Shown here: piece by piece, positions 1-27,299 of the stretch
How positions within the stretch are numbered: position 1 is the stretch's first letter
Layout of the letters: the number at the start of each line of letters is the position of its first letter
Virus record (IMG/VR): IMGVR_UViG_3300023173_000089
Location: 1 to 27,299 of that record
Reading direction: 5' to 3' (one strand)
Source: a virus
Lineage: Duplodnaviria > Caudoviricetes
Length of the DNA stretch: 27,299 nucleotides
Position numbers and translations under genes: made by a program
Notes under the pieces: model-generated
What the model was told of the DNA's origin: nothing
Seen by the model: the letters and a program-made list of their open reading frames with translations, nothing else
Database searches by the model: none

Positions 1-426
1 CTTAATACAGGACGCATAATGCTACAACAACGTAGCAAGGAAGTTTCACATCCTCTTACTTGGAGTTTTTGGGGAGGTAAAAGTGAACACAATGAACGTC
101 CAGTAGAAACATTGTTACGTGAATGTGAAGAAGAAATGGGTAAACTGCCAAGTTTAGAAAAAGTTTATCCTATACATACATTTTTAAGTGAAGATAAAAA
201 GTTTACATATCATACATATGTTATTACAGTGTATGAAGAATTCATTCCTAACACAAACGGAGAAAGTGCCGGATACGCATGGGTTGAACTAAATGGTTGG
301 CCAAAGCCTTTACATAGAGGCGCACGTGTTGTATTAGAAAAACCTGATATGATTGATAAGATTAAAACTATTTGGGATAATGCAAAGGATTCAGAAGACT
401 TATCAAACTGGTTAGATAGTTTTTAA
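1..426 (+). CDS. Nudix hydrolase (5'-truncated by window edge)
   Basis: Nudix box GGKSEHNERPVETLLRECEEEMG fits GX5EX7REUXEEXG. The frame is open from base 1 (LNTGRIMLQQRS), so the true start is probably upstream of the window. Confidence 0.9.
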   Translation, partial: LNTGRIMLQQRSKEVSHPLTWSFWGGKSEHNERPVETLLRECEEEMGKLPSLEKVYPIHTFLSEDKKFTYHTYVITVYEEFIPNTNGESAGYAWVELNGWPKPLHRGARVVLEKPDMIDKIKTIWDNAKDSEDLSNWLDSF

Positions 427-2750
427 AAACTGCTATCAATTGCAGAGCGTATCCATGTATCTGTAGCAACACAGATATAAACATATGACGCATCGTATGC
501 TATTTGCCCTTTAGTGCCTGTGTCAGTACTACTACTAGGTACTGTTGTTGTAACACTTGCAACACTACCTGTTCCGACAAAACTTCCAGTTACTTCTACA
601 TTACCTGTTTTAGTAATATCAACAACAGGTGTGCCATTATTTGTTATTTGTACACCAGTTGCGTTTTGTTCAAGTTCTATGTTGAAACGGTTTGCTGTTC
701 TATCATAAAACATTTTCACATCATTAGCATCACCGAACTCTAATGTTACACTATCTGCAATTAGTTTCTTAGAAAATAATGTTGTATCTATTGGTGTAAA
801 AGTAAATTGTCCTTTATTTAAACCACTGCCAGCATAAGTTAAATTACCATTCGGATAGTTTACAGAATCAGGTGCTTGAACGATAAGTGTTAAGTCTCCA
901 TATCCTAATACACCTCCTGTTGCTGTACTTGCATTATCTGTTGCAGGTTGCCATAATCCAGTGGTACTATTATATTTTAGTACTTGTCCTTCGCCAGGCA
1001 TTGTATTATCTACATTTGTCAGATCTCCTAAGTCTACAGGTATAGTAGGTGTGTTTAGTAAATCGCTATAATCACCTGTGCTTGAAACAGTTGCAAGTGT
1101 AGGTTTGTTTAATAAATCTCCGTAATCACCACTAAGTGCAACTGCACTTAAACTAGAAACATGTGTATTGAAACTGTTAGTTAGTGTTGTTAGCCCAGAC
1201 TGTGTTGCATAAGAACTTAGATCTGGAGGTGTATAACTGAATATGCCAGTTGTATTATCGTAAGTTAAATTTGATGTGCCTACAGAATTTACTGTAACAC
1301 TGAGATCGGTAAGTCCAAGTACATTAGTGTTCACACTACTTACAATACCAGGTGCAAGCGGAACCCACACACTGTTACTATACATATATAGATTTAAACT
1401 GTCGCTGTCAACCCATAAATCACCTTCTTTTACACCACTAGTAGGAACAGTTGCACTTGTTACAATAGCAGTTGCTATGCGTTTATCAGGATCGACATTA
1501 TTTGGATCTACAATATAAGCATCTGTTGATATGTTTATTGTTTCAACATTTATAGTAGTAGACTCTAGTTCGTTTACAATAAAATCTCCAACATTGCCAC
1601 TAGCAACGTCATTTGTGATTGTAGCATCTGGTATCATTGTAAACTTTTGTGCACTGTCATCCCATCCGAAAAATCCAGTCTTAGCACTAGTACCATCATG
1701 ATATTCAAATGCTACGCCTCTATCTTTATTATCATCAACAGTAAGAGGAGTACCATCTGCATTGCCACCAATAAACATAACAGGGTCAACAATACTAGTT
1801 GTTGTACTGTTTACAGTTGTGGTTGTACCTTGTACAGTTAAGTCTCCAGATATAGTAGCATTGCCGCCTATACTTACATCGCCACTATATGTAGCGTCTA
1901 CAGCATCAGTTATTGTTCCATTGGTAATAGATAGTGTGCCGTCTGTTACAGTACCGCCTGTTATAGTTCCTGTTACAACGGCTGTTGCGCCAGTTATGTT
2001 ACCATTACTAATTGTCAGTACACCATCAGTAAATGCATTTGCAGTAATAGTATTGCTTGCTATTATACCAACTACTCCAGAGATACTTCCAGAACTAATA
2101 GTAAGAGTTCCGTCTGTTATAGTGCCGCCGTTTACATTTCCAGTTAAATCTCCAGTTACATTACCTGTTAAATTTCCAGTTACATTACCTGTTACATTAC
2201 CTGTTAGATTTCCAGTAACATCACCTGTTAAGTTTCCTGCAAATGTACTAGACAGTGTAGTTCCATCAAATGTTAAGTTGGCACTATCTTGTAATTCGCC
2301 ACTTGTGCCAGAATACACAACACGAGTATCTGTTAAGTCTGTTATGCTTGCACTTGCTAGTGTAGCAGATACAGTAACATCTAGTGTATTACTAATTTCA
2401 ACATCTGCTACTGTAATTTTACTAGTATCAAATGCAGTACTATCAAGTGTTGCACTTAATGCATTAGCAGTATAAAAGTAAATTGTATCTTCATCTGATC
2501 CGGTAGCAGTTTCATATTTAATGTAAGTATCTTTATCTAAGTCGCTACCGTTTAAATCAGTCCAATTTGAACCATCTGATATTTCAATTCCACGTGTTGA
2601 AGTATTATATCTTAACTGCCCAGGAATATTAATATTTGGTCTTTGACTAGAATTGCCGACGGGTATAACTAGAGCACCGGTCCCTGTTATTGTTAATATG
2701 TTAGAAGATGTACTAATTCCATCTCTACTATGATTTAAATTAATCGACAT
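423..2750 (-). CDS. Virion fibre-like structural protein (775 aa)
   Basis: Thr/Gly/Ser-rich, with G(N/D)(L/V)T tetrapeptide repeats, TDG(T/V)L(T/S)I repeats and (S/T)GDYxDLLNxP repeats typical of phage fibres. Last gene of the fibre block. Confidence 0.75.
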   Translation of the reverse strand: MSINLNHSRDGISTSSNILTITGTGALVIPVGNSSQRPNINIPGQLRYNTSTRGIEISDGSNWTDLNGSDLDKDTYIKYETATGSDEDTIYFYTANALSATLDSTAFDTSKITVADVEISNTLDVTVSATLASASITDLTDTRVVYSGTSGELQDSANLTFDGTTLSSTFAGNLTGDVTGNLTGNVTGNVTGNLTGNVTGDLTGNVNGGTITDGTLTISSGSISGVVGIIASNTITANAFTDGVLTISNGNITGATAVVTGTITGGTVTDGTLSITNGTITDAVDATYSGDVSIGGNATISGDLTVQGTTTTVNSTTTSIVDPVMFIGGNADGTPLTVDDNKDRGVAFEYHDGTSAKTGFFGWDDSAQKFTMIPDATITNDVASGNVGDFIVNELESTTINVETINISTDAYIVDPNNVDPDKRIATAIVTSATVPTSGVKEGDLWVDSDSLNLYMYSNSVWVPLAPGIVSSVNTNVLGLTDLSVTVNSVGTSNLTYDNTTGIFSYTPPDLSSYATQSGLTTLTNSFNTHVSSLSAVALSGDYGDLLNKPTLATVSSTGDYSDLLNTPTIPVDLGDLTNVDNTMPGEGQVLKYNSTTGLWQPATDNASTATGGVLGYGDLTLIVQAPDSVNYPNGNLTYAGSGLNKGQFTFTPIDTTLFSKKLIADSVTLEFGDANDVKMFYDRTANRFNIELEQNATGVQITNNGTPVVDITKTGNVEVTGSFVGTGSVASVTTTVPSSSTDTGTKGQIAYDASYVYICVATDTWIRSAIDSSF
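2133..2238 (-). repeat. 12-bp-period coding tandem repeat (GNLT/GDVT/GNVT, ~9 units)
   Basis: Protein GNLTGDVTGNLTGNVTGNVTGNLTGNVTGDLTGNV; DNA units such as gttacattacct recur. Confidence 0.85.
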
Positions 2751-2760
2751 TATACTCTTT

Positions 2761-4320
2761 CTAAGTTAATATTCTTATTTGTGCTGAACTATTAAACGGA
2801 TTAAACATGAATTTTTCTTCACCGCCGTAAATACTTCTAGTGTCATTATAATTAGCATCGCCTGTACCTAAATACATGACATTATTTGTACATTTACTTA
2901 ACATAAAACTTTTTAGTTGTTGTGGTGTTGCATGTGGATTTAGCTGTAACATCAATGCACCTAGTCCGCACACTTGCGGAGATGCCATACTAGTTCCTGA
3001 AATATTAGCAATTTTATAAGATTCATTTAACGGATAATTTCCTCCGTTCATTTCATTTATCGAACTAGTTGTACTCATTATATCTGTTCCGGGCGCATAA
3101 ATGTTAACACCTGACCCAGAACAACTCGAACTTGCTTTTTGTTCGAGTCCTGAAGAATGCACGTCACTATCTATGTTTCCAACAATAAATGCTTCGTCGT
3201 CATATGGGCTACTACCACGATGATAATATTCGTTATAACCTCTGCCAAAGTTTGCATTATTATCATAGTCAACTCCGCCTGCTGCTTCTATCTTATAATA
3301 ACTGTTTCCTGCAGCAATACAAATATGGATACCTTCGTCAATCATTTCTTGTACATCTGCATCAACACTTGCTACTCTAACTGGAATACGTCTTCCGAAA
3401 AAACTAACAGGAGGAACAATTCCAGTTTCATGCCATAATTCTGTTGAACTATTGTGAGTAGGATCTGAATAGTTCCAACTTGAACCTCTATAAGTACCAG
3501 TCGATGGTGTACTTCTATATCCGCCATATCCCCAACTCATGTTGACAATTGTAGGTCTTTTATAACCTGTTGCAGGATTTACAGGTTTATTTCGATGCCA
3601 CAACTTGATTACATCAAAACAATCAGATACAGGTATTCCATTACCCGGATCTGAACTTCCTTGTAGTCCGTCAACTTTAACAGCATAAATTCTAGCATCC
3701 TTTGCCCAACCATAAGTTTTACCTACTGCTATGCCCGCACAGTGTGTTCCATGACCGTGGTAATCTGTATAATGTCCGGATGGCATTGTTCCTGGTATTC
3801 CACTTTCTGCGTACCAATCGATTTCTTGTACTCTATTATTTCCATTTTCATCATAAAATTCCGGATGATCGGCTTGTATGCCACTGTCTTGAATTACAAC
3901 GTCAACACCTTCTCCGTTTAAATTATAACTATATTCTCCAGTATTCTCTGTTGTTGCACTACCGTAAGGATTAGACTCACTAATACAACGTCTAAGGCCC
4001 CAGTTAACAAAGTCGCCGCTATCACTAGTTGTTTTAGTAAAATTTCCTGTTTGTACTGCATCAAAACCCATGTCAATATCATCACGTTGATCAGGAGGAA
4101 TTTCAACTCCGTAAACTCTCGGATCATTACGTAATACGTTAGCTTCATCATCTGATAATTTATAATGACAAGAACGCAAGCTACCTGGACGACTGTTTAA
4201 TATATCAACACGTCTAGTAGGAACAAATCCATCATCTTCACTAGCATTTTCGATTTGATCCCAAAATGCATCATAATCTACACCTCTATTTAAAATTACA
4301 ATATATTCACGCTCACTCAT
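2761..4320 (-). CDS. Subtilisin-like serine protease (peptidase S8) with N-terminal prodomain-like region
   Basis: Catalytic motifs in order: VVIQDSG (Asp), HGHGTHCAG (His), AAGN (oxyanion Asn), SGTSMASP (Ser). Confidence 0.93.
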   Translation of the reverse strand: MSEREYIVILNRGVDYDAFWDQIENASEDDGFVPTRRVDILNSRPGSLRSCHYKLSDDEANVLRNDPRVYGVEIPPDQRDDIDMGFDAVQTGNFTKTTSDSGDFVNWGLRRCISESNPYGSATTENTGEYSYNLNGEGVDVVIQDSGIQADHPEFYDENGNNRVQEIDWYAESGIPGTMPSGHYTDYHGHGTHCAGIAVGKTYGWAKDARIYAVKVDGLQGSSDPGNGIPVSDCFDVIKLWHRNKPVNPATGYKRPTIVNMSWGYGGYRSTPSTGTYRGSSWNYSDPTHNSSTELWHETGIVPPVSFFGRRIPVRVASVDADVQEMIDEGIHICIAAGNSYYKIEAAGGVDYDNNANFGRGYNEYYHRGSSPYDDEAFIVGNIDSDVHSSGLEQKASSSCSGSGVNIYAPGTDIMSTTSSINEMNGGNYPLNESYKIANISGTSMASPQVCGLGALMLQLNPHATPQQLKSFMLSKCTNNVMYLGTGDANYNDTRSIYGGEEKFMFNPFNSSAQIRILT

Positions 4321-4329
4321 TGTATTTCC

Positions 4330-6102
4330 TTATGTTGTTCCGTATATTGTTCCAGAATTACTTAATGTATAAGTATTACCACTATCATTTATTGCTGCGC
4401 CTCCGGAACCTCCTGTTGTACTATTCAGAGCTCCTGTGCCTGGTCCGCCGCCTGCTGCTCCCCAGCCTCCGCCGCCTGCGCCAATGGTATAAGTCGTTGC
4501 GCCTAATAATTCTTCAGCACCATCTCCGCCTGGGTTTCCACCACCGCCACCATCTGTAGCATTTGAAAAGCCCGATGTTGACAATGAACCTGCTACACCT
4601 GGTAAGATTCTACCTCCACCTTGGCCGCCTCCAGCGCCGCCTGCGCCTGCTGCAGTTACTCCACCAAAGTTAGTACCGCCTACTGCACCTACTGTACCTC
4701 CAGTTGCTCCTACAGGTCCATCTGCGGTGCCGCCTGCACCGCCTCCTGCACCGCCGCCGCCAGCAGAAGTACCATCTGTTTGTGTTCTTTCTGCACCTCC
4801 GCCGCCTCCTCCGGCAATAAATGCACCAGTTTCATTTAGAATAGTAACATTAGAAATACTAGAATTAATTTTAATAGCAGGACCGCCATTTTCAGCAACA
4901 CTAGTATCTCCGCCTCGACCACCTTTGCCTATAACTTTACCGTTATTGATAATAGTACACGGAATGTCAACTGTCATTGCTGCTACACTAATATTATCTG
5001 ACCAAATCCACCAGTCAGATGGTACGAATAAAGTTTCGCCAGAATTAATAAAATCACTTACTATTATTTCTTGTAGTGACGGATTTCCATTAATCATTGT
5101 AGGAGTAGCAACTGTTGCTAAATTAGTGCCTATTGATCCCCATATTGTACCATTATTAGTTAATGATGTAACACTTCCGTCAATTGCAGCACCGCCTGTG
5201 CCTCCATTATTACCACCTTGGGCAGCCCAGCCACCACCACCGCCACCCCAGCCATTGCTGCCAGGATTATTTGCGCTGCCACCGTCTCCGCCTCGATTAC
5301 CAACACTATTAGCACCACCTGCGCCGCCAGTACCAGGAAGAACACGGCCACCACCACCGCCGCCGTGATAACCTCCCCACGTTGGACGAGGATCTGCATC
5401 ATTACCGCCACCGCCTCCGGCGCCGCCGCCACTAGGTACACCGCCTGCAGATGGTCCAAGATTACCGCTGCCGCCTGGCTGTCCAAGTGAGCCTCCGTTA
5501 GGCGAATACCCAGGTACAAGACCGTCATATCTGCCTGCTCGTGATCCATTTCCGCCGCCTGCGCCACCGCCTCCAGCGCCGCCGCCTCCGCCGCCACCGC
5601 CAGCAATGTAAGAACCTGCACTATTAGTAATAGTGACATTAGTTACACCTGGATTAACTTTAATAGCAGGTCCACCGTTGACACTTTGAACGGCTCCGCC
5701 GCCGTCGCCTCCACGCCCAATAATATTTCCATCATTAATAATAGTGCAAGGAATATCAATAGTCATTGCAGCAACATTTGTATTATCTGACCAAACCCAC
5801 CAACCAGAAGAAATTACAAGTGTTCCTCCTGAACTAATATAATCACTTACTATTATTTCTTTAAGAGAATTAATTCCATTAACTACCAAAGGTGTAGCAG
5901 CATTATCTAATGTTACTTGATTTGCTGCGCCATAAAAGTCACTGAAACTAATCTCGCCAGATGTAGGAATGTTTATATTTGCAACAGATTCAGGAACACG
6001 AGCACCTGCTCGATAATGTGCATTTATTCTCCAAGTTCCGGATCCTTGGAATTCAGTTCTGATTTGTGATGCTGAAATAGATCCCGAACTCTGAAGTGCC
6101 AT
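4330..6102 (-). CDS. Glycine-rich tail fibre adhesin, T-even gp38-like, with two tandem adhesin domains
   Basis: N-terminal MALQSSGSIS...PTSGEISFSDFYG attachment-type segment, then two copies of a domain with IIN(D/N)GxxIGxGG, NGGPAI, IAGGGGGG and GGGGGW polyglycine motifs. Start overlaps the stop of the upstream fibre gene (TAATG). Confidence 0.75.
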   Translation of the reverse strand: MALQSSGSISASQIRTEFQGSGTWRINAHYRAGARVPESVANINIPTSGEISFSDFYGAANQVTLDNAATPLVVNGINSLKEIIVSDYISSGGTLVISSGWWVWSDNTNVAAMTIDIPCTIINDGNIIGRGGDGGGAVQSVNGGPAIKVNPGVTNVTITNSAGSYIAGGGGGGGGAGGGGAGGGNGSRAGRYDGLVPGYSPNGGSLGQPGGSGNLGPSAGGVPSGGGAGGGGGNDADPRPTWGGYHGGGGGGRVLPGTGGAGGANSVGNRGGDGGSANNPGSNGWGGGGGGWAAQGGNNGGTGGAAIDGSVTSLTNNGTIWGSIGTNLATVATPTMINGNPSLQEIIVSDFINSGETLFVPSDWWIWSDNISVAAMTVDIPCTIINNGKVIGKGGRGGDTSVAENGGPAIKINSSISNVTILNETGAFIAGGGGGGAERTQTDGTSAGGGGAGGGAGGTADGPVGATGGTVGAVGGTNFGGVTAAGAGGAGGGQGGGRILPGVAGSLSTSGFSNATDGGGGGNPGGDGAEELLGATTYTIGAGGGGWGAAGGGPGTGALNSTTGGSGGAAINDSGNTYTLSNSGTIYGTT

Positions 6103-7547
6103 TACACTGTTCCAAACGCTGTGATATCACCTGTTACTGTTAAATTTCCACTAGCATCAATTTTCATTTTGTTAACACCACCGGTAGCGAAATAAAGTGT
6201 ACCACCAGATTCTGTTATTGTCCAGCCGCCTAAATTAACAACAGTAGTTGATACTTTTGCATCTAATGCAGTTTGTAGTCCAGTAACATCAGAAATTGCA
6301 GTTGGATGATAACCATCGTGATAAACTCTATTAGTCGAATTTGCACTATTAGATAATAATATATCAATATTACCACTAGTATCGTCTGCCATTTTTAACC
6401 ATTGCTTACCGCCTGTAGGAGCTTGCAAGCCTGCAGTGTCTTCAGGTTCAGTAATATAGAATGCTTCACCTTCGGAAACTAATGCAACATCTATGCCTGT
6501 ATCTGATGTATCGTTTAAATGAATAGTAGGTGAGGCAGTATTAATAGTTAAATTTCCTGTTAATGTTCCGCCTGTTAAATTTAATTTTAAAGCATCTGCA
6601 GTTTGATATGCACTAGTAATTGCTGTTTCTCTAGTATCAGTATATGTATTTGCATCTGTTTCTGCCTGATCTGCATATGTTTGATATGCACTAGTAATTG
6701 CTGTCTCACGTGCATCTACATATTGTTTAGTTGCAGCATGTAAATTTGCAGTTGGGTCTCCGCTTAATGTAAGTAGACCAGTCATTGTATCACCTGCTTT
6801 ACTTACTTTAGTTGCAATATTGTTTGTAACAGTTGTAGCAAAGCTAGCATCATCGCCTAATGCTGCAGCTAGTTCATTTAGTGTATCCAGTGCAGCCGGA
6901 GCAGAATCGACAACACTTGCTACTTCTGCATCAACGTACTGTTTAGTTGCAGCATGTAAATTTGCTGTCGGGTCTGAATGTAATGTAAGGAATCCGGTCA
7001 TCGTGTCACCGCTTACACTTACTTTTGTGTTATCAATTGTAACTGTTCCCATTACTTGCCATTGACTATCTTCATACACATCAAAACTATTAGTTGTTGT
7101 GTTATAAATCATATCTCCATTTGTAGCAATAAATGCATCACGTTCTGTTTGTGTCATTGATGCTAATTTAAATGGTGTATCTGCAATAACTACTCTGTTT
7201 TGTGCATCTAATACAAGATTGCCGCCGGCTGTGATACTTGTATCACCAGCACCACTGATGGTTAAACTTTTAACATTTAAGTCTAATCCGCCATCTTGAA
7301 AATCTTCAATTAATGATAGTGTACCTTCTCTATCAGGAAGTATAACATTTCTGTCTGCTGTTACACTTGTTGCTTGTAGTTTAATTTCAAAATCGTCAGG
7401 TGCAGTGCCTTCAAAAATTAATTTAGTTCCTTGACTAATCCAAATATGATCCGTAGGATAAAGTGCAATATCTGTATCACTTTTTATTTCTAAGTCGGTG
7501 CCATTACCACCTGTTATACCGTTTGGAAATCTTGTTTCGTTTGCCAT
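6102..7547 (-). CDS. Tail fibre protein (distal fibre-like)
   Basis: APAALDTLNELAAALGDD motif, repeated GDTMTGxLTLxxDPTANLHAATKQYVD, and C-terminal GNLTVTGDITAFG directly upstream of the adhesin gene. RBS GGAG. Confidence 0.8.
   Translation of the reverse strand: MANETRFPNGITGGNGTDLEIKSDTDIALYPTDHIWISQGTKLIFEGTAPDDFEIKLQATSVTADRNVILPDREGTLSLIEDFQDGGLDLNVKSLTISGAGDTSITAGGNLVLDAQNRVVIADTPFKLASMTQTERDAFIATNGDMIYNTTTNSFDVYEDSQWQVMGTVTIDNTKVSVSGDTMTGFLTLHSDPTANLHAATKQYVDAEVASVVDSAPAALDTLNELAAALGDDASFATTVTNNIATKVSKAGDTMTGLLTLSGDPTANLHAATKQYVDARETAITSAYQTYADQAETDANTYTDTRETAITSAYQTADALKLNLTGGTLTGNLTINTASPTIHLNDTSDTGIDVALVSEGEAFYITEPEDTAGLQAPTGGKQWLKMADDTSGNIDILLSNSANSTNRVYHDGYHPTAISDVTGLQTALDAKVSTTVVNLGGWTITESGGTLYFATGGVNKMKIDASGNLTVTGDITAFGTV
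6601..6965. repeat. Two pairs of exact 26-bp intragenic direct repeats
   Basis: gtttgatatgcactagtaattgctgt at 6601-6626 and 6679-6704; tgtttagttgcagcatgtaaatttgc at 6724-6749 and 6940-6965. Confidence 0.85.
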
Positions 7548-7569
7548 TTTGTTATCTCCGTATTATACA

Positions 7570-7577
7570 TATTTATT
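7570..7577 (-). promoter_or_regulatory. T4-type late promoter (AATAAATA) for the fibre block
   Basis: Variant of TATAAATA, 22 nt upstream of the 7547 start and just downstream of the gp23 terminator. Confidence 0.7.
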
Positions 7578-7590
7578 CTATAATAGCCAT

Positions 7591-7619
7591 AAAAAAACAG
7601 GCTCCGAAAAGCCTGTTTT
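7591..7619 (-). terminator. Rho-independent terminator after the major capsid gene
   Basis: Minus strand reads CAGGCUU-UUCG-GAGCCUG followed by U7: a UUCG tetraloop hairpin plus U-tract. Confidence 0.9.
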
Positions 7620-7642
7620 ATTTTTAAAATAGTAACTAACTA

Positions 7643-8800
7643 TTATGCGAATGCAAGTTGGTTAGTTGTAACAGCAATTTTGCTTAGATAGTCAGCTGCA
7701 TTACCAAGTGATGATGCTTGGTTTGATAGCTCAACGTAGCCATAACGTGTCATAAATGATACTGTTGGCTCGAATGTTGCTGGATCTAGCACTGTGCCTG
7801 ATGACATTAGTGGGATATATGGGCAATAGAACGCTGCTGCGTCTGTTTCTGTTGAACCTTTGTATCCTACTAGGATTGTGTCGTCTGCTGCGTACTGGTT
7901 TACATATACACGCATTGTGCCGTTTAATGTACCAACGAATTTTGTGTTTGTTGGTGCTTCAAATGGACCTTCTGTTGTACGTGCAAACGCTGATGTTGTC
8001 GCTGATTGTAGTACTGTTAGCATTGTTGGTGAAACAATTGCCCAGTTACCTGCGCCACGACGTGTACGTGCTGCAATTAGGTTTGCGTTTTTGTTGATTA
8101 GAACTGCAAGTGCTGCATGTTCGTCACCTACGTATGTCGCTGTACCTGATACTGCTGATTGATCATATGTGTCAGCTGCAGTACCTGCTAGTGAACTTAG
8201 AGAAGCAATGATCTCTTGGTCGATTTCAGCAGTAATTTCTTGTGCAAGTGCTTGCATGATTTCTGCTTCAACGTCTAGACCGTGCATTGACTGTGCGTCT
8301 TGCGCTGCTTCAAATGTCCAACGTGCTGATAGCTTACGTGTTTTAGCTTCAACAGTTTGCTTGAGTACTTGAATACTCATTTTGCGTCCTGCTTCACCTT
8401 CTAGTGATGCAGTTGCATCTGCTGTTGCTGATGATGCGTTACCTGAGTAACCTGTTGCGATTGCGAATGGGCTTAGTGCTTCATCGCCTGCTGTCGCTGT
8501 GCCTGCTGTTTCTGCATAACGTACACGTAGTGTGTGAATCTGACCTACTGGTCCTGTCATTGGCTGAACACCAACGATTTCGTTTGCAATAACTGTTGGC
8601 ATAACACGACGAATCACTGGAAGAATAACTTTGTTAAGTGTTGCAATGTTACCTGATTGAGTTGCACCAGCTGTAGCAGATTCTGCTAAGTAACGCTTAG
8701 TGTTCTCAAGTGTTGATTCCATCACTTGCTTTTTTGTTCCAGTTAGACCGTCGGTTAGTGCTTCTTTGGTTGCATTCCAATTTTCAAATAATGCGTCCAT
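7643..8800 (-). CDS. gp23: Major capsid protein, T4 gp23-like (short, 385 aa)
   Basis: RRVMPTVIANEIVGVQPMTGPVGQI, KTRKLSARWTFEAAQD, AFYCPYIPL and FMTRYG motifs. Strong RBS AAGGAG. Putative protease site LAE/S at residues 38-41. Confidence 0.97.
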   Translation of the reverse strand: MDALFENWNATKEALTDGLTGTKKQVMESTLENTKRYLAESATAGATQSGNIATLNKVILPVIRRVMPTVIANEIVGVQPMTGPVGQIHTLRVRYAETAGTATAGDEALSPFAIATGYSGNASSATADATASLEGEAGRKMSIQVLKQTVEAKTRKLSARWTFEAAQDAQSMHGLDVEAEIMQALAQEITAEIDQEIIASLSSLAGTAADTYDQSAVSGTATYVGDEHAALAVLINKNANLIAARTRRGAGNWAIVSPTMLTVLQSATTSAFARTTEGPFEAPTNTKFVGTLNGTMRVYVNQYAADDTILVGYKGSTETDAAAFYCPYIPLMSSGTVLDPATFEPTVSFMTRYGYVELSNQASSLGNAADYLSKIAVTTNQLAFA

Positions 8801-8811
8801 AATCGGTCTCC

Positions 8812-9900
8812 TTAACTTATACCGGCTAATTTGCGAAGGTTAACAATGTTGTCATCAACATTTGCTTCTGCTGTTTTTCCCCCAGTGACTTCTTTAGTAG
8901 ATTCACTAAGTACCTTCTTTTCTTTTAATGGTTTAGCATCTTCCTTCAATACTGATGGTAGATACTTATTGAATGCATTCTGCAAGTCTGCTGTTTTAGT
9001 AGACTCTAGTAGTGCACCCATTATTTCTTTTTGTTGCTTTGAAAGTGGTGCCATCATTTCGTTGAGGGCAGTTTTACGTTCTGCTTTATCTGCTTCAATA
9101 CGTGCTTTACGTGCTGATTCAGTTAGCTGAACTTCTTTCTCTGCAACGGCTTTGTTTGCTTCATCAAGTTGTGCTTTTAGCTTGTCCATTGATTTGTTTA
9201 GTTTTGCAACTTCTGTACCTTCATTAAGGTAGCTGCTCATAAACTCTGCTGCAAATGTTTCAAAAATCTTACGTCCAAATGTATTTTCTTTAGCAACTTG
9301 GATGTCTTCTTTTAGTGTTGTAAGTTCTTTCTTAATAGTATTTTCAAGAATTCCTTCAACTTTAGTTGCAGCACTTTCAATAAACTTACGTTTTGTACTC
9401 TCGATAGCTTCTTTGCCTTCTTTAATCAATTTGACTTTTGCTTCAACTAGTGAGCGTTTGTCTTCATGAAACTCGTTGAGCTCTTTTGTAAGTTGTTCAA
9501 GTACAAAGCCCTCTAATTGAGCCATGTTCTTGTCTTGTGCCTCACGGTCTTCGCGAAGTTCATTAATTTCTTTGCGAAGTGTTTCCATCACAAACTCGTC
9601 AAGTACATTTGCATGTTCTGACATATGCTTGCGATAAGCAACACGATCTTCTGCTACTTTAGCTTTGTCTGCTTGGAACTCTTCAAGTTCTTTTGCAATA
9701 ACTTCGCCAATCATTGTGTCCATTGCTTCTACGATCTGCGCTTTGTCATTTTCATAACGTTCCGCAAATTCTTCACGTAGTTCTGCTGCAACTTCTTCAC
9801 GTAGTTCAGTTTGCTTGGTTTCCCACGCTTCACTGATTGAAGATCTAACCTCTTCGGAGAGCGCACCTGAGCTTAATAGTTCATCTATTGAGTGAGCCAT
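8812..9900 (-). CDS. gp22: Prohead core scaffolding protein, gp22-like
   Basis: Acidic coiled-coil protein between protease and capsid genes, with many L-x-E sites (LSES, LTES, LNEG, LKED). RBS AGGAG. Confidence 0.85.
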   Translation of the reverse strand: MAHSIDELLSSGALSEEVRSSISEAWETKQTELREEVAAELREEFAERYENDKAQIVEAMDTMIGEVIAKELEEFQADKAKVAEDRVAYRKHMSEHANVLDEFVMETLRKEINELREDREAQDKNMAQLEGFVLEQLTKELNEFHEDKRSLVEAKVKLIKEGKEAIESTKRKFIESAATKVEGILENTIKKELTTLKEDIQVAKENTFGRKIFETFAAEFMSSYLNEGTEVAKLNKSMDKLKAQLDEANKAVAEKEVQLTESARKARIEADKAERKTALNEMMAPLSKQQKEIMGALLESTKTADLQNAFNKYLPSVLKEDAKPLKEKKVLSESTKEVTGGKTAEANVDDNIVNLRKLAGIS

Positions 9901-9901
9901 A

Positions 9902-10543
9902 TTAATCTCTCCTATACTTCAGGTTGTTTATAAATTGTGTCACCTCTTCCTGGAGATAACGTTGTGCTCTGTCGTCGTGCTTAACAGCTGAAGCAACATC
10001 CATCAGTACATTACCCCTTCTATGATTCATAATTCTTTCATAGATTGGATCGGGATAAGCATCTGGAGCACTTGGATTGGCAACAATGTCTACGGTAATG
10101 ATTTCAAAATCTTTAACATGACCGCTTTCATTTACGTTGCCACTGCCTCTGCTTGACACGCCTAGTTTGACACCGCTTTCCAATAGGGTTTTACAAATGT
10201 TTCCCATTGGAGTCGGAAGTATTTTCAGTTTGCCAATACCGTTGTTACCATCAATATCCATCTCTGTAATCATGTGTGACACACGATCAAGATTAATATT
10301 AAGGTCGTCTGGGTGATCAGCTTCACCTAAAACACTAAATCCTTTTTTAATTTTTTCATTGATTGCTTTAACTGCAGTATGAATTTCTTTAGCAGGATAA
10401 ATTCTATTGTTTTGGTTACGTACATCACCTTCGATAAAGATACCTTTCATATATAGGCTTTTGCCACCGTCAGATTCTTCAATCGCTTCGGTGACAATAT
10501 TAGCCTGATTATATGTTAAGTGCTCTTGTAAAGACTTATACAT
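9902..10543 (-). CDS. gp21: Prohead core protease, gp21-like
   Basis: NQNNRIYP, LGEADHP, LGVSSRGSG and DIVANPSAPDA motifs. Confidence 0.95.
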   Translation of the reverse strand: MYKSLQEHLTYNQANIVTEAIEESDGGKSLYMKGIFIEGDVRNQNNRIYPAKEIHTAVKAINEKIKKGFSVLGEADHPDDLNINLDRVSHMITEMDIDGNNGIGKLKILPTPMGNICKTLLESGVKLGVSSRGSGNVNESGHVKDFEIITVDIVANPSAPDAYPDPIYERIMNHRRGNVLMDVASAVKHDDRAQRYLQEEVTQFINNLKYRRD

Positions 10544-10546
10544 AAC

Positions 10547-11344
10547 TTACTTCATTTCTCTTTTTGGTTTTGGTGCTGGCTTTGGGTCGCCTGCATCTTC
10601 TGGTCCTGTTACACCCATGTCTTTAGCTGCTGGTGCTTTTGGACTTTTTTCTTCTGAGCCTGCCATGTCAACTGCTTTACCACCCATGTCATTTTTACCT
10701 GCAACTGGTGATGCGCCGCTGTCTGTATTGTCTGGCATGCTTACGTTAACTTTTGATAGCTCTACGCCTTCTTCTAGACCGTCGAACTCTTCTTCTAGTT
10801 CTTCATCGTCTGAATCGTCGTCTGCTGCTTCGAACGCAATTTCTTCTTCCATTTCTGGTTCTTCTTCTGCTGGTTCGTCGCCCATCATGTCTGCAAATGC
10901 TGCACGTAGTTCTGCGATTGCATCTTCAACGTTTGCCATTGCTTCTTCTGCTTCTGGTGCTTCTTCTTCGCCTTCGTCGTCCATGTCCATTGCCATGTCC
11001 ATTTCAGCGTCATCTGCATCCATGTCTTCTTCGTCTTCGTCTTCGCCGAAAACTTCTTCTGCGTCGATTTCATCTTCAGCTGACTCGATGTCATCTAAAA
11101 AATCTTCTTCTGCATCATATGAATCAATTGCTTCTTCAACTTCTTCTTCTGATACATTGTATGTTTCGTCTAAGTCTTCTTCTTGAATATCTTCTTCTAC
11201 TGACTCATCACTTTCTGAAAGTGCTGACCAGTGATTTTTTGCTTTTTCAACAAAAATGTCGTGTAGAAGATCAGATGCCTTCTCACGCTCTTCATTTACA
11301 AGATACTCAAGGACTTTAACTAGTGAATCCTTGTGATTGCTCAT
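10547..11344 (-). CDS. Highly acidic prohead core protein (positional analogue of T4 gp67/gp68)
   Basis: D/E-rich low-complexity protein with many I/L-x-E sites, between portal and protease. RBS AAGGAG. Confidence 0.65.
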   Translation of the reverse strand: MSNHKDSLVKVLEYLVNEEREKASDLLHDIFVEKAKNHWSALSESDESVEEDIQEEDLDETYNVSEEEVEEAIDSYDAEEDFLDDIESAEDEIDAEEVFGEDEDEEDMDADDAEMDMAMDMDDEGEEEAPEAEEAMANVEDAIAELRAAFADMMGDEPAEEEPEMEEEIAFEAADDDSDDEELEEEFDGLEEGVELSKVNVSMPDNTDSGASPVAGKNDMGGKAVDMAGSEEKSPKAPAAKDMGVTGPEDAGDPKPAPKPKREMK

Positions 11345-11396
11345 TATATATCTCCTTAAAATATTTTCAGGCTTACCATGACTGGTTTACAGTTAT

Positions 11397-11404
11397 TATT
11401 TAGT
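11397..11404 (-). promoter_or_regulatory. Late promoter variant (ACTAAATA) for the core/protease/scaffold/capsid operon
   Basis: TAAATA core ~50 nt upstream of the 11344 start. Confidence 0.6.
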
Positions 11405-11488
11405 AACCAAGACGTTTTACCAGGTAAAAAGGGTGTAAAAACGGTACTTTTTGACTAATTGTCAAAGATAAGTATATATTACACTGAA

Positions 11489-11689
11489 TTATTCGGTAGG
11501 TGCACGGTAGATTTGCTGTACTTTTTCTAGTCTACTAGCATGTTCTACTTTATGAATCTCACGTTGTTTACGTAATCTATTAAGATGTTTCAGTGTTAAT
11601 CTGCTACGTCTAACATCGTTAATATCACGATTGCTGTATTCATCGTCTTGTGCTTCGTAGTATTCTCTTAAAAATTCTCCACTACGCAT
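11489..11689 (-). CDS. Small basic head-module protein (66 aa)
   Basis: TAATG-coupled to the portal stop; contains RSRLTLKHLNRLRK; position suggests a prohead core protein. Confidence 0.75.
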   Translation of the reverse strand: MRSGEFLREYYEAQDDEYSNRDINDVRRSRLTLKHLNRLRKQREIHKVEHASRLEKVQQIYRAPTE

Positions 11690-13374
11690 TATACTTCTCC
11701 CCCAGGCGCTGCAGGTGTTGTTGCATTCTCTGAACCTGTAATTGGCGAGTCGCCGCTTTCAGTATCGCCTGCTTCTAAATCTCCCATGTCAGGAACACCT
11801 TCTCCGTTGTCTACATCAAATCCTCTAACACCAACACTACCCAGTCCTGGCATTCCGTCGGCATCGGGTGATGTTCCTGATTTATTTTCTTCTAACCATA
11901 GACGTTCATTTTCTAAAATCTCATCTTCAGTTAACCCTAAGTACTTGCTTAAAATAAAGCGTCTACTTAGATACGGTGATCCTTCTAAGCCGCCAAATAC
12001 ATTAGCACGGGCAGCATGTATTTCGATTTCTTTATACTGACTAAAGCTCTGTGGCTCTACAAATTGTATATTGAAAATACTAGTATCAATTGTAATTCCT
12101 CTGTTCTTTAAGAACAGTTTAAACTCTTTGTCAAATGTTGGCGCAATAATTTTTTGCAGTCTTTGACAGTACTGATTGAATCTATATTCTTGAATAAACG
12201 CTGTGCCTACACGACCGTCTACATGTGTTGCTGTTCCATCTTCCGGTCCGGTTGGTAAGTAGCTGCTTGGAACACGCAGTGCTCTTAGCATTTTATTTGT
12301 AAAGTAACGCAAGTCATCAATCTGTCCCAAGTTCTCGCCACCTGGTAGTACTTCAACTTTTGAACCTCTACCTTCTGCAGTTTGTGCAAAAAAGTAGTCT
12401 TCCATAATACTCAACGGGTTATATGCAGCATCCATAATAGTTGTGCCGCCGCCGGTTTTACTTGGAATACGCTTTTGATGAATTTCGTTTTTAACACGCT
12501 CAACAAAGCCCATTGCTTTGTTTGCTGGCATGTTACCTACGTCTACATAAAATACTCTACGTTCTGGTGCACGTTGCACACGGTAGATAATGATACTATC
12601 TTCTAACAGTTCTTTTTGTTTGTAAGTTTTAAAGATTGGATCAAGTATACTTGCACCAAACGGATAGTCACTGTCCATACCTTCTGTAAGTGCTGCATGG
12701 ATAACATGTGTTGCATCTACGTTGTATTCTTGAATGTTTCCTACACCACTGTTAGCGTAGTTGCCTGAGCCTGCACCATAACCGTTACGGTCAATAGTGT
12801 TACCACGCATCATACTATTAACAGTACTGTAAGTATTAGCATGTTGTACAGGCTCACTTACAGTTTTTGTTTTCATGTTTAAGTCTAAGTTTTTAACTAT
12901 GTATTGCTCTGGCTCTTTGCCTTCCGCTTCATTGATAATAACTTTAGTAACGTCAACAGGGTTAACATAATATAACTCCCATGTTTCTGGATCACGAATG
13001 AAAAACTGATCGCCATACTTTACAGCATTGCGGAATGTTTTAAATAATCGTCTGTCCCAGTCTTGCAAGTTACACCACTGACGAAGTGATTGCTCTAAAA
13101 TTTTAGCTTCACTTTCAGTAGTATCACCTACATAATCAATTGCAAACGGTAAATTGTTTGTTTCGTCTAATTGTGTGCTAAACTCAGCAATAATATCAAG
13201 GGCAGCATTGATTTCACTGTCCATGTCCATCTGGTCATACTGTGCATATCTTTCAACACGGTTAGGTTGACCGCTGTATACTTCAGGTAACCAGCTTTGG
13301 AAACGGCTAGCACTGCTAGGTTTCATCTCAGAATTTTGTCCCTGATATACAGTAAAATGTTTTTTCCAACTCAT
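11689..13374 (-). CDS. gp20: Portal vertex protein, gp20-like
   Basis: LLEDSIIIYRVQRAPERRVFYVDVGNMP, EDYFF, GSKVEVLPGGENLGQIDDLRYF and LRVPSSYL motifs. Confidence 0.97.
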   Translation of the reverse strand: MSWKKHFTVYQGQNSEMKPSSASRFQSWLPEVYSGQPNRVERYAQYDQMDMDSEINAALDIIAEFSTQLDETNNLPFAIDYVGDTTESEAKILEQSLRQWCNLQDWDRRLFKTFRNAVKYGDQFFIRDPETWELYYVNPVDVTKVIINEAEGKEPEQYIVKNLDLNMKTKTVSEPVQHANTYSTVNSMMRGNTIDRNGYGAGSGNYANSGVGNIQEYNVDATHVIHAALTEGMDSDYPFGASILDPIFKTYKQKELLEDSIIIYRVQRAPERRVFYVDVGNMPANKAMGFVERVKNEIHQKRIPSKTGGGTTIMDAAYNPLSIMEDYFFAQTAEGRGSKVEVLPGGENLGQIDDLRYFTNKMLRALRVPSSYLPTGPEDGTATHVDGRVGTAFIQEYRFNQYCQRLQKIIAPTFDKEFKLFLKNRGITIDTSIFNIQFVEPQSFSQYKEIEIHAARANVFGGLEGSPYLSRRFILSKYLGLTEDEILENERLWLEENKSGTSPDADGMPGLGSVGVRGFDVDNGEGVPDMGDLEAGDTESGDSPITGSENATTPAAPGGEV

Positions 13375-13392
13375 AAGAATACTCTTTTTTCT

Positions 13393-13420
13393 ATTATACT
13401 ATATTTATCGAAGTTGTCAA
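13393..13420 (-). promoter_or_regulatory. Sigma70-consensus promoter with a nested late promoter upstream of portal
   Basis: TTGACA (13420-13415), 16-nt spacer, TATAAT (13398-13393); GATAAATA (13409-13402) lies in the spacer. Confidence 0.65.
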
Positions 13421-13425
13421 GTGTT

Positions 13426-15414
13426 TTAATCAGTGCTTGGATTCAACGATGGCAGAATTGTGTTGAGCCTTGCGATAGCAGTAGCTAGTGCCTGATTTAT
13501 GCTAGCCCCGTTATCGATAGAGTTTTTAATGTCAGTAGACATATTTGCCCATGTCTCTAAAAAACCATCAAACATGCCTGCCAATGGATTAGTTTGAATC
13601 GGATCACCATTTTCATCGTATCCAGTTATTTCATTTTCTCCAAACATGTTTTTTATTACTTCTTGTAGTTCGGGCCCAAGTTCATCTCCTTCCAAGCCTA
13701 ATGCAAGTAGTCTTAATTGTGCTGCTCCAGGAAGTCCAAGTGCTCCGAGTATGCTTGCCATGAATGCAACATTTTCACCTTGGGCTGCACTTTGATTTTC
13801 TCTTAATAATCCTAACAGACCTTGTGCACCAGATAACATCGTAGTTGTTTCTGTCATAAAGCTAACTGCATCCCTAAAGCCATCCGATGACGGCAAGTCT
13901 GCAAGAGCTCTAACAAATTTTGGAAATTCGTTACCAGTAATGTCCATGTCAAACGCTTCTGTAATTTCTTCCATTAGTGTAGTTCTCAGTGTTGCTGCAA
14001 ATTTTCCCATTTCTGCCGCTGTACCAGACAGTGCTAACTGTCCGGCTTCTGCTGCTTCTGTCATTTTAAGTGCAGTTTCATTTAATTTTTCAACACTTCC
14101 AGCAAGTGTATCTGATCCGCTGCTAACAGATTCTAATCTAGCTTGTAGTAAAGCTGTTGCACCGTTGATACCAGCTCTACTTGCTCGTATTACACTTTCC
14201 GAAGGAGTCAATTCTTTAAATTGATTTGCTAGTTGATCTGCAGTCCCTTTTAGAGTCTGTGGATCAGCACCAGCTAAAATCATTTGTTGCATTTGTTCTA
14301 ATGCCCCACGAAGATCAATTCCTTCAGCCTGAGCGAATGCAGCAAATTCAGAAAATCCTTCATTCATTGAATCCATCGGTAGTCCGGCTAGTAAGTTACT
14401 CATTGCTGTATCTAACATTGGTCCTGCACTACCACCAAGTTGTGTTAATCCTTCGATAGCACTGTTAGCTGCTACCCGTTGTTTTTCATTTAGTCTGGCT
14501 AGCATTGCGGCATTAGTTGCATCTTGTCTAAAGTTTTGACTTGCTTTGATTCTGTCTTGTATATCTTGTCCAGTTAAACTAGCCATTTGCTCATTTAACA
14601 ATAGCTGATTTTTAATACTTGCAACCATATCAGCTTGTGCAGTAGCAGATGACATATCTGTTTGTAACATACCACGTCTAATTTCTGCTTCGTCTGCAAG
14701 TAGCCTTGCCATTTCTTTACTGTTCAGTCCAAAGTAACCGAATTCTTTAATACCGTTTCTTAGTTGAGATGTTAATGATAAAAAGTTTTTAGCACCGGTT
14801 GTTGTATTATCACCTAATGCTCTGATTGCAATACCTGTTTGTCCTGTAATTTCACCAAACTGTTCTAAACTTAATCCAATCTCAGATGACTTAGTTTTAA
14901 ATTCTTCTAAATCTTCTGCATAACCTGTGCCAACTCTGCGCAAGTTAGACATAGAATTACCAAACTCTTCAAAAATACCAAACAAAGTTCCTAACTGTGC
15001 ACCCATTGCACCCAAACCAAGAGATCCTAGCATCTCTTCTGCCATAGTAGAACCTTTTTCGTCTCCAGCACTACTAGTAAGTCTATTAAAAACTCCGCCT
15101 GTAGAAGAAACAACTCGGCCACCTGCAGTTGCTACACCGCCAAATGCTCCACGCATTTTGCCAAACATACTGCCTAATCTGCTGTCAGATTTTCTACCTT
15201 CGTCTTGGATTGCTCTTATAAGTTTATCAGTGTTTTTATTTTCTGTTTGTATTTCTTTTTGTACATCTGCACCTAGTCGTTGTGCAATAGACGACAATAA
15301 TGCAGACTGTTTAGCAGATTCTGTATACAAATCTCTAAGAGTTGCTTCAGACGCAAGATCCGAAACATCTACTGTAACACTTTGTCCACCGAATGGTATT
15401 GTGACTGTTGCCAT
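13426..15414 (-). CDS. Probable tail tape measure protein (662 aa)
   Basis: Long Ala/Gly/Leu/Gln-rich, helix-favouring sequence with no enzyme motif. Adjacent to the hub/chaperone gene and preceded by a consensus late promoter. Confidence 0.65.
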   Translation of the reverse strand: MATVTIPFGGQSVTVDVSDLASEATLRDLYTESAKQSALLSSIAQRLGADVQKEIQTENKNTDKLIRAIQDEGRKSDSRLGSMFGKMRGAFGGVATAGGRVVSSTGGVFNRLTSSAGDEKGSTMAEEMLGSLGLGAMGAQLGTLFGIFEEFGNSMSNLRRVGTGYAEDLEEFKTKSSEIGLSLEQFGEITGQTGIAIRALGDNTTTGAKNFLSLTSQLRNGIKEFGYFGLNSKEMARLLADEAEIRRGMLQTDMSSATAQADMVASIKNQLLLNEQMASLTGQDIQDRIKASQNFRQDATNAAMLARLNEKQRVAANSAIEGLTQLGGSAGPMLDTAMSNLLAGLPMDSMNEGFSEFAAFAQAEGIDLRGALEQMQQMILAGADPQTLKGTADQLANQFKELTPSESVIRASRAGINGATALLQARLESVSSGSDTLAGSVEKLNETALKMTEAAEAGQLALSGTAAEMGKFAATLRTTLMEEITEAFDMDITGNEFPKFVRALADLPSSDGFRDAVSFMTETTTMLSGAQGLLGLLRENQSAAQGENVAFMASILGALGLPGAAQLRLLALGLEGDELGPELQEVIKNMFGENEITGYDENGDPIQTNPLAGMFDGFLETWANMSTDIKNSIDNGASINQALATAIARLNTILPSLNPSTD

Positions 15415-15433
15415 TAACTACTCACTTAATTCT

Positions 15434-15468
15434 GATAAATAAACTTATAAGTTATACTACTATTTATA
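15434..15468. promoter_or_regulatory. Pair of face-to-face late promoters flanking a 12-bp palindrome
   Basis: GATAAATA on + (15434-15441), TATAAATA on - (15468-15461), and AACTTATAAGTT at 15442-15453. Confidence 0.7.
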
Positions 15469-15477
15469 GGATAAATC

Positions 15478-16335
15478 ATGAGCGATCCGCTATCACACTT
15501 TTACAGAAACAAAGAAATCTTTGTAAAACTGCCCAGTAAAGGGCATTGGTACAAACAAAAACCCAATTTGACCGACGATTTTGAAATTGGAATATATCCA
15601 ATGAGTGTAAAAGACGAAGTTTTATTTAAAATTCCTGACACATTATATAACGGAGATGCAATTTTTGAAGTTATAAAAAGTATTGCTCCAGACATTATCG
15701 ACCCATATGAAATTTGTCTAGTAGACGTTGATGTACTGTTAATTGCTAGTCGAATTAATCAAAATGATGGAGAAATGAACGTAATTGCCGGATGTCCGCA
15801 CTGCAAAAAGACAAACGAATATGGTGTTGATTTAGAAAGTATACTATCACAAGTAAAGCATATACCAACACAACCAGTAGAGTTAGAATTACAAAACGGA
15901 TTACGTATTACATTTAAACCAAACACACTTGCTAGTGTTAATGCTAGTCATATTATGAATACAGAAAGTGTAAGAATTGCAGCGCAAATTACAGATGATA
16001 CAGATCCTGCATATGCAAAAGAATTATTCAGATCTAGTTTAGAAAAAACAACAGGAGCAACTATTGTTGTACTAGCAGATGCAATCGAAAATATCACCAC
16101 GCCTGACGGTACAGTAGTTGATAACATGGAAAGCATAACAAATTGGCTTTCAAATACAGATTCAGCAACAATAGAAATTATAAAGAAACACAGTTCTGTT
16201 CTTAACAATGCAGGAATGCAAAAAGAATTTACATTTGTATGCAGTAACGAAGACTGCGGAGAATCGTTCGAAGCACCTTTGGAATATAACCCAGCTTTTT
16301 TTTTCACCAGCAACTTAGACAAGCACGAGACATAA
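15478..16335 (+). CDS. Baseplate hub assembly / tail assembly chaperone, T4 gp26-like
   Basis: VKLPSKG, IYPMSVKDE, DVDVLLIASRI, CPHC and C-terminal CSNEDC...NPAFFF match the pattern of gp26-like proteins. Confidence 0.75.
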   Translation: MSDPLSHFYRNKEIFVKLPSKGHWYKQKPNLTDDFEIGIYPMSVKDEVLFKIPDTLYNGDAIFEVIKSIAPDIIDPYEICLVDVDVLLIASRINQNDGEMNVIAGCPHCKKTNEYGVDLESILSQVKHIPTQPVELELQNGLRITFKPNTLASVNASHIMNTESVRIAAQITDDTDPAYAKELFRSSLEKTTGATIVVLADAIENITTPDGTVVDNMESITNWLSNTDSATIEIIKKHSSVLNNAGMQKEFTFVCSNEDCGESFEAPLEYNPAFFFTSNLDKHET

Positions 16336-16544
16336 AAACTGTAATCAATACAGTTAAAGATAATGCTAAAAAATTTAGAAAAACAATTTTTGATTTAGTG
16401 CTTTATAGTGAAGGTAATTTTACAATGAATGATGTTTGGGGAATGCCTATGTATTATTTCAATGAAATTGTTGAAGCAATGTCATCTAAAGCAGAAAGAC
16501 AAAAGCAAGCATTATCTAAAAAGTCTAATACTCAAACATTTTAA
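16296..16544 (+). CDS. -1 frameshift extension of the gp26-like gene (predicted fusion 15478-16544, 355 aa)
   Basis: T9 run at 16296-16304. The -1 frame opens after TAA 16287-16289 and reads HQQLRQARDIKTVINTVKDNAKKFRKTIFDLVLYSEGNFTMNDVWGMPMYYFNEIVEAMSSKAERQKQALSKKSNTQTF* to TAA 16542-16544. No early start codon or RBS. Confidence 0.75.
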   Translation, partial: FFFHQQLRQARDIKTVINTVKDNAKKFRKTIFDLVLYSEGNFTMNDVWGMPMYYFNEIVEAMSSKAERQKQALSKKSNTQTF

Positions 16545-16629
16545 TTCGAAGAGCTAAAGCTCATCGTCAAACTCATTTGCATTCGTTTGAACTTTCTTCT
16601 TCTTATGATTTAGTTATTACCTTGGATTC

Positions 16630-16918
16630 AGTCGCACTTAGCCTTGTTACGGCTAAGCACAAAAAAATAACCAGAGCATTACCCCGGAAACAGACGCACC
16701 GTTATAGCGAAACCTTTTCAGGCAGAGGCGGTTGTGCGGTACCCCTTTACACGCTGCTTTCAACGCAAGCTACTAAGTTGCAATAACGGCTACTAACTTA
16801 GCATTACTCCCAGGTTACAATGGCGCAGTAGAGCCTGGTCTTTTGGTTTGTGTCCCCCAGCAAGTTCTGTTGGCAAGTACAGAGTACTGCCTCCTCAATG
16901 CTTTTAACAGAGGGGGTA
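16630..16918 (-). ncRNA. Putative large structured ncRNA of unrecognised family
   Basis: Lies in a 376-nt gap between convergent genes; ~48% GC over 16621-16920 (hand count). At least eight stems, a GAAA tetraloop and a loop-distal pseudoknot; G-U pairs work only on the minus strand. Confidence 0.65.
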
Positions 16919-16920
16919 TG

Positions 16921-17340
16921 TTATTTTTTAAGAGATTCAGTAAGAGCCTTAGATCCGCCTACACGGACATTTATTATGCCATTATAATATTCGTCAGTAA
17001 GTAATACTTCTCTGTCGAATTGTTCTTTAGCCTCGAGGTACGATAGTTGTCCTCTAGTTGTACAAAAATATAAAATTTCTCTTGTAAAGTTTTCTGTGCC
17101 TAATTTGTCAACATCTGCTTGCAAATTATCTGAAGATCCCCAATAGTCTCTCCAGTCACTTTCTACAAGTGTTCTACGTTTTCTTTTTTTGCCTTTTAGT
17201 GGTGGCCTAGTTTTTTTAAACTGTGATAGTTTTTTGCCTATATACTTTTTGCCATTAGTCAGATTTGTAATGAGGTATACAAAGCCGATAAATTCTTGTG
17301 GTATTTCCTCTACGGGTTTACCTTGGTATGTCCATTGCAT
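16921..17340 (-). CDS. Small GIY-YIG family nuclease (139 aa)
   Basis: GFVYLITN...KKYIGKK, YWGSS, FTREIL, LEAKEQ and YYNG motifs, plus a basic insert KKTRPPLKGKKRKRR. Confidence 0.85.
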   Translation of the reverse strand: MQWTYQGKPVEEIPQEFIGFVYLITNLTNGKKYIGKKLSQFKKTRPPLKGKKRKRRTLVESDWRDYWGSSDNLQADVDKLGTENFTREILYFCTTRGQLSYLEAKEQFDREVLLTDEYYNGIINVRVGGSKALTESLKK

Positions 17341-17370
17341 ACGTTATATATATCTTTGGTCCTCATAAAT

Positions 17371-18072
17371 CTACTGATTATGGTATTGTTTTTTCAAAAT
17401 TTCAAAAGTCTGTTTCCAACCGTTGTCAATTTGGTGATATACATCACTGCGTTTTGCAATATCCCAATCGTTACCGCCCGGAAAACATTTGTCGCCAAAA
17501 AATACTACGTTGCCTTTAATGTGATTTAATGCTTGGCCTTTGTTGTGTCCTGCTTTAAAAATGTCTATACTAGTTTCGCCTGCTACTAGTGCCTCTGCTT
17601 CATTGCCAAAAAGTTTGTTAAATTCTTCTGATACAGTATTACGAGCCTTGTGTTCTTTTTCCCATTGTACATATCTTTGTCGTTGTTCAAAATTTGCATT
17701 TCTGCCACATATACTAAAATTTGCTGTGCCTGTACGTTGTTCTATATGATTGCCTGTTTTTTCTGGATAGTCTATTTTACTTAAAGCGTCCTCTAAGAAA
17801 TAGTATTGTTCTGATGTAAGTTGCCAATTATTACGTTCGTATTCTTCTGTGCCTTTATATACATGATTGCCGCTACAGTGAAAAACTAAGTCAAAACTAT
17901 TTGTTAACTTTTCACCAATTTGTTCAATTGTTTTTGGTCTATCTGATCCTGTACAAATGTAACATACATTATTACGAAGAAAATCATACATAAATTCTTC
18001 AAATACAGGATCAATAGTTTCTCGGGCATTAGTTAGTGTGCCATCTACATCAAAAACAAAACTAGTCATCAT
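17371..18072 (-). CDS. HAD-superfamily (IIB) eukaryote-type phosphomannomutase-like protein
   Basis: FDVDGTLT, TGSD, IEQRTGTANFSICGRNA, TSIDIF...K and FFGDKCFPGGND match PMM/Sec53-type motifs. Confidence 0.88.
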   Translation of the reverse strand: MMTSFVFDVDGTLTNARETIDPVFEEFMYDFLRNNVCYICTGSDRPKTIEQIGEKLTNSFDLVFHCSGNHVYKGTEEYERNNWQLTSEQYYFLEDALSKIDYPEKTGNHIEQRTGTANFSICGRNANFEQRQRYVQWEKEHKARNTVSEEFNKLFGNEAEALVAGETSIDIFKAGHNKGQALNHIKGNVVFFGDKCFPGGNDWDIAKRSDVYHQIDNGWKQTFEILKKQYHNQ

Positions 18073-18346
18073 CTATACCTATTACCCTATTGTTATACAT
18101 TTTTGCCCATATGTCAACTGGAATTTCTCCACTATTTCTGAGAGCAGTTCTTTTTTTGTCTCTAGATGTTTCAAACACCCAATCATCTGATATTGTAGTA
18201 TTAGCAGTAATACTGCTTATGTTGACTGTACTAGTTGTGTAATCGTTTATATCTATTGTGTAAGTATCGTCCATTGATGTACCGGTTGATAAAATAATAT
18301 CATCAAATGCATCTGGATCAAAATCATCAGGTTCCATATATTTCAT
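18062..18346 (-). CDS. Hypothetical protein (94 aa, acidic/Thr-rich N-terminus)
   Basis: Overlaps both neighbours in the operon; C-terminal GEIPVDIWAKMY. Confidence 0.65.
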   Translation of the reverse strand: MKYMEPDDFDPDAFDDIILSTGTSMDDTYTIDINDYTTSTVNISSITANTTISDDWVFETSRDKKRTALRNSGEIPVDIWAKMYNNRVIGIDDD

Positions 18347-18500
18347 ACCAAATTTTTAAAGGAATAGATCCATTTATTAAAATATGTATTGGGTGATCAA
18401 CTGCAGGTCTACTTTTAATAGTTTTACCGCCATCTGGACTTTCGTATATCATTGGTCCAGTTATCTTACTACATAGCCAATTGATGTCTACATTTTCCAT
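18327..18500 (-). CDS. Hypothetical protein (57 aa, YESPDGGKT motif), not in the ORF track
   Basis: ATG overlaps the gp46 stop (TAATG). Translates to MENVDINWLCSKITGPMIYESPDGGKTIKSRPAVDHPIHILINGSIPLKIWYEIYGT* and fills the gap exactly. Confidence 0.8.
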   Translation of the reverse strand: MENVDINWLCSKITGPMIYESPDGGKTIKSRPAVDHPIHILINGSIPLKIWYEIYGT

Positions 18501-20272
18501 TAAACAGCCTCTACTATTTCTGTATCAGTATTAAACGTAGTAAAGCCATTTTCTTTTGTGACTTGTAAGATTGTGTTAACACGACCTTGTAGTTCATCTC
18601 TGTGAGAGATTAAGAATATGTTTTTGTTACGCTCACGTTCCATTTTCTTTAGAACACCAAGTGCACTATCAACTCCGTTTGTATCCATGCCACTGTCTAC
18701 TAGTTCGTCGATTGCTAAGAAGTTAATGGGTGTATTCATAGTTTCAAATACATCTCTAAACGACCAACTTAGTCCTAGTATAAGTCTATTGCGTTCGCCT
18801 CGTGACAAGTTATCGAAGTCTAGTTCTCTACCAAGCTCTGTAATTTCTACAGTTAAGTCTGGTTGAAATGCTACGTCATGTGGTAATCCTAGTTTAGTTA
18901 GATAGTAAGCAAGTCTACTATTCAAGTACTGTAAGTTTTGCTCAATAATACGTTTACGTATAAAAGAGTCTTTGTTTGTTAACAGTTTGTACAGGAAGTC
19001 TTGGTGCTCTTTTACACGCACTAGTTCGTTCATCTTTTCCCAACTAACTTCTTGTATTGCGGTTTCCTTTAAACTGTCAATTTGCTCTTGATACGTATCT
19101 GTTTCTTGTTCTTTGTTTGTATATTCTGTACGCAAACTGTCAAGTTGACTTTGATGTTGATACGCTTCTTTTTCTGTATTGTAAAGTGTAACAGGTTCCA
19201 TACCTATTTCGCCTAACTGTTCAAGTGCACTTTTGTATTCTAATTTTAGTGTAAAATCATTGTTAATATGATCTTGTGATTCTTCAACTGCTAACTGCTT
19301 TGCTTTAAGTATTTCACCATGTTTTTTATCATGGATAGTTTGTCCGCAAGCATAACATTCGTGTTGCTCGGTTGCTAGTAAATCTTGTTTAGCTTTATCT
19401 AATCGCTTTTGTTCACGACTGATACTATTAGTTAATTTCGTAATCTCAGATTCAAGTGTGTTTACTTGTGTTTTCTTTTCGAGGTAATCAGCTAAAAGTT
19501 TATGATTTTCTAATTCTTTCTCGATATCAATTTTCTCTAATACATCAATTGCATTTGCTAGTTCTTGCAGTGTTTCTTGTTTTTTGCTTTGCCATAGACT
19601 TTGTCTACGTTCAAGGTCACTGATACTTTTCGCAATTGTGGCATTTGAATCTTCAACTGCTTTAATACGATACTCTTCTTCTTTAATTGCATCTTTGTTA
19701 AGCCTTTGTTGCTCTTTTAGGGCTTCTGCTTTTTCACTGAGCATTGTTATGCCTAATAGCTGCTCAATAATAGCACGTTGGTCGTTCGCCCGCATACTTA
19801 AAAATGGCTCTGTGTATGTGTTTAGTGCTACAATGTGTTTGAACATATCGTGGCTCATACCAAATAGCTTTTCAACTACTTGTTGTGTTTCTCTGTTTTC
19901 ACCTTGAGCTTCATTATTTTCATCAACATCGTTATCGTTAATATAAAACTTAAAAATGTTTGGTTTACGTCCACGTTCAATTCTATAACGGACGTTATCC
20001 TTTTCGAAGTCAAGAGTAACTAACATACTCTTACCGTTCGTTTTATTTATTAAGTTATCTTTACGTATGTTAGTTAGCGCATTTCCGTACATTGCATACG
20101 ATAATGCATTAATAATTGTGGTTTTTCCTGTGCCGTTACGAGAACCATCACCTCCTAAGTCAACATTATTACCCAGCACTAGTGTCAAACCATTATCATT
20201 GAAACGTACAGCTTGTGTAACGTTACCGACACTCATAAAGTTTTTAATTGTGATATCTTTAATTGTAATCAT
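18500..20272 (-). CDS. gp46: Recombination nuclease ATPase subunit (Rad50/SbcC-like)
   Basis: Walker A RNGTGKT, coiled coils with zinc hook CYAC, signature LSRGE, Walker B LAIDE, and ISH. Confidence 0.96.
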   Translation of the reverse strand: MITIKDITIKNFMSVGNVTQAVRFNDNGLTLVLGNNVDLGGDGSRNGTGKTTIINALSYAMYGNALTNIRKDNLINKTNGKSMLVTLDFEKDNVRYRIERGRKPNIFKFYINDNDVDENNEAQGENRETQQVVEKLFGMSHDMFKHIVALNTYTEPFLSMRANDQRAIIEQLLGITMLSEKAEALKEQQRLNKDAIKEEEYRIKAVEDSNATIAKSISDLERRQSLWQSKKQETLQELANAIDVLEKIDIEKELENHKLLADYLEKKTQVNTLESEITKLTNSISREQKRLDKAKQDLLATEQHECYACGQTIHDKKHGEILKAKQLAVEESQDHINNDFTLKLEYKSALEQLGEIGMEPVTLYNTEKEAYQHQSQLDSLRTEYTNKEQETDTYQEQIDSLKETAIQEVSWEKMNELVRVKEHQDFLYKLLTNKDSFIRKRIIEQNLQYLNSRLAYYLTKLGLPHDVAFQPDLTVEITELGRELDFDNLSRGERNRLILGLSWSFRDVFETMNTPINFLAIDELVDSGMDTNGVDSALGVLKKMERERNKNIFLISHRDELQGRVNTILQVTKENGFTTFNTDTEIVEAV

Positions 20273-21276
20273 AAGTTATTATATATGTCCACTAATAGTC
20301 GCTTATCAATCATTTCGCTGTCAACAGCATTAAGGCTATTATACACTATCTGGTCAACATTTTCAACTTCTAAATCATCTACTTGTCGCCAATCTTGTGT
20401 GTGTTCTTCTTTTTTGCTTGGCATTAGTGTAATGTCACGCAAATTATATTGTTGTGCAAATGTTTCTTTGATAAAACTTGCTTCTTCATACGTAATGTTT
20501 ACATCAAGTACAGCACGACAATATGTTTTGTTGTTTAGTATTCTATCGGCATCGTCGATAAGTGCACTGAGAGGAGTAGTTCTGTAACGTGGACCGTCAA
20601 AGTCTATATACTCTGGCTTACCTCCCCATGATAGTTTCATCATTCCTCTGTCATCATCCCAAGCGTCAGCATAATTATGCGGAAAAGGAGACCCTAAGTA
20701 ATGAATATTACCTTTATGCTGACGCTTGTGGAAGTGACCGCTGAACACGTATTCTGGTCCAGTAAGGTGTTCTACATTTAGCCCACCGTGATCTGGCATT
20801 TCAACCATTGCATTCATCTTAAAGTGTGGTAACTCAAAGTGTCCAAACATATATCTACATTTGGTTTTGTGTATTTGTTTCCACTCATCGCCTACTAGCC
20901 ACGGAACAAGTGCTACATCATCTTGCACAAGAGTGTTTTCTACTAATTCAACGTTGCTAAACAATCCAGCGTAAGGTAAACTGTTTAAGTCTCGCTTTTC
21001 TCGATAGTACAAATCATGGTTGCCCATAATCATATACACACGTTCAAAGTTTTCACTTAATTTTTGTACGTTGTCTACGCTGTAATTAAGAGTGCTTACA
21101 TTAACACCAGCACGATGATGGTGCCAATCACCTAAAAATATACAAGTTTCACAGTCTTCGCTTTGTTGAATAAACCAATCAACAAATTCTGCACAGTCAT
21201 CATTGTGTTGACGACTGTTGTTTTTGTTACCAAAGTGAATATCTGTAAAACAGGCTGCTCGATTAAAAAATGTCAT
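20269..21276 (-). CDS. gp47: Recombination nuclease subunit (Mre11/SbcD-like metallophosphoesterase)
   Basis: DIHFG, GDWHH, GNHD, GHFE and SGHFH motifs; overlaps the gp46 start. Confidence 0.96.
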   Translation of the reverse strand: MTFFNRAACFTDIHFGNKNNSRQHNDDCAEFVDWFIQQSEDCETCIFLGDWHHHRAGVNVSTLNYSVDNVQKLSENFERVYMIMGNHDLYYREKRDLNSLPYAGLFSNVELVENTLVQDDVALVPWLVGDEWKQIHKTKCRYMFGHFELPHFKMNAMVEMPDHGGLNVEHLTGPEYVFSGHFHKRQHKGNIHYLGSPFPHNYADAWDDDRGMMKLSWGGKPEYIDFDGPRYRTTPLSALIDDADRILNNKTYCRAVLDVNITYEEASFIKETFAQQYNLRDITLMPSKKEEHTQDWRQVDDLEVENVDQIVYNSLNAVDSEMIDKRLLVDIYNNL

Positions 21277-21282
21277 ACCTAT

Positions 21283-21311
21283 AGAATACTACTGTTAGGG
21301 TTATATGTCAA
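21283..21311 (-). promoter_or_regulatory. Sigma70-type promoter for gp47-gp46
   Basis: TTGACA (21311-21306), 17-nt spacer, TATTCT (21288-21283). Confidence 0.65.
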
Positions 21312-22190
21312 CTAGAAATTAGTTCCGGTTGCTTCTTTACGTTCTTTTTCCATTTGTTCATCCCACTTAGCACGTTCTGCTGCTTCATGGTCAAGTTGTC
21401 TACTGAAACTAGGCATTTGTCCTGCTTCTTGTAGTAAATCGTCACGTATGTTTTGATTACGTTTTTCTAAGTTTAGTATTCTTGTGAAACTATTTGTTAC
21501 TGCGGCTGTGTAATAAGCAAACGGATTTTGTGATTTAAGCTCGTTAAACTGCAATCCAATTTGTGATAACTGTAAAAGGGCATGACTACGCATTTCATCT
21601 ACATAAGTGTAGCCACGCCAGTTACTGCGCATACTATAACGTTCACATAGTTTGATAAACATCTTTGCTAGTTCATTGGAAATTTTTCCATGCTGTGTAT
21701 TAAATTTACCGTTGTCTAATCCACCTTCCCAATGACTGCGAACTACTTCTTTTGTTTCGCCGTTTACTTTAGCAAAGTGTTTGAATGGAGGAAAGTTACA
21801 TTTACTGTGATGATCTGCAACAGTTTTAGGTTTACTCTTGCGTCCTGGTTCCTCTGGTATATGTTCAAATGTCATAACTCTAAAAATTAAACTATCTGGA
21901 TCAATTTCTTCAGGATCAACTCTGCTGTCAGCTTGCTTAGGCTTATCCTTTGCTTTACGTGGACCGTCGTACCATTCTTTGTAAGCACGTTCGTATCCTT
22001 CGCCGCTTAGTTGATGAGCACGATTTTCACGTGCTTGTTGAATTACATCGTCTTTAAAAATGTCGTCGTATTCTTCTACAATAATATCAAATCTGTTGTA
22101 ATCGTTGTCTAGTGAATAGCAAAAAGACATTTTACTTTTGTGTATTTCTTTTAACATATCCTTATTGTTTAGATAATTTTGTTTCCTCAT
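21312..22190 (-). CDS. gp55: Late transcription sigma factor, gp55-like, with a large insertion
   Basis: NYLNNKDML, NWRGYTYVDEM and FNELKSQNPFAYYT motifs; upstream of gp47/gp46 as in T4-like phages. Confidence 0.92.
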   Translation of the reverse strand: MRKQNYLNNKDMLKEIHKSKMSFCYSLDNDYNRFDIIVEEYDDIFKDDVIQQARENRAHQLSGEGYERAYKEWYDGPRKAKDKPKQADSRVDPEEIDPDSLIFRVMTFEHIPEEPGRKSKPKTVADHHSKCNFPPFKHFAKVNGETKEVVRSHWEGGLDNGKFNTQHGKISNELAKMFIKLCERYSMRSNWRGYTYVDEMRSHALLQLSQIGLQFNELKSQNPFAYYTAAVTNSFTRILNLEKRNQNIRDDLLQEAGQMPSFSRQLDHEAAERAKWDEQMEKERKEATGTNF

Positions 22191-22214
22191 TATAATTTCC
22201 TTGAATATTAGTTT

Positions 22215-22243
22215 AATATAACAATTATATTGATAAATGTCAA
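22215..22243 (-). promoter_or_regulatory. Sigma70-type promoter for gp55
   Basis: TTGACA (22243-22238), 17-nt spacer ending in TGn, TATATT (22220-22215). Confidence 0.65.
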
Positions 22244-22272
22244 CCTAAAATTAAATTAGCACTTTATAAGGC

Positions 22273-22280
22273 AATAAATA
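22273..22280 (+). promoter_or_regulatory. Late promoter (AATAAATA) for the nucleotidyltransferase/baseplate operon
   Basis: Followed by RBS AGGAGA (22288-22293) and ATG at 22299. Confidence 0.75.
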
Positions 22281-22298
22281 GTAACATAGGAGATTACT

Positions 22299-22886
22299 AT
22301 GAGATATTCGCAACTTGTTGAAGCAGAAGCAAAAGATATTGCTGTATTTTACGGCGGTAGATTTCAGCCTATGCATAGTGGACATTTTCAAGTATATATG
22401 GACCTTGTTCGTAAGTTTGGTTCCGATAACGTATTTATCGCTACTACAGTTAGTAAAACTGCAACGCCCGACAAAGACCCATTTACATTTGATGAAAAGA
22501 AAATGATTGCAAACAAAATGTTTAATATACCAGCTGACAAAGTTTTAAACACACAGCCTTACAAACCAGATGTAAGTTTAACAGGAAAAGATCCTTCTAA
22601 CACTGCTATCTTACTTGTGTTTAGTGAAAAAGATGCTGGACGTTTAAAAACCGGTGGCTATCTCAGAATGTACAAAGACGGTGAAACGCTAACAACAGGT
22701 GATGAAGCAGGATACATTTACACTGTTCCTGTTAAAGATGATGGACGCAGTGCAACTACATTCCGTAATGCTATGCGTATGGATTTAGAAGCAGCAGAAA
22801 AGCAACGTGTGTTTAAAGATTTCTTTGGTGCATTCAATCCAGAAGTATTTGAATTTGTATTGGATAAGTTAAATGGCGATCAGTGA
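22299..22886 (+). CDS. HIGH-superfamily nucleotidyltransferase (cytidyltransferase-like)
   Basis: FYGGRFQPMHSGH (HxGH), DPFTFDEK and C-terminal SATTFR motifs. Confidence 0.88.
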   Translation: MRYSQLVEAEAKDIAVFYGGRFQPMHSGHFQVYMDLVRKFGSDNVFIATTVSKTATPDKDPFTFDEKKMIANKMFNIPADKVLNTQPYKPDVSLTGKDPSNTAILLVFSEKDAGRLKTGGYLRMYKDGETLTTGDEAGYIYTVPVKDDGRSATTFRNAMRMDLEAAEKQRVFKDFFGAFNPEVFEFVLDKLNGDQ

Positions 22887-23469
22887 TAACAGAGCTAGAT
22901 TAGAAACAGGCAGACCTGATTTATACTGTCAAGGACCTGCAGTATCATTGACAACTAATAGAGGAATATTATTTCCTAATCAGCCTGATATTTCATACCA
23001 ACAAAGTGTAAACTATAATACATACGACTTAGTTCATACAAATTATTCGTATCATAGTTATAGAAACACACCTAGTGCTCAAATTCAAGTTACTGCACAG
23101 TTTGCACAAACTACCCGAGAAGAACTAGCATATGTGTTAGGAGTGATACATTTTTTACGTAGTGTTACTAAAATGTACTATGGTACTAAAGATATAAAAG
23201 CTAATCCTAGTGCTGGCACTCCCCCGCCTGTGTTAAGATTTAGTGCATTCGGTAGTCAGCAATTTAATAGAATTCCTGTAATAGTAGGAAACTTTGCAAC
23301 AACATATGACAGTGGTGTTGATCTAGTAGAAATAAATGGTCAAAGTGTTCCAGTATTACAGACTATTTCAATAGACTTGATGCAGCAACAAAATCCTGAC
23401 AGGCAAAAGCAAGTGTTTAGTAAACATGGATTTTTAAATGGTAGCTTGTACGGTGAAGGATTTATCTAA
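22873..23469 (+). CDS. Baseplate/tail-tube initiator-like protein
   Basis: LFPNQPDI, HFLRSVTK and GTPPPVLRF motifs; directly upstream of the gp53-like gene, the usual position of the tube initiator. Confidence 0.6.
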   Translation: MAISDNRARLETGRPDLYCQGPAVSLTTNRGILFPNQPDISYQQSVNYNTYDLVHTNYSYHSYRNTPSAQIQVTAQFAQTTREELAYVLGVIHFLRSVTKMYYGTKDIKANPSAGTPPPVLRFSAFGSQQFNRIPVIVGNFATTYDSGVDLVEINGQSVPVLQTISIDLMQQQNPDRQKQVFSKHGFLNGSLYGEGFI

Positions 23470-23771
23470 TGAAAATAAATTATAAAGATAACAGTAACTA
23501 TTCTAAAACTAGTTTAAATCGTAAATATTTAGAAATATATAATCCTAAATTAACAATCGACTCATTGAGTCCTGAAACGAGAACTATGAAAGTTGAACCA
23601 AAGTATGACAGACGTCCTGATTTGTTAGCATATGATTTGTTTGGTAATGCAAACTTATGGTGGGTTATTGCACATTATAATAGAGAAGAACTTAAAGATC
23701 CATTAAACGATTTTGTAGCAGGATTAGAAATCGTTGTTCCTGTATCTTTCCGTAATACCGGGAGTCGTTAA
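23469..23771 (+). CDS. gp53: Baseplate wedge protein, gp53/LysM-like
   Basis: RPDLLAYDLFGNANLWWVIAHYN motif; TAATG coupling on both sides. Confidence 0.85.
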   Translation: MKINYKDNSNYSKTSLNRKYLEIYNPKLTIDSLSPETRTMKVEPKYDRRPDLLAYDLFGNANLWWVIAHYNREELKDPLNDFVAGLEIVVPVSFRNTGSR

Positions 23772-26410
23772 TGGCTGAAGATATAATCGACTACATTATT
23801 AGAAAAGAAGGATTTAGTGCAGATCCGTATTGGGACGTCCAACAATGGAGTATAGGTCATGGTTCTTATGCAGGTAGTACAGACCCTAACAATAAACCTA
23901 ATATGCAAGTCACACGAGATCAAGCATATGATTTATTTAAACAACAACTTTCTGTATATCGGGAAAGAGTAGACAAGTACGACAGTAGATATAACTGGAC
24001 GCCGCAAGAACGAGACGCACTTACTAGTTTTGCATATAACATAGGCAGTATTGATCAGTTAACAGCAAACGGTACTAGATCAAAATCACAAATTGCTCAA
24101 AAAATGTTGGAATACAACAAAGCAGGCGGTGAATTTTCACAAGGTTTATTTAACAGACGTAAAGAAGAACAAGCAATATTCTTAAATGGTGGTCTTGCTG
24201 CAAGTTCTGAAGAAGCTGAAACATCTGACTTAGACGCATTCGGCGGCGCAGGTGAAGACGTAACAGATGAAACAAAAGCAGGTAAAGAACCTGGCAGAAG
24301 TAGACGTCCGGCAGGTACAAGTCATTATATATCTAATCCTCTTAATCAGTATGATACATTTTCATATCAATGGACTATATACATGGTACATCCGCTGAAA
24401 ATGGAACAAGATCGCCTAGCAGAAATAGCTGACGGTGACGACTCTATTATCATAAGTCAAACTGGTGTAGACGATGAAGTTAGTTTACAATCAGTTATAC
24501 AAGATTTAGTATTAAGTTTTGAACAAGAAAATAGAAATGCAGCGGCTAACACCTTTGCAGTTACATTTGTAGAACCTGGCGGTTTTACATTATTCAATAG
24601 AATTGTTGAAGCTGCACAAAGATTAGGTATAGAAAATCACTTACTTGCTTGTTATATTATGAAGTTGGAATTCAAAGGCTGGGTAGGTGACAGAGCTGTA
24701 AGCGGTCCAGGACCGTTCTATTATTCAACTACTTGTACCGGAATAACTTTTGATTTTAAAGACGGAGTAAGTACATATTACGGAAATTTTATTGAAACAA
24801 AAACCGAAGCATTTAACAGATTAGAGTTACATATAAAAGAAGAACTTCATATTAATAATGTTACAACATTTGGAGATTTTTTAAAAGAACTTGAAACAAG
24901 ACACAACGAACAATTAGAAGAACAATTAGCAAGAAATAAAGGACAAGTTGAACGTGATAGATATTTCTTTAAGACAACCGAAGAATGGGCTAATTGGAAG
25001 TTTGACCAAGTTAATACTGAAGCACTATCGCAAACTCGTGGTATTAGTGTAACAGGAGACGGTACTTTAAAATTTACTTTGCCGCAAGGTACAGCACTAA
25101 ATGCAGCGATTGCTACAGCGTTATTCCAAACTAGAGAATTTAAACAAATATTAACTGACAAAGGTCAGTTTATAAAAAATGACCCTGATGAAGGAGAAGC
25201 AGATCCTGTTAAGCTAGCTGAACTAACAAAATGGGTTTCGTTCAACACTGATATAAAATATTTTATGTATGACGCTGTTGCAAAACAGTATAAAAAAGAA
25301 ATTACATACAGTGCCGATTCGATAATTGCGCCAACGCTAATTCATGATCCAGTTAGTTTCAAACGACTTCATATAAGTAAAGATCTTCAACAAGACAGGC
25401 TTGCTAACATATTTGAAAAAGGATTACTCAAAAAGAGATTTGATTATATGTTGACTGGTCTAAACACAGAAGTTTTAGATTTAGATATAAAATTAGATAC
25501 AGCATACTATGCTATTCAAGCACTTAATAGTGGTGCACTTCGAAATACATCCGATGTATTCACTGGTAGTAGTTTCGAAGGACAACAAGAAACAAATGAA
25601 AAGAAAAATCAATCATCATTATTAGAAGGGCAAATATCAGCAGCTGAACTTCAACTTAAAAGAATTAATAAAGATATTGAAATACAAACTAATAATACTG
25701 ATCCTAGAGATTTCGAAGGACAAAGACAACGAAAACGTATAACTGAATTACGCAATCAACAAGATGAAATAAGTGCTAAACTTAGACAACTTAAAATAGA
25801 TTTAAAAGAAGCAGAAGAAGCATATGCCTCTGCACTAAAACAACAACGTGAAGGATATTCTGGCCGTTCTACTAGAATTCCTCCTATAGAAAACAAATAT
25901 ATTACACAAAGTGAATTGTTCTCAGGAAGTGGAAACTATAATGTATCAAATGAAAGAGAAGATTTACCGCAAAGATTTGAATACGCTCCGGTGAATTCAC
26001 TTGCCAACGGCGGACCTGAAAAGAAAAACGACGACATTGGATCTAGTATGCTAGGTGCAATGGAGCTAAACTTAAATGCACTCGGCGATTTAATGCAACA
26101 GCAGATTTTCATAAGAGGAGATCCCTATTGGCTAGGTCAATCAAATGGTGCTGAGTACATGACCGGCGGAGTTTATTATTTCTTAAATTTAAACTTTCCA
26201 ACATATCCTGACATGGATTCGGGATTAATGGGCAGTATAAGTAGTAGAGAAGCAACTGGTCAATTTACAATTACAGGATTGTACGTAGTACTACAAGTAC
26301 AAGCAAGATATGACGGCGGCGAATTTACAATGCTTCTAAGGTCTTACAGAGATACGAATACAAACAATCAACTAACGTACGAAGAATTAATGAGAGGTTA
26401 CGTGAGATAA
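23771..26410 (+). CDS. Baseplate hub-like protein with an N-terminal GH24 (phage lysozyme) domain
   Basis: Residues ~1-140 carry KEGFSADPYWD..WSIGHG, DALTSFAYNIG and GLFNRRKEE. C-terminal IRGDPYWLG and GLYVVLQV are hub-type motifs. Sits between gp53 and gp5. Confidence 0.8.
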   Translation: MAEDIIDYIIRKEGFSADPYWDVQQWSIGHGSYAGSTDPNNKPNMQVTRDQAYDLFKQQLSVYRERVDKYDSRYNWTPQERDALTSFAYNIGSIDQLTANGTRSKSQIAQKMLEYNKAGGEFSQGLFNRRKEEQAIFLNGGLAASSEEAETSDLDAFGGAGEDVTDETKAGKEPGRSRRPAGTSHYISNPLNQYDTFSYQWTIYMVHPLKMEQDRLAEIADGDDSIIISQTGVDDEVSLQSVIQDLVLSFEQENRNAAANTFAVTFVEPGGFTLFNRIVEAAQRLGIENHLLACYIMKLEFKGWVGDRAVSGPGPFYYSTTCTGITFDFKDGVSTYYGNFIETKTEAFNRLELHIKEELHINNVTTFGDFLKELETRHNEQLEEQLARNKGQVERDRYFFKTTEEWANWKFDQVNTEALSQTRGISVTGDGTLKFTLPQGTALNAAIATALFQTREFKQILTDKGQFIKNDPDEGEADPVKLAELTKWVSFNTDIKYFMYDAVAKQYKKEITYSADSIIAPTLIHDPVSFKRLHISKDLQQDRLANIFEKGLLKKRFDYMLTGLNTEVLDLDIKLDTAYYAIQALNSGALRNTSDVFTGSSFEGQQETNEKKNQSSLLEGQISAAELQLKRINKDIEIQTNNTDPRDFEGQRQRKRITELRNQQDEISAKLRQLKIDLKEAEEAYASALKQQREGYSGRSTRIPPIENKYITQSELFSGSGNYNVSNEREDLPQRFEYAPVNSLANGGPEKKNDDIGSSMLGAMELNLNALGDLMQQQIFIRGDPYWLGQSNGAEYMTGGVYYFLNLNFPTYPDMDSGLMGSISSREATGQFTITGLYVVLQVQARYDGGEFTMLLRSYRDTNTNNQLTYEELMRGYVR

Positions 26411-26411
26411 A

Positions 26412-27299
26412 ATGGCAAATGCAAATAAATTTACAGGATCGAATCGTAGTTCAATTGGTATTCCAGACTTTTATGATAGAGAAAATAGTCAAGGTATGCG
26501 AAAACTTAACGGCGTGTTTATTGCTAAAGTTGTCGATTTTGCAGACGAACGTTATCAACAACACATTTGGGTAGACATAGTTGGATCTGAGATTATAAGC
26601 AAAAAAGATACAATTGAAGAAAGACATAAGTTTCACAAAGTTAGACAAATGAGTCCATTTGGGGGTACTATTCAGGGCGATTTAGGAAGTAATAACTACG
26701 GTGCTACTTGGACTCCGCCTGCGCCGGGTACAGAAGTACTAGTTGCATTTACTGGTGCTGAACAAGAAGGTTTTTTATTAGGCGTACTTCCTGATATTAA
26801 TCGAAATGCTATGCAAGGCGGATATCCTGCAAGTCCAGATACATTAGAAGGTGATGTACAAAGTGCATATGATCACCACGTTTCAAAAAAGCATGATGGC
26901 ACCAGAAGAAAGCACCCAGTATCACAAGGCATTGCAATACAAGGACTTGGGTTAGATGCATACAGAGGACATTCTAGTAGTGGTGCTAGACGTGAATCGC
27001 CGAGCAGACTAAGCGGGTTTAACAGTCCAGGTGGACATAGTTTAGTATTAGATGATGGTACCGAATCATATAAAAAAGGTACAAACTTTGTACCGGATAA
27101 AAGTCGTAAAGATGGCGAAAATAACTTAATTAGATTGCGTAGCGGACGTGGTGCGCAAATACTTTTAAACGACAGTGCAGGTATTGTTTATATTATTAAC
27201 CAAAACGGAACAGGCTGGGTTGAAATAGATCCAGATGGAAACATTGACGTATTCAGTGAAAGCAACATTAGTATGCATGCCAAGGAAAGTATAAACTTC
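26412..27299 (+). CDS. gp5: Baseplate central spike, gp5/VgrG-like OB-fold protein (3'-truncated), not in the ORF track
   Basis: Open from ATG 26412 to the window end: GVFIAKVVD, MSPFGG, YGATWTPPAPGTEVLVAF, SSSGARRESPS, GHSLVLDDG, IRLRSGRGAQILLND. Confidence 0.85.
   Translation, partial: MANANKFTGSNRSSIGIPDFYDRENSQGMRKLNGVFIAKVVDFADERYQQHIWVDIVGSEIISKKDTIEERHKFHKVRQMSPFGGTIQGDLGSNNYGATWTPPAPGTEVLVAFTGAEQEGFLLGVLPDINRNAMQGGYPASPDTLEGDVQSAYDHHVSKKHDGTRRKHPVSQGIAIQGLGLDAYRGHSSSGARRESPSRLSGFNSPGGHSLVLDDGTESYKKGTNFVPDKSRKDGENNLIRLRSGRGAQILLNDSAGIVYIINQNGTGWVEIDPDGNIDVFSESNISMHAKESINF

What the first reader, a model, noticed from the sequence alone, without database searches (positions are those of the whole stretch)
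16630..16918. Large, pseudoknotted non-coding RNA candidate between convergent genes
Seen: a 376-nt gap (16545-16920) in an otherwise tightly packed window, at ~48% GC while other intergenic gaps are very AT-rich. It lies between two stop codons, so it cannot be a promoter region or 5' leader of either neighbour. Hand folding of the minus strand gives several elements. A 5' domain pairs CCCCC-UCUGUU with AACAGA..GGGGG and encloses the hairpin GGCAGUAC-UCU-GUACUUGCC. A long enclosing helix pairs GACCAG..CAUUGU..CCUGGGAG with UUUCCGGG-GUAAUG..CUGGUU. Inside it, a 9-bp stem (16803-16795 with 16779-16771) has a loop GCCGUUAUUGC (16790-16780) complementary at 10/11 positions to GCUAUAACGGU (16708-16698), i.e. 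a pseudoknot. The core also holds GCGUUG-AAAG-CAGCGU, AGGGGU/GCCUCU and GCCU-GAAA-AGGU. A U-tract and a 10-bp hairpin (16660-16634) follow. Many pairs are G-U and would be A-C mismatches on the plus strand. Inference: a functional RNA that I cannot assign to tRNA, tmRNA, RNase P or group I/II intron. It could be an RNP scaffold, a ribozyme or a replication primer.
Basis: partly seen in the sequence, partly recalled or inferred. Interest (0 to 1): 0.85.

Follow-up and report, generated by a model that had tools for sequence, protein, structure and literature searches.

The report
Knotted phage RNA copied by satellites
The gene-free gap in this uncultured giant-phage relative holds a conserved, doubly knotted RNA fold followed by a repeat-and-hairpin DNA tail; the same module sits in small integrated elements of freshwater bacteria, and it likely serves to start DNA copying, which no experiment has yet shown.

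Summary
Real. The minus-strand gap after the GIY-YIG gene holds a structured RNA of about 255 nt (16916-16662) plus a DNA-like tail. In 31 relatives, 27 of 67 pairs change on both sides. Its long enclosing helix fails (about 50% paired), and I found a second loop-loop pairing. The window has no Rfam hit, but a model of its core finds the same core just 3' of Rfam's orphan Polynucleobacter-1 motif, which is thus one 5' module of a longer RNA. New here: full copies lie in 9-14 kb tRNA-integrated islands of Polynucleobacter-type bacteria. These carry an integrase, a small recombinase, a clamp-loader ATPase and a phage late-type promoter, but no recognisable Rep and no GIY-YIG. Two direct repeats flanking the last hairpin change together. 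Best reading (0.5): a ColE1/T4-like RNA-primed replication origin that satellites copy. Function is untested; skew was uninformative; homology in cultured phages is by eye only. The scan reported this RNA family before on another genome (e1-5684341).

The parts
17377..17405 (-). Sigma-70-type promoter-like site in front of the GIY-YIG gene; likely source of the transcript that runs into the RNA
   Evidence: 10 of 12 consensus match (13 such sites in the region against 9.2 by chance, so weak alone). 9 of the 12 distinct family-A relatives printed have a near-consensus promoter at the same place.
16921..17340 (-). 139-aa SegE-type GIY-YIG gene; usual upstream neighbour, not an obligatory partner
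   Evidence: PF19835 E 3e-37, phrog_447. Adjacent in 72 of 91 family-A entries; the other 19 lack upstream sequence. Absent from PA5oct, GAP32 and the islands.
16854..16916 (-). 5' domain: P1 CCCCC/GGGGG, P2 AGCA/UGCU and a variable inner hairpin; takes the place of the Polynucleobacter-1 module
   Evidence: helices 1-2; no RF01718 match
16810..16838 (-). P4 hairpin CCAGG/CCUGG with inner stem UAC/GUA
   Evidence: 100% paired; 3 of 5 and 2 of 5 pairs change on both sides
16767..16809 (-). P5 stem whose loop (16789-16784) forms pseudoknot 1
   Evidence: basal 3-bp helix found by mutual information
16698..16704 (-). 3' strand of pseudoknot 1
   Evidence: 3 of 6 pairs two-sided; own-partner Watson-Crick run 6.5 against 3.7 for cross-partners in 45 distinct sequences
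16731..16766 (-).
   Evidence: The 2 variable pairs both change on both sides, 100% paired; the other 2 pairs are invariant and inferred
16706..16755 (-). Three-way junction P7 (AGCG/CGCU), P8 (AGGGG/CCUCU), P9 (GCCU/AGGU); the most conserved core
16661..16687 (-). P10 hairpin holding repeat copy 1 (GGUAAU), then a U-tract; terminator-like and the likely RNA 3' end
   Evidence: terminator scan; per-sequence folds; RNA contigs of runs X3 and X17 stop at 16662 (weak hint, other runs read through)
16634..16660 (.). P11 10-bp inverted repeat between the two direct repeats
   Evidence: 100% paired in 31 sequences
16616..16637 (.). Direct repeat copy 2 (22 nt, 77% identical to copy 1 at 16678-16699, spacing 62)
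   Evidence: concerted change in relatives
16545..16615 (.). AT-rich tail with short mini-hairpins
   Evidence: 2 in the window; at least one in 97% of 70 tails against 17% of coding controls

Best explanation
It is a conserved, doubly pseudoknotted RNA with a downstream repeat-hairpin-AT-rich tract that together likely form an RNA-primed replication origin of Rak2/PA5oct-like phages, and small integrated islands that carry a full copy are likely satellites using it to be replicated by the helper phage. SHOWN: the fold, its strand, one copy in each of two large partial genomes, the concerted direct repeats, the mini-hairpin tail, and the presence in att-bounded islands with a late-type promoter. 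INFERRED: host RNA polymerase transcribes GIY-YIG plus the RNA early; the RNA folds, stays hybridised to its template near the U-tract as an R-loop, and its 3' end (direct or trimmed by RNase H) primes leading-strand synthesis while the displaced strand's hairpins load helicase-primase. SPECULATIVE: repeat copy 1 in the RNA pairs with the template strand of copy 2, which would explain why both copies must change together; a lineage-specific binding protein would explain it equally well.
For: Covariation: 27 of 67 pairs; 31 of 37 on a 49-sequence alignment that was fitted to the model. Anatomy matches the T4 origin scheme of promoter, R-loop and AT-rich unwinding element (PMC3016281, passages) and ColE1's initiator-free primer RNA (PMC5043065, passages). 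Tail features. Direct repeats of 7 nt or more in 163 of 191 elements against 37% of shuffles; position-anchored copies identical in 66 of 78 island loci over 9 variants and 88 of 125 phage or island elements against 8% expected. One hit each in G001 and G003. The core is in 16 of 19 bacterial loci found by an RF01718-derived pattern. Five mapped islands are bounded by 34-46 bp tRNA-derived repeats 8.9-13.8 kb apart and encode integrase, XerC/D-like recombinase and clamp-loader ATPase, with no Rep, primase or helicase family among the ORFs scanned. TAAATA precedes 14 of 14 and 61 of 63 island RNAs and is enriched before phage genes. The syntenic slot lies beside gp46/47 and a Holliday-junction resolvase; RNase HI is next to it in phage Phosso and a superfamily-2 helicase-like gene fills it in Vibrio phage 2.275.O.
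Against: No direct evidence of priming or of an R-loop. Fourfold-site skew follows the coding strand in five genomes and marks no origin. The RNA strand is not G-rich (65 G, 59 C). T4 origins need no specific fold, so this much tertiary structure is unexplained. Two conserved island ORFs are unassigned and could be a Rep. Island-specific pattern: 0 hits in viral contigs and no circular contig among 80 metagenome loci. PA5oct and GAP32 gaps score only E 0.21 and 1.7, among noise; family B, the commonest type, is not found by the core model. The test that copy 1 sits in a loop held for family A (0.66 unpaired against 0.27 for flanks) but not for the others (0.48 against 0.45). The Vibrio helicase could not be shown to bind origins.
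Confidence: 0.5

Rival explanations
1. A trans-acting RNA or RNP scaffold that binds a phage or host protein; islands carry it as a decoy or helper switched on by the phage late sigma factor.
For: Compact tertiary fold with two pseudoknots and swappable 5' modules; island copies sit behind a late-type promoter.
Against: It does not explain the conserved repeat-hairpin-AT tail beyond the likely 3' end. In run X1 the contig over the element has depth 5.7 like its neighbours while head genes are far deeper (contig depths cannot properly rank genes). It is not among the four abundant PA5oct ncRNAs (PMC7318152 Table 1).
Confidence: 0.18
2. A cis-acting DNA-processing site other than an origin: a packaging or concatemer-resolution signal, or an R-loop that loads the sliding clamp for late transcription.
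For: Satellites also need packaging signals; islands encode a clamp-loader ATPase; resolvase and gp46/47 genes flank the slot.
Against: PA5oct has 39-kb terminal repeats and its syntenic gap lies near 76 kb, away from the ends. No terminase is adjacent and no packaged island form was found.
Confidence: 0.17
3. A 3' regulatory element or self-processing ribozyme that sets the end or stability of the gp55-gp47-gp46-GIY-YIG message.
For: It ends an operon with a terminator-like hairpin.
Against: The same core occurs as a stand-alone unit with its own promoter in islands; no Rfam ribozyme or riboswitch match; no joints in RNA contigs over the element.
Confidence: 0.07
4. The RNA is a partner or guide of the GIY-YIG nuclease, or the two move as one cassette.
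For: GIY-YIG ends less than 400 nt upstream in 64 of 77 viral loci and within about 10 nt in family A.
Against: The RNA occurs without the nuclease in all 80 island-type loci; close nuclease homologues occur without the RNA in Melnitz and several other loci. A nuclease aimed at satellite origins, like ICP1 Odn (PMC8263062, passages), is only an analogy.
Confidence: 0.06

Closest known systems
Polynucleobacter-1 RNA motif (Rfam RF01718; Weinberg et al. 2010, PMC2864571)
   Same: Same family context: the window's core model hits directly 3' of loci picked by an RF01718-derived pattern, up to 65 bits, and weakly just 3' of a confirmed Rfam hit (L013). Same repeat-hairpin-repeat end and same GIY-YIG neighbour in phages.
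   Different: The Rfam model covers only a 141-nt 5' module that the window lacks. The paper's table lists it as a possible cis-regulator of unknown function in 16 sequences. The core, pseudoknots, tail, phage slot and island setting are not in the passages I saw.
ColE1 RNA II primer (PMC5043065)
   Same: Predicted to work alike: a long folded transcript ending at an origin, with no initiator protein in the small replicon.
   Different: No sequence or structural homology was tested or seen, no antisense RNA I was identified, and R-loop formation is untested.
T4 R-loop origins oriF/oriG/oriE (PMC3016281)
   Same: Promoter upstream, AT-rich tract downstream, direct repeats, T4-like phage background.
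   Different: T4 origins share no sequence motifs and need no conserved fold; here the fold is strongly conserved.
Phage satellites such as PLE (PMC8263062)
   Same: Small tRNA-integrated islands with integrase and a phage-type promoter.
   Different: PLE has its own RepA and iterons; these islands show no recognisable Rep and carry the phage's RNA module. Induction and packaging are not shown.
Large ornate RNAs GOLLD, ROOL, OLE
   Same: Multi-helix, pseudoknotted, mobile-element associated (search listing only).
   Different: No Rfam match; much shorter.

Membership tests
Polynucleobacter-1 (RF01718) | Scores above the Rfam gathering threshold | tested here: not met
   No match up to E 5 in the window; relatives L013, L060, L260, L317 score 59-86 bits
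Polynucleobacter-1 (RF01718) | Shares the sequence downstream of the motif (my extension, not part of the Rfam definition) | tested here: met
   Model R1 hits 43 of 87 loci picked by an RF01718-derived pattern, 31 of them at E below 1e-7
tRNA / tmRNA | tRNA-like domain, tag frame | tested here: not met
   ARAGORN 0 genes; Rfam none
RNase P, group I/II introns, known ribozymes and riboswitches | Covariance-model match; splicing joint for introns | tested here: not met
   RNA contigs colinear across the element
ColE1-type primer RNA origin | Promoter upstream and a folded transcript reaching the origin | tested here: inconclusive
   Promoter-like site and fold present; no origin mapped
ColE1-type primer RNA origin | Persistent RNA-DNA hybrid, RNase H trimming, RNA-DNA junction | not testable with these tools
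   Needs experiments
ColE1-type primer RNA origin | Antisense RNA I copy control | not tested
   Only unstranded contigs were available
T4-type R-loop origin | Promoter plus AT-rich downstream unwinding element | tested here: met
   Tail 35% GC against 49% in the RNA; promoter. A loose criterion.
T4-type R-loop origin | Supports autonomous replication on infection | not testable with these tools
   Skew uninformative
Phage satellite (island copies) | Small att-bounded element with integrase and no full virion gene set | tested here: met
Phage satellite (island copies) | Helper-induced excision, replication and packaging | tested here: inconclusive
   Late-type box present; no viral or circular form found

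The most novel reading that the evidence does not exclude
An abundant clade of giant phages starts replication with a tertiary-folded primer RNA that docks its repeat onto the downstream DNA repeat. A previously undescribed family of Rep-less satellites in Polynucleobacter-type bacteria pirates these phages by carrying a copy of that RNA origin behind the phage's late promoter, driving an arms race in the repeat sequence.
Probability: 0.3. Interest if true: 0.92.

Novelty: new variant of a known kind. Interest (0 to 1): 0.76.

Why it matters
How Rak2/PA5oct-like jumbo phages start DNA replication was not stated in the passages I read, and Polynucleobacter-1 is listed without a function. If the reading holds, it gives the origin of a very common aquatic phage group, a second natural class of structured primer RNA beside ColE1's, and a new mode of satellite parasitism. 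The compact, covariation-defined 255-nt version in this window is a practical target for probing and structure work, and the island copies lie in cultured Polynucleobacter strains.

Tried and rejected
Rfam and ARAGORN on the window: nothing real. blastn of the gap against phage records: no match. Permuted tmRNA, suggested from memory by the Melnitz hit: no tRNA-like domain, and Melnitz has no such element after its GIY-YIG gene. Energy-minimum register of P8: rejected. Whole-genome and fourfold-site skew in PA5oct, GAP32 and G001-G003: follows coding strand. Core models on cultured phages: not significant; one GAP32 hit elsewhere at E 0.012 was not followed up. PA5oct supplement gave no expression values for the gap. 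Vibrio helicase-like gene: no named relative. ESM Atlas on two island ORFs: unnamed clusters only. Island forms in viral contigs or as circles: none. Lack of contig cover over gp26 in X3, X4 and X17 is not counted as evidence. The DUF6641/satellite paper search returned nothing relevant. Six motif terms were not found in six supplementary files of Fremin 2023, but three files were not searched, so the RNA may be among its candidates.

Full report
Setting. The window is a fragment of an uncultured T4-like phage whose capsid protein is 70% identical to that of PA5oct and 67% to GAP32, the Rak2-like jumbo group. On the minus strand the late sigma factor, gp47, gp46, a HAD hydrolase and a 139-aa SegE-type GIY-YIG gene run into the gap; the baseplate-hub genes meet it from the other side.

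Observation. The gap, its GC contrast and most local helices are as described. One-sequence folding energy is not significant, so the case rests on homologues. Of 80 viral loci with the closest GIY-YIG relatives, 71 carry a non-coding element right after the stop, in four sequence types (A 14, B 36, C 3, D 18); 7 end too soon to class and 2 have another context. A pattern scan gave 98 loci, 82 of them true family-A members. From 59 distinct sequences I kept 31 at under 95% identity, 65-95% identical to the window.

Structure. On that alignment a revised structure has 93.7% of cells paired and 27 of 67 pairs changing on both sides, against 86.5% and 15.4 in shuffles and at most 7 pairs when partners are slid. 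Related sequences can beat shuffles without structure, and the structure was derived from these sequences. The independent checks are the top mutual-information pairs and distant relatives. A second loop-loop pairing covaries at both variable positions. The long enclosing helix is about half paired and is replaced by two local hairpins, although the window's own minimum-energy fold does form it. G-U cells outnumber A-C cells 188 to 37, fixing the minus strand.

Expression. Twenty RNA runs hold part or all of the stretch, most from one salt-marsh campaign; eight runs were laid. Run X1 covers all 30 bins of the region, with one contig spanning GIY-YIG, the element and the next gene at a depth like its neighbours. 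Contigs of X3 and X17 stop at 16662 in the U-tract, while X4 reaches 16622 and X14 16587. These are unstranded contigs, so this is a weak hint of a 3' end at the terminator-like hairpin, not proof of a discrete RNA.

Relation to known RNAs. The window has no Rfam hit. Family-C relatives match Polynucleobacter-1, and a model of the window's core hits 43 of 87 loci picked by a pattern from that motif, directly downstream of it. Intermediate phages join a family-D 5' end to a family-A core. A broader model finds families C and D but not B. Polynucleobacter-1 is therefore one 5' module of a longer RNA, and the window carries another. PA5oct, GAP32 and Phosso have a 0.8-1.5 kb gap at the syntenic place, with a promoter-like site and by-eye similarity; PA5oct and GAP32 lack the GIY-YIG gene. 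Model scores there are not significant, so that homology is unproven.

The tail. Past the U-tract come a 10-bp inverted repeat, a second copy of a direct repeat, and an AT-rich tract with mini-hairpins. The two copies change together: 66 of 78 identical over 9 variants in island loci, and 88 of 125 against 8% expected across families B-D and islands, where 29 misses came from my anchor picking the wrong site.

Islands. Sixteen of 19 bacterial loci found with the Polynucleobacter-1 pattern carry the core; one is cut by a junction and two look like chance matches. Five mapped examples are 8.9-13.8 kb elements bounded by tRNA-derived repeats. They hold a large integrase, a small XerC/D-like recombinase, DUF6641, a clamp-loader-like ATPase and two unassigned conserved ORFs. 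No Rep, primase or helicase family was found among the ORFs scanned, which were most but not all island ORFs; the ATPase has only weak hits to helicase loaders. In 80 of 119 metagenome loci examined the same gene set recurs and GIY-YIG never does. TAAATA precedes 14 of 14 and 61 of 63 island RNAs and is enriched before phage genes, for example 39 against 2 of 212 in G001. That it is the late promoter is inferred from its resemblance to the T4 late box, which I recall. No packaged or circular form was found.

Mechanism. A small integrated element that copies a phage's non-coding module and puts it under the phage's late promoter most simply needs it in cis. Promoter, folded RNA, U-tract, repeats and AT-rich hairpin tail fit an RNA-primed origin as in T4 and ColE1. 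I recall that a ColE1 RNA II loop pairs with a downstream template stretch; no call showed this. Such pairing would explain the concerted repeats, but the loop test was positive only in family A. Skew gives no support. I put the origin reading at 0.5.

Literature seen. PMC2864571: main-text passages and supplement passages; no descriptive text for the motif was found in the held files. PMC7318152: passages and two parts of one supplement. PMC11242549, PMC6102473, PMC3016281, PMC5043065, PMC8263062: passages. PMC10690425: listing and a partial supplement search. PMC9004378: listing only. Searches showed no paper describing the full RNA or the islands; the library lacks most subscription journals.

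Earlier scan notes. Finding e1-5684341 reached the same family and primer reading on another genome; I saw it, after noting that hypothesis. It is not independent support. Its few lines do not mention the islands or the concerted repeats, and a word search for them found nothing.

Verdict. A real structured RNA, a new variant of an orphan motif family, probably part of a replication origin shared by giant phages and putative satellites. Interest 0.76.

Noticed in passing
L466:2080-12972, L468:5440-14439, L469:7226-18220, L470:8385 into L471, L472:3735-17567: Undescribed family of 9-14 kb tRNA-Phe/Lys-integrated islands in Polynucleobacter-type genomes with integrase, small recombinase, DUF6641, clamp-loader ATPase and short genes resembling jumbo-phage genes; one strain has two copies.
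   Followed up: partly
window 16296-16304 and 16356-16544: Run of nine T near the end of the gp26-like gene, followed by a short unstarted gp51-like frame; fits the frameshift reported in e1-5401355.
   Followed up: no
L007, L010, L080 and other family-B loci, after the GIY-YIG stop: The commonest element type has a different core that the models do not detect, but keeps the repeat-hairpin-repeat end; two of its helices look mutually exclusive by eye.
   Followed up: partly
Upstream of the GIY-YIG start in family B and D loci: TAAGTA a few bases before the ATG, suggesting leaderless transcripts from a late-type promoter, whereas family A mostly uses a sigma-70-type promoter.
   Followed up: partly
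L182:6999-8699 (Vibrio phage 2.275.O): A rare superfamily-2 helicase-like gene (phrog_2467) occupies the slot where relatives have the non-coding element.
   Followed up: partly
L180:8100-8517 (PA5oct gp339, gp338): Two tiny annotated ORFs lie inside the long syntenic gap behind a perfect sigma-70 promoter and may be mis-called parts of the RNA.
   Followed up: no
L203:18982-19139 (GAP32): Second weak core-model hit (E 0.012) away from the syntenic gap.
   Followed up: no
L003, L008, L011, L018, L023, L024, L029 and others: Many viral contigs end within a few hundred bases of the GIY-YIG stop, inside the element; possibly assembly breaks at sequence shared between populations.
   Followed up: no
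L335 / G008: A metagenome-assembled genome labelled as a Bordetella species carries a typical Polynucleobacter-type island; the label may be wrong.
   Followed up: no
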